From: an uncultured Gemmataceae bacterium
GTDB taxonomy: Bacteria > Planctomycetota > Planctomycetia > Gemmatales > Gemmataceae
Assembly: GCA_963750165.1 (NCBI GenBank)
Contig: CAVVPN010000003.1
Coordinates: 1,632,001-1,696,000 of the forward strand
Length of the DNA stretch: 64,000 nucleotides
Direction: 5' to 3'
Shown here: one piece after another, positions 1-64,000 of the stretch
Layout of the letters: each line of letters begins with the position of its first letter
Numbering within the stretch: the stretch's first letter is position 1
Made by a program: the position numbers and the translations under genes
The notes under the pieces: generated by a model
Databases searched by the model: none
What the model saw: only the letters and a program-made list of their open reading frames with translations
What the model was told of the DNA's origin: nothing

Positions 1-504
1 GTGTTCCACGTCAAGGGGCTGGACGGCACCAAGGTGCGCGTGATGGAGTTGGAGACGGCGAAGCCGGACAACGACGCCGAGGCGAAGGCGAACGCTCGCG
101 AGCTGGCACGGCTGCTGGAGAACAAGGACACGGCTGCGTGGTGGTACCTGGCAAAGCCGTTCGCAAAGCAGGACAAGGAGTACGTGGAGGAAGCGCGACT
201 GCACGGCGGTCGCATGGCGCTGCAGGTGACGGCGATAGTGCCGGCGACGATGGCGGTGCTGTACCTGCTGCTGATCGGCTACTTCTTCACGCAGGGCGGC
301 TACAAGGCGGTGGAACTGGTCGGCGAGAGTGAGAAGGAAAAGGAGAAAATTTTGGCCGGGGCGGCGGGCGGCGACCTGGAGCGGTTCGCACACCCGGGGG
401 AGACGGGCATCCGCGCCAACCAGGAGGGCATCGCGGCGCCGCAGCATGGGGTGATGCCGCCGCCCAATGAGGTGCCGCCGGCGTCGCGGCAGGGCGAGGC
501 GTAA
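1..504 (+). CDS. MFS-type membrane transporter, C-terminal part (5' end outside window)
   Basis: Open frame from the window edge; terminal TM helix GGRMALQVTAIVPATMAVLYLLLIGYFF followed by GGYKAVEL resembles the C-termini of planctomycete MFS proteins. Confidence 0.55.
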   Translation: MFHVKGLDGTKVRVMELETAKPDNDAEAKANARELARLLENKDTAAWWYLAKPFAKQDKEYVEEARLHGGRMALQVTAIVPATMAVLYLLLIGYFFTQGGYKAVELVGESEKEKEKILAGAAGGDLERFAHPGETGIRANQEGIAAPQHGVMPPPNEVPPASRQGEA

Positions 505-583
505 GCGCCGCGAAACAACACTACGGGTTTTCTGCCCTGGCGGACCAAGGAGTCCATGCAGGGCATGATGAGCATTTGGTAGA

Positions 584-1204
584 ATGTTTATGGAGAGCCG
601 ACCTCCGATTCCCCGGGAACTGGAAAGACAGGTGCTGGTCGAGGCCGGTCATCGGTGTGCGATCCCGGCTTGCAGCCAGATCCCGGTTGAACTTGCGCAC
701 ATCGTACCGTGGTCCAGGTGTCAGGAGCACAAGTTTGACAACCTCATCGCCCTGTGCCCAACCTGTCACACCCGATATGATCGGGGCGAAATCGACCGGA
801 AGGCCATGCGCACTTAGGAGGCGCCGAACAACAACTTCCAAAAGTAGGACGGCTCTCCAGAGCCGTCGGGACGGCTCTGGAGAGCCGTCCTACGAAGTTG
901 TTGTTCGGCGCCTCCTTACAAGCACAACCTGTTGCTGCTGAACCGTCGTTACGGCGATCTGGAGCAGCGCGTTTTCCTGGCCTTCGCGCGACAGCCAGCC
1001 AACGCTGATCTGTGGTTGCTCGGCGACCTGGAGATTTTGCTATTGCATCTGCTGGAAGACGGCCTGATCACGGACACCGGCCAGACGCGGCCGATCGGTT
1101 CGCCAGGTGGTTTGGTCCAAAAGCTTTATCGGTTCAGCGACAAGGGACGGGAGTACGCGGCGCTCTGGTTGTCACCGCAAGGGGCGGACGAGGCGCCAGC
1201 ATAG
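584..1204 (+). pseudogene. HNH endonuclease interrupted by a 99-bp palindromic element
   Basis: CAIPAC...AHIVPW...NLIALCPTCH HNH motif in 584-817. Removing 817-918 fuses it in frame to ORF 932-1204 (…KAMRTYKHNLLLLNRRYGDLE…). Confidence 0.85.
817..915. mobile_element. MITE-like element: 22-bp terminal inverted repeats, TTA target duplication, internal GTAG-REP doublet
   Basis: GGAGGCGCCGAACAACAACTTC (817-838) and its exact reverse complement (894-915); TTA at 814-816 and 916-918; GTAG-GACGGCTCTCCAGAGCCGTC at 844-867 and its inverse at 870-893. Confidence 0.85.
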
Positions 1205-1223
1205 TGGGACGGGGGTGGTAAAC

Positions 1224-1532
1224 GTGGAAAACAAATCGATCGTAAACAACGGCGTGGAGACAGCCCCCGAATGGGTGGAGCGCATCCGCGCGGCGCAGGC
1301 GGTTGCCGTCTACCCCATCGACGGTCAACACTTCGCGCGCATCCGTTACGGAGATGAGACCGAGGATTGGGGAGCCGGGCAGGGACCGTGTCACGATTGT
1401 GGGGTCGTGCGCGGGCAATACCACGTGCCGGGATGCGATGTGGAACGCTGTCCTCGGTGTGGCCGTCAAGCGATCTCGTGTGCTTGCCCATACGACGAAC
1501 CGGAAGTGGCAGCGGCAACGAACGGTCGGTGA
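1224..1532 (+). CDS. Small Cys/His-rich putative Zn-binding protein
   Basis: [33 protein letters not shown]; start codon uncertain (1215 or 1224). Confidence 0.65.
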
Positions 1533-1633
1533 GCACAGAGACGCAGGGCTTTCGCCCACGAACCGCTTTTCGCTTGACGGACCGCGCCGTCCGGGGGATC
1601 CTATCCAGTAAAGGAACATATGGAGGGCACCAC

Positions 1634-2077
1634 ATGAGCGCACGTCTGATCGCCTGGAAATGGTGCGCCGTCCTTCCGACAATACTCGGCCTGGCGGGTT
1701 GCTCCAACAACGCCGACCCACCGCGCTCGCCGACCGAGGAGCGCCTTTACAAGATCGGCAAGGCGTACGTTCAGGCTACCTACCGGCTCGAACGCCCGCC
1801 CAATAACTTTGACGAGATCAAAACCCACATCGAGGGGCCTGCCGACGACGCGTTGCTGCGCTCCGCGAACGACGGCGAGCCGTTCGTCATCCTGTGGGGG
1901 GTGGACTGCAACAAGCTGTCGTCCGAGCGCAAAGACCCCTTTACCGTCGCCGCCTACGAGAAGCGCGGCGCCAACGGCACCCGTTACGTCCTGCGTTTTC
2001 CGTTGTCAGTGGTAGCGATGACCGACGCCGAGTTCCAACGGGCCGTCTTTCCCCCGGGCCACGAGCCGCCGCGGTGA
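1634..2077 (+). CDS. Lipoprotein of unknown function, upstream of a DUF1559 gene
   Basis: GGAGG RBS; signal peptide ending in lipobox LAGC; directly upstream of DUF1559 gene. Confidence 0.75.
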   Translation: MSARLIAWKWCAVLPTILGLAGCSNNADPPRSPTEERLYKIGKAYVQATYRLERPPNNFDEIKTHIEGPADDALLRSANDGEPFVILWGVDCNKLSSERKDPFTVAAYEKRGANGTRYVLRFPLSVVAMTDAEFQRAVFPPGHEPPR

Positions 2078-2104
2078 GCGCCCCGACCCGAGGAGGTTTT
2101 TATT

Positions 2105-3025
2105 ATGTCATCCCGCTTCCCGCGCAGCCGTCCGGCGTTCACGCTGATCGAGCTACTGGTGGTCATCGCCATCATCGCCGTGCTGATCGGCCTGTTGCTG
2201 CCGGCCGTCCAGACGGTGCGCGAGGCCGCCAACCGCGCCCAGTGCGCCAACAACCTCAAGCAGCTGGCCGCCGCCTTCCACGACTACCACGGCACATACA
2301 AATACTTTCCGTCCGGCGGCAAAGGCCCCGGGGCGGCGCGGACGATGCTCGGTAACGTCCCCGCCGGGTACGCCACGCAGGGCTGGGGCTGGTGCTATCA
2401 AATCCTGCCCTTTGTCGAGCAGGAGAACCTGTACAACATGCCGGCCGGCGACAACGGCGCCGTGATCGCCACGCCGCTGGCGCTGCTGTACTGCCCGACG
2501 CGCGGCCGCGAGAAAGTGGTGCAGAACATCGCCGTCAGCGACTACGCCGGCAACGGCGGCAGCTACGGCAATTGGAGTTCGCTGACCGGCCCGGTCAACA
2601 GCCTGGACGGCCCGCTCACGCCCGCGGGGGCGCAGCCGGTCAACTTCGCCGCCATCCGCGACGGCACCTCCAACACACTGCTGATCGGCGAGAAGTGGCT
2701 GTACATCACCTGGTATCTCGACCGCACCTCCGGCGGCGGCGCCTGCATCGACAACGAGGGCTGGTGCAACGGCTGGGACAACGACACCATCTGTTTTAGC
2801 GGCACGCAGTCGTATTCAGCGCCGAACGGCATCGTCGTGCCGCAGCAGGACACGCAGACCGGCTGGTCGTGCGGTCTGATCTTCGGCTCGGCGCACCCGG
2901 GCAGTTTCGTCGCCGTCTTCTGCGACGGCTCCGTGCATTTCCTGTCCTATGGCATCAACCCCACGACCTGGCACAACCTGTGCTCGCGCAACGACGGCCA
3001 GACCGTGAACGAGAGTGACTTTTAA
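2105..3025 (+). CDS. DUF1559 prepilin-type N-terminal cleavage/methylation protein
   Basis: [62 protein letters not shown]. Confidence 0.95.
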   Translation: MSSRFPRSRPAFTLIELLVVIAIIAVLIGLLLPAVQTVREAANRAQCANNLKQLAAAFHDYHGTYKYFPSGGKGPGAARTMLGNVPAGYATQGWGWCYQILPFVEQENLYNMPAGDNGAVIATPLALLYCPTRGREKVVQNIAVSDYAGNGGSYGNWSSLTGPVNSLDGPLTPAGAQPVNFAAIRDGTSNTLLIGEKWLYITWYLDRTSGGGACIDNEGWCNGWDNDTICFSGTQSYSAPNGIVVPQQDTQTGWSCGLIFGSAHPGSFVAVFCDGSVHFLSYGINPTTWHNLCSRNDGQTVNESDF

Positions 3026-3069
3026 CACCCCGTCGGTCCCACGGGCGCCACCCCATGCGAACGCACACC

Positions 3070-6000
3070 ATGAAGACCGACCTCCGCACGCTGCTCATCC
3101 CCGCCATCGCCGTCCTTGGTCTTTGCGGTGGTCGCTTCGCGGCGCAGCAGCCCGCGCCGGCCCAGCCGACCACGCCAACGATCGGCTTCAACCGCGACAT
3201 CCGTCCCATCCTGTCCAACCGCTGCTTCAAGTGCCACGGCCCCGATCTCAAGAAGAGCGGCCTCGACCTGCAAAGCCGTGACGGGGCGCTGAAAAAACTC
3301 CGCTCCGGCGAGCACGCCATCGTGCCCGGCAAGAGCGCCGACAGCGCCCTGATCCAGCGCGTCTGCTCCCCGGAAAAGAGCGAACGCATGCCGCCCACCG
3401 GCGCGCCGCTCAGCCCGACCCAGATCGCCAAACTGAAAGCGTGGATCGACCAGGGCGCGCCGTATGAGGAGCACTGGGCCTACGTCAAGCCGGTGCGGCC
3501 GCCGTACCCGGCGCTCAAGAATAAAAGCTGGCCGCGCAACGGCATCGACCATTTCGTGCTGGCCCGGCTGGAGCGCGAGGGGTTGCAGCCGGCGCCCGAA
3601 GCCGACCGCGCTCGCCTGATCCGCCGCGTCAGCCTGGACCTGACCGGCCTGCCGCCGACGGTGCGCGAGGTGGATGACTTCCTGAACGATCCGAGTCCGA
3701 ACGCTTACGAGAAGGTGGTGGATCGGCTGCTGGCGTCGCCGCATTACGGCGAGCATCAGGCGCGCTTCTGGCTCGACCAGGCCCGCTACGCCGACACCAA
3801 CGGCTACGAAGCCGACCAGCGCCGCACCCTCTGGCCCTACCGCGACTGGGTCATCAAGGCCTTCAACCGTGACCTGCCGTTCGACCAGTTCACGATTGAG
3901 CAGCTGGCCGGCGACCTGCTGCCCAACCCGACGCGCGACCAGTTGGTGGCGACCGGCTTCCATCGCAACACGATGGTCAACACCGAGGGCGGCACCGACG
4001 ATGAGGAGTTCCGCGTCGCCGCCGTCGTCGATCGCGTCAACACGACGATGGCAGTGTGGATGGGCACGACCATGAACTGCGCCCAGTGCCACAACCACAA
4101 GTATGATCCGTTCTCGCAGAAGGAGTTTTACCAGCTGTACGCCTTCCTCAACAGCACGGCGGATCGCGGCAAGAGCAACGAGCCGACGATCCGCATCCCG
4201 ACGGCCGAGGAAACCGCGAAACGCAAGAAAATCGCGGATCGGCGGGCGCCGCTGCTGCGGGAGCTGGAGCGGGACACACCCGAACTGCGCGCCGCCCAGC
4301 AGCAGTGGGAGAAGAGCCTGCGCGGCCAGGACGCCGCCTGGGTGCTGTTACGGCCGGTGCGGTTGGCCAGCGCCGGCGGCACCACGCTGACGGCACTGCC
4401 GGACGCCAGCGTTTTGGCTCACCAGCAGTCGCCGGCCACCGACACGTACACCGTCACGCTGGAGCCGAACCTGGCGGGCATCACCGCGTTCAAACTGGAA
4501 GCGCTGACCGACAAGGCGCTGCCGGCGAAGGGCCCCGGCCGGGCGGGCGGCAACTTCGTGCTGACCGGCGTCAAGGTGACGCTGGCCGACCGCAAGACGC
4601 CGACGCGCTCGCAGCCGGTGCCGCTGCAGAACGCCACGGCCGATTTTGCGCAGGCCAGGTTCAGCGTTGCCCTGGCGCTGGCCGGCAAGCCGAAGGCCGG
4701 CTGGGCCGTCGCGCCGCAGGTCGGCAAGCCGCACGTCGCCGTCTTCGAGACGAAGCAGGATGTCCACGCCGGCCTGGGTCGGACGCTCACGGTCACGCTG
4801 GAGCAGCAGTACGGCGACCAGCACACGCTTGGCCGCTTTCGGCTGTACGCCAGCACGACGCCGCGGCCGGTGCGCGTCCGCACGCTGCCGGACGCGGTGG
4901 CCCAGGCGCTGCGCGTGCCTTCCGACAAGCGCACGGTCGCCCAGCAGGACGCGGTGCTAAAATACTACCGTTCGGTGGCGCCGGAACTGGCGAAGCTGCG
5001 CGAGCAGATCGCCGCGCTGAAGAAGCAGGAGGCCGCCATCAAGCCGGCGACGACGATGGTCCTGAAGGAACTGCCGGCGCCGCGCGTGACGAAAATTCAC
5101 ATCCGCGGCAATCACCGTGACCTGGGCGCACAGGTTGGACCGGGTGTGCCAGCGAAATGGCACAAGCTGCCGGAGGGGCCGCTGAACCGCCTGACGCTGG
5201 CGCGATGGCTCGTCAGCCCGGATAACCCGCTGGTCGGTCGTGTGCTGATGAACCGCCTCTGGGCGCGCTACTTCGGCCACGGCCTGGTCGAAACGAGCGA
5301 GGACTTCGGCGCCCAGGGCGAGCCGCCGACACACCCCGAACTGCTGGACTGGCTGGCGACCGAATTGATGCTCCCCTCGCCCCCTCAAGGGGGAGAGGGG
5401 TCGGGGGTGAGGGGGTGGAGCCTCAAGGTGATGCACCGGACGATTGTGCTGTCGGCGACCTACCGCCAGTCGGCGCGGGTGACGCCGGCACTGGTGAAAC
5501 GCGACCCGTTCAACCGCCTGTACGCGCGCGGCCCGCGCTTCCGCATGGACGCGGAAATGGTGCGCGACAACGCCCTGGCGGTCAGCGGTCTGCTGACGCG
5601 CAAGCTGGGCGGGCCGAGTGTCTTCCCGTTCCAGCCCGACGGCATCTGGGCAAACCCGTACAGCGGCGATAAATGGGTGATGAGCACGAACGGCGACCAG
5701 TATCGCCGTGGTCTGTACACGTTCTGGCGGCGGACGGCGCCGTATGCGTCGTTCATGGCCTTCGACGCGCCGAGCCGCGAGGTGGCCTGTGAACGGCGGC
5801 CGCGCACCAACACGCCGCTGCAGGCGCTGGCGGTGCTCAACGACCGGGCCTTCGTGGAGCCGGCGGCGGCGCTGGCGCGGCGGATATTGAAGGAAGTCCA
5901 GGGGAGTGAGCGCGAACGAGCGCTCCACGGATTCCGGTTGTGCGTGGCCCGGGCGCCGTCCGCGGCGGAGCTGGATTTGTTGCTGACGTTGTACCGCGAG

Positions 6001-6153
6001 AGTCTGGCGAAGTACCAGAAAGACGAACCGGCGGCGCGAGCCCTGGCGACGTTGCTGCCGCTGCCGGACGGCCGGGTGGACACGGCGGAACTGGCGTCGT
6101 GGACCGTCGTGGCCAATGTGCTGCTGAACCTGGATGAGACGATCACGAAATAA
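3070..6153 (+). CDS. PSD1 / planctomycete cytochrome c protein (PSCyt1-DUF1549-DUF1553)
   Basis: FNRDIRPILSNRCFKCH, WIDQGA, WLDQARYADT, CAQCHNHKYDP, HPELLDWLA, NTPLQAL, LLNLDE. Confidence 0.95.
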   Translation: MKTDLRTLLIPAIAVLGLCGGRFAAQQPAPAQPTTPTIGFNRDIRPILSNRCFKCHGPDLKKSGLDLQSRDGALKKLRSGEHAIVPGKSADSALIQRVCSPEKSERMPPTGAPLSPTQIAKLKAWIDQGAPYEEHWAYVKPVRPPYPALKNKSWPRNGIDHFVLARLEREGLQPAPEADRARLIRRVSLDLTGLPPTVREVDDFLNDPSPNAYEKVVDRLLASPHYGEHQARFWLDQARYADTNGYEADQRRTLWPYRDWVIKAFNRDLPFDQFTIEQLAGDLLPNPTRDQLVATGFHRNTMVNTEGGTDDEEFRVAAVVDRVNTTMAVWMGTTMNCAQCHNHKYDPFSQKEFYQLYAFLNSTADRGKSNEPTIRIPTAEETAKRKKIADRRAPLLRELERDTPELRAAQQQWEKSLRGQDAAWVLLRPVRLASAGGTTLTALPDASVLAHQQSPATDTYTVTLEPNLAGITAFKLEALTDKALPAKGPGRAGGNFVLTGVKVTLADRKTPTRSQPVPLQNATADFAQARFSVALALAGKPKAGWAVAPQVGKPHVAVFETKQDVHAGLGRTLTVTLEQQYGDQHTLGRFRLYASTTPRPVRVRTLPDAVAQALRVPSDKRTVAQQDAVLKYYRSVAPELAKLREQIAALKKQEAAIKPATTMVLKELPAPRVTKIHIRGNHRDLGAQVGPGVPAKWHKLPEGPLNRLTLARWLVSPDNPLVGRVLMNRLWARYFGHGLVETSEDFGAQGEPPTHPELLDWLATELMLPSPPQGGEGSGVRGWSLKVMHRTIVLSATYRQSARVTPALVKRDPFNRLYARGPRFRMDAEMVRDNALAVSGLLTRKLGGPSVFPFQPDGIWANPYSGDKWVMSTNGDQYRRGLYTFWRRTAPYASFMAFDAPSREVACERRPRTNTPLQALAVLNDRAFVEPAAALARRILKEVQGSERERALHGFRLCVARAPSAAELDLLLTLYRESLAKYQKDEPAARALATLLPLPDGRVDTAELASWTVVANVLLNLDETITK
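5371..5415 (+). repeat. Palindromic CCCCTC...GAGGGG repeat inserted in frame in the PSD1 gene
   Basis: CTCCCCTCGCCCCCTCAAGGGGGAGAGGGGTCGGGGGTGAGGGGG encodes LPSPPQGGEGSGVRG between LATELM and WSLK. Confidence 0.7.
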
Positions 6154-6222
6154 CGGCGTCAACAACTGGCCACGCTAAATTGTTACCTCAGCTCTTTCGC
6201 CAAAAGATGCGGTCTTCGTGTG

Positions 6223-7004
6223 CTAGGGAGTCGCAGGTGTCGCGAGCAGCCGGCCGAGCGCTGCCAGCATCCCGCCCATCCGCCGCCGCGGCGCCCACCC
6301 CGGCACCCCCGGCCGCCGGGCGAAGAACAATCCGACCGGCAACCGTGTCGGCTCCAGTTCCACGGCGAAACCCTGGGCCGTCAGCACGTCGCGCAGCAAC
6401 TCGGGGCGGTAGCGGCCAAAGCCCTCCACGCGCAACGGCCCGCGGAAGTCATCGACGTGATACTCGCCGCACAATGCGTCGATCAGGCCCAGCCGCCGGC
6501 TGGTCAGCAGGATCGGCCACTCGGAGCCTTCGCAGTCCAGCTTCACCAGCCGCACGCGCTGCCGGCCGGCGCGGGTCACCTCGTCCAGCACGGCATCGAA
6601 GGCGACGCCCGGCACCGGCCCGCAGTCGGGGCCGTTCCAGACCGCGAAGCCGCCGGTGTTGGCCCGGTCCAGTGTCGGCCCGAACGGCAGGCTCGCCACG
6701 TCCCGGTCGGAGCGGAACACCGCCGCTCGCCGCACCACCGCACGCGCCTCAAACGGCGCCAGATGGCGGCATAGCAGCGCGAAGTTGTCGGCCGCGGGCT
6801 CGAACGTGAACACCTGACCGGCGCCGCGCGCAGCGCCGCGAAGCTGAACGACCCAAGGTGGCCGCCCACGTCCACGAGCACGTCAGTCGCCTCGAAGCGC
6901 GGCGGCAGTCGGTACTCGTTGTGCGTGACCACCGCGTCGAAGATGGCCCGGTCCGTGGTGCCGGGGCGGAAGTGCCAGTGGGCGGCAATGCGGGGAGCGT
7001 CCAT
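6223..7004 (-). CDS. FkbM family methyltransferase (frameshift near 6825)
   Basis: VDVGGHLGSFS in one frame; FEPAADNF and VKLDCEGSE...GEYH in another; GGAGGAG RBS before ATG 7004. Confidence 0.85.
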
Positions 7005-7324
7005 TTCTCCTCCTGAGAACGATCGGGCCTGGGTATTGTGCCGCGCGCGGGTGACGAACCGCAAGCCCGGAACCGCGCAGGGCCGTTCCCCGGAAGCGAC
7101 CCGAGCGGTATAATAAAAGAAGTGCCAGGGAGGGCTTTCGTCTCATTTCATTTCACACACCCCCCTGACAGCTCCGGGGGCAGCGCAGCTTCCCCACCCC
7201 CAACCCGCTGGAATTGGGCGAGCGGCGCACCCGCGCGGACTTGCCCTTCCCCTGCCCGCGCCAATCCTGTACCCTCCCGCGAAGCGCACCAGGGACGGTG
7301 CGTCAACCGGGCGAGGGCCTGTCG

Positions 7325-9046
7325 ATGGAGCGTGCGGGGCGCTGGGAAAAGCTGGGCGATTGGGGTTGGCTGCTGTTCTGGGGGGCGCTGTCGTCGGTCT
7401 GGTGCGTGACCGCGGCGGCGCGACTCGGGGCCACCTTCGACGAGCCGCTGTACGTGCAGCGCGGCCTCGAAGGCTGGCGCGCCTTCAGCCATTACGGCCT
7501 GCTCAAGGTCGGCACCATGCCGCTGCCCATCGACGTGGAAACGCTGCCGCTCTACCTCCACGAGCGCTACACCGGCACGCGGCTTAACCCGGTCGATGAC
7601 CTGCCGCGGCTGCTGGTGTACGCCCGGCTGGGCATGCTGGCGTTCTGGTGGTTGCTGCTGGTCTACGGCCGGCTGTGGGGCAGGGCGCTGGCGGGGCCGT
7701 GGGGCGGCCGGCTCGCGGTCGCGTTCCTGGCCGTCGAGCCGGCGCTGCTGGCCAACGCCAGCCTCGCCACCACCGACGTGCCGCTCAGCGCCTGTCTGCT
7801 GGCGCTGGTGTACCACTTCCGCCAGAGCCGCACCGCCGCCTGGCGCTGGCGTGTCGGCGTGCCGGCGCTGTGGTTCGCTGCCGCCGTGCTCGCCAAGGCC
7901 AGCGGTCTCGTCTTCAGTCCCATCTGCCTGTTTGTCGTCGAGCTGGAACGCCTGGCCCGCAGCGGCGCGCTGACCGGCGGTTGGCCGGACGGCTGGCGGG
8001 CGCGCGTCGGCCATCTGTGGGCGCTGTGGGCGCCGTGGCGGCGCGACATGGTGCGCAGCGGCCTGCTCGGCCTGGCGCTGGTGTTCGTCTACTGCGGCAG
8101 CGACTTCCAGACGGAGCCATCGTTCGTGGCCTGGGCACACGGCCTGCCGGAGGGCGGCGGCCGTGAGGGGTGGGTGTGGCTGGCGGACCACCTGCGCATC
8201 TTCCCCAACGCCGGCGAGGGCCTGGTGCGGCAGATCAAGCACAACCTGCACGGTCACACGACGTATCTGCTCGGCCAGGGCGAAGCGCGAGCGTTCTGGT
8301 ACTACTTCCCGGTGCTGCTAACGATCAAGCTGACGCTGCCGATCCTGCTGGCGCCGTTGGTGGTGGCGCTGCTGCGGCCGCGGAGCCTGCTGAACACCGC
8401 CTGCTTTTGTGCCGCGGTGCTGGTCGTGGCCAGCGTGAATTTCCGCGTCCAGATCGGCATCCGTTTGATCCTGCCGCTGGTGGCGCTGCTGGTGATCGGC
8501 GTCGCGGCGGCGGCGGCGGATGCCGCGGCGCGGCTGGGGCCGAGCCGGCGGCGGTGGGCGTTGCGGGGGTTCGTCGCGGCGGGGCTGCTGTGGACGGCGG
8601 CGGCGGACGCCCGAGTGTGGCCGCACGGCCTGTGCTACCTCAACGAACTGTGGGGCCGGCCCATCGACGGCTACCGCCACGTCGCTGACGCCAACTACGA
8701 CTGGGGCCAGGGCTTGCCGGAGCTGGCGCGCTGGCAGCGGCGGCACCGCCTGGAGACGCTTGACGTGTGGTATTACGGCACCGACCCGCTCATGGACCGG
8801 CTGCCGATGCGACATCAGATGTTCCATGTCATGCCGATCCACAACGAGGCGGACATCGCGGGCCTGGTGCGCGGCCATCGCGTCGCGGTGAGCACGACGC
8901 TGCTGTGTACCTACCCGATGACGGACGCGCACCGGTACTCGGCGGCGTTTTTCCGCGGCCACCCCGAGCGCCGCGTCGGCCGGACCATGACGTTTTTCAT
9001 CTACGACTTCACGCAACCCGGCGACAACCGCACCGCGGCGCGGTAG
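7325..9046 (+). CDS. GT-C fold membrane glycosyltransferase (GT39/PMT-like)
   Basis: Polytopic; ATFDEP, ASLATTD, WYYFPV, DANYDWGQGL motifs. Confidence 0.8.
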   Translation: MERAGRWEKLGDWGWLLFWGALSSVWCVTAAARLGATFDEPLYVQRGLEGWRAFSHYGLLKVGTMPLPIDVETLPLYLHERYTGTRLNPVDDLPRLLVYARLGMLAFWWLLLVYGRLWGRALAGPWGGRLAVAFLAVEPALLANASLATTDVPLSACLLALVYHFRQSRTAAWRWRVGVPALWFAAAVLAKASGLVFSPICLFVVELERLARSGALTGGWPDGWRARVGHLWALWAPWRRDMVRSGLLGLALVFVYCGSDFQTEPSFVAWAHGLPEGGGREGWVWLADHLRIFPNAGEGLVRQIKHNLHGHTTYLLGQGEARAFWYYFPVLLTIKLTLPILLAPLVVALLRPRSLLNTACFCAAVLVVASVNFRVQIGIRLILPLVALLVIGVAAAAADAAARLGPSRRRWALRGFVAAGLLWTAAADARVWPHGLCYLNELWGRPIDGYRHVADANYDWGQGLPELARWQRRHRLETLDVWYYGTDPLMDRLPMRHQMFHVMPIHNEADIAGLVRGHRVAVSTTLLCTYPMTDAHRYSAAFFRGHPERRVGRTMTFFIYDFTQPGDNRTAAR

Positions 9047-9091
9047 CCTGGAGAGTGACAGGCGGTATCCGACGCGACTGCGGAGAGTGCC

Positions 9092-9832
9092 ATGACCGAG
9101 GCGGAGTGGCTGTGTTGTACGGACGACCCGGTTGGCATGTTGCTGGAGGTCTGTTCGCCTCCGAACAAACGTAAACTGGCCCTCTTTACCTGCTCCAGTC
9201 TGCGGGGGGTGTGGGATCAAATTCCTGTCGCCCTTCAAAAAGCACTGACTGAAATCGAGCTGGCGGTTAATGAAATCTCCGCCGCCGACCTGTCATGGCT
9301 CGGGGAAAGCGCCCTCATCTCGATTGAGGTCGAACTACTGGAAAAGGTTTGGGACAGCGATGTCGGACAATTGACGCCAAATTGGAGTCCTGAAATTGCC
9401 CGTCTCGCATCGGTATTGTTGCCCGGCACCGCCTCTTTCAACTTCAGTGATTGGGGGCCGCTGGAGGAGGAGGAACGGCGCGTGTCTGTTCACGCCCAGA
9501 GTTTCGGCCTTCCCGTGGCAACCGCCTGGCAGCGCGGCCGATCCCAACAGTGCGACTTGCTCCGTGACATCTTCGGCCCCATGAATCAGGAGATCCACAT
9601 CGACCCCGATTGGCTCGCCTGGGACGGAGGCACAATCCCCAAACTTGCCGCCAGCATTTTCGAAAAGCGCAGTTTTGATCGCCTACCGATCCTGGCAGAC
9701 GCCCTGGAGGAGGCGGGCTGTCAGGACGCCGAATTGCTACGCCACTGCCGCACGCCCGGCCTCCATGTCCGTGGGTGCTGGGCCGTGGACGCGCTACTGG
9801 GGAAGCCAGCGGTTTGCTGGACGCCTTGCTAA
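9092..9832 (+). CDS. Gemmataceae-expanded paralog family protein (MTEAEWL...ILADALEEAGC...HVRGCW)
   Basis: Characteristic N-terminal MTEAEWL and C-terminal LLRDIFG/FDRLPILADALEEAGC/HCR..GLHVRGCWAVDALLGK. Confidence 0.8.
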   Translation: MTEAEWLCCTDDPVGMLLEVCSPPNKRKLALFTCSSLRGVWDQIPVALQKALTEIELAVNEISAADLSWLGESALISIEVELLEKVWDSDVGQLTPNWSPEIARLASVLLPGTASFNFSDWGPLEEEERRVSVHAQSFGLPVATAWQRGRSQQCDLLRDIFGPMNQEIHIDPDWLAWDGGTIPKLAASIFEKRSFDRLPILADALEEAGCQDAELLRHCRTPGLHVRGCWAVDALLGKPAVCWTPC

Positions 9833-9842
9833 GAGCACTCTC

Positions 9843-11114
9843 ATGCCCCCGATGCGACGCCTGGCCGAAACCACCGTACTGACGCTCTGCGGCCTGCTGC
9901 TGCTGCACGCCTTCGTCATCACGCTCTGCCAGGTTCCCGGCGGCAGCATGGCCCCAACGCTGCACGGCCGGCACCGCGTTTGCACCTGTCCACGCTGCGG
10001 TCTGCGCGTCACCGTCGGCCACGGCCGCGGCCGCAGTTACGACCACGCCGCCTGTCCGAACTGCGACTTCCGCCCACTGCCGCTCGACGGTGCCGATCAG
10101 CCGGGCGACCAGCTGTGGGTTTTGCAGCCGGCTTTTTTGTGGTGGCCGCCGGCGCGCTGGGAAATTATCGTGTTCCGCTGGCTCGGCGAGTTGTTCATCA
10201 AGCGCGTGGTCGGCCTGCCGGGCGAAACGGTGGCGGTCCACGGCGGCGACGTGTACGTCAATGGCGAACTGGTGCGCAAGTCGCTGGCGGAGGCGCGGGC
10301 GCTGCGCGTACTGGTGTTCGACGGCGATTGCATGCCGCGGCCGCAGACCTGGGCAGCGCGCTGGCGCACGGAGCCGGGCTACACTGGCAAACACCCGCTA
10401 ACCGGTACGGAACTGCACCTCGGCGGCGAACGGGATGGAAAGTGGCAGACGTTCACTTATGAGCAAGTTGCGCTCGACGATGGAAAAGCTCAACCCCTGG
10501 CCGACGAATACGCTTATAACGGCGGCGAACCCACACCCATCACCTTCGTCCACGACTTCCTGGTAGAATGCGAGGTGGAAGTGCTGGCCCCAACTGGAGC
10601 GCTGCTCGTGGGGCTGACGGATGGGCAGGATACGGTGATCGCGGAGGTCGCCATCAGCGGCGCGGACCAACCGAGCCGGTTGCGGGTGACCGGCGCGGCG
10701 ACATCGGCCCACGAACTCACCGGGGCGGGGCTGCTGCAACCCGGGCGGTCACACCGGCTGGAATTCGCGTTCGTGGACCGCCGGGCGATGCTGGCCATCG
10801 ACGGCCGTGAACCGTTCGCGGCGCTGGACCTGCCACCGGCCACGCATCGCGCCCCGGTGACGCGGCCGCTGCTCCTGGGCGTCAAGGACGGCCGCGTCGT
10901 GGTGCGGCATCTGCGGCTGTACCGCGACCTACACTACACCGACACGGGCCGCAACGCCGTGCGCGGGCAGGTTGTCCGGCTGGGGCCGGACCAATATTTT
11001 GTCCTGGGGGACAACAGCCCACTCTCCGAGGACAGCCGGTTCTGGCCCGGCAATGGGACGGTTTCGTCCGCCCAGCTGGTTGGCCGACCGTTGGGGCTGC
11101 CAGGCGGTCGCTGA
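9843..11114 (+). CDS. lepB: Signal peptidase I (S26) with CxxC Zn-ribbon insert, intact single chain
   Basis: GGSMAPTL (Ser), CPRC/CPNC, FIKRVVGLPGE (Lys), YFVLGDNSPLSEDSRFW. Confidence 0.85.
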   Translation: MPPMRRLAETTVLTLCGLLLLHAFVITLCQVPGGSMAPTLHGRHRVCTCPRCGLRVTVGHGRGRSYDHAACPNCDFRPLPLDGADQPGDQLWVLQPAFLWWPPARWEIIVFRWLGELFIKRVVGLPGETVAVHGGDVYVNGELVRKSLAEARALRVLVFDGDCMPRPQTWAARWRTEPGYTGKHPLTGTELHLGGERDGKWQTFTYEQVALDDGKAQPLADEYAYNGGEPTPITFVHDFLVECEVEVLAPTGALLVGLTDGQDTVIAEVAISGADQPSRLRVTGAATSAHELTGAGLLQPGRSHRLEFAFVDRRAMLAIDGREPFAALDLPPATHRAPVTRPLLLGVKDGRVVVRHLRLYRDLHYTDTGRNAVRGQVVRLGPDQYFVLGDNSPLSEDSRFWPGNGTVSSAQLVGRPLGLPGGR

Positions 11115-11144
11115 GCGCGGCTGCCACTTTTACAGGGGTAGGGC

Positions 11145-11620
11145 ATGACCGAGGACCTGGGCAAGAACGTGAACGACAATGGCGCGCCGCTGCGCGAACG
11201 GGTGGCCGCCGTGCCCGTCCCCAGCGACAAGCTGACCAGTCCCCCCCGCCGCTGTCCGGCCGCCGGGCGCTGGCCACCCCCGAGCCGGGCAAGTCGCCGC
11301 AGCCCCCCGAGCCCAAGGACGGCACCCGTGAGGTCATCGACACCATCGTCATTGTGGTGGTGCTGGTGCTGTTGCTGAAGGGGTTCCTGGCCGAGGCGTT
11401 CGTCATCCCGACCGGCTCCATGGCGACAACGTTGCTCGGCTACCACAAGGTGGTGACCTGCCCGGAGTGCGGCCACCAGTTTTCGGTGAATTTCAGCAAG
11501 GAGGCCGACGCCGCCGAGGAGAACCCGCAGCCCATCATTGGCTGTACGTGCGAGAACTGCCGGCTGCACATCGAATTCCCCCAACCCGGGCCGCAGCAAC
11601 GCCGACCCCCTGGGCCCTGA
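11145..11620 (+). CDS. Signal peptidase I N-terminal subunit: TM, catalytic Ser box, Zn ribbon (probable 1-bp loss in the C-run at 11241-11247)
   Basis: REVIDTIVIVVVLVLLLKGFLAEAFVIPTGSMATTL, CPEC...CENC, Pro-rich tail, TGA at 11618-11620. Confidence 0.8.
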
Positions 11621-11674
11621 CCCGCCTGCCCCGCGTCCGGCCCCGGCCACCCGCACAACTCAAGGACCCCTGTC

Positions 11675-13189
11675 ATGCGACGATACCTGCTCTGCCTGCT
11701 GCTCGTGACGTTGTGCGGCCTCGCCGGCTGCGGCGGCCCCTGGAGCAGCGGCGACCGCGTCCTGGTCGCCAAGTTCCTCTACGACAGCGCCGCCATGCCG
11801 CCACAGCGTTACGACGTGGTGGTCTTCAAGTATCCGCGCACGCCCGTCGAGAAGGGTACTCCCAAGAACTACATCAAGCGACTGCTCGGCCTGCCCGGCG
11901 AGATCATTGCCATCTTCTTCGGCCGGCTGTATCGCTACGCCCCGGAAAAGGTGCCCGTCGATTATTCCCGGGTCGATCCCAGGGATCTGTGGAAGAACGA
12001 GAACCTGATGGACACGGAGCCGCTGAAGTTCTCGAACCTGGACGACTACCCGCCCGAGCAACGGGCCGTCCTGGAGAAGCGCCGGCAGGAGGGCAAGACC
12101 TTCATCGAGGACTCCTGGAAGGAGGGCAAGTTCACCATCCTGCGCAAGCCACTCGACACCCTGATGGCGCTGCGCCGCGTCGTGTACGACAACGACAAGC
12201 CGGCGAAGGACCTGGAAGGCGTTCTGCCGCCGCGCTGGCAGCCCTGGGACAAGACGGTCGTCTGGAAGGCCAGCGCTGACCACGGCTTTCAGGCCGACGG
12301 CTCCGGCAACGTCGAGCAGTGGCTGCGCTATCAGCACATCCTGCGGCCCGGAGACTGGCCGAAGCGGTCGAGCCCCATGTACGCCGCGGAAGTCGAGGGG
12401 ATCAAGCAGCGTAAACAGGATCCGCAACTAATCACCGACTTCATGGGCTATAACACCTACGAGACGGCAGGCCCTCAGCATCTGCGCTCCCAGCACTGGG
12501 TCGGCGACCTGATGCTGGAGTGCCAGCTGACCGTCGAGGAGCCGCAGGGCGAGGTCTGGCTGGAGCTGTCGCGGGGTGTGGACCGCTTCCAGGCCGTGTT
12601 CGATCTGGCCAACGGCCGGTGTACGCTCTACCGTCTCGTGGCCAGGGACGCCGGCGGCTCCCTGCGGAAGGAGAAGATGGCCGCGGCGGACACGCGCGTC
12701 AATGCGCGCGGCAAGTACCAGCTGCGCTTCGCCAACTTCGATGACCGGCTGACGCTCTGGGTGGACGGCGACCTGCCGTTCGGCGATGGCCAGGAGTACG
12801 CGGCGCCGCCGGAGCACGGCCCCGACGCGCGCTCGGCCGAGGTCAACAACGACCTGCACCCGGCGAGCATCGCCAGCAAGGCCGCCAAGGTGCAGGTCCA
12901 CCACCTCAAGTTGTGGCGCGACACGTATTACACGAAGGTGCCCTCGGACGCGGACGCCGTTCCGACCGAAGCGGGCGCGGACGGTTGGTCCAACCCAAAC
13001 AGGTGGGGGCCGATCCGCAACATCACCTTCCGCGGCATGTACGTCCATCCGGGCCATTACCTGTGCCTGGGCGACAACAGCCCGGAGAGTTCCGACAGCC
13101 GCGACTGGGGCCTGGTGCCGGAACGGCTGCTGCTCGGGCGGGCGCTGATGGTGTACTTCCCGCTGGAGCGTATGGGGCGGATCAAGTAA
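11675..13189 (+). CDS. Signal peptidase I C-terminal subunit with lipoprotein signal peptide (catalytic Lys half)
   Basis: MRRYLLCLLLVTLCGLAGC, then GDRVLVAK, YDVVVFKYP, NYIKRLLGLPGE, LGDNSPESSDSRDWG; no GSM Ser box. Confidence 0.85.
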   Translation: MRRYLLCLLLVTLCGLAGCGGPWSSGDRVLVAKFLYDSAAMPPQRYDVVVFKYPRTPVEKGTPKNYIKRLLGLPGEIIAIFFGRLYRYAPEKVPVDYSRVDPRDLWKNENLMDTEPLKFSNLDDYPPEQRAVLEKRRQEGKTFIEDSWKEGKFTILRKPLDTLMALRRVVYDNDKPAKDLEGVLPPRWQPWDKTVVWKASADHGFQADGSGNVEQWLRYQHILRPGDWPKRSSPMYAAEVEGIKQRKQDPQLITDFMGYNTYETAGPQHLRSQHWVGDLMLECQLTVEEPQGEVWLELSRGVDRFQAVFDLANGRCTLYRLVARDAGGSLRKEKMAAADTRVNARGKYQLRFANFDDRLTLWVDGDLPFGDGQEYAAPPEHGPDARSAEVNNDLHPASIASKAAKVQVHHLKLWRDTYYTKVPSDADAVPTEAGADGWSNPNRWGPIRNITFRGMYVHPGHYLCLGDNSPESSDSRDWGLVPERLLLGRALMVYFPLERMGRIK

Positions 13190-13249
13190 GGTTTTTTCTC
13201 CCTCCCCCTGGTGGGAGGGAGTCGAGCTGAGAGCCAGCGCAGGGACGCC

Positions 13250-13633
13250 ATGTTGAGCTGCGACACCACCATCCGCGTGCGCTACGCGGAAACCGACCGC
13301 ATGGGGCTGCTGCACCACGCGAACTACCTGGTCTACTTCGAGCAGGGCCGCACGGAATTATTGCGCACGCGCGGCTTGACGTACAAGGATCTGGAGGACC
13401 AGGGCTTTCTGCTGGTGCTGACACGCCTGCAGGTGCGCTACCGCAGTCCGGCGTTTTACGACGACTTGCTGACCCTGCGGACAACGGTCGTGCGGACAAC
13501 GCTGGTAAAGATCGAACACAAGTACGAGTTGTACCGCGGCGAGACGCTGGTGGCGGAGGCGGAGACGACGCTCGGCTGCGTTGATCGCCAGGGGCACGTG
13601 CAGGCGCTACCGGAATTCTTGCGTCAGGAATAG
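13250..13633 (+). CDS. YbgC/FadM-family acyl-CoA thioesterase
   Basis: IRVRYAETDRMGLLHHANYLVYFEQGR hot-dog fold motif. Confidence 0.9.
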   Translation: MLSCDTTIRVRYAETDRMGLLHHANYLVYFEQGRTELLRTRGLTYKDLEDQGFLLVLTRLQVRYRSPAFYDDLLTLRTTVVRTTLVKIEHKYELYRGETLVAEAETTLGCVDRQGHVQALPEFLRQE

Positions 13634-13735
13634 TCAATAGTCATTAGTCATTAGTCATTAGTCATTAGTAACCCGGGTCTCCGCCAAGGGCAGGAATTTG
13701 GATTACTAATGACTAATGACTAATGACTAATGACT
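13631..13735. repeat. Inverted heptamer arrays (TAGTCAT)n ... (ATGACTA)n
   Basis: About five units on the left and four on the right around a unique spacer. Confidence 0.9.
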
Positions 13736-13753
13736 CCTCCGAAGGAGGCTGCT

Positions 13754-14281
13754 GTGCGGCGAATGGTGATTCGGCTGGTGCTGCCGCTGATCCTGTGTGC
13801 CCTACCGCTGCTGGTCGCGGCCCTGGTGGCGACCGCCACGCCCGCCGCCGCACGCACCTTCTATCTGCACCGCGTCGCCGACTCGCCCATTGACTGGATC
13901 ATTCTGGGCCTGGGGCTGAGCCTGTTCACGATGCAGCTGATGCTCACCTGGCGGGCGCTGCAGTGGCGCGGCGGCGGCTTCGACGAGCGGCCCGACCACT
14001 GGCTGAACAACCTCGCCCAGGCCGCCGAGTGGTTTCCCATGCTTGGCCTGATCGGCACGGTGACCGGCATCCTGCAAACTTTCAGCACCATTGCCGAAGA
14101 CCCATCGGTAACGACCCGAACCATCATCGGCCTGTACGCCCCGGCCATCACCGCGACTGGCAGCGGCCTGTTCATGGCCCTGATTAATATCCTGCCGACG
14201 TGGGTGGTGCTGCTGGGACGTGACCTGATCCTGTCGCTGGGCGGCAGCGGCCCGTCGGCCTCGGGGGGCCCGCGGTCATGA
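13754..14281 (+). CDS. MotA/TolQ/ExbB proton-channel family protein (short, divergent)
   Basis: FPMLGLIGTVTGILQTF...APAITATGSGL; AAGGAGG RBS before GTG 13754. Confidence 0.8.
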   Translation: MRRMVIRLVLPLILCALPLLVAALVATATPAAARTFYLHRVADSPIDWIILGLGLSLFTMQLMLTWRALQWRGGGFDERPDHWLNNLAQAAEWFPMLGLIGTVTGILQTFSTIAEDPSVTTRTIIGLYAPAITATGSGLFMALINILPTWVVLLGRDLILSLGGSGPSASGGPRS

Positions 14282-14781
14282 TCCACATGCCCCGGCGCAG
14301 CGTCACGCGCTTCTTCATCCCGCTCATCGACGTGATGATCCTGCTGTTCTGCATCTTCCTGCTGCTGCCGGTCTTCAAGGAAGCGCCCGACAACCCCGAT
14401 GCGGACGCCAAGAAAAAGTCCCTCAACCAGGAGGAGGAGTTGAAGAAACTCCGGGCCGAACTGGCTGAACTGCGCAAGGGGCAGCGCGGCGTGGCGGTGC
14501 GGGTGCTGGAGGTGGACCCGCGCACCGGCGCCCTGTTCTATTACCAAAAAGGGGAGCGGCAGGATCTGGACTCGGCGGCGAAGGTCGCGGCGCTGGTCGC
14601 CCGGCACGAGCGCGAGGCGAAGGACCAGGCCGCAACGGGTTCGCCCGCGCCGGAACTGCGCTACATCATCCTCTACCCGCCGCCGGCGCTGGAGTCCGTC
14701 CAGCCGACCGGCAACCGGTTGAAGGATTACGAGCACTGGTTCGGCAAAACGCACTACGTCCTGGATAAGCGCGGCGGCTGA
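14278..14781 (+). CDS. ExbD/TolR-like protein
   Basis: FFIPLIDVMILLFCIFLL TM with conserved Asp; ATGA overlap with upstream gene. Confidence 0.75.
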   Translation: MIHMPRRSVTRFFIPLIDVMILLFCIFLLLPVFKEAPDNPDADAKKKSLNQEEELKKLRAELAELRKGQRGVAVRVLEVDPRTGALFYYQKGERQDLDSAAKVAALVARHEREAKDQAATGSPAPELRYIILYPPPALESVQPTGNRLKDYEHWFGKTHYVLDKRGG

Positions 14782-14867
14782 TCGGCCCGGCGTTGGCAGC
14801 GCCGCCTGCAGTGGCACACCCAGCCATCCTCTGCCTACTTCGAGAGGCGTGCCAGAGGAGTGAGATC

Positions 14868-15575
14868 GTGACCGAGTCGTTTGCCCCGAGCGTGCCGTTG
14901 GCGGCCCTGGACTTCAGCCTGCTGCCCGAAGTGCTGCAGCTCGCCATCCGCTTTTTCCTGGCCGTGGTGGCCGCCGTCGTCGCCTGGTTCGTGATGGGCC
15001 CGGTGGCGCGGCTGCTGTATCGCCTGGCGTTCCAGCGGCCCATGCCCAACACGCTGGCGGGCTGGTCGCAGCTGGTCGGGGCCGTGATCGTGGGCGTGCT
15101 GGTGTTCCTGTTCCTGCCGCCGTTTGGCGGAGGCGGCGGGGGCGGCGGCGGCCTGTTCGGCGGCGGCGGTGGCAACGGCACCGCGAAAAAAAATGGCAAG
15201 GGTGAGGGCAGCGACCAGACCGGCAAGGACGCCAGGGATGGCGGCACGAAAAAGGAGCGGCCCGACGTGCTTGAAGTCGAGATGGCCCCCGATGGGCTGT
15301 ATGAGTATGGCAGCGGCCGCTACTACCTGCTGTACACGCCGGAGACGCCGCGCAGTTTCGCCTCGGCGCAGGAGTACCGCAAACACCTGAAAACGCTGGC
15401 GGAGGTGAAGGACTACCTGGAGGCGAACGCCAGGCGGTACAAGGAGATGGACATCCTGATTTATGGCAACAGTGCCGAGCCGGGCAGTCCTATCGTCCTT
15501 GCGTTGACAAATCTGGCCGATCAATTCCGCCTGCCGTATTTGAAGCGGCCCCAGGGCAAGCGCAAGACCTTGTAG
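14868..15575 (+). CDS. Membrane protein with two TM helices, Gly-rich linker and soluble domain
   Basis: Hydrophobic segments followed by a poly-G/K linker; GAGGAG RBS before GTG 14868. Confidence 0.7.
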   Translation: MTESFAPSVPLAALDFSLLPEVLQLAIRFFLAVVAAVVAWFVMGPVARLLYRLAFQRPMPNTLAGWSQLVGAVIVGVLVFLFLPPFGGGGGGGGGLFGGGGGNGTAKKNGKGEGSDQTGKDARDGGTKKERPDVLEVEMAPDGLYEYGSGRYYLLYTPETPRSFASAQEYRKHLKTLAEVKDYLEANARRYKEMDILIYGNSAEPGSPIVLALTNLADQFRLPYLKRPQGKRKTL

Positions 15576-15615
15576 CGGTCGGCCCGCGCCCGCGGTCAGC
15601 AAGGGAGCGACCATC

Positions 15616-17305
15616 ATGGACCAGGCGAGTCCGAGCACGCAGACGGCCCCGGCGGTGTCGAGCCGGTCGCTGCGCGTCGTCCTGTTCGGCATGCCCAAGG
15701 CCGGCAAGTCATCGTTGCTGGGCGCCCTTGCTCAGGCGGCACAGACGCAGGAGCACATCTTCAACGGCCGTATCCTGGACAAATCGCAGCGGCTCCTGGA
15801 ACTGCAGCGCCGCCTCTACGAGGGCCGACCGCGCGAGACCCTGGAGGAGGTCGCGGCCTATGACATCGCGCTGCAGCCCCTGGGCGGCAAGCCCGGCGAA
15901 CCCACGGCCGGGACGGTGAACGCCACGCTGATCGACTGCGACGGCCGCGTCGCCAACGAGTTGCTGGCCAGGGATGATCTGAACGGCACCGGCCGGGCGC
16001 TGGCGCGGTCCGTGCTGAATGCGGACACGCTGGTGCTGGTCGTGGACGCCTCCACCGATGCGGGGACGCTGAAACAGACCTTCGGCCAGTTCGCGCAGTT
16101 CCTGCGGGCGCTGGAGATGAGCCGTGGCGAGCGCACCGAGGTCGGCGGCCTGCCGGTGTACCTGGTGCTGACCAAGTGCGACCTGCTGGCGCAAAAGACG
16201 GACACGACCGCCGCCTGGATGGATCGCATCGAGGAGCGCAAGCGTGAGGTGAGCCAGCGCTTCAAGGACTTCCTGGCGGTAAACGAAGGCAGCGACGGGG
16301 TGCCGTTCGGCAAGGTGGAGTTGAACGTGTGGGCGACGGCGGTGAAGCGGCCGGCGCTGGCGGACGCGCCGGCGCGGCCGGTGGAGCCGTATGGCGTCGC
16401 GGAGTTGTTCCGCCAGTGCCTGGAGTCGGCGGCGGCCTACCGGGAGCGGCGGACGCTGGCGAGCCGGCGGTTGCTGTTCACGCTCGGGGTCGCGGGCGGC
16501 GTCGTGGTGGCGCTGGTGCTGCTGATGCTGGTGCTGGTCCTGAGCCAGCCGTCGAAGGAAGCCACCGCGCTGAACGACGAGGTGCGTCGCTACATCGCCG
16601 CCAACGACCGGCCGGCGGAGCGCTTCCAAAACATCGACGACAAGCTGGAGCAGCTGAAGCACTTCAAGGACAGCCCGGATTTCGCGCGGTTGCCGGAGGA
16701 CTATCGCGCGGGTCGCTGCCGACCTGAAGGCGTTGACCGAGTACAAGCGCTTTACCGAACAGGTGCGCGAGGTCGGCAAGACGTTCAGCTTCGACCTGAA
16801 CCGCGTGCCGGACGACGCCGAGGAGAATCTGAAGAAGATTCAAATGGACTTGAAGGCGCTCAAGGAGCAGCAGGTGAAGTTGTCGGTGTCGCCGGAGTAT
16901 CGGGCGGCCTGGTCCTCGTCGGAGACGGTGCGGCAGCTGGACCAGTGGCTCGCGGACCTGCACATCCTGGACGCGGAGAAGGAGCAGGTTGTCCAGGAAT
17001 ATAATCAGCTGCTGCAGGAGGGCGCGGAGGCGCTGCGGCAGGGCCGGGCACGGTTCCAGAACGAGAAGGTCATCAAGGTGGAGGATCTGGATCGGGTGGA
17101 GTCGCTGAAGAACCGGTCGAAAAGGCTGGCGGAGCGGCGCACCGCGCGGGCGGACGAGTTGCTGCCTGGCGCGGCCGAGGTCAAGAACGCCCTGCTGTTC
17201 CGGTTGCGCAGCGTCCAGGCGGCGCAGCGGCGGTGGGAAGTCAGCGACGTGAAGCGGGACCTGGAAGATTACCTGAACTACATTAAATCCAGGAGCAGCG
17301 GATGA
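15616..17305 (+). CDS. Membrane-anchored P-loop GTPase with C-terminal coiled coil (frameshift near 16705-16730)
   Basis: G1 GMPKAGKS, G3 DCDG, G4 TKCD, TM LLFTLGVAGGVVVALVLLMLVLVL; helical continuation in ORF 16733-17305. Confidence 0.75.
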
Positions 17306-17340
17306 GGCCGCTTGCGCGAGCTGGGGCCGTGGACGCTCGA

Positions 17341-17550
17341 CTAGAGCGGTTCGCGTTTGGGTAGCGCACAAGTCGTGGGACGGCTCTCCAGAGCCGTCAG
17401 CGTTCTCCCGACGGCTCTGGAGAGCCGTCCCACGACTTGTAGTCCACGCGACTGGGAACCGCTCTAGAGCGGTTCGCAGTTGGGTGTAGCGGAAGTCGCC
17501 AGACTTCCGTCCGGTGCTGCTCGGAAGTCTGGCGACTTCCGCTACACCCA
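17341..17550. mobile_element. Tandem CTAG-bounded elements, each carrying a REP doublet
   Basis: CTAG-AGCGGTTC...GTGG-GACGGCTCTCCAGAGCCGTC...inverse...GAACCGCT-CTAG (17341-17467), then AGCGGTTC...GTAG-CGGAAGTCGCCAGACTTCCG...inverse-CTAC (to 17545). Confidence 0.75.
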
Positions 17551-17798
17551 GTCGCAATCTGCAATAACAGCAACCCATCCACGGCAAAAGTTTCGAGGTC
17601 GAGTTGAGCAGCGGTCCCTGCGGCGGCAAGGACGTTCCCGGTGGTGCGGTGTCGCCCTTCACTGGCAAATCCGTGCAGACGATCCTGAACGGGCATTACC
17701 GGCTCGTGGTCCCAGAGTCCGAAGCCGTAGCGGGGGATATTCTGGTTTGGGGGACGACACGCCGCGCTCGGTCCCACGCAGAGCCTGGGACCGAGGGT

Positions 17799-20700
17799 TT
17801 ATCGCGACCCCGGCCCGGACATGCCCATCAGGCCGCCGCTGGTGCCGCTGCCCATGCCGCCCATCGTGCCCATGCGGCGGCTGGCCGGCAGCAGGTTCGG
17901 ATACACCTGGAACAGGAAGCTGAACGTGCTCAGCGCCGAACTGTAGCTGAAGCCGATGTCCACCTCCACGTCCGAGCCGACGTGCGCAAAGAACGCCGAC
18001 ACGGTCTGCACCTTGTTGCCCACGTCGTCAGCCATCGTGAACGTCAGGGCGTACTTGCTGCTGAACGGGTAGGTGATGCTGGCGACGAACGTCTTGCTGT
18101 TGAGCGGGTCAATTTGCCGGTACATCAGCAAGACGTTCGTCTTGTCCGGCCGGTTGATCGTGCCGCCGAAGCTGAAGATGTGCGCCCCGTTCTGGAACGG
18201 TTCAAAAAAGCCCGAGCTGAACAGCGCCGTGCGGTCGCCGACGTTCCAGTTCCAGTCGTACTCCAGGAAGCCGACGTCGCTGCCGAAGTTCTGCGACGTG
18301 TTGGGAAAGAACGACGCCGACAGGTCCAGCGTCATCCAATCGACGATGTGCTGCTGCCCCAGGTAGCCGCGCTTCGTCTGCCAGCGCTGGCGGACATCGA
18401 ACTGGAAGGTGTTGATGCTGCCCAGCGTGTCGATGCGGTCCATGACCAGGCGGCGGACGGCCATCGACTGCGGATCGAACTGCGCCTGGGCCGGCAGCAA
18501 GGTGCCGACGCCGGGGTAGTAAATTGGCTCGAACGGCCGGATGTCGCGCATCGCCTGGTCGGTGGCGTCGTCGTGGATGCGGTCGAGCTGCGGCAGCAGG
18601 GTGTACGGTGTGTCGCTGTGGGCGATGTAGTAGTTGCCGCCCACTACTATCTTGTGAAAGATACCGTTGAGGTTGAGCAGCTCGCTGCACACGTCCGGGT
18701 AGAGCTTCGAGAAGGGGATGCTGCCGCGCATGCCGCCGCCGCCGTAGAAGCGGCCACGGCCCTCGCCCGCCAAGTCCTGCGTGTAGTACGTCAGGTCGAG
18801 CGTGGCGTACGGCACCAGTTTGAACGCTCCCATCTGGAACGGCAGACTGATTTCCTGGCCCCAGTCGAAGCGGCCGGTGGCGTCGTTCTGGTCGGTCGGC
18901 AGCAGCACGCCGGTCTGGTCCGATGTGCCGATCAGGTGGTAGTAGCCGGCGCTGCCGCGCGAGTTATACGTGAACAGGTCGAGGAATTTCTGGCCGATCA
19001 GGTAGCCCTGCACCTCGGGCAGCCGCTGCGCCTCGGTCACCCATTCGCGGAGGCGCGGCTCCGCCTTGATGTCCCACGCCATGATGCCCTGCTGCTGCTT
19101 GGCATAGAAGTACGTCTCCTGGTTCAGACCGCGCTGGAACTCCATCTGAAAGAACTGCTCAAGGAAGTTGCGGTCGGACAGCAGCGACACCTGGGACTGC
19201 ACCGAGAGGCCCATCGGCAGCTCCTGCATGTTGAGCTGACCGAGCAGGCGGCCGCGCCACTCGGGGTGCGGCGTATTCCAGAAATCGAGCTGCGGCACGA
19301 AGCTGGTGTACTGGCCCTCACCGCGGCCGCCGCCGAGCTGGTCGTTGCCGGTGTCGTGGATGCCGTACAGTTTGAAGTCACCGTTGGTCTTGTTGGGGAT
19401 GCCGAACATGTCCGTGATGCTGTACGCGAAGTCGGTGCCCAGGGCCGGGCCGCGCGCCGTCATCACGTCGGCGTAGAGCCGCCAGCGTGTGCCCGGCACG
19501 CGCTGCATCCCGAGCAACTCGTACAGGTCCCAGGTGGTGAACAGCTGGAAGCCGAAAATCTTGTTGTAGTTGAACGAGAAGTTGTCGAGTGGGCCGAGCG
19601 GATCGTTGACGTTGGCGGCGAGGTACGGCAGATAGAAGATCGGTACGCCGCCGATGTACAGGAGCATGTTGCGGCCCTGGAAAATCCGCTGCACTTCCTG
19701 TTCTTGCTGGCCGGTCTTGGGGTCGGTGAACGGGATGCCGAAGATGCTGTGCGCGGCACCGTGACGGTCTCGACCTGCGATGTGGTGAAGGTGACCTTGA
19801 TGCCGGGGTCCGAGGGCAGCTTGCTGGCGTTGAGGTCAGTCTCCTTGAGCTTGTACAGTTCGGCGTTGAGCTGGTCGATCTCCGGCGAGTTGATGTGGAC
19901 CGGATCGGCGACGCCCACTTCGCGGATTTCCATTTTGGCATTGAGGGCGATGGAGACGTTGCGGGCGGTGTTGTAATACACCTCGTCAGCGCGGATGAGG
20001 CGCGCCTCCTTGGGGCTCTGGTTGCGCAACTCGACGTTGCCGGACAGGTAGAACTCCTCGGGCGGCTGGTTGTTCTGATTGCCGCCGGTCTGGCGGAGGC
20101 CGTTGAGCGTGTCCTGGAAGTTGCCGCGTGTCCAGAAGACGAGGCGGTCGGCCTCGATGTCCACGAAGGTGCGGCCGTCGCCGGCCTGCAGGATGACGCC
20201 GCCGGTGACGACGACGATGGTTTCGCCGTTGGGCTGCGGGAAGTCGCGGGCCTTGAGTTCGATCAGGGACGAGCGCGGCACGATGACGAGCGAGCGCCGC
20301 GGTGCCGGGCCCATGTCTTCCAGCGGCACGACCTTTGGCTGCGGCCCAACCTGGGGCTGCTGCGATGGCTGGGACGGATTCGCCGGCACGCTCGGCGGCG
20401 GCACCTTGGGGGAAGTGTCGGGCGGCGTCGGCGGTTGCTGCAAGGGCTGGAATTGCTGGACCGGCGTGCCCTGCACCTGACCGGCAGGTGGCGTCGGTGC
20501 CGGGACCTGGGCGGCGGTTTGCTGCACCTGGCCGGGGGCGACGGCGCCTCCGGCGGATACGACGCCGCCAGTCGCTGGCCGCGCGCGCTCGGCGACGGTG
20601 CGCTGGTATAGCGGGTTCTGTGTCTGCGACTGGCTCACAATTGTGCCGACGTAAACATGTCCTTTCACCTGGGCGCTGGTAATCAGGGTGAACAGGGCCC

Positions 20701-21094
20701 GGGGCGTGGCCTGGGTGCCGATGACACTGTTGGAGCCGTCGAGCAGCTGGGTGAGGTTTTCGCCGTAGACCTCCACTTGATACTTGCCGGTCTTGCGCTG
20801 GCTCTCGAGGTTCACCCAGACGACGGCGTTTTCCATGCGGCCCTGGAGCACGCCCTGCTCGATGTAGGCGTCGCCGCTGAGGAGGAAGACCTGATAGTTT
20901 TGTTCGGTCCAGCTGGCGATGGTGCGGGCGGACAGGGTGATAGTCTGGTTGGCGGCGGGGTCGGTGCGATTCCAGGTGAGGCGGGCCGACTGGGCGAACA
21001 GGGACAGCGGGGCGCAGAGCAGCAGGAGGGCGGCGCAGGCGGCGCGGGCACCGCTGCCGGACGGCAGTCGAGGTATGCTGGATCGCGTGGTCAC
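17799..21094 (-). CDS. LptD/OstA-like LPS-assembly outer-membrane protein, planctomycete type (frameshift near 19740)
   Basis: Signal peptide, OstA-like IEADRLVFW/YLSGNV/ADEVYY, GGVPIFYLPY, SDRNFLEQFF, QRWQTKRG, aromatic beta-barrel C-terminus. Confidence 0.75.
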
Positions 21095-21218
21095 GGCGTC
21101 CCCCTCTCTGGCTCGTCTCATCCCTGCCCACCCCCGCGGTGCCGTCGGCGCGCGTCGGCCGCCCCGCGGGGCAACGCTGTTTCGTCGTGTTGAAAAACTT
21201 GAACGAAAAGAGCGGCGA

Positions 21219-21246
21219 AGTATAGAAAGCCGCACCGACCTGTCAA
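21219..21246 (-). promoter_or_regulatory. sigma70-like promoter TTGACA-N16-TATACT
   Basis: Near-consensus hexamers upstream of the LptD-like gene. Confidence 0.7.
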
Positions 21247-21324
21247 GGGCAAGCAGTCGTCCGGGTATGCCACGGCATTTTGGCAGAGGCTGGCAAGTGG
21301 GGGGGCACCCCCGTCATGGATTTG

Positions 21325-22386
21325 CTAGAACGGCAGCCGCTCGTCCTGTGCCGCCAGGATCACGGCCACCGTCGCGGGGATGAGCGGCAGCACCAGCGCC
21401 GGCAGCCAGCGCTTCCACCCCCGCAGTCGGGCCAGCCCAGGCAGCACCAGCGGCGCCAGCGCCAGCGGCGCCAGGCCCATTAGCAGGAAGCCTTCCCAGG
21501 GCACCGGCGGCTCGTTGCGTATCGGATTCCACTGACAAACGGTCATGGCCCCCGGCAGCAGCACCGCCACGGGGGCCAGGGCCGGGCCGGTGTCGCCCCG
21601 CACCAGCCAGGCAACGATGGCCGGCCCGGCGAGCACCGCGCCAACGAGCGGGGCCAGTTCGGAAAGTCGGGGGGCGGGGGCACACGCCGCCACCAGGCCG
21701 GCTGCCGCGCAACACAGGGCCAGCGCCGCCGGCACAGTGCCGTCGCGCCAGCGCCGGGCCAGGTGGGTGAGCAACGCCCATTCCGCCAGGAGGGCCGCAC
21801 TCAGGCACCAGGGCACCCACGGCATTTCCACGCGCAGCGGCGGCGCCTCAAACGAGGTCGAGAGCCCCGCGGTGAGCAGACGGCCTGCCAGCACGGCGAC
21901 CAGCGTCCGCGCCGTCCAACCGAGGCTGGCGGGCACGCGCGGCAGTCGGGCGAGCAGTTCTACCAGCAGCGCCAGCCCGCCCAGCCAGGGCAACCAGTAG
22001 CCGGGCGGTGGCAGCGGCAGTTCATACTCGGGTTCGGGGGAGTCGGATGCTTCGGGGTCGCCGACTTTGGGGGGCGGTTTCGCCTCCAGCGACCAGCCGA
22101 GGACGGTCGCCAGGTCGTCCACGGTCAGGGGACGGTCCTGCAACTTGCCCTCCGGCGTGGGCTCCGTGTCAAGATGCACGCGGATCGGGTCACGGAGGCG
22201 CGTCTCGTTGCCCACGAATACGCCAGCCGCCAGCGCCAGCGCCGCGGCCAGGGGCGCCAGGCGCGTGGCCCTCAGGGCAAGCAACACCAGCATCAGCGCC
22301 GGCATCAGCACCAGCGACGTGAGCAGCGCCGGGCCCACCAGGGTCAGCGACTTGTCCGCCAGGACCTCCACCATCGGCTCGGGCAT
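21325..22386 (-). CDS. Hypothetical polytopic membrane protein
   Basis: Multiple TM segments; AAGGAGG RBS. Confidence 0.7.
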   Translation of the reverse strand: MPEPMVEVLADKSLTLVGPALLTSLVLMPALMLVLLALRATRLAPLAAALALAAGVFVGNETRLRDPIRVHLDTEPTPEGKLQDRPLTVDDLATVLGWSLEAKPPPKVGDPEASDSPEPEYELPLPPPGYWLPWLGGLALLVELLARLPRVPASLGWTARTLVAVLAGRLLTAGLSTSFEAPPLRVEMPWVPWCLSAALLAEWALLTHLARRWRDGTVPAALALCCAAAGLVAACAPAPRLSELAPLVGAVLAGPAIVAWLVRGDTGPALAPVAVLLPGAMTVCQWNPIRNEPPVPWEGFLLMGLAPLALAPLVLPGLARLRGWKRWLPALVLPLIPATVAVILAAQDERLPF

Positions 22387-22407
22387 GACGGCGCCTCCTT
22401 TGTGGGC

Positions 22408-22485
22408 ATGAGGGGGTGAACGGGTGAGGGGGTGAAAGAGCAGTTGTCTATCACCCCCTCACCCGTTCACCCCTCACCCCCTCAT
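22408..22485. repeat. Inverted octamer arrays (GGGTGAGG-like / CACCCCCT-like)
   Basis: AGGGGGTGAACGGGTGAGGGGGTGA ... TCACCCCCTCACCCGTTCACCCCTCACCCCCTCAT. Confidence 0.8.
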
Positions 22486-22491
22486 CCGCCG

Positions 22492-23031
22492 CTACTTCGC
22501 CCTGACGGTCACCTTCAGGCTCACGTCGTCATCGACCATGCCCTTGCCGTAGCTGACGCCCCAGTCGTGGCGGTTGATCTTGAAGCTACTCGTCAGGCTC
22601 AGCGTGCCGCCGCTGACGTCAATCTTCGCGGGGAAGCTCACCTCCCTGGTCTTGCCGCGCATCGTCAGCTTGCCCGTCATCGTGTAGCCGTCACCGCTCT
22701 TCTCCACCTTCGAGGACACAAACTTCGCCTTGGGGTAGTTCTTCGCGTCGAAGAATTCTGGCTGCTTGAGGTGGTTGGTCAGCTTGGCGGTGTCGGTGTA
22801 CAGCGAATTCACGTCGAACTCGACGGCCACCTTGAGCGTGGTCGGGTCGGTGCCGTTGATCGTCGCGGTGCCGGTCACCTTCTTGAAACCGCCCTCGTGT
22901 TTGCCCTTGGGCTTGGTGCCCACGAAGGTCACCTTGGCGTTCTCGGCGTTCAGGACGATCTTCGTCAAGCCCGCCTCGTTCGTCGTCGCCAGCAGCGCCA
23001 GCACAATCACCGCCATCAGCACACGCACCAT
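22492..23031 (-). CDS. YceI family protein
   Basis: Signal peptide; HLKQPEFFDAKNYPKAKF, GKLTMRGKT, INRHDWGV. Confidence 0.9.
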   Translation of the reverse strand: MVRVLMAVIVLALLATTNEAGLTKIVLNAENAKVTFVGTKPKGKHEGGFKKVTGTATINGTDPTTLKVAVEFDVNSLYTDTAKLTNHLKQPEFFDAKNYPKAKFVSSKVEKSGDGYTMTGKLTMRGKTREVSFPAKIDVSGGTLSLTSSFKINRHDWGVSYGKGMVDDDVSLKVTVRAK

Positions 23032-23137
23032 GACAGTGTCCTCCCTGAATGAAAATGTAGGGCGAATCGGTGGAGTTACTGTAATGGCTCTGCTCGGCTC
23101 AAGCAATAGTTGATCGATCAATTTTTTCTGGGCGGCG

Positions 23138-23976
23138 TCACCCCGCCAGGCATTCGCGCAGGTAGCGCACGCCGTGAGCCACGTCCGCCAGGCGCTGTTC
23201 CTGGTCGCCGACCTCACGCTCGATGCACAGCGGGCCGCGGTAACCGACCTTCTTCAGCGTCTGAAGGAATTGCTTGATGTTGACCTGGCCCTGGCCGAGC
23301 GGCACCTCGTCGCCCCAGACGCCGGGTGTCTTCGTGCGGTTGGCGTCCTTGACGTGGACACTGCGAATGTCCGGTCCCAGGATTTCCACCGCCCGCAACG
23401 GGTCGCCCATCTCGTACAGCAGCACGTTGGCCGGGTCGAAGTTGACCTTCAGGTTCGGGCAGCGCAGCTCGTCCAGCGTCAGCCGCAGCAGGTCCGCCGT
23501 CTCCTGGCCCGTCTCGAACGCCACCGTCACGCCCTGCGCCTGCGCCAGATCGCTGACCTGCGCCAGTGTGTCCAGGAACGGCCTGCGCTCGGGCTTGCCC
23601 GGCTCCGGGATGAAGCCGGCGTGCAGCATCAGGTCCGTCAGGCCCAGCGCCCGCGTCCGCTCCAGCGCCACTGAAAGCGCGCCAGCCGCTCCGGCCGCAG
23701 CGCCGGGTCGCCGAAGCCGCCTGTCTTCTGAATGGTCGCCGGCGTTGTGTAGTCCTCGCCGGGGAAGCCGAGCATCGCTCCCGTCATGCGGAAGCCCGCC
23801 GCCTTCGCGGCTTCCGGCATGCGGTCGCCCTCCTCCCAGGAGGCGTGGTGCGGGTCGCCACACGCGATCTGCACCACGTCCAGGCCGAGGCGATCCAGAA
23901 GCCGCTTCAGCTCGGGCACACTCTTGACCTGCAGCGACCAGCTGCACACGCCGATGGCGAGCGGTTCGATGCTCAT
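23138..23976 (-). CDS. Sugar phosphate isomerase/epimerase, xylose-isomerase-like TIM barrel (frameshift near 23670)
   Basis: GVCSWSL N-terminus; FETGQE, NFDPAN, VHVKD, IERE. Confidence 0.85.
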
Positions 23977-23992
23977 GTGGTGATCTCCGAAT

Positions 23993-24050
23993 GATGAGGG
24001 GGTGACAGAGGACCGTCTTTCACCCCCTCACCCCTTCACCCCCTCATCCT
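23993..24050. repeat. Second copy of the octamer inverted-array element
   Basis: GATGAGGGGGTGA ... TCACCCCCTCACCCCTTCACCCCCTCATC. Confidence 0.7.
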
Positions 24051-24397
24051 CAACCGGGGGCGGGTTCGATGGTGCAGCCGAGCGGGCCAAACTTGGTGCC
24101 GTCGGCGCGGATCTCGTGGAAACTGAGGATCTGCTCCTGTTTCAACTCGGCCACTTCGCGAGTGCCCGTCCAGACGATGGCCCGGCCGGTGTCGTGCGCC
24201 AGCTTCGTCAGCGTGAACGCCCGCTGTTCGGTACAGCCGAGCGCCTTTTGCAGCACCTCCATGACGAACTCGAAGCTGTGATAATCATCGTTTTCGAGGA
24301 TGACGTTGTACGGCGGCTGCCGGCGCGTCTTCGTTTCCTCGCGTTCCCGGGGTTTGGTGGTGATGTTCGTGTCGGGCAGGGAAGGATCGGTGCTCAT
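24050..24397 (-). CDS. clpS: ATP-dependent Clp protease adaptor ClpS
   Basis: PPYNVILENDDYHSFEFVMEVL, AHDTGRAIV, CTIEP. Confidence 0.9.
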   Translation of the reverse strand: MSTDPSLPDTNITTKPREREETKTRRQPPYNVILENDDYHSFEFVMEVLQKALGCTEQRAFTLTKLAHDTGRAIVWTGTREVAELKQEQILSFHEIRADGTKFGPLGCTIEPAPG

Positions 24398-24486
24398 GGG
24401 GCCTCCGCGGGGATCGGACACCTTCTTTTCCCTGGAAGTATACACCAGGGACAGCGACCCGTCTTTCCGCCGCTTGCGGCGGAAAA

Positions 24487-25917
24487 TCACTTGCGCGGCC
24501 GCTTGTAAAGGTGCGTCGCCAGGCCGTGCAGCGTCTCGGCAGCCTCGCCGAGCGTCTCCGACAGCGTTGGGTGCGGGTGGATGCTCATCGCCAAATCGCG
24601 GGCCGTGGCACCCATCTCGACGGCGACGACCCCCTCCGCGATCAGTTCGCCCGCCCCCGGCCCCACCAGGGCCACGCCCAGCACGCGATCCGACTTCGGG
24701 TCCACCAGAATTTTCGTCAACCCGTCCGAGCGGCCCAGCGACCTGGCCCGGCCGGACGCCGCCCAGGGGAAGCGGCCGATGTTCACGTCACGGCCGGTCT
24801 TCTTCGCCTCGGTTTCGGTCAGACCGCACCAGGCGATTTCCGGATCGGTGAACACCACCGCCGGGATGGCCCGCGGCTCCCACACCGCCGGCTCGCCCAG
24901 AAGCGCCTCGACCGCGACCTTGCCCTCATGGGCCGCCTTGTGCGCCAGCATTGGCTCGCCGGCCACGTCGCCGATGGCGAAAATGTTCTCGTTCGCGGTG
25001 CGGCGCTGCTCGTCCACCTGCACGAAACCCTTGGCGTCCAGCAGCACCCCCGCCCGGTCGAGGCCGAGGTTCGCGGTGCTGGGCCGCCGGCCGACCGCCA
25101 CCAGCACGCGCTCGAACTTCTGTTCCTGCGTAACGCCCGCGCCCTCCAGCGTCGCCACGATGCCGTCGCCCTGGTCCGCCACCTTCGTCACCTTCGTTTT
25201 CAGCAGCACCTGCTGAAACAGGCCCGCGCCCGGCTTTTCGCTCACCAGTCGCTTCGCCAGGTGGCCGACGAGGTCCGCGTCCACGCCCGGCAGCAGCGCA
25301 TCCATCAGTTCGACAACGGTGACCTGGCTGCCAAGCGCCGCGTACACCGTGCCCATCTCCAGGCCGATGTAGCCGCCGCCGATCACCAGCAGCGACCTCG
25401 GCACTTCCGGGAGTTGCAGCGCACTGGTGGAGTCGAGCAGGCGCGGGCTGTCCAGGCTCAGGTGCGGCAGCTTCGTCGGGCTGGAGCCGGTGGCGATGAT
25501 GCAGTGCCGGAAGCGGATGTGCTGGCCGTTCTCCAGCCGCAGGCTCTGGCTGTCGGCGAAGGTGGCGCGGCTGGAGATGTACGTCACCTTGCGCTGCTTC
25601 GCCAGGAAGGCGAGGCTGCTGGCCATCTCATCGACGATCCTGTCCTTGCGGGCGCGCAACTGGTCGAGGTCGATCGTTGGCGGCAGGAAGTGCAGGCCCC
25701 AGGCGTCGGCCTCGCGGGTGGCCTCGGTGATGACGCGGGCGGCGTGCAGCAGGGCCTTGGAGGGGATGCAGCCGCAGTGCAGACAGACGCCACCGGGTTT
25801 GGGCCGGGAGTCGATGAGCGTGACCTGTTTGCCGCGGTCGGCCGCCAGGAACGCCGCCGAGTAGCCGCCGGGGCCGGCACCTAGCACGACCAGTTCGCTT
25901 TCGGTGATTTCGGCCAT
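24487..25917 (-). CDS. lpdA: Dihydrolipoyl dehydrogenase (E3)
   Basis: GAGPGGY, GGVCLHCGCIPSK, GGGYIGLE, HPHPTLSE. Confidence 0.95.
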   Translation of the reverse strand: MAEITESELVVLGAGPGGYSAAFLAADRGKQVTLIDSRPKPGGVCLHCGCIPSKALLHAARVITEATREADAWGLHFLPPTIDLDQLRARKDRIVDEMASSLAFLAKQRKVTYISSRATFADSQSLRLENGQHIRFRHCIIATGSSPTKLPHLSLDSPRLLDSTSALQLPEVPRSLLVIGGGYIGLEMGTVYAALGSQVTVVELMDALLPGVDADLVGHLAKRLVSEKPGAGLFQQVLLKTKVTKVADQGDGIVATLEGAGVTQEQKFERVLVAVGRRPSTANLGLDRAGVLLDAKGFVQVDEQRRTANENIFAIGDVAGEPMLAHKAAHEGKVAVEALLGEPAVWEPRAIPAVVFTDPEIAWCGLTETEAKKTGRDVNIGRFPWAASGRARSLGRSDGLTKILVDPKSDRVLGVALVGPGAGELIAEGVVAVEMGATARDLAMSIHPHPTLSETLGEAAETLHGLATHLYKRPRK

Positions 25918-25931
25918 GAATGTCCCTCGAA

Positions 25932-26045
25932 AAGGGGTTCATCACAAAGACACAAAGAAACACAAAGGAAAGACAAGGATATAGTTCGTTTGGTCTTTTT
26001 TTTGTCTTCTTTGTGTTTCTTTGTGTCTTTGTGGTGAACCCTCTT
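25932..26045. repeat. Inverted ~9-mer arrays (ACACAAAGA-like)
   Basis: CACAAAGACACAAAGAAACACAAAG ... CTTTGTGTTTCTTTGTGTCTTTGTG. Confidence 0.85.
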
Positions 26046-27336
26046 TACGCATGCAGCAACATCACCAGCGGGTTTTCCAGCATCTCCGCGAGGCGGCGCG
26101 TGAAGCGCGCCGCGTCGGCGCCGTCGATGACACGGTGGTCGTACGACAGCGACAGCGGCAACAGCAACCGCGGCACAATCGCGCCGTGGCGCTCCACCGG
26201 CTGCAGCCGGCTCCGCGACATGCCCAGGATCGCCACCTCCGGATAATTGACGATCGGCGTGAAGCTGGTGCCGCCAATGCCGCCCAGGTTCGTGATCGTG
26301 AACGTACCGCCGCTCATGTCGTCGCCGGTCAACTTCTTGTCGCGCGCCCTGGCCGCCACCTCGCCCAGTTCCTGCGCCAGCTCGTGGACGCTCTTTTTGT
26401 CCACATCGCGCAACACCGGCACCACCAGGCCGCGGTCGGTGTCCACCGCGACGCCCAGGTGATAGTAGCGCTTGTAGACCAGCTGGTTGCCCGCCAGGTC
26501 GAGGCTGGCGTTGAAGTGCGGGAACTGCTTCAGCGCAATCGCCGCCGCCTTCAGCGCGAACGCCGTCACCGTCAATTTGGGGCCCTTGCCGTCCTGCTGC
26601 TTACGGAACGCCTCCAGGTCCGTCACGTCCGCCAGATCATGCTGCGTCACGTGTGGGATCAGGTTCCACGACAGGCTTAACCGCTCGGCGATGGTGCGGC
26701 GCAGGCTCGTCAGCGGCTGGCGCTCGACGGCGCCCCACTTCTCGAACTGCGGCAGCGGCGGCGCCTGCAGGACACCCCCGCCGCCGGCCGGGGCGGTGGT
26801 GAGCTGGCGGACGAACGCCTGCACGTCCTCCTGGCTGACGCGGCCGCGCGGTGCGGTGCCGGTCACGCGCCGCAGATCGACGCCCAGCTCACGGGCCAGG
26901 CGGCGCGTCGCGGGGCCGGCCGGCGGCACCACCTCGTCGCCGTCCTCAGCGACCGCGGTGGGCGCCGACGCCACGGCGGGAGCGGCGACCAGGGCCGGCG
27001 GTTGCTTCGGCGCTGGCGGCGGGGGCGCGGGTTTGTCCGGCTTCTTCGGCTCCGGCGTGGGGGCCGTCGCCGCGGGCGCGGCAACCGCGGCGCCGTTGGG
27101 ACCGCCTTCCAGCTCGAACAACAGCTGACCGATCTTGACGTGATCGCCCTTCTTGACGAGCACCTTGGTGATGCGCCCGGCGCCGGCGCCTTGACCTCGA
27201 CCGTGCTCTTTTCGACCTCGACTTCCAGCAGTGGTTGATTCTGGGCGACCTCAGCGCCGACGTTGACCTTCACGTCCACCACGTCGCCGCTTTTGAAGCC
27301 CTCGACCAGTTTGGGCAGCTTGATTTCGCTGGCCAT
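26045..27336 (-). CDS. 2-oxoacid (probably pyruvate) dehydrogenase E2 dihydrolipoamide acyltransferase (frameshift near 27185)
   Basis: Lipoyl domain (EVEVEKSTVEV), PAGPATRRLARELG, TFTITNLGG, YDHRVIDGA. Confidence 0.9.
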
Positions 27337-27434
27337 GCTGACTCCCCTTCGCCAAGCGTTCCGCACCGTTCCCGGATGCCCCTCTACCAATAATGTAGGG
27401 GAAGCAATCAAGGGCGGTTAGGTGGTGGGGGGGG

Positions 27435-27514
27435 GTGGGGTGGTACGGTCTTCGCTTTTAGTTTCGCGCGGACTCTATCCCCGCGAAACTACAAACGAAG
27501 ACCGCACTACCCAC
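27435..27514. repeat. Long imperfect palindrome (REP-like/terminator)
   Basis: GTGGTACGGTCTTCG...TAGTTTCGCG / CGCGAAACTA...CGAAGACCGCACTAC. Confidence 0.6.
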
Positions 27515-27566
27515 CGATAGGAGCCAATCATGATCGAGTTCTCGACGGTCATGCTGACCCGGCTGC

Positions 27567-28508
27567 TCATTCCAACTGCCCCCCGAGGGGGAGCCCGTCG
27601 CTGGGCAGCAGCGCCCGCCACCAGATGGTGCCGCTGATGCCTGGGGACACGTTGCGCACGCTGCCGTCCACCAGGGCCACCTGGCAGCCGGCCGGCGAGT
27701 ACGCTTGCGGGGTGTAGCACGAGTCCGCCCCGACCACTGGGCTGACCTCGAACACCGAGGCGTGGATCAGGAACGGTGCCCACCGCGACGGCCCCGCGCC
27801 GTCGTCGCCCCAGGTGCGGGCGCCGTAGACGCCTCCGCCGTAATCGCACTTGCCGGCGTAACGCTCCACGAACAGGATCGTGTTCGAGGTCCCGTCCCGC
27901 ACGTCCTGCGGAATGCGCGGATACACGTTCGTCAAGCCGTCGGCCGTGTCGCCGTTCGTCGCCACGCAGTTGCCCAGGAAGTAACACATGGCGTTGCTGG
28001 CGCCGCTGAACAGGTAGCCGTTGGCCTCGTAACTGCACACGCCGGCCAGGACGCCCTGGCTGTTGGCCATGATCTGGCCGGCCTGCTGCCCCGGGTCGAG
28101 CGGCGCCAGGAACACGTTGAGCACTACCGTGCTCGTGTAGGAATGGCCCGTGGTCGTGTTGTAGACGTTATCCTGTTCCAGGTAGGGCAGCAGGAAGTAG
28201 TGCAAGGTGCCGTGCTTCGCTGGCGTGAACGTGGTGCCGGTGGCGCCGCGCGGGAAATACCCCCAGCCGGTGGGCAGGTACTTGTATGTGCTGTGCAGGT
28301 CGTGGCACGCCGTCCCGAGTTGCTTGAGGTTGTTGATGGACTGGGTACGGCCGGCGGCCTCGCGGACCTTTTGCACCGCCGGCAGCAGCAGGCCGATCAG
28401 GATGGCGATGATCGCGATCACCACCAGCAGTTCAATCAGCGTGAAGGCGTGGCGACTGCGGTGGGGTGGGCATGGTACTGGCAGCACGATTCGGTGGGTG
28501 TTGAACAT
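27567..28508 (-). CDS. DUF1559 prepilin-type protein
   Basis: [48 protein letters not shown]. Confidence 0.95.
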
Positions 28509-28731
28509 GGTCGAATGAAAACCTTGCAAGGGTTCGCCGCCGAGGCAGGTTATTTCTCCCATGATTTATAGTTTAGATGGGGTTGGCAGCGGCCGCAAGG
28601 AAAACCTCGCCCCGGCACCCCGGCGACCGACAGGACGAACGCGGCGCCGGTTGCGGTTTTCCGGCTTGGTCCCGTGGCGTAAAATAGCCAGTGGGCAATA
28701 CGCCGACCTTCCCGCAGGAGAGCCGTTCCTC

Positions 28732-30171
28732 ATGCCGTTTCTGCTGCTGTTAGTCCTGTCGTTGGCCTGCCTGCAACGCGAATGGCCGAGGCCGCCCATT
28801 GCGCTGACCCCCGTCCGCGCCGGCCTGGTGACCTGGCTGGGCACGGGCATTCTCATCGCCCTGACCGGCCTGCTCGCGGCCCTGCTCCGCCGCTGGGTGC
28901 TGACCGATCCGCACGCCCGCCCCCAGGTCGTGCGTCGCTTCAGCCGCCTGCGCCGCTACGCCCTGTTCGCGCACCTGGGCTGGTTCCTCACCGCCCTGTT
29001 CGCCTGCGGCTGGGGCTGGGCCGTCAAGTCCTGGCTCACCGCCCACGGCACCACCCTGCCAGGCGTTGAACTGGTGCTGCTGACCCCACTGCTCGCCGCC
29101 CTGGTGCTGTCGTGGGCGCTGTACTACGACGTGGACGCGGCCCTGAAGCGCACCGCCGCCTACGCCGACGACACGCCGCCGCCCGGCCGCTGGGCGCAGG
29201 TGCTCTTGCAGGCCCGCCACAACTTCCTGTTGCTGGCGCCGCCGCTGCTGCTCACCTTCGTCCAGCAGACGGTCGTCTGGTGCTTCCCCGCGCTGCTGAG
29301 CGATCAGCTGCTGCTCGGCCTGTTCGCCATCGGTCTGCTGGCGGCGGTGTTCGTCGGCATCCCGTGGCTGCTGCGGTTGCTGCTCGGCCTGCGGCCGCTG
29401 CCGCCGGGGCCGTTGCGCGATCGCCTGCTGGCGACCGCCAAACGGCTCCACTTCCGCTGCAACGACATCCTTCTGTGGGATACGCGCAATACTGTCGCCA
29501 ACGCCATGGTCACCGGGCCGCTACCGTTCCTGCGCTACGTCGTGCTCTCCGACCGCCTCATCAAGGAGATGACGCCCGAAGAGGTCGAGGCGGTCTTCGG
29601 CCACGAGGTTGGCCACATCAAGCACCATCACCTGTTGTTTTACTTCGGCTTCCTGATCGCCAGCATGTTCGTTGTGTTCGGTGCCTGGACCTGGTTGACG
29701 GGGCAGCTCGACCACGAATCGGTGCAGCAGGCGCTGGGCGAACCGCTGCCGGACGTGGCGGCGTGGCTGCGGGCCAACGAACTGCTGGCGCTGCTGCCGA
29801 TGCTGCTGTTGCTGGCGGGCTACGTTTTCGTGGTCTTCGGCTTTTTGTCGCGGCGCTGCGAACGGCAGGCGGACATCTTCGGCTGCCAAACGGTTTCGTG
29901 TGCGGTGTTCATCTCGGCGCTGGAGAAGGTGGCGTGGCTGAACGGCATCAGCCGCGACCGGCCGGGCTGGCTGTCGTCGTGGCAGCACTCGACCATCGCG
30001 CGCCGCGTGGAGTTTCTGGAGCGCATGAGCACCGACCCGGCGCTGGCGGCGCGCTTTCAGTGGCGCGTGGGTTTGGTCAAGTGGGGTGTGGTGATCGGTC
30101 TGGGAGCGGCGCTGACGGGGATGCTGGTGCTGGTGCCGGAGCAGGTGTGGGCAATCCTGCGGCAGATGTGA
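28732..30171 (+). CDS. M48 family membrane zinc metalloprotease
   Basis: ANAMVTG, AVFGHEVGH, ERQAD, HSTIARR; multiple TMs. Confidence 0.9.
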   Translation: MPFLLLLVLSLACLQREWPRPPIALTPVRAGLVTWLGTGILIALTGLLAALLRRWVLTDPHARPQVVRRFSRLRRYALFAHLGWFLTALFACGWGWAVKSWLTAHGTTLPGVELVLLTPLLAALVLSWALYYDVDAALKRTAAYADDTPPPGRWAQVLLQARHNFLLLAPPLLLTFVQQTVVWCFPALLSDQLLLGLFAIGLLAAVFVGIPWLLRLLLGLRPLPPGPLRDRLLATAKRLHFRCNDILLWDTRNTVANAMVTGPLPFLRYVVLSDRLIKEMTPEEVEAVFGHEVGHIKHHHLLFYFGFLIASMFVVFGAWTWLTGQLDHESVQQALGEPLPDVAAWLRANELLALLPMLLLLAGYVFVVFGFLSRRCERQADIFGCQTVSCAVFISALEKVAWLNGISRDRPGWLSSWQHSTIARRVEFLERMSTDPALAARFQWRVGLVKWGVVIGLGAALTGMLVLVPEQVWAILRQM

Positions 30172-30286
30172 GGTGTTGCGCCGCAGGATCGGAAAATCCC
30201 TCAAGGTCCATCCGCCCCCGGCCCGATGACAGGAAGCAGCGACGCTCATCACTTCTTTTCGCCCGTCTTCACCGGGGGAAATAACC

Positions 30287-30607
30287 ATGACCAACGACCG
30301 TCCCGTGTTCCGCCCGCACCTGGAGGCTCTGGAAGACCGCTGCCAGCCTTCCGCGTTGACGCCCGTCCACTCGACCACGCTGCACCCGACTCCCAACCTG
30401 TTGCCCTCCTATGTCTACAACCCGTTCAACGCCGCGACCGGGGGGCTCAACTCGCACACCACCCAGCAGGCGGCGACGCCCGCGCACCCGTACTCGCCGT
30501 TTATCTACAACCCGTTCGCGACCCAGCAGGGCTTCACCATCTCGACCCCGGGCGGCTACGGCACCGCGCACGTGTTCGCTCCGTACATCTACAACCCGTT
30601 CGCGTAA
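30287..30607 (+). CDS. Small protein with planctomycete LExLEDR N-terminal motif and three (Y/F)xYNPF repeats
   Basis: FRPHLEALEDR; PSYVYNPFNA, SPFIYNPFAT, APYIYNPFA. Confidence 0.75.
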   Translation: MTNDRPVFRPHLEALEDRCQPSALTPVHSTTLHPTPNLLPSYVYNPFNAATGGLNSHTTQQAATPAHPYSPFIYNPFATQQGFTISTPGGYGTAHVFAPYIYNPFA

Positions 30608-30632
30608 GCGCGTCACCGCACAACCAGGCCCC

Positions 30633-30671
30633 GATTGATCGGTTCGCGCGGCCCACGCGAACCGATCAATC
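30633..30671. terminator. Hairpin between convergent genes
   Basis: GATTGATCGGTTCGCG / CGCGAACCGATCAATC perfect 16-bp arms. Confidence 0.65.
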
Positions 30672-30688
30672 CAGACCTGGGACCGGTA

Positions 30689-31510
30689 TCAGGTCAGCTT
30701 CGCCTCGACCTCCTTCATGTAGCGGATGCTCTCGCGGGCAATCGTCTCGGGGTCCGGCGTGTAGTCGAAGACCTCCACCGACACCCAGCCGGCATAGCCG
30801 CTCACCTTCAGCGCTCGGAAGATCGGCACGAAGTCCGTGTCGCCGAAGCCGGGGCCGCGGCGGTTCACGTCGTTGGCGTGGAAGTGGCCCGCCGCCTTGC
30901 CGTGCCGCGTAATCAACTCCGGCGTAATGACCTCCTCGGTGCTCATCGCCTTCACGTCCAGGTGCAGTACGAAGTTCTTGTGCCCCAGTTTGCCCAGGAC
31001 TTCGAGGGCCTCGTCACAGGTGTTGATGAAGTCGGCCTCCGGCGGCGACAGCGGCTCCAGGCACAGCCGCACACCGGCGTCCGCGATGCTCGGGGCGGCG
31101 CGGCGGAAGGTGTCCACGATGTTGTCCACAGCCTGCTGCCGGGTGTGGCCGGCGGGGATGCGGCGCTGGCCCGGCGAGCCGAACACCATCAGGTCGCCAC
31201 CGAGGTCGCGGCAGCAGCGGGCCAGCTCCACCAGGTAGTCGGCGGTGCGCTGCCGCACCGCCTCGTCCGCCGCAGTCACCTGCAGCCCCTCCGTCTTCGC
31301 CAGCAGCCAGTGCAGGCCGATGATTTTCAGGCCACAGTCCTCCGCCTGGCGGCGCAACTGCTGCCGCTGTGCCGCCGACACGTCGGTGATGCGCGGCGCC
31401 AGCGTGAACGGCGCCAGCTCCAGACCCTGGTAGCCGAGCCGGGCCACCGTCGCACAAACGCGGCCGTGCTCCCAGCCCTCAAACGTCTCATTGCAGATCG
31501 CGTATTTCAT
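30689..31510 (-). CDS. Sugar phosphate isomerase/epimerase (D-psicose/tagatose 3-epimerase-like)
   Basis: CLEPL, HLDVKAM, HFHAND, VSVEVF. Confidence 0.85.
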   Translation of the reverse strand: MKYAICNETFEGWEHGRVCATVARLGYQGLELAPFTLAPRITDVSAAQRQQLRRQAEDCGLKIIGLHWLLAKTEGLQVTAADEAVRQRTADYLVELARCCRDLGGDLMVFGSPGQRRIPAGHTRQQAVDNIVDTFRRAAPSIADAGVRLCLEPLSPPEADFINTCDEALEVLGKLGHKNFVLHLDVKAMSTEEVITPELITRHGKAAGHFHANDVNRRGPGFGDTDFVPIFRALKVSGYAGWVSVEVFDYTPDPETIARESIRYMKEVEAKLT

Positions 31511-31511
31511 G

Positions 31512-33032
31512 TTAGTCGATGGTCACCTTGGGTGGCGGTTGTCCGGAGGGGGCGGTGAGTGTCACCGGCAGCGGCCCCTTGGCGGCCAGGGCCGCGTCGT
31601 AAAACTGCTGGGGCGAATCGACCGCCTTGTCGCCGACGTGCGTGATGACGATGCCGGGCTTCAGGTCCTTCCGGGCCGCGGCGCTGTTCGGCTGCACGTC
31701 GCTGACCAGAACGCCGCGCGGCACGCTCTGGATCTTCAACTCCGGCTGCTGCACCAGCACGCTGGTGTAGTCCACGCGCAGGCCGCGGACGAACGGCCGC
31801 TGCCCCGGCTCCGTGGCGATCTTCTTGCCCGGCACATAAAACTTGGCCAGCTTGACCTCCACCGTCTCCAGCTTGTCGCCCTTGCGCACCAGCAGGGTGA
31901 TCGTTGAGCCGGCCAACTGCGTGCCCAGGGCCAGGAACAGTTCGTCGCCGTCGTGGACGGCAACGTCCCGGGTCCGATCCTTGATGCGGAGGATGACGTG
32001 TTTGGCCTTGAGGCCCTTCAGGGCGGCCGGCGAACCCTCCGCGACGCTGCCGAGCACCACTCCTTCGCCGCGCCCCGCCGGGTCGAAGCCGACGCCCAGG
32101 AAGCCATACTCGACTTCCTCGCCGCGGCGCAGCACGTCGATGATGCCCTTCATGCCGGCGTCGATGGGCACCGCGAAGCCGCCCGGTGTCTCGCCTCCGT
32201 TTAGCCCTGCCAGAGCGCTGGTCAGGCCGATCAGCCGGCCGTTGAGGTCCAGCAGCGCCCCGCCGCTGCAGCCGACGTTGAGCCGCACATCGGTTTGCAG
32301 CAGTGTGCCGTAGTGATGCAGCGTCTTGACGCGATCCTGCTCGCGCGGCGGCGACGGTGCCCGGCGGCGGACGTTGGCGATGATGCCGAATGAGGCGCTC
32401 GGCTTGCCGTCGAAGAAGCCGGCGGCGAACGGGTTGGCCAGGGCGACGACGAACTGGCCGCGCTGCACCTTGTCGCCCGCGCCGAAGGGCAGCGGCCGCA
32501 ATGTCTGTTTGCCGTCGATGAGACGCAGCACGGCCAGATCGCTGCGCGGGTCGGCGGCGTAAATGTCGGCGTAACCGCCCTTGTGCTCCGGCAGCCGCAC
32601 GAAAACCTTGGTGGCATCGCGGACGACGTGGTAGTTGGTCAGGATCAGCCCCTTTGCGTCGAGGACGACGCCGCTGCCAAAGGCCTCGGGCACGTGAGCG
32701 GGGTCGGCGAGATCGAGCTGTTTTTTGAGGCGGTCGCGCTTCGCGTCGGTCAGCTTGGCGGCGAGCGGGTGCTGGAGGAGCCGGTCCAGGTCGAGGGCGC
32801 CGAGCTTGCCGGGCTGGTCGGCGGCGGGGCCCTGGTCGTAGTGCTGGTAGGCGTCGCTGCGCGAGACGAGAACGCAGGCGATGGAGGGCTCGGCGTCGTC
32901 GATGACCTTCTGCACGACTTCCTGCAGGGCGAGGGCCTGTTTGAGCTGGGCGGCCTTGTCGTCCTGCTGCGCCGGCAGCGCCGCGGCGGTGACGAGGACG
33001 GCGAACAGGGTGGGCCAAAAGAATCGCGTCAT
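31512..33032 (-). CDS. HtrA/DegP-like trypsin protease with PDZ domains
   Basis: FGSGVV, LTNYHVV, SDLAVL, GCSGGAL; two PDZ-like segments. Confidence 0.9.
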   Translation of the reverse strand: MTRFFWPTLFAVLVTAAALPAQQDDKAAQLKQALALQEVVQKVIDDAEPSIACVLVSRSDAYQHYDQGPAADQPGKLGALDLDRLLQHPLAAKLTDAKRDRLKKQLDLADPAHVPEAFGSGVVLDAKGLILTNYHVVRDATKVFVRLPEHKGGYADIYAADPRSDLAVLRLIDGKQTLRPLPFGAGDKVQRGQFVVALANPFAAGFFDGKPSASFGIIANVRRRAPSPPREQDRVKTLHHYGTLLQTDVRLNVGCSGGALLDLNGRLIGLTSALAGLNGGETPGGFAVPIDAGMKGIIDVLRRGEEVEYGFLGVGFDPAGRGEGVVLGSVAEGSPAALKGLKAKHVILRIKDRTRDVAVHDGDELFLALGTQLAGSTITLLVRKGDKLETVEVKLAKFYVPGKKIATEPGQRPFVRGLRVDYTSVLVQQPELKIQSVPRGVLVSDVQPNSAAARKDLKPGIVITHVGDKAVDSPQQFYDAALAAKGPLPVTLTAPSGQPPPKVTID

Positions 33033-33597
33033 GAGGCACCCATGTGCGAGGTTGGCGGCGGTACATCCTTGTTGTACCGCGACGGCGGTGGGCTTGCCAG
33101 CGTCCTTCGTTCTGCCGCTTGCGACTGCTGCACGGGATTGGAGCGGAAGGGGTCCAGGAGATGACGCCCCGAGTCCAGCGCCCGGAATTGAGCCGCCAGG
33201 TCAAACACCTCGTAACGCTTGACCTCACCGGGCTGGAGGATCTGAAAACGCTGCTCGGAGAGTTCGGAGAGGCCGTAACTCTCGACGCGGTAGGTATGGG
33301 GCAACTTGTGGCCATCGGGGCCAATGATGTCGATCAGCAGGTCGAGGTCCGGCGAGCCGGGGGCACGCAGAGATAGCGCTTCTTGTTGGAAGTATTTTTG
33401 ACCTCTACATGCACGGTGATGAGCTGACCGATCACGTAGGACGGTTGGACGAACACACGGCAGGCGATCCCGTCCCTGGGTTGCCCCCACGGGGCCTGGG
33501 CGTCGGCCTTTGCCGGTTGCGCGCGCGCCGCGCCGTTGGGCCAGGCCAGCAGCATCACCGCCAGAACGAGATGACCAAACAACGGCGTCGGCTTCAT
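33029..33597 (-). CDS. Hypothetical secreted protein (frameshift near 33360)
   Basis: Signal peptide and WG..DG motif in 33334-33597; continues in the frame of ORF 33029-33643; GGAGG RBS. Confidence 0.5.
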
Positions 33598-33691
33598 GGG
33601 ATCCTCCGAGTATTGCCGGCGTGGTGTTGACGCGCGCCGACACTATTTCCGGATTCCATTCCCTGGAAGGGCGTCCGTCCGGCGGACGCGG

Positions 33692-34606
33692 TTACAAACC
33701 TAGCTCTTCCAGCGATTGGATTTTGATGACCTGAAGAGCAGCCGACTGAAGGCGCTCCAGATCGTCGATGGCGTTGATCCGCGCCGCCAGGGCTTCGGGA
33801 AGTGCGCCGAATCGGTCCTCCAGCAACCGGCGCAACAGACTCCGATGTGCCCGCAATTCGCCTCGGACTTCGCCCCGGGCTTCCGCTTCGGCCTGCCACT
33901 CCAGCACCTGCTGCGATTGTTGCATGTTCCACTCCTTGAGGGCTTCCTTCCACTGCGGCCGGCAGCCAGTCAGTTCCGCGAACACCACGGCCAACGCGCC
34001 GTAGTCGCCGCGCTTGCGCGCCTCCGGTTCGGCCAGCGCGACCTCCTGCCACCGGGCGATTATACCGGCCTCACCGCCGCCACGCATCAGCGGTATGAAC
34101 GGCAGCGCGCACCGCGCCACCCGGGTCGCCGCGACCTCCTCCAGCGTCGCTGCCGCATCGTGGCGCGCCAGGTTGCATTCGGCCACTTGCAGGCACACCC
34201 GCATGCCGGCGCCGCCGAGCACGAAGTCGCGCGACGTGGCGCCGGCACCCGTGAGGTTGACCACGACCGCCCCCAGTTGGTAGCGGTCGCCGCGCTCCCC
34301 GGACGGCCGTTGCTGCCGCCACACGGCCCCGAGGTACTCCAGGAAGCGGTCGAACATGTCCGGGTCGGGCTCGCGCTGGAACTCGACGGGCACCGCCCAC
34401 GGCGGCCCGGGGTGTTCGGCGTCGTCCAGGCAAGCCACCGTGTCGCCGGCGCGGTCGCGCTCGCCGGGGAATGGCAGGTTGCGCGTGTCCAGCCAACGCA
34501 GGAAGCGCACGGTCGGCGACAGTCCGGGCAACAGCCAGCGCAGCAGCCCGAGTGGGTCGAGCCGGGCGGCGTACCGGCTGGCCTGGTCATACGGGTTCAT
34601 GGCCAT
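33692..34606 (-). CDS. Rpn/YhgA-like PD-(D/E)xK nuclease family protein with DUF4351-like C-terminus
   Basis: PYDQ..RY, GDTVA...VEFQ, ALPFIPLM, EARGEVRGE repeats, LLRRLLEDRFGALP. Confidence 0.75.
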   Translation of the reverse strand: MAMNPYDQASRYAARLDPLGLLRWLLPGLSPTVRFLRWLDTRNLPFPGERDRAGDTVACLDDAEHPGPPWAVPVEFQREPDPDMFDRFLEYLGAVWRQQRPSGERGDRYQLGAVVVNLTGAGATSRDFVLGGAGMRVCLQVAECNLARHDAAATLEEVAATRVARCALPFIPLMRGGGEAGIIARWQEVALAEPEARKRGDYGALAVVFAELTGCRPQWKEALKEWNMQQSQQVLEWQAEAEARGEVRGELRAHRSLLRRLLEDRFGALPEALAARINAIDDLERLQSAALQVIKIQSLEELGL

Positions 34607-34808
34607 GACACGCACCATCAATAGTTGCTTTTGTCCCGCCGTGCCAGCGCCTCCGGCACTGCCGACGTGCTCCGTGGGATGCGGGGGTTAACGTACCCGA
34701 ACGGGCAAGCCCGTCCCAGGGAAAAATGATGGGCCCCTTGCCCAGCAGGCATTGGTTGGTACACCCCAAAGAACGGGAGCGCGCGACGCTTTTCCGCCGG
34801 CCCTGCCC

Positions 34809-34836
34809 TTGACGGGACCAGCCCTACCCTTATGAT
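34809..34836 (+). promoter_or_regulatory. sigma70-like promoter TTGACG-N16-TATGAT (rplM-rpsI)
   Basis: Hexamers about 40 nt upstream of the rplM start. Confidence 0.7.
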
Positions 34837-34877
34837 TACAATTTCCTGAACCGCCGTTTGGAAACGCAGGTAGAGCA

Positions 34878-35318
34878 ATGACCACGTACATGGCCCGCAA
34901 AGAGGATCTCGAGCCGCGCTGGCACGTCATCGACGCGGCCAACCAGGTCGTCGGCCGCCTGGCGGTGGTGATCGCCAACATCCTCCGCGGCAAGCACCGT
35001 CCCGAGTACACGCCGCACCAGGATCTCGGCGATTACGTCATCGTCATCAACGCCAGCAAGGTGCGCTTCACCGGCAAGAAGTGGGACACCAAGTCGTACC
35101 AGGCGTACTCGCACTACCCTGGCGGCCTGAAGATCACGCCGGCCCGCGAGGTGCTCGCCAAGCATCCGGAGCGTATCCTGGAAACGGCGGTGCGGCGCAT
35201 GGTGCCGCGCAACAAACTCGGCCGGCAGCAGATGGGCAAGCTGAAAATCTACGCCGGCAGCGAGCATCCGCACCAGGCCCAGCAACCGACCCGGTACAGT
35301 CTCGACAACATGAAGTAA
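34878..35318 (+). CDS. rplM: 50S ribosomal protein L13
   Basis: WHVIDA...GRLA...LRGKHRPEYTPH...HPHQAQQP. Confidence 0.98.
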   Translation: MTTYMARKEDLEPRWHVIDAANQVVGRLAVVIANILRGKHRPEYTPHQDLGDYVIVINASKVRFTGKKWDTKSYQAYSHYPGGLKITPAREVLAKHPERILETAVRRMVPRNKLGRQQMGKLKIYAGSEHPHQAQQPTRYSLDNMK

Positions 35319-35331
35319 GGGGAGCGCAGCC

Positions 35332-35799
35332 GTGGCTGACACGAAGCAGAAGACGTACAACGGCACCGGCCGCCGCAAGACCGCGGTGGCCCGGGTGCGC
35401 CTGGTCGAGGGCGGCACCGGCAAGATCGCCATCAATGGCCGCGAACTGGAGCACTTCTTCACCGAGGACAAGGACCGCAACGCCGTCGTCGGCCCGCTGC
35501 TGGTAACGGAGATGCGGACTCGCGTCGATGTACTGGTGAGCGTGCAGGGCGGCGGCATCACCGGCCAGGCCGGTGCCATCAGCCAGGGCGTCGCCCGCGC
35601 CCTCAAGGTGATGTTCGGCATCACGGCGCCGGCGGAGCCGGCGGGCTCCGCGGAGACCGACGGCGACGGCGAGGTGGCGGGCGGCATCGCCAAGAAGCTG
35701 CGCGACTCCGGCTACCTCACCCGCGACGGCCGCATGAAGGAACGCAAGAAGTACGGCCGCAAGGGGGCCCGCAAGAGCTTCCAGTTCTCGAAACGCTGA
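35332..35799 (+). CDS. rpsI: 30S ribosomal protein S9
   Basis: GTGRRKTAVARV, GGGITGQAGA, ERKKYG...QFSKR. Confidence 0.98.
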   Translation: MADTKQKTYNGTGRRKTAVARVRLVEGGTGKIAINGRELEHFFTEDKDRNAVVGPLLVTEMRTRVDVLVSVQGGGITGQAGAISQGVARALKVMFGITAPAEPAGSAETDGDGEVAGGIAKKLRDSGYLTRDGRMKERKKYGRKGARKSFQFSKR

Positions 35800-35915
35800 C
35801 GCCCGAGGTCAGAAGTCAGAGATCAGAGGTCAGGGGTGCGGCGCCGGGTAATTGCCCCGCGTTGCACCCCTGGCTGCTTTTCTGACTTCTGACCTCTGAC
35901 CTCTGACCTCGGGCG
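35800..35915. repeat. Inverted heptamer arrays (AGGTCAG)n / (CTGACCT)n
   Basis: Four units in each arm around a unique spacer. Confidence 0.9.
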
Positions 35916-35992
35916 TTTTGCCCTTGAAACCGCGCCGGCGCATGGTAGCCTGGAAAGCTGTTTCCACCGTCTATCACCAACGCTGACAAGGC

Positions 35993-36385
35993 ATGGACAT
36001 CCCCATGACACCAGACCTCAGCCAGGACCAGTCGTTCCACATTGAGCGCCACGGCGAAGTGGCCGTGGTGGTGCCGTCGCCGAAGGTCGAGGAGATGCCC
36101 GAACCGCTCATCGCCCAGGCCGCCAAGCTCGTGGTCAACTCTCTCAAGGAAGACCCGCCGGCCGGTATCGTCATCGACCTCAGCCAGATCCACTACGTCG
36201 GCTCCGTGTTCGTCTCCTTCCTGCTGCGCTGCCACATGCTGGCCAAGAAGCAGGGCAGTGAGATCGTTCTGGCCGGCGCCTCGGAGCCGGCGCGGGAGTT
36301 GCTGCACTTACTGGACCTGGAGACCATCTGGGCCCTGTACCCCAACCGCAAGGAGGCCGTGGAGGCCCTGAGCGGTTCGGACTGA
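35993..36385 (+). CDS. STAS domain anti-sigma factor antagonist
   Basis: IVIDLSQIHYVGS; STAS size and pattern. Confidence 0.85.
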   Translation: MDIPMTPDLSQDQSFHIERHGEVAVVVPSPKVEEMPEPLIAQAAKLVVNSLKEDPPAGIVIDLSQIHYVGSVFVSFLLRCHMLAKKQGSEIVLAGASEPARELLHLLDLETIWALYPNRKEAVEALSGSD

Positions 36386-36481
36386 ATTGCGAATTGCAAA
36401 TTTGAGATTGCAGATTGCAAATTGAAAGACGGCAACGCTTCTGTCTTTCAATTTGCAATCCGCAATCTCAAATTTGCAATT
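36385..36481. repeat. Inverted AT-rich heptamer arrays (ATTGCAA/ATTGCAG-like)
   Basis: 39-bp near-perfect arms at 36392-36430 and 36443-36481. Confidence 0.9.
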
Positions 36482-36494
36482 GAAGGACACGGTG

Positions 36495-37556
36495 ATGGAT
36501 CAGCATGACAACGAGGAGGTCGGCCTGCCGATGGCCCGGCCGGTGCCGGACCCGCCAGCAGCCCCCGTCCCGCCGGTCCCGCCCCGGCCGTCGCGCCAGC
36601 CCCTGGCCGTCGAGCAGATGGTGGCGCAAATCAAGGAAACCGCCGACAAACTCATCCGCGATCACGCCAGCCGCGGCGATGTGAAGCTGCTCAGCACCGC
36701 GCTGCGCGAGTTGCGTTACGCCTTCAAAATCTTCGCGCCGTATCGCACGCGCCGCAAGGTGACGGTGTTCGGCTCGGCCCGGCTGCCGCAGGAGCACCCG
36801 GCTTGCGTGCAGGCGCGCGAGTTTGGCCGGCGCGTCGCCGAGGCCGGCTGGATGGTCATCACCGGAGCGGCGCACGGCATCATGGAGGCGGGCCACGTCG
36901 GCGCCGGCCGCGAGAACAGCATCGGCGTCAACATCCTGCTGCCCTTCGAGCAGGAGGCCAACGCCGTCATCCGCGGCGACACCAAGCTGATGCACCTCAA
37001 ATATTTCTTCACGCGCAAGCTCCTCTTTCTGAAGGAGTCCGACGCCATCGCCCTGTTCGCGGGCGGCTTCGGCACGCAGGACGAGGGCTACGAGGTGCTG
37101 ACGTTGTTGCAGACCGGCAAGAGTCAGATGTTCCCCATTGTCATGGTGGAGGAACCCGGCGGCGACTACTGGGCGAAGTGGCTGGAGTTCGTCCGCGACG
37201 TGCTGGTGCCGCGCCGCCTGATCTCGCCGGACGACCTGCACCTGTTCAAGGTCACGGACCACCTCGACGAGGCGGTGACGGAAGTGCTGGGCTTCTACCG
37301 CGTCTACCACAGCATGCGCTACGTCCACCGCGACCTGGTGCTGCGCTTGCAGAAGCCGCTCAGCGATGATCTGCTGCAGCGCATCCGAACCGACTTCCAG
37401 GACATTTTGAAGGCCGGCACGTTCGAGCAGAGCGGGCCGCTGCCGGAAGAGGCCGACGAGCCGGACCTGGCGAGTCTGTCGCGGTTGCGGTTCTGTTTCG
37501 ACCGCCACCACCAGGGGCGACTGCGGCTGCTCATCAACCTCATCAACCAGGCGTGA
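36495..37556 (+). CDS. LOG family (TIGR00730-like) protein
   Basis: VTVFGSAR, ITGAAHGIMEAG, YFFTRK, AGGFGTQDE. Confidence 0.9.
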   Translation: MDQHDNEEVGLPMARPVPDPPAAPVPPVPPRPSRQPLAVEQMVAQIKETADKLIRDHASRGDVKLLSTALRELRYAFKIFAPYRTRRKVTVFGSARLPQEHPACVQAREFGRRVAEAGWMVITGAAHGIMEAGHVGAGRENSIGVNILLPFEQEANAVIRGDTKLMHLKYFFTRKLLFLKESDAIALFAGGFGTQDEGYEVLTLLQTGKSQMFPIVMVEEPGGDYWAKWLEFVRDVLVPRRLISPDDLHLFKVTDHLDEAVTEVLGFYRVYHSMRYVHRDLVLRLQKPLSDDLLQRIRTDFQDILKAGTFEQSGPLPEEADEPDLASLSRLRFCFDRHHQGRLRLLINLINQA

Positions 37557-37572
37557 CCCCGCTTGTCTCTGA

Positions 37573-37630
37573 TCGGAGCCCGAGCGCCAGCGCGGGGCCG
37601 CTGGGCCCCGCGCTGGCGCTCGGGCTCCGA
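37573..37630. repeat. Perfect 27-bp-arm palindrome (REP-like/terminator)
   Basis: TCGGAGCCCGAGCGCCAGCGCGGGGCC-GCTG-exact inverse. Confidence 0.85.
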
Positions 37631-37707
37631 CCCACCATGAATGGCCAAGGCACTGCCCCCGTCAGGCCGCCTCTGCCTCGATCCACCTTTTTTTTCGCGG
37701 AGCGCGC

Positions 37708-37735
37708 TTGACTTCCGGTGTGCTGCCCCTATAGT
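37708..37735 (+). promoter_or_regulatory. sigma70-like promoter TTGACT-N16-TATAGT
   Basis: Upstream of the DUF1559-MFS-PhyH-ArsI operon. Confidence 0.65.
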
Positions 37736-37810
37736 GATGACGCTTGTACGATTGTTTGATTGTTGGAACGTCCTGCCCGCCTCATTCCCCACGCCCCCCG
37801 GAGGTGCCCC

Positions 37811-38866
37811 ATGCGACCGCGCCAGGGTTTCACGCTGATCGAGCTACTGGTGGTCATCGCCATCATCGCCATCCTCATCGGCCTGCTCCTGCCGGCGGTG
37901 CAGAAGGTCCGGGAGGCGGCGGCCCGCGCCCAGTGCGAGAACAACCTCAAACAGCTCGGTCTGGCCATGCACAACTACGAGTCGGCCAACAAGAAGTTCC
38001 CGCCGTCATTCAAGGGCACCCTGGCGCCGATCAACGCCGCTTATGCGACCTATCCCGGCTACTTCTTCAGCTGGTCGGCCCTGGCGTTCCTCAACCCCTA
38101 CCTGGAACAGACCAACATCTACAACAACATGGACCTGACGCTGCCGATCTACACGCTGCCCAACTACACCATCTCGGCGGCCAATCAGTTCGCCGTCACG
38201 CAGGTGGTGCCGCTGTTCCTGTGCCCCAGCGATCAACAGCAGCCGGTCAGCAGTGCCTACGGCGTCACCAACATGGGCCCGACCAACTACGCGGTGTGCG
38301 TCGGCACCGGCACCACCAACGGCGGCGCCCCCTACGGCTCGCTGTACAACGCCGACGGCATGTTTCAGGCCCAGCAGTTCACCCGGGCGACGGACGTGCG
38401 CGACGGCCTGAGCAACACCGCCATGCTGTCCGAGAGCACCCTCGGCGAGGGCGACGAGAACACCATGGGCGCGGCCCCCAGCGGCGGCACGCTGCAAACC
38501 ACTTACCAGTATGTCGCGTTCGGCACGGCGCTGACGCCGGGCAGTTGCGCCGCGGCGACGAACTGGAACAACGCCAACCGCCGTGGTTTCATGTGGGCCT
38601 CCGGTGAGATGCGCTGTCGCCTCGTACAACCACTACCTGACGCCCAACGCACCGACGCCGGACTGCATCACCAACGACATCAACCCCGGCCCCGGGCAGT
38701 ACACGTCGATCGGCTTCCGCGGGCGCGCAGCCGGCACGCCGGCGGCGTCAACCTGGTGCTCGGCGACGGCTCGGTGCGCTTCGTGTCCAACGGCATCCAG
38801 GCCGCCACCTGGCAGGCGCTGGCCACCCGCGCCGGCGGCGACATCCTTACCAACCCGGACTTTTGA
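37811..38866 (+). CDS. DUF1559 prepilin-type protein (compensating frameshifts near 38615 and 38720)
   Basis: [26 protein letters not shown] in the alternate frame; [20 protein letters not shown]. Confidence 0.9.
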
Positions 38867-38896
38867 GCACGTGGCAAGTTTGAGGAGTCCGTCGCA

Positions 38897-40252
38897 ATGG
38901 CCGTCCTGACCGAGTCGCGTCCGCTGGTTGTCGCACTGCCCTGGCGCTGGGTGCATGTCGCCGTCGCGGCGCTGGCGATGGTGGCGACGCTGCCCGGCCG
39001 CACCCACGGCCTCGGCCTCATCACCGAACCGTTGCTGGCGGACTTCCAGCTGGGCCGCCTCGCTTACGCCGCCATCAACTTCTGGGCGACGCTCCTCGGC
39101 GCCGTCTTCTGCGTGCCCTGGGGCTGGCTGACCGACCGCCTCGGCGTCCGCGCCGTGCTCAGCGCCACGCTGCTCGGTCTTGGCGCCGTTGTCGTCGCCA
39201 TGAGTCTGCTGCCGGGCGCGGCGGAAACGACGGGGCCATCGGTGGCGGTGGCGTCGCTGCTGTTCGCGCTCGTACTGCTGACGCGCGGCCTGGGCCAGAG
39301 CGCCCTGTCGGTGGTCAGCCTGGCACTGATGGGCCGCGCCGCCGGCCGGCACTCCGGTCTGACCGTCGGCGTTTATTCGCTGCTGACCGGCCTGGGCTTC
39401 ATGGCCGCGTATGTGGCGATCCGCCAGGTGCTGTTAAATTGGGATGTCTCCTGGCGGTTACTCTGGGAGAGCATTGGCTGGGTGCTCATCGGCGTCGCCG
39501 TGCCGGTCTGGTTGGTGGTGCGGCCCACCGCCCTCGCGGTGTCGCCCACCGACCGGATCGCGGCCGACGCCGCCGGCTACACCCTCGGCGAAGCGCTGGC
39601 CACGCCCGCCTTCTGGGTCTTCGGCCTGGCCACGTCGTTTTACGGCCTGATCGCCGCAGGCATCTCGCTGTTCAACCAGAGCATCCTTGCGGAGCGCGGC
39701 TTCGACCGCGAACTGTTTCTGACCATCACCGCCCTGGCGCCGCTGGTCGGCCTGGCCAGCAACCTGGCGACCGGCGGCCTGGCGATGCGCTGGTCGTACG
39801 GCCGACTGCTGATGATCGCCATGCTGCTGCTCGCCCTGGCCCTGGCGGTCTTCCCGCTGGTGCAGACGGTGGCGCAGGTGTACGCTTACGCGGTGACGCT
39901 GGGCATCGCCGGCGGCATGGTGACGACCCTCTTCTTCGGCGTCTGGAGCCGCTACTACGGCCAGGCCCACCTCGGCAAGATCCAGGGCGCCGCCCAGATG
40001 TTGACCGTGTTCGCCTCGGCGCTCGGCCCGGTACTGCTGGCCGCCAGCCAGCACTGGACGGACTCGTACACGCCGTTGTTCCAGGGTGCCGCCGCGGTCG
40101 CCGGCTTGCTGGCGCTGGCCGCCTGGCTGACGCCGTCGCCCCGCGCCCCGATTTTCCTTCGCCTCACCCCCGACGAGGTTCCCCATGACGCCGGCCACCC
40201 TGACCCCCTTGCCACCGCCGTCCGCGGCGCGGAAGAGCGACTACGACCGTGA
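38897..40252 (+). CDS. MFS transporter
   Basis: About 12 TMs; GWLTDRLGVR motif A; YYGQAHLGKIQG. Confidence 0.9.
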   Translation: MAVLTESRPLVVALPWRWVHVAVAALAMVATLPGRTHGLGLITEPLLADFQLGRLAYAAINFWATLLGAVFCVPWGWLTDRLGVRAVLSATLLGLGAVVVAMSLLPGAAETTGPSVAVASLLFALVLLTRGLGQSALSVVSLALMGRAAGRHSGLTVGVYSLLTGLGFMAAYVAIRQVLLNWDVSWRLLWESIGWVLIGVAVPVWLVVRPTALAVSPTDRIAADAAGYTLGEALATPAFWVFGLATSFYGLIAAGISLFNQSILAERGFDRELFLTITALAPLVGLASNLATGGLAMRWSYGRLLMIAMLLLALALAVFPLVQTVAQVYAYAVTLGIAGGMVTTLFFGVWSRYYGQAHLGKIQGAAQMLTVFASALGPVLLAASQHWTDSYTPLFQGAAAVAGLLALAAWLTPSPRAPIFLRLTPDEVPHDAGHPDPLATAVRGAEERLRP

Positions 40253-40982
40253 CGGCTTCGTGATCGTCCGCGGTCTGTTCGGCGCTGACGACATCGCCGC
40301 GGCCCTGGCCGAGGCGGAGCGTCTGCTGGTCGAACGCCGCGATTTGATCTCGACCAAAAATATCCGCTGTCGCTGGCAGCCGAACGTCGTCACCGGCGCC
40401 GCCTGCGAGTTCGAGACCTTCGACCCCATCGTGGACCTCGTGCCAGTATGCCGGCGGCTGGCCCTGGACGCGCGGCTGCTGGCCGTGCTGGCGGAACTGT
40501 ACGGCGAGCCCGCGTGCCTGTTCAAGGACAAGCTCATTTACAAGCCGCCGGGCGTGAAGGGTTACGGTCTGCACCAGGACTGGATCGCCTGGCCGGGCTT
40601 TCCACGCAGCTTCCTGACGGTGCTCATGCCCTTCGACGCGGCCGGCGTGGACAACGGCTGCACGGAGGTGTTTCCCGGCTACCACACGCACGGCAGTCTG
40701 TCGGCCGAGGACGGCCAGTATCACGAGTTGCCGGCGGCCACCGTGGACGAGGCGAAGGGCGTGCCGCTGGAGCTGGAGCCAGGCGACGTGGCGATTTTCG
40801 GCGGCTTCACGCCGCACCGCTCCGCTCCGAATCGCTCGCCGCGCTGGCGACGGCAGCTGTATCTTAGCTATAACAAACTGTCGGACGGCGGCGAACAGCG
40901 GGCGAAGCACTATGATGAATTTCACCGCTGGCTGCGCGTGAAGTACGCGGAGTATAACAAGACCGACGTCTACTTCGAGTGA
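40185..40982 (+). CDS. Phytanoyl-CoA dioxygenase (PhyH) family Fe(II)/2OG dioxygenase
   Basis: YDRDGF, LHQD, NGC, PGDVAIF, TPHRSAPN..R. Confidence 0.9.
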   Translation: MTPATLTPLPPPSAARKSDYDRDGFVIVRGLFGADDIAAALAEAERLLVERRDLISTKNIRCRWQPNVVTGAACEFETFDPIVDLVPVCRRLALDARLLAVLAELYGEPACLFKDKLIYKPPGVKGYGLHQDWIAWPGFPRSFLTVLMPFDAAGVDNGCTEVFPGYHTHGSLSAEDGQYHELPAATVDEAKGVPLELEPGDVAIFGGFTPHRSAPNRSPRWRRQLYLSYNKLSDGGEQRAKHYDEFHRWLRVKYAEYNKTDVYFE

Positions 40983-41000
40983 CCACTGAGGAATTCTCCC

Positions 41001-41885
41001 ATGAACGTTGCCACGCTGCCCGTCGCACCGGCCGTCCGCTTTCACCTGTCGCTGAACGTCTCCGACCTGGCGCGGTCGATCCCATTTTACAGCACGCTGT
41101 TCGGCACCGAGCCGGCCAAGGTGCGGGCCGACTACGCCAAGTTCGAGTTGAACGACCCACCGCTGGTGCTGTCGCTGGAGCCGGCGGCCGCGGGCAAGGG
41201 CGGCTGGCTGAATCACCTCGGCTTTCGCATGCCGGACGCCGCCACGCTGGTCGCCATGCAGCGCCGCCTGGAAGAAGCGGGCATCCGCGCCCAGCGCGAG
41301 GAGGGCGTCGAGTGCTGCTACGCCCGGCAGACGAAGTTCTGGGTCACCGACCCGGACGGCGCGCTGTGGGAGATCTACACCTTTGACGGCGACATCGACC
41401 ACCGTGGCGTCGGCCAGGATCTGAAGACCGTGGCCGCCCCGGCTCCCGCCGCCAATGGCCACGCCGCGCCGGTCGCCGGCGCGTGCTCGTGGGAGCACCG
41501 CCTGGGCGAACCGGTGCCCGCCACCATCCCGCTGGCGGACAACAGCGCGGAAGAAGTGCGGTTGCGCGGCACCCTCAACCTGCCACTGGAAGAAGCGGTG
41601 AAGCGCCAGTTATTGCAGGAGGCGGCGCGCGTGCTGCGGCCGGGCGGCCGGGTGTTCGTGCATGTGCTGGTCGCGGATCGGCCGCTGGTCGCGGCGCCAC
41701 AATTGCCCGGCCCGGCGGCGGTGGTGCAGTACGTGCCGCTGGAGGCGGAGCCGATCAAACTGCTGGCGACCGCGGGGCTCAAGGAGATTCGCCTGCTGAA
41801 GTTTGGGGCCAGGCCCTGCTTCACACAGGACGGCGTGGAGATGCGCGAATTGCAGGTCGAGGGCTGGAAGCCCGCGGCAGGTTGA
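41001..41885 (+). CDS. ArsI/CadI-family VOC metalloenzyme fused to a methyltransferase-like domain
   Basis: RFHLSLNV, YAKF, LNHLG, ECCYARQTKFWVTDPDG..WE; C-terminal EAARVLRPGG. Confidence 0.85.
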   Translation: MNVATLPVAPAVRFHLSLNVSDLARSIPFYSTLFGTEPAKVRADYAKFELNDPPLVLSLEPAAAGKGGWLNHLGFRMPDAATLVAMQRRLEEAGIRAQREEGVECCYARQTKFWVTDPDGALWEIYTFDGDIDHRGVGQDLKTVAAPAPAANGHAAPVAGACSWEHRLGEPVPATIPLADNSAEEVRLRGTLNLPLEEAVKRQLLQEAARVLRPGGRVFVHVLVADRPLVAAPQLPGPAAVVQYVPLEAEPIKLLATAGLKEIRLLKFGARPCFTQDGVEMRELQVEGWKPAAG

Positions 41886-41919
41886 CGTTGTCAGGGCGCC
41901 GGGGAGGGTTGCGGAGCGC

Positions 41920-41984
41920 TTAGCCGCAAGCGGCAGAAAAGATGGGTTTGAGCGCGAGCCCCTTCTTTTCTGCCGCTTGCGGCC
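41920..41984. repeat. Inverted pair GCCGCAAGCGGC (REP-like), convergent terminator
   Basis: GCCGCAAGCGGCAGAAAAGA ... TCTTTTCTGCCGCTTGCGGC; same motif recurs at 46284-46348. Confidence 0.7.
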
Positions 41985-41992
41985 TGGTGCGC

Positions 41993-42409
41993 TTACTGCC
42001 GCGGTTGGCCGAAGCGCTTCGGCAGAACCACGCCCCACCCAGAACCGCCGCGGCGCAGCTGGACCGCCTCCTTGAAGCGGTGCTGTTTCTTCCGAACGGT
42101 GCCAATGAAGGTGACGTGCGCGATCGCCTCGGCCCCGTGTTCCTCGCAGGTTCGCAGTTTCACCTCCTGCGGTTCAAAGCCGAGCTGCCGGCGGTAGGTC
42201 TGGGCCAGCGCCTCGAAGCGTTCCGGCGGATACTTCGCCCGGCTGTCGAGGTGCAGCGCCGCGTGAGCGCGCCGCCAGTCCTTGTGCAGCAGTCCCTCGA
42301 AGAAGTCGCGCACTGCCTGTCGCGAGCCGGTGTCCGCGGGCTCCGCCGGCGCCTGGCCGCAGCCCGCCAGCAGGGCGAGCACCAGCAGACAGCAACCGCC
42401 GCGCCGCAT
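41993..42409 (-). CDS. Lipoprotein of unknown function
   Basis: LLVLALLAGC lipobox; downstream of the DUF1559 gene in the same orientation. Confidence 0.8.
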   Translation of the reverse strand: MRRGGCCLLVLALLAGCGQAPAEPADTGSRQAVRDFFEGLLHKDWRRAHAALHLDSRAKYPPERFEALAQTYRRQLGFEPQEVKLRTCEEHGAEAIAHVTFIGTVRKKQHRFKEAVQLRRGGSGWGVVLPKRFGQPRQ

Positions 42410-42431
42410 GTCCCCTCCCTCCGCGTCGGGC

Positions 42432-43199
42432 TCAGTACGGGTAGCTCATGTCCTGGGTGAAAACAACGTGATCGGGGAACAGGTCCGCCACGGCGTCATC
42501 CCACGCCAGGCTGACGACGTGGCCGTCCAGGTACAGGTAATTGGCGGCGCCGTTGTGCCGACGGTAGGCGATCCACGGCTGAAACGTGTTGGTGCCCAGC
42601 CAGATGTCGAAGTCGTCCTGTTTGGGGTCGCCGCCCGCCGCCAGGATGCCGTCCGCGTCGCGCTCCGTGTAGGCGATGAAGTTGGACGTGCCGACCTGCT
42701 GGATGAAGCGCAGCAGCGTCCAGCGCCCGTAGCGGCGCGTCTTGTGGCTCAGCTGCGAGTTCAGCAGGTAACTGGTGCGGTTCCAGACGCCGTCGCCGTC
42801 CGGCGCGGGGTAGCGCTGCGACGGGTCCGCCGGGCAGCGGTAGATGGTTTCGCTGGGCGTGATGATGCCCTGCTTGGACAGGGCCTCGTTGGCCTCGTTG
42901 TCGCCGCCGATGAAGGGCATGAGCTTGTCTTCCCAGTAAATCTCGGCGAAGCTGTTGGCATCCGCGGTGTTGGTGAGCACGTCTGCCTCGAAGGGGTGAT
43001 GCAGGAAGAATTGCCCGTTGGTGGCGTCGTAATACTCCAGGCTCGCCATGCCGATCTGGTGCAGGTTCGACTGACACTGCGTCCGCAGCGCGGCGGCCCC
43101 CGCCTGCTGCACCGCGGGCAGCAGCAGGCCGATCAGCACGCCGATGATGGCGATGACCACGAGCAGCTCGATCAGCGTGAACGCACGGCGGGTCGGCAT
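42432..43199 (-). CDS. DUF1559 prepilin-type protein, short form (NikR-associated)
   Basis: [43 protein letters not shown]. Confidence 0.92.
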
Positions 43200-43231
43200 G
43201 GCGGGTCTCCTTGAGGGCCGCGGTTCCTGGC

Positions 43232-43258
43232 GTATGACGAAATCCAAAATCGTAATAC
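43232..43258. promoter_or_regulatory. Candidate NikR operator
   Basis: GTATGACGAAATCCAAAATCGTAATAC, dyad GTATGACGA/TCGTAATAC, between divergent nikR and DUF1559. Confidence 0.8.
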
Positions 43259-43355
43259 TGAGGCCCAGGGTGGACGGCAAGGCACGGCCGGAAAGTTTCT
43301 GGTGGCGGCAGGGGCCGGGCGGTACAGTGGAGGGAAACCCGGGGAGGAGTTGATC

Positions 43356-43823
43356 GTGTCAGAACTGGTGCGGTTCACGGTATCGCTGGAGGCCGATCTC
43401 CTGGAGGAGTTCGACCGTTATTGCCTGGAAGGCAAGTTCCCGACGCGCAGCGAGGCGATCCGCCATGTGCTGCGCGAGACGTTGAACCAGCACGCCTGGC
43501 TGGCGGACGCTCAGGACGCGGCGGCGACGCTGACGCTGGTCTACGACCACCACCGCACCCGGTTGTCGGAGAAACTGCTGGATTTGCAGCACCGGCACGC
43601 GAACCTGGTGGTGTCCACGATGCACGTCCACCTGGACCACGACACCTGCCTGGAGGTGATCGTGCTGCGCGGCCGGGCCGTGGCGCTGCAGGAAATGGCG
43701 CTGGAACTGCGCGGCCTCAAGGGCATCCACAAGGGCCAGCTGGTGCTGGCGGCCGCATCGCCAGCGGAGGAATCAAACCACGGAACACACGGAACACACG
43801 GAAAAAAGACAGAAGAGAAATAA
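43356..43823 (+). CDS. nikR: Nickel-responsive regulator NikR
   Basis: RHH RFTVSL...[31 protein letters not shown]. Confidence 0.95.
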
Positions 43824-43886
43824 TGAGTACCTGGGTGGAAGTCCCGGGGCGTGGACTCCCGTGTTTTCCGTGTGTTCCGTGGTTTT
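43775..43886. repeat. Inverted 9-mer arrays (CACGGAACA)n; left arm inside the nikR 3' end
   Basis: AAACCACGGAACACACGGAACACACGG ... CCGTGTTTTCCGTGTGTTCCGTGGTTT. Confidence 0.85.
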
Positions 43887-43892
43887 TTTAAC

Positions 43893-45053
43893 TCAAGTGA
43901 TGCGCTTGACGATCAGCGTGGCGTACGCCCCGCGCGGCAGATCGAAGCCCAGCGTCAGCTTGAGCCGGTCGGGGTGGCGCTCGTCCGCCGCGAACGTGCC
44001 GCGCAGTTCCGCCGGCACACACAGCGCCGCCCGATCACCCTTCGAGAAGAATAGTTCCTTCAGCCCCTTCAACCGCAGTTGCTCGAGCGTCACGCCGTCC
44101 TCCGCGAGCACGTCGCGCAGCAGCGCCAGCCGTGAGTCGTCGTCGGCCAGGCCGTGCCGTGGCGATGGCAGCGGCAACCGCAGGGACTCCAGCGCCGTGC
44201 GCTGTTCCGGCTCCAGGCTCCGCGGCATCGGCACGTCGCCCAGGCGCAGCCGGATCGACACCAGCTGTTCGGGCCGCAGCTGGGCGGTCAGCCAGCGGGC
44301 GAGCAGGCGGTTCCACAGATGACTCTGGTACGCCGCCAGATACAGGCCGCGCAGGTCCGGCTGCAAGCGCTCGACCGCCCCGCGGAAGTCCGTGGGGTGG
44401 TGGACCAGGTAATCCACCAGGCTGCGGGCGTGGCCGCGCGACAACTGCTCCTTCAGCGTCGGCCAGTCACCCCAGTGCTGCCGCAGCAGTTCCTTGTCGC
44501 GGCGCTGGGCGGCGCGGTCGTGCTCATACGGGGCCGTCAGCGCCAGCCGCAAGCCCTGCTCGAAGTTGCCCAGCGCCAGCTCCCGGGCCATGAAGCCGCC
44601 GCCGCCACTCACCGAACCGAAGCGCTGGTCGTCGAAATAACTGGGCACCCCAACAGCGCGCACCTCGTCCAGCGCCTGCTGCATCGCGGTCTGGTCCGCC
44701 TCCGCCACGGCTCGCAGCGTCAGCAGGAAACGGTTGCCGCGCATGTCCTGCGAGGTATACGCGGCCGGCACCTGACCGAGATACTCCAACTCGATGCCGT
44801 CCTGCGTCAGTCGTCGCTGTGGACCGTGGAAAATGGTCAGATACTGCACGGTCAGCGCGTGCCGATCCTTGAGGCCACCGTAGGACAGTCGGCGGTGCTC
44901 GATACGCCAGCGGCGGCGCACCAGGTTCAGGGCGTCCAGCGTCGTCCAGCCGCGCTTGGTCAGGCGGTAGAGCGCGAACGCGCCGGCGCCGGTCGGAACC
45001 ACGTCGGTCAGTTCCTCGACCTGAAAGTCTTCGGGTTGTTGCTTGAGCTTCAT
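43893..45053 (-). CDS. truD: tRNA pseudouridine(13) synthase TruD
   Basis: PEDFQVEE, GGLKDRHALT, GNRF, PSYFDDQRFG, AYQSHLWN, FDLPRGAYAT. Confidence 0.93.
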   Translation of the reverse strand: MKLKQQPEDFQVEELTDVVPTGAGAFALYRLTKRGWTTLDALNLVRRRWRIEHRRLSYGGLKDRHALTVQYLTIFHGPQRRLTQDGIELEYLGQVPAAYTSQDMRGNRFLLTLRAVAEADQTAMQQALDEVRAVGVPSYFDDQRFGSVSGGGGFMARELALGNFEQGLRLALTAPYEHDRAAQRRDKELLRQHWGDWPTLKEQLSRGHARSLVDYLVHHPTDFRGAVERLQPDLRGLYLAAYQSHLWNRLLARWLTAQLRPEQLVSIRLRLGDVPMPRSLEPEQRTALESLRLPLPSPRHGLADDDSRLALLRDVLAEDGVTLEQLRLKGLKELFFSKGDRAALCVPAELRGTFAADERHPDRLKLTLGFDLPRGAYATLIVKRIT

Positions 45054-45108
45054 GGCCGGGACTGAGCGCCATGGGAGGATGGCAAACAGTGGAGGGGAAG
45101 CCGAGCGC

Positions 45109-45187
45109 AAAAAAAGAGACCGAGAAATTTGGAATCCGAAACCGTCGCCCAGTCAGTTTCAAACTCGCATTTATTTCTCGATCTCTG
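45109..45187 (-). ncRNA. Candidate ~80-nt structured sRNA or attenuator
   Basis: TTGCAA-N16-TATGAT promoter (45220-45193); long hairpin GAGATCGAGAAAT/ATTTCTCGGTCTC closed by T7. Confidence 0.45.
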
Positions 45188-45416
45188 CCCTCATCATAAC
45201 CGTTTCGTCCCGCATTGCAAGCGCAAGACACCCTTTTTTTAAAAAATCCGCAATTTTCTGGATTCTACCTGAAAAATTCATCGTAACTCTGGTTGTGCTT
45301 GCGGGTTATGCGAGCTGAAGCGTAATGTGGTGGGTCGGGCTTCGACCAGAAGCAAGAACAGCCAGGACTCCGGAACCCCGAAGTCCTGGCTGTTGTCTGG
45401 TTCGGCTTGACGGCGA

Positions 45417-46256
45417 TCAGGAAACCACCTCGCCCACCTTGTAGCGGATGAACTTGACCAGTTTCAGGCCCGCCTTCTGCAGCAGTTCGCCAACGGTCTG
45501 CGTGTCGTCCTTGACGAACGGCTGCTCGACGAGGACATTCTCGGCGAACCAGGTTTTGAGTTTGCCCTCGGCGATCTTCTCGGCGATCTGCTGCGGTTTG
45601 CCGGTGGCGACCGCCTGGGCGGTGGCGATCTCCTTCTCCTTGGCGATGGTGTCCGGCGCCAGGTTCTCGCGCAGGGCCGCCAACGGATTGCGGGCGGTGA
45701 TGTGCATGCACACGTCGCGCAGCAACTGCGGATCGGCCCGCTCGCCCGCGACGACGATCAGCACGCCGACACTGCCGTCGTGGTGCGTGTAGCTGCCGAG
45801 CAACCCGTTCGCCTCGCGGCGGAAGCGTTGCACCTTCATCACCTCGCGGATCAATCCGATCGTCTCGGTGAGGCGATCATTGACCGTTCCCTGGCCGTCC
45901 ACGTAAGGCTGCGCCAGCAACTCCTCAACGGTGGCCGGGTTCTTCAGGGCGATCTGTTTCGCCAGATCATTGCCGAGATTGACGAACCCTTCCGCCTTCA
46001 CCACGGGCGGGCTCTCGCAACGGATCTCGGCGATGGCGCCGGTCTTCATATCTGGGGAGATCCAGACGGCGATGCGACCCTCGGCGGTCTCACGGTCGCC
46101 GCGCTTAACGATGAAGCCGGCGTGCTTCTTGCGCAGGTATTCAATGGCCTTGTCCATGTCGCCGCTGGAATGCGTGAGGGCTTCCTTACACTCCATCATG
46201 GGCAGGTTGGTACGGTCGCGCAGGGCCTTGACGACGGTGGCGGAGATATTCGACAT
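45417..46256 (-). CDS. tsf: Translation elongation factor Ts
   Basis: VKALRDRTNLPMMECKEAL, AEGRI, MHITA, IAEGKL, QPFVKD. Confidence 0.97.
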   Translation of the reverse strand: MSNISATVVKALRDRTNLPMMECKEALTHSSGDMDKAIEYLRKKHAGFIVKRGDRETAEGRIAVWISPDMKTGAIAEIRCESPPVVKAEGFVNLGNDLAKQIALKNPATVEELLAQPYVDGQGTVNDRLTETIGLIREVMKVQRFRREANGLLGSYTHHDGSVGVLIVVAGERADPQLLRDVCMHITARNPLAALRENLAPDTIAKEKEIATAQAVATGKPQQIAEKIAEGKLKTWFAENVLVEQPFVKDDTQTVGELLQKAGLKLVKFIRYKVGEVVS

Positions 46257-46362
46257 GGGGGTTCCTCTCAGGAGCAGAAGATGTCTTGCCGCTTGCGGCG
46301 TAGCGGCCGCGCTCGGAAGCGCTGGCCGCTTACGCCGCAAGCGGCAAGAGAGGCAATCTCAA

Positions 46363-47349
46363 TTATTCCACGACAGCCGGGGCCGGCCGGGGGTTCGCGG
46401 CAGCGTTGCCGCCCTGCGGGCTGTCGCCCTCCGGACCACCGCGGCCGCCACCCGGCGGGCCGCCACGGCCGCCGCCCTGCGGGCCACCACGGCCGCCACC
46501 CTGCGGGCCGCCGCGACCGCCACCCTGCGGGCCGCCGCGACCGCCGCCCTGCTGCGATGGCGGTTCCGGCGCCGCCGCCCGCCCCTCGCGGATGGCGTCG
46601 GCCAGGCGGGCCAGGATCAACTCGATGGAGCGGATGCTGTCGTCGTTGCCGGGGATCGGCAGATCAACGGTGTCCGGATCGCTGTCGGTGTCGATCAGCG
46701 CGACGGTGGTGACGCCCATGCGCTGGGCTTCCTTGACGGCGATGTCCTCGCGGTGCGGATCGACGACGATCATGGCGTCGGGCAGCCGATTCATGTCGCG
46801 GATGCCCTGGAGGTTGCGCGTGATCTTGCTCAGTTCGCGGTTGAGCTGGGCGACCATCTTCTTGCTATAGGTGCGGATGGAGGCGTTCTCGGGGGCCTTG
46901 GTCAGGTCGAACTTGCCCGACTCGTTGAGCATGGTCTTCATGTAGGCGTTCATGTCGAGCTTGTCGGCGCGTTCGCCGGCGGGCAGCCACATCTGCTCGA
47001 GTTCCTGCAGGCGCTTGAGGCGGTCGCGGATGGTGCGGTAGTTGGTCAGGGTGCCGCCGAGCCAGCGTTCGCTGACGAAGGGCATGGTGCAGCGCGCGGC
47101 CTCGCGCTCGACGGCCTCTTTCGCCTGGCGCTTGGTGCCGACGAACACGACCAGGCTGCCGCGGCTGGCGATCTGCGTCAGGTAGCGGTAGGCGCGCAGC
47201 AGGCCGCGCACGGTTTCGCGCAGGTCAATGATGTGAATGAGGTTGCGTTTGCCGTAAATGAACGGCCGCATTTTCGGATTCCAGCGGCTGGCCCGGTGTC
47301 CGAAATGAACGCCGGCCTCGATCAAATCCTTCACTTGCACAATGGCCAC
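46363..47349 (-). CDS. rpsB: 30S ribosomal protein S2 with RGG-repeat tail
   Basis: AGVHFGH...[35 protein letters not shown]-terminal (GGRGGPQG)n. Confidence 0.97.
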
Positions 47350-47518
47350 GCACGGCCCTCCTGCCCCCACGGCGGTGATTCGGTGACAAATGTATTACCA
47401 GCGACCTACAACAAGGGCCATTGTAGTCGCCCGAGCAACAGGGTGAAGAGGTAAATCGTACCATGACCGCAGACAACGGTCAAAGCATTTCTGCGGGAAA
47501 TTCAGGGGCGGGTGTGCC

Positions 47519-48247
47519 CTACCTTTGCGGGGCGTGCGACTTCCGCCGGACAGCACGCTGGAACAATCCGCGGACCAGCAGACACGAGCCGGCGCCGGCG
47601 AACAGGAGCAGGCTGGCCGGCTCCGGAGTTGGCGCCGCCGCCGCTTCGTTCCCCTGGACGTTGCGGAGATAGGCCGTGGTGGTGTAGCCGTCATCGCCGC
47701 CGTTCAGGATGAACTCCAGCACGGGGTCGTTCTGCTGCGCGAGATCGCCGGTGACATCCAGGGTCACGAGCGTCCAGCCATCGGCGAGGGTCATGGTGCT
47801 GACGGGCGAAGGCGAATATGGGCCGGTAAATTGCTGTCCCGTGCGATCCACGCTGAAGAACGCTGGGAAGTCCAGCGGGTCATTGGGGTCGGTGGGGGCG
47901 TAGGAACCCGAAAAGTCCGAGTTCCAGAGCGTGGCCTGGAAGCTGTCGGGCGGATCGCCCACGTTGGGTTCCCCTCCCGTCGAGGTGAGGAGGTACTCGA
48001 AGCTGATCGAGGTGGCGTCCGTCGGCAGCGTGAAGACCTGTTGGAGTTGGACCTGGGCGAAGGTGGAACTTTCCGCGAAAGTCACCACCCCGCCGCTGAC
48101 GGTGGGAGCCGCGCCGAACTCGGTCGTCCAGGCGGGGGCCAGTGGATCGGAGAAGTTGCCGTTCTGAATGAAACCCGCCCTGGCGAACGGAGCGCCAACC
48201 GCCAGTTGTGCGCACACCGCCACCAGTATGAATGCCCAGCGCCGCAT
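47519..48247 (-). CDS. PEP-CTERM sorted surface protein
   Basis: Signal peptide (..ARAG); C-terminal TPEPASLLLFAGAG + hydrophobic segment + RRK. Confidence 0.88.
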   Translation of the reverse strand: MRRWAFILVAVCAQLAVGAPFARAGFIQNGNFSDPLAPAWTTEFGAAPTVSGGVVTFAESSTFAQVQLQQVFTLPTDATSISFEYLLTSTGGEPNVGDPPDSFQATLWNSDFSGSYAPTDPNDPLDFPAFFSVDRTGQQFTGPYSPSPVSTMTLADGWTLVTLDVTGDLAQQNDPVLEFILNGGDDGYTTTAYLRNVQGNEAAAAPTPEPASLLLFAGAGSCLLVRGLFQRAVRRKSHAPQR

Positions 48248-48400
48248 GACAGTCTCCGAATTAAAGAGGGTGCATTGATGAATCCGGGAATTTCCCGCAC
48301 CTATTGATACAAATACTCCAGGCATCCAGTGTGCTGGCGGAGCGCCGGACAAGCAACAACAATTTCGCTTTTTCGCCCCACCCCTTGCCTGCCCCGCTGG

Positions 48401-51400
48401 TCAACCGCCCAGCCCGATCACCCGCCGCTCGTCCCGTTCGTCGCGTGCCAGCGTCGCCAGGCCGGCGGCCAGCAGCGCGCCCGCCATCAGGTCGGCAACA
48501 GTCGCGTCCTCCTCGGTCAGCCAGTTTGCCAGGGCCTGTCCGTGCAGGTCGATGGCGGTTCGGGCGGCGGACGCTGGGGCCTCCTGGGGTGTCGGGATCA
48601 GTTCCGACGGCCCCAGGACACTCGGGGAGCCGTCCGCCGCACGGCCCACGGCCGGGACGAACCGCAGACGCGACGGCACGGGCTGGAGGGTGACCGCCGG
48701 GCCCGATTCCCACGGGAGAGCCGCCGCGGACTCGGAGCCGTTCGGCAACGGCACGCCGGCCAGCGCCGCCGGGGTGTAGGTGCCTTCCCACAACGCGGGC
48801 ATCGGAGCGGGGGGCGGCCCCAGCGGCGCCGGAGCGGACGCGGCCACGCTGTTGCCGTTCGACACCGCCGGCAGGGTGAACACCTGCGGGATGAACGCCT
48901 GCGGGATGGCCGTCTGTGGGGTAACCGTCTGCGGGGCGACCGTTGGCGGCGTGTCCACCGGGAGCGTGCCGCCGTCATCCGCCACCACGAATTCCAGCGT
49001 CATGGGATCCCAGCTGCCGCTGGACTCCGACGGTAGCGGCGCCGAGGACAGGCCGAAGACACTGCGCAGGTAGGCGTCCGAACTGTACGCCCCGCCACCC
49101 TCGCGCGGTAGCACCGCGGTGGAGAAGACGCCAGGGCCGTTGATCTGCGTGCCGAACCCGGCGGACCCCATCAGGTCCGTCGTGCCGTTCAACGCGGTCA
49201 CGTCCCACAGGCCGAAGGTGTGGCCGGCTTCGTGACTGATGGCATTGGCAATCTGCTGCGCATACTGGTCGGCGGTCTCGCCCAGGAAGCTTTCGGCCTG
49301 GCCGACCGCCGCCGCGAACACGAAGCCGATGTCCGTGTACTGGTTGCCCGGATCGACCGGCGCCCCGCCCGCGGTCAGGCTCACCGAGCCCGTGTTGAAG
49401 ACCGGGTTGGTGCCCACCAGCCAGGAACCATCGCCACCCACGTAAATCACCGTGTCGCCCGTGTGGAAGAGTGGGTCGTCCTGCCAATCGTCGTCGCGCA
49501 ACACCTGCACGGGGTACGCCGCAAACTCCGCCCGCACCTCGGTCACGATCTGCTCGATCTGCGTCTCGCGATCAACCCCGCCGAAGGCGACGTAGGCCGG
49601 GTGGGTCACCCCGGTCGCTGCCGGCACCTGCTCCACAGCCGCCGGCGCCGGCAGCGTGCCGCCGGCGAAGTCCAGGAAAATATGCGTCTGTGGCGGGGCG
49701 GGAGCAGGCGGCAGCACGCCCAGAACCTGGCTCTCGAACGTGTAGCGGACGTTGTTCGGGTTGTACAGCGAGAAGCTCCGGGCGGTGGTGGTCTCTCCCG
49801 GGTTCAGGATGCCATCGCCACCGGCCAGGGCGGTCAGGTCGAAGTACGGCGCGCCGCTCGGCAGGGTGCCGGTCGGCTGCAGGACGCTCACGGTTGAGGG
49901 TGACAGGTTGAGCCAGGACAGCCAGATCGGCCCCTGAATCGGCGTGGAGGTGTTGTTCGTCACCGTCCCGTAGAACGAAGTGTTGTGCGTGCTGCGGTTG
50001 TACTGCGTGCCGTAATAGGTGATGGTCAGCATGGACGTGACGTCCACCTGGCCGATGATGGGCAGGACATCAATGACGAAACTGCGCGTCAGCGACAGGC
50101 CGCCCTGGTCGGTGACGCGGACGTCGAGGACCAGCGTGGCCGCGTTCGCGTACAGCACCGACATGCCGAGGTTCAACTCCAGGACATTGTTCACGACCGT
50201 GAAGCGCGCGTCGTTGACCACCGAGTAAGTGAGGGTGTCGCCCACGTCCGGGTCGGTGCCCGTCAGGGTGCCGACCACAGCCCCGGCGTCCTGTTCGGGC
50301 ACGGTGTTATTGCTCAGGGTCAGGTCCGAGGGCGGGTGGTTGACGTGCAGGACCGTGATGGTGAAGTTGTCTGTCACGGATAGGGCGCCCTGGTCGGTGG
50401 CGGTGATGGCCAGCGGCACCGTCGGCTCGGTCTCGTGACTGAGGCTGACACCGCTGGCGAGTTCGAGGACGCTGCCGACCACCTGGAAGCGCGGATCGGA
50501 AACCGTGAAGGTGTGGGTGTCGCCCACGTCGGGGTCGGTCACGGTCAGGTTACCAATGACGGCGCCCGGCGCGTCCTCCAGCACCGTCGTGTTGTCCAGT
50601 GTCACATTCGTCGGCGCGTGGTTGACGTGCAGGACCGTGATGGTGAAGTTGTCTGTCACGGACAGGCCGCCCTGGTCGGTGGCGGTGATGGCCAGCGGCA
50701 CCGTTGGCTCGGTCTCGTGACTGAGGCTGACACCGCTGGCGAGTTCGAGAACGTTGCCGACCACCTGGAAGCGCGGGTCGGAAACCGTGAAGGTGTGGGT
50801 GTCGCCCACGTCGGGGTCAGTCACGGTCAGGTTGCCGATGACCGCGCCGGATGGTCCTCCAGCACCGTCGTGTTGTCCAGCGTCACATTCGTGGGCGCGT
50901 GGTTGATGTGCAGGACCGTGATGATGAAGTTGCGCGTCACGGACAGGCCGCCGGCGTCACTGGCGGTGATGGTCAGCGGCACCGTTGGCTCGGTCTCGTG
51001 ACTGAGGCTGACGCCGCTGGCCAACTCAAGGACGTTGCCGACCACCTGGAAGCGCGGATCGGAGACCGTGAAGGTTGGCGTGTAGCCCATGTCGGGGTTG
51101 ATGACGGTCAGGTTGCCGATGACGGCGCCCGGATGGTCCTCCAGCACCGTCGCGTTGTCCAGTGTCAGGTCGCTCTGTCCCAGACTGACCACGGTGATAG
51201 TCACCATGCCCGGCTGGCTGAGCAGCTGACCGTCGCTGGCCTGGTAGGTGAAGCTGTCCGTACCGCTGAAGCCCGGGTTGGGCGTGTACAGGAACGAGCC
51301 GTCGGCGTTCAGGGTGACGGTGCCGTGCGCCGGCTGAGTGGCGATCTGGGCGGTGAGGGGGTCGTCCTCGGTGTCGGTGTCGTTGGCCAGCACGCCGTTG

Positions 51401-54400
51401 GCGGCGCTCACCTGGAGCGGTTGGTCCTGGCCCGTCGTGTAGCTGTCGGGGTTGGCGAAGGGGGCGTGGTCACCGTCGGGGCCGAGCAGCTGGACGTTGG
51501 CAATGCTCACCGAACTGGCGACGGCGTCGAAGCCGAGCAGTTCCAGGTCCAGCGTCGCCTGGCTGCCGATGGCCAGGCCGGCCAGGCTCACGGTCACGAC
51601 CAGCGGCGTGCCCGGGGTGGCCGTCTGGCCGGAGGTGGCCAGGCCGTCCACGGTGACCTGTGGGCCGAAGAAGGTTTGGCCGGAGGTCTGCACGTTGAAG
51701 AAGGCGTCAGTCTGGGTCAGTCCGGTGGCGGCGCCGACCAGGGTCGTGTTGGTGGTCGGGTTGAGCAGCGCCGCCTCGAAGGCGTCGGGCGGAGCCAGCG
51801 GGCCGTTCGAGCTGAAGTTGGTGGTGACGGTGAAGCGCAGGGCGGTGGCGCCTTCGGGAACGCTGAACGTCTGGGTGAGGCTGGTGAAGACGTTCGGGTT
51901 TTCGCTGAGCACGGCCTGGGCGTTGCTGTTGACCGCGACCGTTCCCTGCGTGGTCCAGCCGAACTGCGAATCGGCGGGGTTGGCGTCGGAGAAATCGCCG
52001 TTGACCAGGTCGTCGCCGGACCAACCGCCTTGCCGCGCGGGTGCGGTGCCGATGCCGAGGAGGCTCGGGACCAGGTTGCTGGTGACGCTGGCGTCCTGGC
52101 GCACGGTGTTGAGGATCTGCACGTCCAGCGGCGAGGGTAAACGGCGGACGCCCGGCTCCAGGGTGAGGCTCATCAGGTCATCGGGATACAGGGACGGGTC
52201 GAGGTCGTCCGCCTGTGGGGCTGCCAGGTTGGCGGAGTAGCCCTTGCCGACGAACATCATGGAGCCGGCGACAATGCCGACGTGGGCGGCGTAGCCGGGA
52301 ATCTGCGGGTCGATGCCGAGCACGTGGCCGACCTCGTGCAGCAGGACGGTGTCCAGGTCGTACTTGCCCGCGGCGGGCGAGCCGGGGAGTGCCTGGAAGG
52401 CGTCGGGGCTGAGCTGCCGGCTAAACGCGGAGTTGTCCAGCGGCGTGGGATCGACGTACCAGCCAACGCCCGCGGCGTCCGGGCTCAGGGTGATGGTGGC
52501 GGCCGTGGGCAGGCCGTCCGGGCCGAGCCCGTCAATGCGAGTCTCGCCCAGTTCGCCTGCAGGCAGTTCCGCAAACGTAACGTTGAACTGAGCGTTGGCG
52601 AGGCCGCCGCTTGGTATGTTCCAGGCCGCCAGGGCTGCGTTCAGGCTGAACGTCTGGAGGCTGTCCAACGATGGATCTTCACCCTGCAAACCGATTGCTG
52701 TGCCCAATTGAGGCGCCGGAGGCGGGACAGGGTACGCGGTGATCAAATTCCCTCGGGCGTCGGTGTAAATCTGGATCCAACTGGTTTGCTGCCCGCCATG
52801 CTTCAAGGAAGTCAATCCGACAATTTGTTGGGTGTCCACGAGGCGGCTGTAAGACGGATTGAGTGCTCCTCCTCCCTGCTGGACCGCCCGCACAGGGGAC
52901 TGAACCACCCCTCTGCTGGTGAGAACTTGTTCGAGTTGACCGACCGAGATGGTGAAGGTCGAGTCATGTTGCGTCGGGGCGGGCCGGAAGTGATTCTGCA
53001 CAAGGTGCACCAGGCCAGCCGTGGTGGATCTGCCATTCCCCGCCCCCTTGGGCGAAAAGCGGGTGGCGAAGTTGGGGACGTTGATGCGGTTTCGTACCAC
53101 GCCAGGAATCGGGGGTTGACTTCCACTCCCGCTTCCCCCGCCGGGATTGCCACCACCGGTCGAGCCACCACCGCCGCTACCGCCTGTGCCTGGTGGACCC
53201 GATGTCGAGTTGCCGTTGGCGGCGTTGGCCCGGCGAGAGGCCGCAATCCCAGCGGCACCGAGCGGGGCAAACGTTTCAACCATGCCACCGATGCCGGCGA
53301 CGCCCATGCGAATTTGCGGATCATCCGTGAACAACCCGGAAACCTGATATCCGAGACTTGAGCCGATCGTTTTATTGACATCGACGGCCGCGTTCACTCC
53401 GTTCTCCAATTGCTGCTGCGCGTAATTCTCTTGCGTGGTGGTCTGGCCATTGCCGCCCATGACCTGAAGACTACCCTGGTTCTGCAGCGGCGTCATGTGA
53501 CAGTTGGGGTCATCGCGCTTACACGAGGTGACCACGTCAATACCGGCCTCAATCCGCCAGTATTGCGCCTGCTGTTCCTGGATTTTCCTCTGCTGGGCCG
53601 CGAGGGCGTCCTGGACCCTGGGGTCGTAGTACCAGAAGGAACTGCTGAAATCGACCTCCTTCAGCAGCTTTTGCAAGGTTTCAGGGGGCAGTTGTTTCAA
53701 CTGATTGACTGGGTCGAACGGCGAAGCGCTCGCGCCGACATCACTCACGGTAGCCCCCCACTCGCCGGGCCGGTAGGACTTGTCGTGCACGGTCAGGCCG
53801 TCGGTCCCGGTGTCCGTCTTCGACTCCTTGACGACGCCGCTCTTCCGCGGCGGTCCGTGGACAGTCACCTCCTCCGGCACATCGTCCGCCGGAGTGTTCG
53901 TGTTAGTGGCTGGCGGCGTTGCCGGGGTTCCCAGGATGCAGCCGCCGGGGCCGCAGATGGCACTCGACGGGGATACCGTCGGCAAGTTGGGCGGAGGCGG
54001 GGGCGGGGGGGGCGGCCCTTGCGCCGCGGGCGCCTGCTGCTCTCCCGTCGGGTCGGTGTAACTCAGCGGGTTCGCCGAGACGTACAGGTAGCGGTTGAGG
54101 GTGATCGGGGCAGTCTCCGCCCCGAGGAAATCGTCCTGGGTGATGAACGACCCGACGGACGGGTCGTAGTACCGCGCCCCGAAATAGTCCAGCCCCGTCC
54201 CCGGGTCGGCGCGTTGGCCGGTGAACTGCACTGGGTTGTTCGACGCGCCGTAGGACGCCAGCACGTTGCCCCAGGGGTCGTACTGGAAGCCCTGGATCAC
54301 GCCTGCGGGGCCGTACAACTCCGAGGTGCTGCCCAGCGCGTCCACGAAGTAAAACTGTTCGACGGGGACCGAGCCGCCGGAGAGCGGGCTCAGCATCGAC

Positions 54401-57400
54401 ACGAGTTGCACGCCGTAGTTGTACTGAATCTGTGTCTGGCCGCTGCCGCTGTATTCGAGCAGCAGGCCGGACGGCCCATACAGATAACGCGTCTCCCCCG
54501 TGGAGTCGATCAGTTTGACCCGCATCCCGGTGTAGTCGTAGTCGAACGTGACCGGGTTGCCGGAAGCGTCCGTGGTCTGCGTCAGCTCGTCCAGCACGTT
54601 GTAGGTGTACGCCGTGGTGCTCGTCGTGCTGACAACGGTCACGACCGGGTTGCCGTTGCCGTTAATCGTGGTGTTGACCTGGCCGACGATCTTGCCGGTG
54701 CGGTTGCCGTTGAGGTCGTACGTGTAGGCGATGCTCTGCGTGGGGGCCATGTAGTCGGTGACGCTCGCCAGTTCGTTGAGCCGGTCGTAGGCGTAGCTCA
54801 GGTCCACCGCCTGGGACGGGTTCGCCGGGTCGGTGCCCGTTTCGCTCTTGCGGTTGCCGTCGTTGTCATATGTGTAGTGCAGTGCCGCCCCGTTGGCATA
54901 AAAGACGTCGGTCAGCCGGTCGAGATGGTCGTAGGAGTATGACGTTGTCTGCGGCGCGCCGCCGTTCAGCCACTGGTGGGACTCGGTCTGCGACGTGCGG
55001 TCGCTGTCGGCGTCGTAGACGTAGGTGAAGCTAGAAATGACAACCGGGCTCGGGCTCGTGGTGTGATTGACCAGCTGGACCAACCGGCCCGCGGGGTCGT
55101 AGCCGCTGTCGGCGGCGGTCCCGTCCGGGTACGCCACCGTGGCGACCAGGCTGTCCTTGTAGTAGGTGTAGGTCGTCGTGCCGGCGCCCGTGTAGACGTG
55201 CCAGATGCGGTTACGGGCGTCGTAGTCGTAGGTGGTCGTGCCGGCGCCCGGGGGCGGTGTCATGGGCGGCAGCGGCTGGTTCGGGCCGGGGTCCTCCACG
55301 CTCTTGAGGTTGCCCTGCGCGTCGTAGGTGTACCTCACGTGGGTGTAGACGTCGTTGGGTCCCAGGTTGTCGTCCCGGGTCTGTTCGGTCACGCGGTCCA
55401 GGGCGTCGTAGACGTAGACGTGCTGCTCGTAGATCGGCGTGGCGGCGTTCCCGTCCGCCCCGGCCTTGGTTTCGTTGACCTGCACGATGTTGTCGTCCGC
55501 GTCGTACTGGTAGACGATGGCCGACGGTTGGAACGGGACGTTCGGGCTGGCGAATTGCGAGTACGCTACCGTCAACAGCCGGTCCCGGTAGTCGTACGTC
55601 ATCGCCGTGACCTGGTTCTTGGGGTCCGTCACCAGCGTCTGGTTGCCGTTGGCGTCGTAGCCGTAATGCCAGTGAATCGCCACGCTCGTCGGGGGGGTGC
55701 CGGGGTACGGCGCGTACGGCGCGGGCCGCGCCGGCGTGGGGCTCAGGGTGCCGGGGGTCAGGTACTGCAAGGTATCCGTGAGCCGGTTCAGCGCGTCGTA
55801 GTAGAACGTGACCAGGTTGCCGTTGGCGTCCTGCTGGGCGATCTTGTTGCGGTTGCCGTCGTAGCGGTAGTAGGTGATGCCTCCGCCGCTCTGCGTCTCG
55901 TTCACGGACAGGAGCGAGCCCAGTTCGTCGTAGGTGTAGGAGGTCGTGTACCCCCGGGGGTCCTTCATGCTGAGGACGTCGTTGTTGGCGTCGTAGGTGT
56001 AAAAGGTCGTGTTGCCCGCGCCGTCGGTCTCGGTCATCATCCGGTGCAGCACGTCGTAGGTGTAGTAGGCGTCGAAATACCCGGCCCGGGGCGGGTTGCT
56101 GGCGTCGGTCGGGAACGACTGCGACGGCCCGGCGTGGGCGCGCGGGCCCTGCACCGACACCAGGTCGCCGACTGAGTCGTACGTGTAGGTGGTCGTGCCG
56201 GCCACGCTGGGGTCGTTGGCCCCCTCCGTCATGCTGATCTTGCGGTTCGCCCCGTCGTAGGCGTAGGTCGTCTCGTTATTGTCGGCGTCGAAGGACGCGG
56301 TCACGTTGTCGTCGCCGTCGTACTGCATCCGCTCCAGCGTCACCGTGCTGGTGCCGTAGCCGGACGACAGTTCGCTGTTCTGCACGCTCAGCGAAATCTC
56401 CCGGCCCAGCGAGTCGTTCTGGTGGATGGTGAGGATCGGCGCGCCGTTCACGATCCGCGGCCCCACGTCAATCACCTGGTTCTGGGCGTCGTGGTACTCC
56501 TCCAGGGTCGTGGTGATTGCGCCGCCGGTGGTGCCGTCCTCGTCAGTTTCGATCAGGCGGTTGTCGGCGTCGTACTGGTACAGGGTCACGTTGTGGTTCG
56601 CGTCGGTCTGGCTGCGCAGGTTGACGCCGTCGTAGACGGAAACGATGGTGGGGTGCACGAACGTCGTCGCTTGCGTGCCGGGGTCGGTAACGGGGACGCC
56701 GGGTTCCGTCACCAGCACCGGCCGGCCCACCGCGTCGAACTGCGTGACCGTGGCGTTGCCGTCGGCGTCCGTCGTGGTGACCTGGTTGGCGGGGTCGTTG
56801 TAGCTGGTGGCCGACAGCGTGAGCTGCTGGCCGCCGTTGCTGAACTGCTCGTACAGCGTCTGGTTGAGCACACGGTTCAGGTTGTCGTAGGTGGTCGTGG
56901 TAACGGTACCGCGCTTGTCCACTTGTTTGACCACGTCGTCGTTGCCGTTGTAGAAGACCGCCTCCGCCGGATTCAATTCGTCCTTGGACGTGAGCATCCG
57001 GCCCAGGCCGTCGTAGGTGTTGACGACGAAGGTGCCGGACGGGTCCGTGATCTTGACGGCGTCACCGTCCTGGTCGTACTGGGTGGTGGTGGTGAGGCCC
57101 AGGCCGCCGACGTCCACGGTGGCGCTGTGGACGCGGTCCAGGCCGTCCAGCACCGTCTCGGTCTTGCCCGAGACGTGCTCGGGGTCGGCCGAGTTGCCGC
57201 GCGGGTCGGTCACGATGACGGTGTTCTGGGCGTCGAGGCTGTAGTCGTAGGTCGTCACGTAGGTCACTTGCTGGGCGCCGCCGGTCGGGTCGCCGAGGTA
57301 CACGGTCTCATCCACTTCCCCGGGTCGATCCAGACCGTCGATCTTGGCCGACGGGGTGGTGATCGTGAGAGTGGTCACCTTGGCGCCGGTCGGGTTCGAC

Positions 57401-60400
57401 TCGTCCAGGGGGCTCTTGTGCGTCTCCAGGATGACGTTGCCGTTGGGGTCGTACTGGTAATCGACCTCGTTGCCCACCGGGTCGGTCTGGGTCAGCAGTC
57501 GGTTGGCGGCGTCGTAGGTGTACTTCGTGACGTGGTCGTCGGCGTCGCTCTGGCTGAGCGTGTTGCCGACCCGGTCGTAGGTCGTCAACTGGTCCGGCGG
57601 CACGGTGACGTACGAGCCGGACAGCGGCAGGTGCACGTCCGTCACGCGGAACAACCAGTCGTACTTGTACGTCGTGGTGTTGCTGTGCAGGTCGGTCTCG
57701 TACTGCTTGTTGCCGACCAGGTCGTAGTGGGCCTGCATGGTCGGTTCGTTGGTCGGGATCGACGGGCCGCCCACGATCACGGTTTCGATCAATCGGTTCA
57801 GGTCGTCGTAGGTGAATTGCTGGTGGATCGGCGCGCTGCCCGGGCCGTCGCGCAGGTCGTACTGGTCGGTGACGTTGTCGTCCTCGTCGTACCTGTACGT
57901 GGTGGAGATGGTGGTGGTCGAATTGTCCGCCTGGAGCACGCCCGGCTCGGTCTGCGTGATCAGGCGGTTGGCGGCGTCGTAGGCGTAATCGGTGACCTGG
58001 CCCATGCCGTTGATCGTCGCGCTGACCTGGCCGCCGGGCAGGTAGAAGGTGATCGTCTCCTCCGCCCACGCCCGGCCGGCGTCCGGGCCGGTCAGCGGGT
58101 GCAGCCCGTCCTGCGGCAGCACGAAGTTGTAAGCCTGGGCGTTCTGGTCGTCGAAATGGACCTCGCGCACCTCGCGGTCCAGGCCGTCGTACGCGTAATC
58201 GACGTGGTGGCCGAATGTGTCCTTCGTCGAGGTGAGCCGGCTGCGGGCGTCGAACGTCTGCGTCGTGGTGATCCCCTGGCTGCCCGAGGTCTGGGCGAAG
58301 GTCTGGGTGGCGTTGCCGTAGGCGTCGTACTGGTACGTGGTCACGAAGCCCTTGGGGTCGGTCTCCTGCGTCAGGTCGCCGGGGCCGACGCCGTTGGCGT
58401 AGGTCGTGCCGGTGTAATATGCGTACTTCGTCACGTCGCCGACGGCGTCGATGGTGGCCAGCAGGTTGCCGTTCAGGTGACCGGGGGTGGGCACGGAGGC
58501 GCCGCCCTGCAACGCCGGCAGCGCTGGCGGCGGGCCGCCCGTGCCGTCGGTCAGGCCGAACGCGGTGTCGTCGTAGACGTAGAAGGTGGTGTGGCCTTCG
58601 CCGTCGGTCGCGCTGGTCTTCTGGCTGAACAGCGGGTCGTAGGTGTAGGAGGTGGTCACGCTGCTCACCTGCCCCCCGGCGGCGGTGTAGACCGGGTCGT
58701 AGATCGACCCGGTGGGGGCGTGGATCGTCTGCGAAATCACGTTGCCGAGCACGTCGTACTTGTAATCGGTCTCCCGGAGTGTCGGGTCCGTCATGGACAC
58801 CAGTTCCACGTCGAGCTTGCCGTCCGCGCGGACGGGCACGGCGGCGGCGTTGGGCTGGTCCATGTTCCAGACCATGGTCGTCTTGGCGGCGCCCGCGTTG
58901 CCGTCCCCGTCCGGGGCGTCGATCTCAATGGCGGCCCCGTAGCTGTCGAGCACGTAGGTGGTCGCCGGGATGCCGGGTCGCGGGTCGGTCACCATGCGTG
59001 TGTTGGCCGTGCTCGATTGCACGCTGAAGTTGTAGCTGAACTGCGTCACGGAAATCCCGGAGCCGCCGGTGGCCGTGGAGGCACCGCCTGGCTCGTCCAC
59101 TTCCTTGACGACCTCGTAGAACGGCACGCCGAAGAAGGGGTTCAGGTTACTGTCCACGTACGAGGCGAACTGGTGGCCGTCGATCAGCGGGTTGCCGCTG
59201 CTGGTGCCGTCGAGGTGGTCGCTCACCTGGAAGTAGGTGTAGGTGGTCGTGTGGTCCTTGTAGTCCGGCGCCAGGCTGCCGTCCGCGTTGAAGCCGTTCG
59301 GCTCGATGTAACTGGTCAGGTTGTGGCCGGTGGGGCCGTTGCCGGGCGTGTAGGTGTAGGCCTGTTTCTGCAGGATCGGGCCGCCCTTGCCGTCCCGGCG
59401 CACCACGCTGGTGAGGTTGCCGGCCACCTCCGGCGGCGGGTCGGTCGGCGCCGCCCCGGGCGGCGGCTCGTCGTAGTTGTACTGAATGTCCAGGCCGCCC
59501 AGGGTGCCGTCGTCGGACGGGTCGGGGTCGTACCCCGTGATCTCCGTGATGCGGTAGGCGTTGTAAATGTACTGGTAGCTGAACAGGAGCGCCCGGCCCG
59601 ACGAGTCCGTCACCGCCTTCACCAGGGTGAGGTCCTGGTTGGCGGCGAAGGCGTCCTGGAAGGGCTGCGCCAGACTGCTGGCGCCGAGGTCGTCCTTGCT
59701 GTAGTACAGGGTGATCTTGTTGCCGTTGGCGTCCTCGATGTAGGCGAGCTGGTACACGGTGGTGCCGTCGTTGACGTCGGCCGGCAGCTGGAGCGGGCGC
59801 AGCACGAAGTGGTAGCGGACGTCCGCCGTGGTGAAGAAGTCGAAACTCGCCTGCCCCGCGACCACGTCCCGGGCCAGTGAGGAGTGGTAGCCGACCTGCG
59901 GGTAGAAGAACTGGGCGCCGGCCGGCAGTCCGTACTGCTGGGCGCGGGCGGCGTTCACGGCGGTCAGCACCGGGTCCAGGGCGCCGACGGTCGTGAAGGT
60001 GTTGCCGCTGCCGTCGCCGCCGACGATGGTGTACTTGCCGCTGCCGTTGTCCACCAGGGTAACGTTGTAGTTGTCGGTCCAGCCGGCACCGAGCGGCCCG
60101 GGGCTGGTGTCGCCAGAACTGGAGTAGCTGCGCGTGAAGGTCAGGTCCAGGCCGCGGCCGGGGACGGTGACGTCCGTGCTGGACATGGTCAGATGGCCGT
60201 CCCAGATGTCCACGCCCTTGACGATGGTGTGCGCGATGGGGTAGGACTGGTCCTCCTCCACGTCATGGTCAAGCTCGGCGGTCTGCGTGGCCGCGGCGTT
60301 GGTGTCGGTGACCGCGGTGACGGTGAGCGTGTAACTGCCTGGCTGGGACACGGCCGGGACGTTGGACAGGTCCGTGGTGTAGATGCCCGGGTCCAGCTGG

Positions 60401-63400
60401 ACATTCTGGAACGTGCCGAAGGGCAGCGAATACGTCTTGCCGGTCACCACGTTGTAGACCTCATCGTCGGGCAGGTCGGTCGCCGGTTGGCCGTCGATCA
60501 GCAGGGTGACCTTGGCCGTGTGATCGACCGAGAACGAAAAGGCCCCGCCCGTGGTGGTAACGGTGCCATTGACCGCATCCACCCGGGTAGTGATGGTCAC
60601 CTTGGTCAGCTTCTTGATGTTCACGCCGGGGTCGATGACCGGGCCGCCCACGGCCTCGGCCGCCAGTTCGGGTTCTTCAGCCGGGGCCGCCTGGATGGCC
60701 GCGGTGGGCTGCAAAATGTAAACGTGTGGCACCAGGCCGTGCATGACGGCGATGCCGCCCGGTCGGCCGCCGGTGGCGATGGGGGCGCGGGACTGGTCGT
60801 AGACGCTGAACGCGAGGGTGTTTGGGTCAGCAATCGGCGCGCCGTAATTGTCCGGGTTGGAGGACGAGAAGGAGTAGTTGGCCCGGTAGTCGGCCTGCAC
60901 GTCGATGGCGGCGTTGGGATTGCGCTGGCCCATCGTGTTGTTGGGGCTGATGGTGCCCATGTCGTCCAGCGGCAGGTCGTCGATCGGCAGCAGGGTCATG
61001 AAGCCGTAGACGAGGCCCTCCGCCTGTTCCGCGGCCTGCTGCTGCGCGATCAGCGTGAGCATCGCCTGGACGTCGAAGACGAAGACGCCGCCCTCCTGCG
61101 GCGTCGGGGTGGTGCCGGGGAGAGCCCCAAAAGCGGTGCCCAGGACGGGGACCGTCTGGTAGCTGACGTAGAGGTAATTGCCGTCGGCCGACAGGGTCAG
61201 GTCCGTGGGGTAGCCGTAGGGGATCGGCCGTGTCGCCGCGATCAGTTTCGGACTGCCGTGCAGGCCGAGCGGGTCCTGGATGATGCCGACGTTGCCGTCC
61301 TCGAACAGCGGGTTGGAGGTCTGGTCGAGGTAGCCGCTGATGCCGCCCGAGACCAGGTTGCCGAAGTCATCGGTGCCGCCGCCGAAGGTGGTCGGCACCA
61401 CGTCGGCGCGGCCGGCGATGAAGGCGTAGGAGTCGTCGGCCGTGAAGACGATGCCGCTGGCGTTGTGCACCTGCAGCCGGTCGTCCTGCGATACGCCGTT
61501 GACGTAATTCAGGTTCAGGGAAATCGGCGTCTTCGTGTTGTTGTTCGGGTTATCGACCTCGACGCCGTAGCTGTCCGTCTGGGCGTTGGTGAAGGCGACG
61601 ACGTCCTGGGGCGGCGTGCCCGACTGGTTCTGCTGGGCCTGCTGGTCCGGCGGCGTCGGCGCCACGGCCACGCCGTAGGTCTGCATGCTGCCGGGGACCG
61701 CCTCGATCTGGGACACCTGTGGCGGCGTGCCCTTGGGCTGGGTCGGGTCGTTCTTCAAAACGATCTCGACCAGGTTGCCGTTGATCAGGTCGAAGTTGCG
61801 GCCGGAGTTGGGGTCGCCGTTCTCGTTCGGGGCCGTGACGTAGAGGTGCAGGTCGTCGGAGCCGATGACCACCTTCCGCAACCCGGTGGGCGCGAGCAGC
61901 GCGTCCGGGCTGAAAGTCCCGTCCGCGTTCTCGATGCCGGCGCTGGCGAGTGCCGCGTCGGGGTTCACCTGCCGCACGATCTGGATGGTGTTGACGACCT
62001 GGTTGTACGTCGGCGAGGCTGGGTCGATGTCGATGACGTAGACGTTGGACGCCAGGTCGCCGGCGTCGAAGCCCTGGCCAGTCGTGGAGTGCTGGCCGCC
62101 GGCGATGACCGGCCGCGAGTCGGCGACGTAGGCGTACTTCCCGGCAGAGTCGATGGCGATGCCGTAAGGCTCGGCGCCGATGGGCAGGTCGATCTCCTTG
62201 CTGCTCGGGTTGGCGTTGATGCCGATGCCCACCTCGTCGATGACGGTGCCGTTGCCATCCGGCGCGTCCGGCGCGAGAGCCGCAGCCGGTAGAACCCGTT
62301 TTTCAGGTCGGCGTAGGCGGTCGGGTCGAAGCTGTCCAGGACGACCGTGTCCGCCGTGCCGGTGCCGGACGCCAGGTGCTGGACGAGGCTCCACGTTGGC
62401 GTCCAGGCCCCCAGGTCCAGCGTCCAGTCGCCGTCCGTGACGATACCGCGGATGTCGAACGGGCCGGTGATCGTCTTGAGACGCAGGGCGGGGTCCAGGC
62501 CGCCGCCGTTGCCCGACACCGGCACGGGCGTCGTCTCATCCTGGGCCGGTGGCGGACTGTTGCCGTTGACGTTGATCTCCTGCAGCGACAGGGTGTCCAC
62601 GACCGCCACCTGGCCGGAGCCGCGCAGGGTGACATAGGCGCGCGTGTTGTCCGGGGTGACGGCCACGTCGCGCGGCAGTGGGAAATCGGAAGGATCGCCC
62701 AGCGGGATCTGGGCGATTTCCTTGTTGAAGGAATCGGGAGTGTCGTTGGTGCCGTCGTGGGTGGAGTCGCCATCGATCACGGCCAGGGCGCCGTCGATGC
62801 CGGTGACCTGGTTGCCGGTGTAGTCATACTGCAGTTCCGGCAGGGCGACGAAGACATACTGTCCGCTCGGGTTGAGCTTGACGGCGTTGCCGGTGATCGG
62901 CGCCGGCTGACCCATGGTGGGAGCGTTGCCCTGGCCGTAGGGCGGCGACACGTTGGCCGTGTCGGTGCGCGTGACGCTGATCTCGGCCGTCCCGACAGCC
63001 AGGGTTGTGGGCGCCGGCACGTGGATGTCCATGGCCCCGGGCGCGACGGCGTCGTTGGGGCCGGGGGCGGTGAGGGTGAGGCCCTGGAGGACGCCCTCGG
63101 TGACGGTCAGGCCGTTCGCCGCGGTGAAGGTGACGGACAGGTTGTTCGGGTTGTCGCCCGTGCCGGTGGCGGTCACGACCACATCCGGTTGGAGACCGTT
63201 CGAGGTCGTGGACGGCTCGAAGTTGATCTGGGCCTCGACGATCTGCGGCCCCGGAGCCTGTGCGGCCACCTGGGTCGGGTCGAGGGTGATGGAAAACTTC
63301 GTGACCTGGTTCGCGTTGATCTGGACGTTGTTGACGGTCACGTCGGGCAGGCCGAACTTCGGGATGCGCTCGACCACGACGGGCACCGGGTCGCCGCCGT

Positions 63401-64000
63401 TGGTGGGCGTGGTCATGGAGATCAGGCCGGTGTTGGCGTCGATGATGGAGCCCAGGGTGACGCCGAAGACATCCGTCGTGTAGAGGTCCACGGCTTCCAC
63501 CGACGTGAGCACGTTCTGGATTTCGGCCTGGATGGCCTGCTGAGTCTGGCCCGTGGCCTGGCCGATCTGGTCGATGTCGGCCGCCAACTCCAGTTCGCCG
63601 AGGTCGTTGGCATTGCCACTCACGACCAGGAGCAGGTCCGATTCGTCGATACCGGGATACGGCGGCGAGGCGGTGTGGGCCAGGCCGTCAGCGCCGACCA
63701 CGCCGTCGTCGGTCTCCCACCAGATGGGCATGAGGTTGCCGCTGGCGTCCGGGACCTGGCCGGCGCAGGAATAACACCGGGGTGCCGACAGCGAGGCCCG
63801 GCGCCGGGATCGCCATCTGCACGGGGACGTTGAGCGGGTTGGAGCCGAGGTTGAGTTGGTAGGCGGCGAGGAAGTTGAAGCCCTGCGGAACGCCCTGGGG
63901 CAGACTGGACTGCGCCACCGGGGTGATGCTGACGGTCGTGGGCTGGGTCAGGTCGTTCGGCGCCACCGCCACCAGCGAACCGTCGCTACCCTCCACCACG
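48401..64000 (-). CDS. Giant (>5,000 aa) RHS/YD-repeat adhesin-toxin; 5' end outside the window; frameshifts near 63770, 62280 and 50846
   Basis: YVTN-like propeller, DUF6531-like segment, long YD repeats, RHS core FTGQ..D..TGL.YFGARYYDP..G.FIT.D...YVSANPLSYTDPTG, internal toxin-like domain, HEVGH and HEAGH, Ig/cadherin repeats. Confidence 0.85.
50335..51165 (-). repeat. Three near-identical 282-bp cadherin-like domain repeats
   Basis: Marker GTGACTGAGGCTGAC at 50435, 50717 and 50998. Confidence 0.9.

Follow-up and report, generated by a model that had tools for sequence, protein, structure and literature searches.

Fission of a Signal Peptidase I Gene Between the Catalytic Serine and Lysine in a Clade of Gemmataceae

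Signal peptidase of type I (SPase I) is essential, serves as a target of antibiotics, and is known as a one-chain Ser-Lys protease. In the signal peptidase complex of the ER and in mitochondrial Imp1/Imp2, each catalytic subunit has its own nucleophile and base, and the remaining subunits are accessory or full paralogs. The LexA and UmuD proteins of the same Ser-Lys clan cleave intermolecularly, with the substrate in trans and the dyad on one chain. For Escherichia coli LepB, PMC12984324 describes a nucleophile that follows strand beta1 and a base in beta5, locked by cross-sheet ladders, and a tripeptide (Gly272-Asn274) that positions the Ser. The same paper presents SipA of Streptococcus pyogenes as a non-catalytic SPase I-like protein (see also PMC4049620). 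PMC9360617 describes SPase I as essential in E. coli and defines lipoprotein signal peptides by a basic n-region, a short h-region, and a lipobox with Cys at position +1. No description of a split SPase I was found in the accessible parts of the open-access literature.

The analyzed window, a stretch of 64,000 nucleotides from an uncultured Gemmataceae bacterium (contig CAVVPN010000003.1), contains two S26 peptidase loci in tandem on the + strand, and these were the only PF10502 matches obtained by profile search of the 93%-complete genome. The first locus (9843..11114, +) is a single-chain gene, here called P, with a transmembrane (TM) segment, the motifs PGGSM, CxxC/CxxC, FIKR, and GDNSPLSEDSR, and a TIGR02227 score of 83 bits (cut-off 47). 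As the initial annotation had stated, it runs from the Zn-ribbon into the Gly-Asp (GD) motif without a signal segment. The second locus consists of two pieces, chains A and B, both also on the + strand, and is followed by a YbgC/FadM-family thioesterase gene (13250..13633, +; profile match) and then, at 13730-17305, by MotA/ExbB-like and ExbD-like genes, a membrane protein gene, and a GTPase-domain gene with weak matches to Double-GTPase 2 and TssM.

Every feature that had been read from the sequence of chain A was found again, namely the TM segment, the Ser box IPTGSMATTL, the CxxC..CxxC ribbon, and a Pro-rich tail that ends with a TGA codon at 11618..11620, in frame with ORF B. The putative signal-anchor helix (11342..11389) corresponds to helix 7-27 of the model of a fused homolog and is conserved in 30 aligned rows. 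It is followed by strand beta1 and the nucleophile loop (AEAFVIPTGSMATTLLG; 11390..11440), assigned by alignment, where the catalytic Ser codon at 11417-11419 is equivalent to E. coli Ser90, and by the ribbon (11459..11560), recognized by its Cys conservation, which is an insertion relative to E. coli LepB. The initial annotation erred, however, in treating chain A as one open frame from 11145. The ATG at 11145 is out of frame with the Ser frame and its own frame runs into a TGA inside the TM region, so that 11145-11620 is not a single open frame, and the Ser frame itself offers no ATG, GTG, or TTG upstream of the TM segment. A codon model located a frame switch between 11235 and 11250, in the region of a C7 run (11241..11247) that is probably the site of an assembly indel, and scored the start frame in 11145..11240 at +14.7 vs -36.3 and -18.4 for the other frames. 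Together with the N-tail length of homologs, this score identifies 11145..11240 as the predicted cytoplasmic N-tail with the probable true start. The joined chain of approximately 158 amino acids is in line with its homologs (median of 86 amino acids before PTGSM), and the frame switch most likely reflects a 1-nt deletion in the assembly. The codon model flagged frame switches in 12 of the 45 modelled genes of the window, among others at 15616-17305 (+), 17799-21094 (-), 38897-40982 (+), and 48401-52668 (-); at least one of the 12 is a stop/start overlap and not an error. Other broken-gene findings in this genome may therefore be indel artefacts. Some chain A homologs (L002:542-1492, P0243, P0249, P0260, and P0263) have two to four predicted hydrophobic segments before the Ser box, the usual anchor included.

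Chain B was likewise found as annotated. Its gene (11675..13189; 504 amino acids; TIGR02227 79.7 bits, cut-off 47) starts with an ATG located 54 nt past the chain A stop and in the same frame, behind the ribosome-binding-like motif AAGGA (11662..11666), and opens with a lipoprotein signal (MRRYLLCLLLVTLCGLAG-C; 11675..11731) that is predicted from motif and hydropathy, with the lipobox LAG-C and Cys19 at 11729-11731. The N-terminal catalytic part (11750..11900), with GDRVLV, RYDVVVF, and NYIKR, aligns to E. coli LepB from Gly98 onward and includes Lys68 (11876-11878), which aligns to Lys145. Further downstream follow an inserted beta-sandwich domain (12491..12928, limits approximate), assigned by its fold match in the fused homolog, and box E (GDNSPESSDSR; 13070..13102), which by alignment provides the omega tripeptide and the Ser278 equivalent. 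Only the naming of GDRVLV as box C had to be revised: its counterpart in the alignment is E. coli GDFILV, immediately behind the Ser box, and it is RYDVVVFKYP that aligns to RGDIVVFKYP, the motif which we take to be what is called box C. The cut in the protein thus lies just before E. coli Gly98 (numbered by counting from Ser90 in the aligned E. coli chain), with beta1 and the Ser loop on chain A and everything from Gly98 on in chain B. The PF10502 profile is divided between the two without overlap, as chain A matches positions 2-38/39 (21.3 bits alone, below the cut-off of 22.9) and chain B positions 39-168 (77.1 bits). Within chain B, the segment ...GEIIAIFFGRL (11828-11930) contains a Phe-Phe specific to the split clade where fused forms vary and has lost a conserved Thr; judged by sequence, it is a candidate for a new interface or membrane contact.

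A search of 252 genomes of the family yielded matches in 234, and 115 loci, representing the best scores and not all matches, were examined. Thirty-two loci had a lipoprotein signal before the GD motif (30 with both halves present, 2 cut by a contig end), 77 were scored as fused (including 7 from a sister family and 2 paralogs), 3 were frame-broken without a signal (one of them sharing its locus with a fused paralog), and 4 were cut off. The split layout hence occurs in 31 further genomes, or 32 in all, which represent 16 genus codes including that of this genome, and the stop after the ribbon is present in all 30 split loci that have both halves. G019, G052, and G137, which have frame breaks but no signal peptide, were not accepted as splits. 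G465, where the contig ends, was not counted as an independent split, and G062, G022, and G214 were placed in neither class. Most family matches are 41-53% identical to chain B, and most of the named records nearest to it carry the label uncultured Gemmataceae or Planctomycetota. At the protein level, 117 of the best 120 matches of chain B have a lipobox and no Ser box. The three exceptions are P0182, with a longer hydrophobic anchor and no Cys; P0214, a single chain with extra N-terminal hydrophobic segments; and P0228, which was rejected as a true fusion since it still has the lipobox and lacks the second CxxC, where the reading frame appears to have shifted. All of the best 120 short matches of chain A, from a search that covered proteins of 51-195 amino acids, end 6-24 amino acids after the ribbon. 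The split and the lipobox, initially described from one locus, are thus conserved in orthologs. Outside the split clade, the other family members examined and a sample of the phylum are single-chain: in that sample, comprising 220 genomes, 105 matched the chain A profile, with the best matches located in frames of at least 432 amino acids in all but one case (a contig end). From these observations, the split is real and extends across the clade, a core enzyme having been divided through its catalytic dyad. Two records stood out in the searches: L133, labelled Alcaligenaceae, has a 68%-identical start of chain B and is probably a mislabel or a mis-binned contig, and L021 (G017:C320) shows two inverted lepB copies with identical scores on one short contig, possibly an assembly artefact.

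A tree of chain B without its signal, calculated after removal of 13 of 114 rows that were truncated, frame-broken, or paralogous (three true split rows among them), placed all 29 split rows in one clade (FastTree support 0.987). Quick RpoB trees, for which SH-aLRT is the only support measure, served to place the genomes. When the long branch G050 was kept, 23 of 26 split genomes grouped together (SH-aLRT 90) and three stood apart with weak support; when it was dropped, the 26 split genomes and two unclassed ones formed one clade (SH-aLRT 98.4) vs 41 others. The simplest reading of these trees is a single origin of the split, followed by vertical descent. Less in keeping with so tidy a history, one 239-aa single-chain fragment with split-clade signatures (P0253) is nested inside the split clade (support 96, nested 87); it could represent a re-fusion, a chimera, or a sister lineage that stayed fused.

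An AlphaFold2 model of mature chain B alone had confident inserted domains, and nearly all of residues 1-63 and 442-486, which make up the peptidase core, had a pLDDT below 50. The model of a natural fused homolog, in contrast, reached a pLDDT of 89 and a pTM of 0.90 and matched PDB 1B12, and structure comparison related its insert to CBM66/galectin sandwiches; a large CBM66/galectin-like beta-sandwich insert, in this window at 12491-12928, is a feature of the planctomycete LepB. This structural contrast is suggestive only, because the alignment depths of the two models differ (29 for chain B alone vs 69).

Considering all lines of evidence, we regard it as highly probable that chains A and B together form an active two-chain SPase I, the housekeeping LepB type of one Gemmataceae clade, which arose by a single ancestral fission. 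The layout and the trees are observed directly, and the housekeeping role is what we infer from them. Judged from the division of catalytic elements between the two sequences, A and B most likely must assemble to form one active site. The earlier proposal that two chains, each with its own anchor, together make up the active site is supported by the conserved split and lipobox and by the varied junctions, and it is the physical assembly that we infer. The break would have occurred at the end of a Zn-ribbon-like loop already present in the fused ancestor, between the Ser loop and beta2, after which the 3' part would have acquired a ribosome-binding site and a lipoprotein signal of its own. Chain A is predicted to be a signal-anchored inner-membrane protein of N-in/C-out topology whose beta1, Ser loop, and ribbon face the periplasm. 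Chain B would be exported and would then be processed by Lgt, LspA, and Lnt, which lipidate and trim it, so that its lipid-Cys comes to lie at the membrane surface; all three enzymes are encoded in the genome, each above its profile cut-off. Strand beta1 of A could then complete the sheet of B, bringing the Ser of A beside the Lys and box E of B, and the A-B dimer would cut signal peptides by ordinary Ser-Lys chemistry. The two anchors may hold both pieces in one plane, and the lipoprotein signal would provide export and a tether for chain B without need of SPase I itself. The longer hydrophobic anchor of P0182 suggests that tethering, and not the lipid as such, matters for chain B. A basic n-region, a hydrophobic h-region, and Gly-Cys are present in 31 of 31 chain B starts scored, and in none of them does an acidic residue fall within the final 12 positions of the signal. 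Gly occupies position -1 in 118 of 118 B homologs (LAG-C in 48), and the lipid-Cys precedes the GD motif by 4-11 residues in the split genomes. LolA was not found in the genome with PF03548, and LolC/E-like matches stayed below the cut-off. Asp at +2 of chain B occurs in only 4 of the 32 split genomes, so that this residue would not account for a retention of B in the inner membrane in most of them, a point against the two-chain reading.

The E. coli Asp+2 retention signal is absent from the other 28 genomes, an observation that also fits a different explanation, according to which P is the working SPase I, chain B a non-catalytic lipoprotein (for example a scaffold, or a glycan binder acting via its beta-sandwich), and chain A a small membrane Zn-ribbon protein. 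The CBM66/galectin-like sandwich is indeed the best-folded part of the chain B model, and P was strongly matched, in its N-terminal part, in 24 of the 33 split-clade genomes searched, with its catalytic motifs mostly kept. In most clade genomes a P-type Zn-ribbon paralog, 32-47% identical to 9843-11114, lies directly upstream, whereas several lineages lack it at this place. Most split genomes, this one among them, retain an intact P that might carry out the essential function, and necessity is thereby a weaker argument. Against non-catalytic halves, however, stands the conservation of Ser, Lys, and box E over all 16 genus codes: 30 of 30 rows have an unchanged Ser box PTGSM in chain A, matched by PSGSM in the alignment with E. 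coli, the Lys of chain B in the motif (Y/F)IKR is invariant in 29 of 29, and box E is at least 90% conserved in the chain B rows, with GDN..S.DSR present in 119 of the best 120 matches. The two genes also stay adjacent and coupled. Furthermore, searches with PF10502, TIGR02227, and a P profile found no S26 gene besides A and B in the genomes G123 (95% complete), G122 (91%), and G061 (88%), all of them fragmented MAGs, and other genes occupy the place of P there. In G141 only A and B were found as well, with the contig ending just upstream, and G060 contains a further partial S26 match. In G061 the A/B pair directly follows a gene that we presume, from its motifs, to be lepA-like; a lepA-lepB arrangement is known from E. 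coli. Taken together, non-catalytic halves appear improbable. For a subset of the clade, the sole SPase I might even be the two-chain form, with the Lys chain a substrate of the lipoprotein pathway, so that export would hinge on Lgt and LspA and on strand complementation between chains, and A would be a separately tunable nucleophile subunit; this extension is tentative, and we lean against it at present.

How the two halves are produced bears on whether the split has a function of its own. The junction was readable in 30 loci, of which 22 show an NTGA overlap and one TAATG; in the other seven, the two genes are separated by 4 to approximately 117 nt. A GGAG, GAGG, or AGGA motif lies upstream of 24 of 31 chain B starts and largely coincides with the frequent C-terminal GGxP of chain A, and a scan for promoters and terminators returned no promoter-like site and nothing informative. 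The stop/start overlap would lead to approximately 1:1 synthesis of A and B. The initial annotation had raised regulation or subunit swapping as a possible benefit; the coupled overlaps and the ribosome-binding motif point to fixed co-production instead, and a profile search found no spare A-like or B-like gene in this genome. The corresponding alternative is an active A+B dimer whose split is adaptive, with A as a swappable or regulated nucleophile subunit, be it that the ribbon senses metal or redox state, that A is turned over, or that lipoprotein maturation exerts control. The persistence of the split across a broad clade, the chain A homologs with several predicted N-terminal TM segments, and the clade-specific hydrophobic changes in B (AIFFG) and in A would fit such a device. 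These points are opposed by the overlap at 23 of 30 junctions, which implies joint synthesis, by the lack of a second A or B gene in the profile search, by the ribbon, whose four Cys are invariant not only in 30 of 30 split rows but also in 69 of 69 fused rows, and by the possibly re-fused P0253. We give this alternative about as small a chance as non-catalytic halves, and consider a regulatory device less likely than a fission that was neutral at first and was then locked in.

A third explanation retains one chain, made by stop readthrough or frameshifting, so that the enzyme would not be split at all. The TGA in frame with ORF B in this genome, and the common -4 overlap that a -1 shift could bridge elsewhere, are compatible with it. 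However, junction frames, gap lengths, and stop codons differ among the split genomes, and since the junctions vary in frame and length, no single recoded chain is conserved. A slippery-type heptamer occurs at only 1 of 31 junctions, and all 31 chain B starts carry a full signal, which is needless in a linker and would misplace one half. Recoding is thus very unlikely; the layout in 31 other genomes, the overlaps, and the varying frames are explained neither by conserved readthrough nor by read error. Finally, a sequencing or assembly artefact or a decaying pseudogene, which the many apparent frame switches of this assembly, one of them inside chain A, might suggest, can be dismissed as regards the split itself: the layout recurs in 31 other assemblies and in 117 protein clusters, a signal of 18 codons cannot arise through an error, truly frame-broken loci (G019, G052, and G137) lack a signal and look different, and purifying selection acts on both halves, as judged from codon comparisons. 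In seven close pairs, dN/dS was 0.04-0.19 for chain A and 0.06-0.35 for chain B; the higher values of a deep pair (0.46 and 0.72; this genome vs G012) are probably due to synonymous divergence underestimated at high GC.

An active two-chain enzyme derived by fission, the reading preferred here, has several implications. A dyad that is naturally divided between membrane protein and lipoprotein reveals a point at which the fold can be cut, and A/B would offer a ready split-protease design that links type I to type II signal-peptide processing. As there are fused relatives as well as a TM-anchored variant and what may be a re-fusion, the clade is a clean case for the survival of a core gene after fission. 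Annotation can be corrected too, as chain A is often labelled hypothetical or rubredoxin and chain B a complete signal peptidase, and the two-chain claim is testable in E. coli without culturing the host.

Compared with known systems, A/B is closest to the single-chain Zn-ribbon LepB proteins of other Gemmataceae and Planctomycetota, which are its direct orthologs and have the TM segment, the Ser box, the ribbon, and the inserts in common, but run from the ribbon to GD on one chain (77 rows). With E. coli LepB (PF10502, TIGR02227; PDB 1B12, 1T7D, and 9NLO) it shares the alignable Ser box, GD.ILV, the RGDIVVF-like motif, YIKR, and GDN..S.DSR, a membrane anchor before the Ser, and, in one split genome, a lepA-like neighbor. 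It differs from that enzyme by placing Ser and Lys on separate gene products with the cut before Gly98, by the lipoprotein signal of the Lys chain, and by the added CxxC/CxxC and large beta-sandwich inserts. The ER complex and Imp1/Imp2 resemble A/B in that signal peptidase activity resides in a membrane hetero-oligomer, which for A/B is predicted from sequence, yet there the dyad is kept within a subunit. In LexA and UmuD, one chain of the Ser-Lys clan also acts on another, whereas in A/B the dyad itself is split. SipA is likewise an S26 fold unable to cut by itself, but according to PMC12984324 it is an intact chain with Asp at the nucleophile position and no base, whereas A/B keep both residues on two adjacent genes. 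By its sequence, A/B agrees with LepB in every respect save for Ser and Lys on one chain, and since the two residues lie on two genes in 32 genomes, it is classed as a split LepB derivative and not as an ordinary member of the family.

Follow-up and report, generated by a model that had tools for sequence, protein, structure and literature searches.

Four genes of the order Gemmatales, encoding an ExbB-like protein, an ExbD-like protein, a third protein (P3) and a GTPase-headed protein, form a module, and their conserved gene order is real. We give about an even chance to the reading that these genes encode one inner-membrane motor machine for envelope upkeep or remodelling, in which the GTPase-headed protein would replace TolA or TonB. 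No description of this module was found in the literature searched. The window analysed here is a stretch of 64,000 nucleotides from an uncultured Gemmataceae bacterium; its features are given in Table 1.

Gene organization

All module genes and the thioesterase gene are co-oriented and lie downstream of two signal peptidase I genes, the second of which is split. Family matches and coordinates agree with the gene order of the original prediction (thioesterase, ExbB-like, ExbD-like, two-TM protein with Gly linker, GTPase), which had also correctly stated that TolB, Pal and TonB-dependent receptors are missing here: none of those genes is found in the window. The GTG at 13754, which is preceded by a ribosome-binding site, is likely the true start of the ExbB-like gene, and the start of the ExbD-like gene overlaps the stop of the ExbB-like gene.

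Table 1. Features of the module region in the window
Feature	Coordinates	Strand	Evidence
Two signal peptidase I genes, housekeeping context	9645..13189	+	PF10502
Thioesterase, YbgC/FadM-family acyl-CoA	13250..13633	+	TIGR00051, 92.5 bits (cut-off 68.7)
Inverted array of a 7-base unit, intergenic, long hairpin	13634..13735	.	-63 kcal/mol
ExbB/TolQ/MotA-family small subunit	13730..14281	+	PF01618, 45.4 bits (cut-off 22.9)
ExbD/TolR/MotB-like subunit	14278..14781	+	PF02472, 15 bits (cut-off 25.4); D18 invariant
P3, with a hairpin of two TMs, a Gly-rich linker and a periplasmic domain of predicted TolR fold	14868..15575	+	
GTPase gene, 5' part, encoding the Ras-like G domain, the single TM and the beginning of the helical arm	15616..16707	+	
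GTPase gene, 3' part, other frame: remainder of helical arm	16712..17305	+	

In loci with room upstream, the thioesterase gene precedes the ExbB-like gene in 63 out of 69 cases, and signal peptidase I genes are near the ExbB-like gene in 53 out of 68 loci. In genus g74 the thioesterase gene does not adjoin the trio described below. The thioesterase is the usual upstream neighbour and probably not itself a part of the machine. The intergenic inverted array is not specific to the module; it is a genome-wide repeat with 35 such inverted pairs in genome G000.

Conservation within the Gemmatales

The ExbB-like gene is present in 183, P3 in 176 and the GTPase gene in 157 of 201 Gemmatales genomes, nearly always as a single copy, whereas about 298 further planctomycete genomes yielded none of the module genes. 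The same gene order occurs in 11 out of 18 loci, and the ExbB-like and GTPase genes are adjacent in 74 out of 125 genomes, which is far beyond chance. The neighbourhood conservation that had been proposed as a check holds among relatives, within this order. The original prediction had also pointed to a phylum that divides without FtsZ. Because the module is limited to one order among the genomes searched, and does not extend over the phylum, it cannot be a general FtsZ-less division machine, and a phylum-wide division role was rejected. Cultured strains carrying the module are Gemmata massiliana, Gemmata sp. SH-PL17 and Tuwongella immobilis (GMBLW1_15560-15530). Genome G040 (100% complete) gave no match to any of three queries; therefore the module may not be essential everywhere.

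In split operons the missing parts were located elsewhere in the examined genomes, and the breaks occur at three different junctions. The GTPase gene is apart from the ExbB-like gene in 51 of the 125 genomes. Broken contigs account for some of these cases, but G103 and G118 each consist of one contig. In several genomes, at loci L089, L091, L093, L096-L098 and L106, P3 moves with the GTPase away from ExbB-ExbD. In genus g16 all four module genes diverge jointly, without a matching divergence of thioesterase and signal peptidase. An ExbB-ExbD-P3-like trio occurs in genus g74, where none of five genomes has a GTPase match; a motor lacking any detectable arm is therefore possible. Rate covariation, calculated with a single reference gene, is weak and does not cleanly separate the thioesterase from the module (thioesterase-ExbB 0.43 versus 0.34-0.48 for module pairs). 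A weak search for fusions, which missed P0077, found no fused forms of P3 and, for the ExbD-like protein, one unrelated-looking chimera.

These data bear on the alternative that ExbB, ExbD and P3 make up the machine by themselves, with the GTPase-headed protein as a separate membrane protein which shares the lep operon. Unlinked GTPase genes, the g74 trio and the missing fusions speak for it, but P3 accompanies the GTPase away from ExbB-ExbD, both have the same order-restricted range, and the joint divergence in g16 includes the GTPase. We assign this alternative a small probability and continue with a four-gene module.

The predicted motor subunits

The ExbB-like protein has four hydrophobic segments, with about 20 residues separating the second from the third, and is almost without a cytoplasmic domain; Phobius predicts three TM segments for the Tuwongella orthologue, against the four hydrophobic segments in the window's protein. 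Its nearest solved relatives are TolQ, ExbB and MotA. T110, T141 and T143, which the alignment to TolQ supports as pore threonines, are invariant in all 62 aligned members. The ExbD-like protein consists of one TM, a short coiled coil and a globular C-terminal domain. Although only 18 of 64 members match PF02472 at E<=0.05, the Asp that the original prediction had described as retained (D18) is found in 64 out of 64 aligned sequences. By their sequences, the two proteins have the family relationship, the pore Thr and the transpore Asp of 5:2 motors.

The third protein

The best structural match of the P3 model is TolR (5by4; Z 8.0, rmsd 4.8, 91 aligned); a Z of about 8 lies close to the limit that common arrangements reach. 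A second TolR structure (2jwk) aligns over 71 of 74 residues (Z 6.1, rmsd 2.6), and the P3 profile aligns with that of the neighbouring ExbD-like protein (E 1.3e-4, 87 columns). P3 lacks the channel Asp, and neither P3 nor the GTPase has a conserved TM histidine of the TolA/TonB type. Foldseek returned no match for the P3 model at E<=0.001, and the ESM Atlas returned unnamed Planctomycetota clusters only. When the P3 and ExbD-like profiles were run against the sequences of solved structures, only chance matches to low-complexity and coiled-coil regions appeared besides weak MotB TM matches. The periplasmic domain of P3 is predicted to have a TolR fold and not to be TolA-like. An assignment of P3 as TolA was rejected on account of its two TMs, the missing conserved His and this predicted domain.

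The GTPase-headed protein

The G1, G3 and G4 motifs and the one TM ascribed to the GTPase in the original prediction are present, but in the window the gene is spread over two reading frames. The match to intact relatives runs in the first of these as far as about 16707 and in the second from about 16712 to 17305, whereas in relatives a single ORF contains both parts; the frameshift near 16710 is probably an assembly error. With about 540 aa the window's GTPase is a short form of the family. Such forms, i.e. without a terminal domain, make up 55 of 131 GTPase members. In this set, for which the query was an intact G domain, the G1 Lys is found in 129, the G3 Asp in 128, the G4 Lys in 123 and the G4 Asp in all 131 members. 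The G4 pattern is unmatched in nine loci that carry a P-loop. According to a quick LG+G4 tree, loss or decay of the P-loop has affected at least two lineages which keep the TM and the arm, and GTPase remnants without a G domain occur in further genera. Because the P-loop decays while TM and arm persist, GTP control of the module looks accessory. The term GTP-driven was therefore too strong, as several genera without the P-loop retain everything else.

The G domain is predicted to have a Ras-like fold (TRAFAC small-GTPase), with structural matches to RagD (Z 17.8, rmsd 2.8, 177 aligned), Loki Rag (Z 17.6) and YcjX (Z 15.5, rmsd 3.8, 235 aligned). The positive-inside pattern predicts a cytoplasmic G domain and a periplasmic arm. 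This arm of 250-520 residues, which follows the TM, is predicted to be a series of helical bundles instead of the long coiled coil proposed earlier, and in a long-form relative a beta-rich domain comes next. Match lists of whole-model structure searches were filled by the G domain, and for the arm the ESM Atlas gave no usable match. A dynamin/atlastin reading of the top Foldseek match was rejected because the helical region comes after the TM, whereas such GTPases carry their helical stalk ahead of it, on the G-domain side; Sey1 matches the GTPase model with a TM-score of 0.20 and an rmsd of 41. No GAP1 match was found among the module genes, and the genes downstream vary.

TssM/IcmF proteins consist of a cytoplasmic P-loop domain, a TM, a periplasmic helical region and a terminal beta domain. 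The predicted layout of the module GTPase resembles this one, a similar strand precedes its G4 motif, and it weakly matches TssM (TIGR03348, 18.3 bits) and IcmF-related_N (13.7 bits). Together with the position downstream of lepA and the signal peptidases this would fit a motor-powered secretion complex that exports or assembles surface proteins, with the GTPase-TM-helical protein as its TssM/IcmF-like scaffold. However, the scores are far under the cut-offs (388.15 and 25), the GTPase lacks N-terminal TMs and pairs with a 5:2 motor, the conserved neighbours include no secretion genes, type VI genes among them, and lepA-lepB is an ordinary housekeeping gene pair. We consider a secretion complex distinctly unlikely.

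The second-best Pfam match of the GTPase is DO-GTPase2 (11 of 24 relatives, two above the cut-off), and one of the matching relatives has an N-terminal zinc ribbon. Rag/Arl/Rab, YcjX and DO-GTPases (PMC7159879) share the Ras-like fold, whereas the module GTPase is anchored by a C-terminal TM and continues into its long arm. The Pfam match would fit a defence or conflict system (a Zorya-like motor or a DO-GTPase system), which had been named as an alternative. Yet the conserved Walker B glutamate of DO-GTPases is absent from the residue after the G3 glycine in the 131 members (R in 84, Q in 13, A in 9), the G domain decays in some lineages, no variable effector was noted, and none of 8 proteins matched a PADLOC model, Zorya included, at E<=0.01. 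Because the module is single-copy, adjoins lepA-lepB in a fixed housekeeping position and has no PADLOC match, a conflict system is highly improbable.

Expression and proposed mechanism

In the T. immobilis proteome, under ordinary growth, both P3 and the GTPase were detected in membrane fractions, P3 in the Triton fraction and the GTPase in the Triton and SDS fractions; the ExbB-like and ExbD-like orthologues gave zero signal in the Tuwongella proteome. In a complex prediction with the ExbB-like, ExbD-like, P3 and GTPase proteins of locus L041 (trimmed, one copy each; controls not folded), which gave no verdict, the GTPase scored 0.21 and 0.08, the mark being 0.32. No TonB_C domain, no TonB-dependent barrel and no Pal (TIGR02802) were found in G000 (93% complete), and thus the motor there is without a canonical transducer.

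Conservation, single copy, intact channel residues and expression support the undescribed motor and GTPase envelope module of the original prediction; we infer that the GTPase and the motor are physically coupled. An ExbB-like pentamer and an ExbD-like dimer would form a 5:2 ion-driven motor, which may work in the periplasm, as the cytoplasmic torque domain is missing. The motor would pull the long single-pass GTPase-headed protein as a substitute for TolA or TonB, with the helical arm possibly extending to the outer envelope, and the GTPase head is likely an optional on/off or positioning switch. P3 could serve as an adaptor that does not itself conduct, with its TM hairpin docking on the motor and its TolR-fold domain gripping a partner. 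The job of such a machine may be envelope upkeep or remodelling by holding or drawing in the outer layer, e.g. at the bud neck, i.e. the role that Tol-Pal has elsewhere, here in cells that lack Pal and, reportedly, the majority of peptidoglycan genes.

Gemmatales bud without FtsZ, MreB and most peptidoglycan genes are reported to be missing from them, and no other members of the phylum have internal membranes as elaborate (PMC12673574, PMC8567305). A bolder version, which we regard as rather unlikely, is a GTP-gated force transducer, the first 5:2 motor whose TolA-like arm bears its own Ras-like switch, for bud-neck constriction or for shaping inner-membrane invaginations without FtsZ, MreB, Pal and conventional peptidoglycan. 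As the motor family usually powers outer-membrane processes, the module could also be a Ton-like energiser of protein or polysaccharide uptake through a non-canonical outer-membrane pore, related to the endocytosis-like uptake of Gemmata. The missing TonB and barrel in G000 and the macromolecule uptake reported for G. obscuriglobus (PMC12673574) would fit. Against this, Planctopirus, outside the order, reportedly takes up macromolecules too and none of the genomes sampled outside the order yielded the module, the neighbourhood has no conserved transporter or substrate genes, and G000 has a separate canonical ExbB-ExbD-ExbD cluster elsewhere. Uptake is therefore improbable. For the four-gene envelope machine, an order-wide, single-copy, expressed module offers four concrete genes and the ExbD-like Asp as test targets in cultured strains.

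Comparison with known systems

The Myxococcus AglRQS-Glt machinery is a TolQR-like motor of three subunits under control of the small GTPase MglA (PMC11135422). By analogy, the module might be a surface-motility engine with a built-in MglA-type switch, and MglA is among the structural matches of the G domain (Z 13.2). But it ranks only 47th, after Rag, Arl, Rab and YcjX, in the module the G domain forms one protein with a single-pass periplasmic arm, no Glt-like neighbours were seen, and the module is intact and partly expressed in T. immobilis, which is described as non-motile. A motility engine is very unlikely.

ExbB-ExbD-TonB and the vWA force transducers of the PVC group (PMC12204202) resemble the module in their 5:2 motor genes, a partner other than TolA/TonB and two TolR-like genes. 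The module differs by lacking a vWA or TPR gene (no vWA match in the module proteins) and the SHLS-type histidine, and the second of its TolR-like proteins spans the membrane twice and carries no Asp.

Like Tol-Pal, the module has the gene order thioesterase-pentamer-dimer, a conserved Thr ring and Asp, and a TolR-fold domain, here predicted for P3. Long forms of the GTPase protein have the gross layout of TolA: one TM, a long helical region and a terminal globular domain. Nevertheless the module is not tol-pal. The analogy drawn originally holds for the motor pair, but the equivalog cut-offs are missed for ybgC (92.4 versus 141.35), TolQ (31.6 versus 221) and TolR (12.4 versus 127.3), P3 has the predicted TolR fold, and TolA, its TM histidine, TolB and Pal are missing from the locus. 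Unlike Tol-Pal, the module has an ExbB-like protein of four hydrophobic segments that lacks a large cytoplasmic domain, and it adds a two-TM TolR-fold subunit and a GTPase-headed long protein. The 5:2 motor family would thereby be widened by a minimal pentamer subunit, a two-TM TolR-fold subunit and a G-domain-headed arm.

Organization of the locus

The window corresponds to G000:C3:1632001-1696000, and its named relatives belong to the Gemmataceae. The predicted order of thioesterase, ExbB-like, ExbD-like, P3 (third protein of the module) and GTPase genes, after two signal peptidases, was confirmed and is identical in 11 of 18 loci of the genome collection (six are unlinked, one is too short). 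The GTPase gene has the expected G1, G3 and G4 motifs and TM helix, but is interrupted by a frameshift in the window. Its 5′ part matches six intact relatives in a single frame and its 3′ part matches five of these six in a second frame, both parts forming one ORF in relatives. This is likely an assembly error, because the second signal peptidase likewise shifts frame near a C run and frameshifts are scattered in other loci on very long contigs (L033, L045, L046, L048).

Features of the module and its surroundings in the window
Feature	Position	Remark
Second signal peptidase I, N-terminal part	11145-11300	frame change near C run, resembling an indel error
Second signal peptidase I, first ORF	11354-11620	TM, catalytic Ser, zinc ribbon
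Second signal peptidase I, second ORF	11675-13189	lipoprotein-type signal peptide just 5′ of conserved box; carries Lys
Thioesterase	13250-13633	downstream of two signal peptidase I genes
Inverted array of 7-base unit	13634-13735	between thioesterase and ExbB-like gene
ExbB-like gene	13730-14281	
ExbD-like gene	14278-14781	
P3 gene	14868-15575	235 aa
GTPase gene	starts 15616	5′ part to ~16707, 3′ part within 16712-17290
Two long palindromic repeats	17370-17552	3′ of GTPase
Large gene, minus strand	17799-21235	apparently across two overlapping ORFs; another possible frameshift

The second signal peptidase, one ORF in most relatives, is divided here by an in-frame stop. The same split with different sequence occurs in two other genomes (L041 ~1050-2855, L066 ~3700-5664), and it is possibly a natural two-chain enzyme. 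Repeats of the 7-base unit form 35 inverted pairs and 53 arrays across the source genome, G000, in which 20-mers of the two palindromic repeats occur 86 and 189 times. The minus-strand gene looks like a putative LptD-like outer-membrane barrel with an N-terminal domain.

The motor pair and P3

The ExbB-like family (mean column identity 58%) aligns to the pore helices of TolQ, ExbB and MotA, and its channel residues T110, T141 and T143 are invariant in 62 of 62 members; D18 of the ExbD-like family is retained in 64 of 64. ExbB, TolQ and MotA have a large cytoplasmic domain. It appears to be missing from the ExbB-like protein, because only about 20 residues separate the second and third of four hydrophobic segments; the predicted topology is unsettled, as Phobius gives three TM segments for the Tuwongella protein. 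A 5:2 motor of this kind, apparently lacking a cytoplasmic load-bearing domain, would act on the periplasmic side.

The P3 model (mean pLDDT 80.5) comprises a helical hairpin joined by a disordered linker to a small alpha/beta domain. Among 48,161 chains E. coli TolR ranks first, with Z 8.0 and rmsd 4.8 across 91 aligned positions; for H. influenzae TolR the alignment spans 71 of 74 residues with Z 6.1 and rmsd 2.6, level with the unrelated CoaA (Z 6.4). Independent support comes from the P3 C-terminal domain, which aligns to that of the ExbD-like neighbour family (E 1.3e-4, probability 54%). Because a conserved TM Asp or His is also lacking in aligned members, P3 is modelled as a TolR-fold accessory subunit; TolA is ruled out by the predicted fold and the absence of the His. 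As an adaptor P3 might dock and grip. One sequence, P0077, fuses a P3-like part to the GTPase; the junction is apparently off-frame and may be an artefact.

The GTPase-headed protein

In the model of the long-form relative P0011 (mean pLDDT 94) a G domain (15-280) and a TM helix are followed by a series of helical bundles (residues 319-677) and a terminal beta-rich domain (681-815), and not by the long coiled coil of the original prediction. The best structural matches of the G domain are RagD, Loki Rag, an Arl, Rab28 and YcjX (Z 17.8-15.5), with MglA at Z 13.2. Basic residues preceding the TM suggest that the G domain is cytoplasmic and that the arm, the helical region after the TM, is periplasmic. 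The 131 aligned members comprise 73 long (>760 aa), 55 short (500-620 aa, including that of the window) and 3 intermediate forms.

The proposed GTP drive is overstated: G1, G3 and G4 are retained in nearly all 131 members, in a set that favours intact G domains, but the P-loop is decayed or absent in loci of genera g8, g16, g31, g47, g72 and g73. When 30 loci were placed on a quick tree that excluded GTPase columns (frameshifted, truncated and near-duplicate loci, 11 in all, were left out, and g47 was not included), the decayed forms required two changes and a single clade of them was rejected (p-AU 0.006), although the tree is unrooted as to direction of change and long branches may bias the test. 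GTP may gate or position the arm and be dispensable in some lineages. The protein itself, by prediction the sole conserved long periplasmic partner, would substitute for TolA.

Distribution and synteny

Across the order (201 genomes, counting G000) we found matches, nearly always in one copy, to the ExbB-like protein in 183 (E<=1e-8), six of these being weak, to the P3 profile in 176 and to the GTPase in 157 (single-protein query); G040, a 100% complete genome, gave no match to any of them. A GTPase profile matched 28 of 46 re-searched genomes, with five P-loop-only matches excluded as orthologues; matches in g8 (9/9), g16 (4/5), g26, g31, g48, g73 and g75 consist of TM and arm with little or no G domain. 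The GTPase has 471 matches among 1.84 billion representatives.

The neighbourhood is conserved across the order but was not found elsewhere in the phylum in the genomes sampled. In a 301-genome phylum sample the ExbD-like profile matched only G000 and G001 of the same family, the ExbB-like profile one extra genome carrying generic ExbB genes, and the GTPase profile three extra hits, all P-loop-only. Among the matches listed (150 per gene, minus G000 and two second matches), 125 genomes have both ExbB-like and GTPase genes, which are adjacent (1.1-2.2 kb) in 74 and apart in 51. Some of the latter are contig breaks, although G103 and G118 are single contigs. That the GTPase-headed protein functions apart from the motor we consider quite unlikely. 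In 98 loci selected to include split cases, breaks fall at ExbD|P3, P3|GTPase and once ExbB|ExbD, and P3 frequently relocates together with the GTPase.

In a sample enriched for split loci, the ExbB-like gene neighbours a thioesterase in 63/69, a signal peptidase in 53/68, an ExbD-like gene in 68/70 and P3 in 53/68 loci. In 27 related loci lepA precedes the peptidases; in G000 it lies elsewhere (G000:C1:317139-318959). A secretion scaffold seems unlikely. Branch-length residuals of the four module genes correlate (0.34-0.48), which adds little beyond their joint divergence in g16, because thioesterase and ExbB correlate equally (0.43).

A second, shorter arm-matching gene follows the GTPase in two loci (L048 9316-10107, L062 5210-5716). 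Genus g74, where the GTPase profile matched 0/5 genomes, has in two genomes a diverged trio (L149 7561-9094, L150 6759-8304) of a 136-aa ExbB-like protein, an Asp-bearing partner and a P3-like gene, with no adjoining thioesterase, peptidase or GTPase. The second and third genes of this trio reach 12.6 and 13.5 bits, where shuffled sequences score at most 4.8 and 5.2. It may be the module in its simplest form.

Distribution and synteny are those of housekeeping genes and not of a defence island, and PADLOC matched 0/8 proteins. A conflict system, raised as an alternative, is hence extremely improbable: DO-GTPase2 is matched by 11 of 24 relatives, two above cut-off (one, P0061, with an N-terminal zinc ribbon), but the glutamate defining DO-GTPases (PMC7159879) is absent from the family.

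Expression in Tuwongella immobilis

The ExbB-like orthologue P0258 is GMBLW1_15560. In supplementary table S3 of PMC8567305 its neighbours show the module order, to judge from annotation, size and TM count: lepA, two lepB, esterase, 15560, a 1-TM 19.5 kDa protein, a 2-TM 24.9 kDa protein and a 97 kDa MMR_HSR1 protein. Two parts are expressed according to this table: 15540 (2-TM) was detected in the Triton fraction only and 15530 (MMR_HSR1) in Triton and SDS fractions, with zero signal for 15560, 15550 and the esterase. The study associates Triton with inner-membrane and SDS with outer-membrane proteins, many cytoplasmic proteins also turning up in the latter; its main text makes no mention of the module genes. 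It also reports that the majority of peptidoglycan genes are absent and cites T. immobilis as non-motile; a motility engine is very improbable. The likeliest target of the machine is the outer envelope, at about even odds.

Comparison with known systems

The claimed likeness to tol-pal is confined to the motor pair. The module differs from Tol-Pal in that the equivalog cut-offs for ybgC, TolQ and TolR are not reached, G000 has no Pal match and P3 is predicted to have the TolR fold, and from Ton in that neither TonB_C nor a TonB-dependent barrel is matched in G000. An uptake machine is improbable. The vWA transducers, as described in PMC12204202, are a different class. Three further motor loci on contig C3 of G000 (L156 ~1.85, L157 ~3.51, L158 ~0.59 Mb) are distinct from the module: one is a canonical ExbB-ExbD-ExbD cluster with large membrane proteins, and the others are longer ExbB-like genes (444-446 aa), each followed by a TM plus long coiled-coil gene. 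These loci might fall under that paper's vWA classes. We found no description of the module in the literature, although subscription papers or supplements (e.g. Gemmataceae gene-cluster tables) may list its genes. Identity with Tol-Pal, Ton, a vWA system, a DO-GTPase system or TssM was rejected in each case. By sequence the module is a member of the 5:2 superfamily, and would work like a Tol/Ton motor.

Follow-up and report, generated by a model that had tools for sequence, protein, structure and literature searches.

Can a predicted operator of the nickel regulator NikR tell us what a member of the DUF1559 family of prepilin-like proteins does? The question is raised by a locus in a 64,000-nt window (the whole stretch of DNA that was analysed) of the genome of an uncultured Gemmataceae bacterium, where a DUF1559 gene and a lipoprotein gene are divergent from an intact nikR gene (Table 1). 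The initial annotation had placed a NikR-type palindrome upstream of the DUF1559 gene, and this palindrome is present as it had been written. The DUF1559 ATG (43199, minus strand) lies 32 nt away from it, and the nikR GTG (43356, plus strand) 97 nt away.

Table 1. Features of the locus (positions in the window) and copies of the RNA leader found in relatives (positions in the loci named, among others; strand given where marked).
Feature	Position	Strand	Notes
Predicted NikR operator, 27-bp palindrome	43232..43258	.	7-bp arms, 13-nt spacer
TTGCCG, -35-like hexamer for the DUF1559 gene	43275..43280	-	read from the sequence
DUF1559 (SBP_bac_10) / H-X9-DG prepilin-like protein, 255 aa	42432..43199	-	single-copy "FFLHH" subfamily
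HHPFEAD motif, residues 67-73 of the DUF1559 protein	42981..43001	-	H67/H68 invariant, 60/60 homologues
Lipoprotein gene, 138 aa, lipobox LAGC	41993..42409	-	22 nt past the DUF1559 stop
nikR, 155 aa	43356..43823	+	RHH domain and His3Cys residues
RNA leader copy	L009:2482-2566	-	
RNA leader copy	L016:5659-5742		
RNA leader copy	L049:5865-5953		
RNA leader copy	L088:5853-5940		
RNA leader copy	L257:1479-1559		
RNA leader copy	L289:2584-2664	-	
RNA leader copy	L290:1407-1477		

Read with 6-bp arms, the palindrome has a 15-nt spacer and one mismatch, and with one mismatch its arms can be read out to 9 bp. Just one 15-nt-spacer site with at most one mismatch exists in the whole 9.6 Mb genome, the one at 43232-43258, but this count is weak alone because other spacers of 11 to 21 nt give 0-5 genome matches each at the same tolerance; it is conservation upstream of orthologues that raises the palindrome above chance. 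The site fits the published operator format: in the available text of PMC545781, NikR boxes are inverted repeats 27-28 bp long, their 7-bp arms separated by 13 or 14 nt. The initial annotation had seen in the N15 spacing a deviation from the N16 of E. coli and had proposed a check for an indel in an A-run of the spacer. Both points can be dropped: 27 bp is a normal box length (PMC545781), it is almost the only length at which orthologues match, and its agreement with published NikR boxes means that no indel is needed. A strict promoter scan detected no site here; TTG[AC][CA] is found 18-22 nt before the box in 40/86 box-bearing loci, and the hexamer TTGCCG would put the -10 element of the DUF1559 promoter on the operator's far arm. 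From its sequence and conservation, the palindrome very probably serves NikR as the operator of the DUF1559-lipoprotein unit, and we would expect with high confidence that NikR binds and represses this unit.

The regulator itself is readily assigned. The product of nikR has an RHH domain (PF01402) and a NikR_C domain (PF08753) and scores 154.2 bits against the NCBIfam equivalog NF003381, for which the cut-off is 105. Its residues H79, H90, H92, and C98, which we take to be the nickel ligands, align with the same residues in the NikR proteins of Pyrococcus and Helicobacter, and nickel-dependent DNA binding is its predicted function. Such His3Cys residues are described as the NikR nickel ligands in the available text of PMC11672702.

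We assessed the conservation of the box with a search motif derived from the window's own site alone. From 169 ortholog loci fetched, 140 were used, these being distinct, at least 45% identical, and with 150 nt of upstream sequence present. The box precedes 69/140 orthologues at two or fewer mismatches and 87/140 at three or fewer, compared with 0/1400 and 20/1400, respectively, in a shuffled control, and other spacers gave matches at 0-3/140 orthologues at two or fewer mismatches. A further 53/140 loci have no box within 200 nt and retain the FFLHH motif, F[FL]LHH being present in 140/140 loci. Among the prepilin-type genes of this genome, 1/48 has the box, namely the FFLHH DUF1559 gene. Conservation of the whole nikR-operator-DUF1559 arrangement, which had been proposed as a check, holds for the box but not for the adjacency of the regulator, as nikR lies within 1.6 kb of the FFLHH gene in 8 of the 127 loci with enough flanking sequence. 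Cultured carriers of the FFLHH gene include Singulisphaera acidiphila, in which it is boxed, and Limnoglobus roseus, in which it is not.

The box and nikR also occur in the same genomes. A search for NikR_C was run on 60 genomes, comprising 50 of the 78 genome loci, hand-picked to take in box-less loci and boxed loci without an adjacent nikR, and 10 relatives; many of these are incomplete MAGs, and kin among them are not independent. With the strict motif, nikR was found in 26/27 box-positive genomes versus 7/33 box-negative genomes. With a weight matrix trained on the ortholog loci, and with boxes farther upstream (at 272 nt and at an operon head) also counted, these values became 30/31 versus 3/29. 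Phylogenetically independent pairs number 3-4 concordant and none opposite, which is not significant (p 0.125-0.25). In 9/38 genomes carrying the FFLHH gene there was no nikR match.

The same matrix leads to known nickel genes. In this genome (G000) it finds a boxed operon of nikK (DUF4198, which we take to be equivalent to NikK), nikM (CbiM), and a third gene without assignment, spanning C11:134607-137125 with its box at C11:137098; cbiQ lies apart at C11:1865991. By eye, a gene adjoining this operon resembles a REP-associated tyrosine transposase. The initial annotation had pointed to the lack of a nickel importer nearby, and indeed none lies in the locus, but the boxed nikK-nikM operon and cbiQ are present elsewhere. 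Because the genome thus encodes a NikM-type importer, the DUF1559-lipoprotein pair is no stand-in for an inner-membrane importer. Searches of the DUF1559 protein and the lipoprotein against Pfam and NCBIfam at E<=0.001 returned no match to the NikA, NiCoT, HupE/UreJ, NikM, or TonB receptor families.

When 43 genomes were scanned with a pattern, 30 matches were obtained versus 9 for a reversed control, and the 3 that fell in the 10 nikR-less genomes were all low-scoring. Of the 30, 12 precede a DUF1559 gene as the first or second gene (calls read from the N-terminal sequence, three of which Pfam confirmed): four belong to the FFLHH subfamily and eight to other subfamilies, with DUF4198 following in three of those eight. 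Other matches precede a nikK...cbiQ-ATPase operon, an ABC-TPR-DUF4198 operon, and an [FeFe]-hydrogenase (L250:4978-6920, in genome G127), a NikR box before an [FeFe]-hydrogenase also having been predicted for Desulfovibrio in the available text of PMC545781; the remainder are inside genes, low-scoring, or unexplained. The initial suggestion of pilin-like, ligand-specific uptake adaptors gains from the boxes before several other DUF1559 subfamilies, three with DUF4198 next. The FFLHH gene itself stands directly before a CbiM/NikM gene in three loci (L037, L038, and L169), and in L063 it lies opposite a boxed DUF1559...nikM-nikR cluster; a CbiM/NikM neighbour was seen in just 4/159 loci. In genome G202 (L244:3624-10570), one box precedes an ABC-2/DUF3526-TPR-DUF4198-ATPase operon, possibly a further nickel-uptake system, and a second precedes a DUF1559 gene. 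In genome G301 (L243:6900-7070 and L226), a DUF1559 gene and a deoxyhypusine-synthase-family gene, the latter from another subfamily, diverge, and two boxes lie between them.

Nickel demand in this genome is indicated by an [NiFe]-hydrogenase with hypD, four LarA-family matches, and LarC; urease and HupE/UreJ were not found in it, and its NicO match is weak (36 bits). The [NiFe]-hydrogenase cluster with its hyp genes (C3:3055009-3071220) contains no NikR box, the best score there being 2.1. A hydrogenase link for the FFLHH gene is weak, hypD occurring in 21/38 carriers versus 86/213 non-carriers. LarC was present in 45/46 genomes searched and CbiM in 5/5 box-less genomes tested, so box-less genomes still need nickel. 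The genome, which is 93% complete, also has six secretin matches and gave no match to a TonB-dependent receptor.

The 255-aa DUF1559 protein scores above the cut-offs for N_methyl (PF07963, 31 bits versus 21.2) and the H-X9-DG motif (TIGR04294, 21.7 bits versus 19) and marginally so for SBP_bac_10 (PF07596, 23.4 bits versus 23.3), and a class III signal was detected in it. The HHPFEAD motif reported earlier is at residues 67-73. Fifteen positions are invariant in 60 aligned sequences, namely H67, H68, E86, Y88, W89, E90, D91, and H152, followed by D195, D196, D198, W200, W209, H215, and H227. The FFLHH subfamily is short, single-copy, and tightly conserved (52-80% identity), with one match each in 11/61 relatives at E<=1e-30 and presence in 38/251 genomes of the class, and 300 further genomes, drawn from a phylum-wide sample, gave no match to the head domain at E<=1e-12. 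In the predicted structure (pLDDT 84), a long helix at the N terminus (residues 9-59) is followed by a pilin-like head, in which large inserts hold conserved His and acidic residues. In a structural comparison the top 22 rows were all pilins, the best Z being a weak 5.2 with an rmsd of 3.8 over 121 of 255 residues; Foldseek returned nothing at E<=0.001, and the ESM Atlas gave only clusters of unnamed pilin-like proteins. As such, a type IV pilin-like fold is predicted for this protein on the basis of the model. Confidence in the model is lowest at the His-His loop (residues 67-85, pLDDT <50), and for that reason no metal site is seen.

The lipoprotein is modelled with greater confidence (pLDDT 89.6) and has an NTF2/SnoaL-like fold: the model retrieved ketosteroid-isomerase-like chains with Foldseek (E 1.9e-4), and its Pfam SnoaL_2 score was below the cut-off (19.4 versus 27). 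Its lipobox residues G16-C17 are present in at least 90% of 38 homologues. The lipoprotein occurs in exactly the same 11/61 genomes as the FFLHH gene, adjoining it. Across the wider set, its gene follows the FFLHH gene in 63/136 loci, with 0/11 Isosphaeraceae, 0/8 Pirellulales, and 0/14 Planctomycetaceae loci having it there, and among the loci examined it was detected only in Gemmatales. It is a Gemmatales add-on and no universal part of the system.

The direct observations, i.e., the box, its conservation, its link to nikR, the boxed importer operon, and the pilin-like fold of the model, can be joined in one scheme. Nickel-loaded NikR would bind the 27-bp box over the promoter and repress the two-gene unit. 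When nickel is scarce, the pilin-like protein and the lipoprotein would be made and would catch nickel, probably complexed, outside the inner membrane, and the caught nickel would then be handed to NikK-NikM, the importer whose genes lie in another part of the genome. We narrowly favour this full scheme, in which a NikR-repressed pair catches nickel or a nickel complex under shortage and feeds NikK-NikM, and the broader statement that the unit has some role in nickel acquisition appears likely on balance. That the protein works with a secretin-type machine, as a pilin or pseudopilin specific for a ligand, we put forward tentatively, as plausible rather than probable. Where the initial annotation had proposed a nickel-acquisition module, predicted NikR control is very likely, but nickel as the substrate is something we infer rather than establish.

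A second regulatory element in relatives bears on the question of substrate. In 13/165 ortholog loci searched, a structured RNA leader of about 80 nt occupies the position of the box, and 0/10 scored leader-bearing loci have a box; the leader also precedes the FFLHH gene in genome G614. Promoter-like words lie on its 5' side, and it consists of a long unbranched stem with a conserved internal loop, an invariant core, and a U-tract end; its base is terminator-like, and there is one copy per genome (Table 1). An alignment of 17 rows has 91.4% of cells paired, with 10/27 pairs changing on both sides versus at most 4 in slid controls, counts that kin sequences inflate. At Rfam gathering thresholds there were 0 matches for the leader in 10 + 6 loci, and an open search gave a best E of 0.16. 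The contexts seen were the FFLHH DUF1559 gene or speY and no other, the leader preceding SpeY (NF002699, 593 bits versus a cut-off of 500) in 8 genomes, made up of 5/9 SpeY loci tested and three more genomes. SpeY is the agmatine-coupling enzyme of homospermidine synthesis according to the available text of PMC13625781. The leader is absent from the 64,000-nt window and from the region upstream of this genome's SpeY. Loci L009 and L016 have a small ORF (about 33 codons), hydrophobic at one end, between the leader and the DUF1559 gene, and the orthologues of L046 and L087, from records titled Bacteroidales and Acidobacteriaceae, are Planctomycete-like and possibly come from misbinned contigs.

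The leader could be taken for a nickel switch that replaces NikR. This idea is weakened by genomes G003, G165, and G216, which have nikR as well as the leader, the leader standing before SpeY; in G003 the NikR box is found at the DUF1559 pair. With nikR present in three leader-SpeY genomes, the leader is not simply a NikR substitute. Conversely, SpeY under NikR control is ruled against by its upstream regions, 0/9 of which have a NikR box (best score 12.5). From its structure and contexts, we regard the leader as a candidate off-switch of the polyamine pathway, i.e., a riboswitch candidate for homospermidine synthesis, although it may be bound by a protein rather than a small ligand. With the spermidine riboswitch, a SAM-I variant (available text of PMC10853860), it shares a terminator-like architecture before a polyamine biosynthesis gene; it differs in being a single stem without branches, about 80 nt long, that has a conserved internal loop and matches no Rfam family. 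No description of it was found in the literature searched, which was largely without subscription journals or supplements.

Because the leader also precedes SpeY, the ligand of the FFLHH protein could be a nickel complex or a polyamine, and the earlier statement that the operator gives a DUF1559 member a specific substrate goes too far, given that FFLHH orthologues also sit behind a leader otherwise found before a polyamine synthase. One rival explanation is that the ligand of the protein is a polyamine or guanidino-polyamine, namely homospermidine or its bis-guanidino precursor, either unbound or complexed with nickel, with NikR control where the compound serves nickel capture and a polyamine-responsive leader in other lineages. 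Besides the shared leader, a close SpeY match is missing from 6/6 tested genomes in which the leader precedes DUF1559, and ten of the invariant residues (Y88, W89, E86, E90, D91, D195, D196, D198, W200, and W209) are acidic or aromatic. Acidic and aromatic residues are the chemistry of polyamine-binding proteins. Nevertheless, 5/5 tested genomes of this kind have another DS-family gene, the SpeY upstream regions are free of NikR boxes, and the box-less genomes need nickel too, and we consider a polyamine ligand unlikely. A bolder extension would unite both regulators: DUF1559 proteins would be interchangeable, ligand-specific pilin tips for TonB-independent import through secretins, the ligand being readable from the regulator, and FFLHH would bind a nickel-polyamine complex. 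Such a ligand, a new kind of nickelophore, would explain why FFLHH is behind NikR in most genomes and, in others, behind the leader, which would then be a riboswitch of a new class for the homospermidine pathway; we offer this as a long shot.

Two other readings leave the capture of a ligand aside. The unit may be repressed by NikR and still be no capture device, the protein being a pilin of the surface or periplasm that serves some other purpose in nickel shortage, such as adhesion, envelope remodelling, or a nickel-sparing substitution. The NikR box upstream of the nickel-independent [FeFe]-hydrogenase is a case of the latter, no transporter stands beside the gene at most loci, and DUF1559 is a very large family with no known function in the available text of PMC8567305 and PMC10632474. 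Against this reading stand the boxed DUF1559 genes that lead DUF4198 (NikK-like) genes in three genomes and the three loci in which the FFLHH gene is directly 5' of CbiM/NikM, and we judge it rather unlikely. Alternatively, the palindrome may be no NikR operator for this unit, serving instead nikR autoregulation or another binder or being a REP-like remnant. It does sit between two divergent genes, and the matrix also picks up REP-like repeats in this genome: of 16 REP-like palindromes of about 61 bp found, 7 have a NikR-box-like centre (C4:1157922, 1168959, 1184710, and 1190727; C11:1082466; C12:315493; C3:2668812). Likewise, two of six examined matches to an 8-bp-arm pattern elsewhere in the genome are inside such palindromes, and none of the six precedes a nickel gene. 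The box at 43232-43258, however, has no REP arms, and its position and 27-bp length are kept across Gemmataceae, Isosphaeraceae, and Pirellulales loci; moreover, boxes track the presence of nikR and mark known nickel genes. A site that only autoregulates nikR, which the initial annotation had named as a refuting case, is excluded: a box lies within 1.5 kb at 1/30 nikR loci, that locus faces a DUF1559 pair, and the box therefore serves the pilin gene. Overall, a misread palindrome is very improbable. The genes around the REP-like palindromes are small and variable, and at C11:706819 a half-element stands before an integrase-like gene.

Set against described nickel systems, neither the regulator nor the box is new in kind, and the target is outside the known nickel-transport families. 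The delta-proteobacterial nik(MN)QO and nikKL regulons (available text of PMC545781) have in common with this locus a 27-28-bp repeat with 7-bp arms and repression of nickel import; they also include a nickel-independent hydrogenase and, like NikKLMQO, a tested nickel importer of Synechocystis (available text of PMC5904137), have extra periplasmic parts such as NikK. In contrast to these, a prepilin-type DUF1559 protein and an NTF2-like lipoprotein here form a boxed unit of their own, and neither is in a known nickel-transport family. With E. coli NikR and nikABCDE (available text of PMC11672702), the shared elements are the His3Cys NikR and a similar operator arm sequence, whereas here the locus has no NikA-type binding protein, the box is 27 bp, and nikR in these genomes is usually unlinked from its target and unboxed.

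Other Planctomycetes DUF1559/SBP_bac_10 proteins share the N_methyl and H-X9-DG motifs and a lipoprotein neighbour, and they occur as dozens of paralogues per genome in the available texts of PMC8567305, which gives at least 41 prepilin-motif genes per Planctomycetes genome, and PMC10632474, which gives 68 DUF1559 paralogues in Planctopirus, two of them essential. The FFLHH subfamily differs in being short and single-copy and in having a motif of its own and a regulator that can be identified. Type IV pilins and T2SS pseudopilins (PilA4 6xxd, PilV, ComP, and EpsG) have the N-terminal helix and pilin-like head in common with it; in contrast, the present protein aligns over less than half its length and has large inserts, and any assembly of it into a filament is putative. 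We found no link between DUF1559 and nickel or NikR in the literature searched, which was largely without subscription journals, supplements, and RegPrecise.

DUF1559 is among the largest paralogue families of Planctomycetes, and its function becomes directly testable with a member that is single-copy, has a named regulator and invariant candidate ligand residues, and occurs in cultured bacteria. The RNA leader can be tested separately as a candidate riboswitch of the homospermidine pathway. If the capture role is true, bacterial nickel uptake would gain a pilin-based step, and this may account for outer-membrane uptake of scarce solutes in bacteria with few or no TonB receptors.

Two other gene groups in the window were also seen. 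At 37811-41885, a second, ordinary DUF1559 gene heads genes for an MFS transporter, a PhyH dioxygenase, and a VOC enzyme of the ArsI/CadI family whose tail is weakly methyltransferase-like, and this group converges on the lipoprotein gene. At 50827-62394, inspection by eye shows a giant RHS/YD-repeat-type protein of 3855 aa with a variable internal segment.
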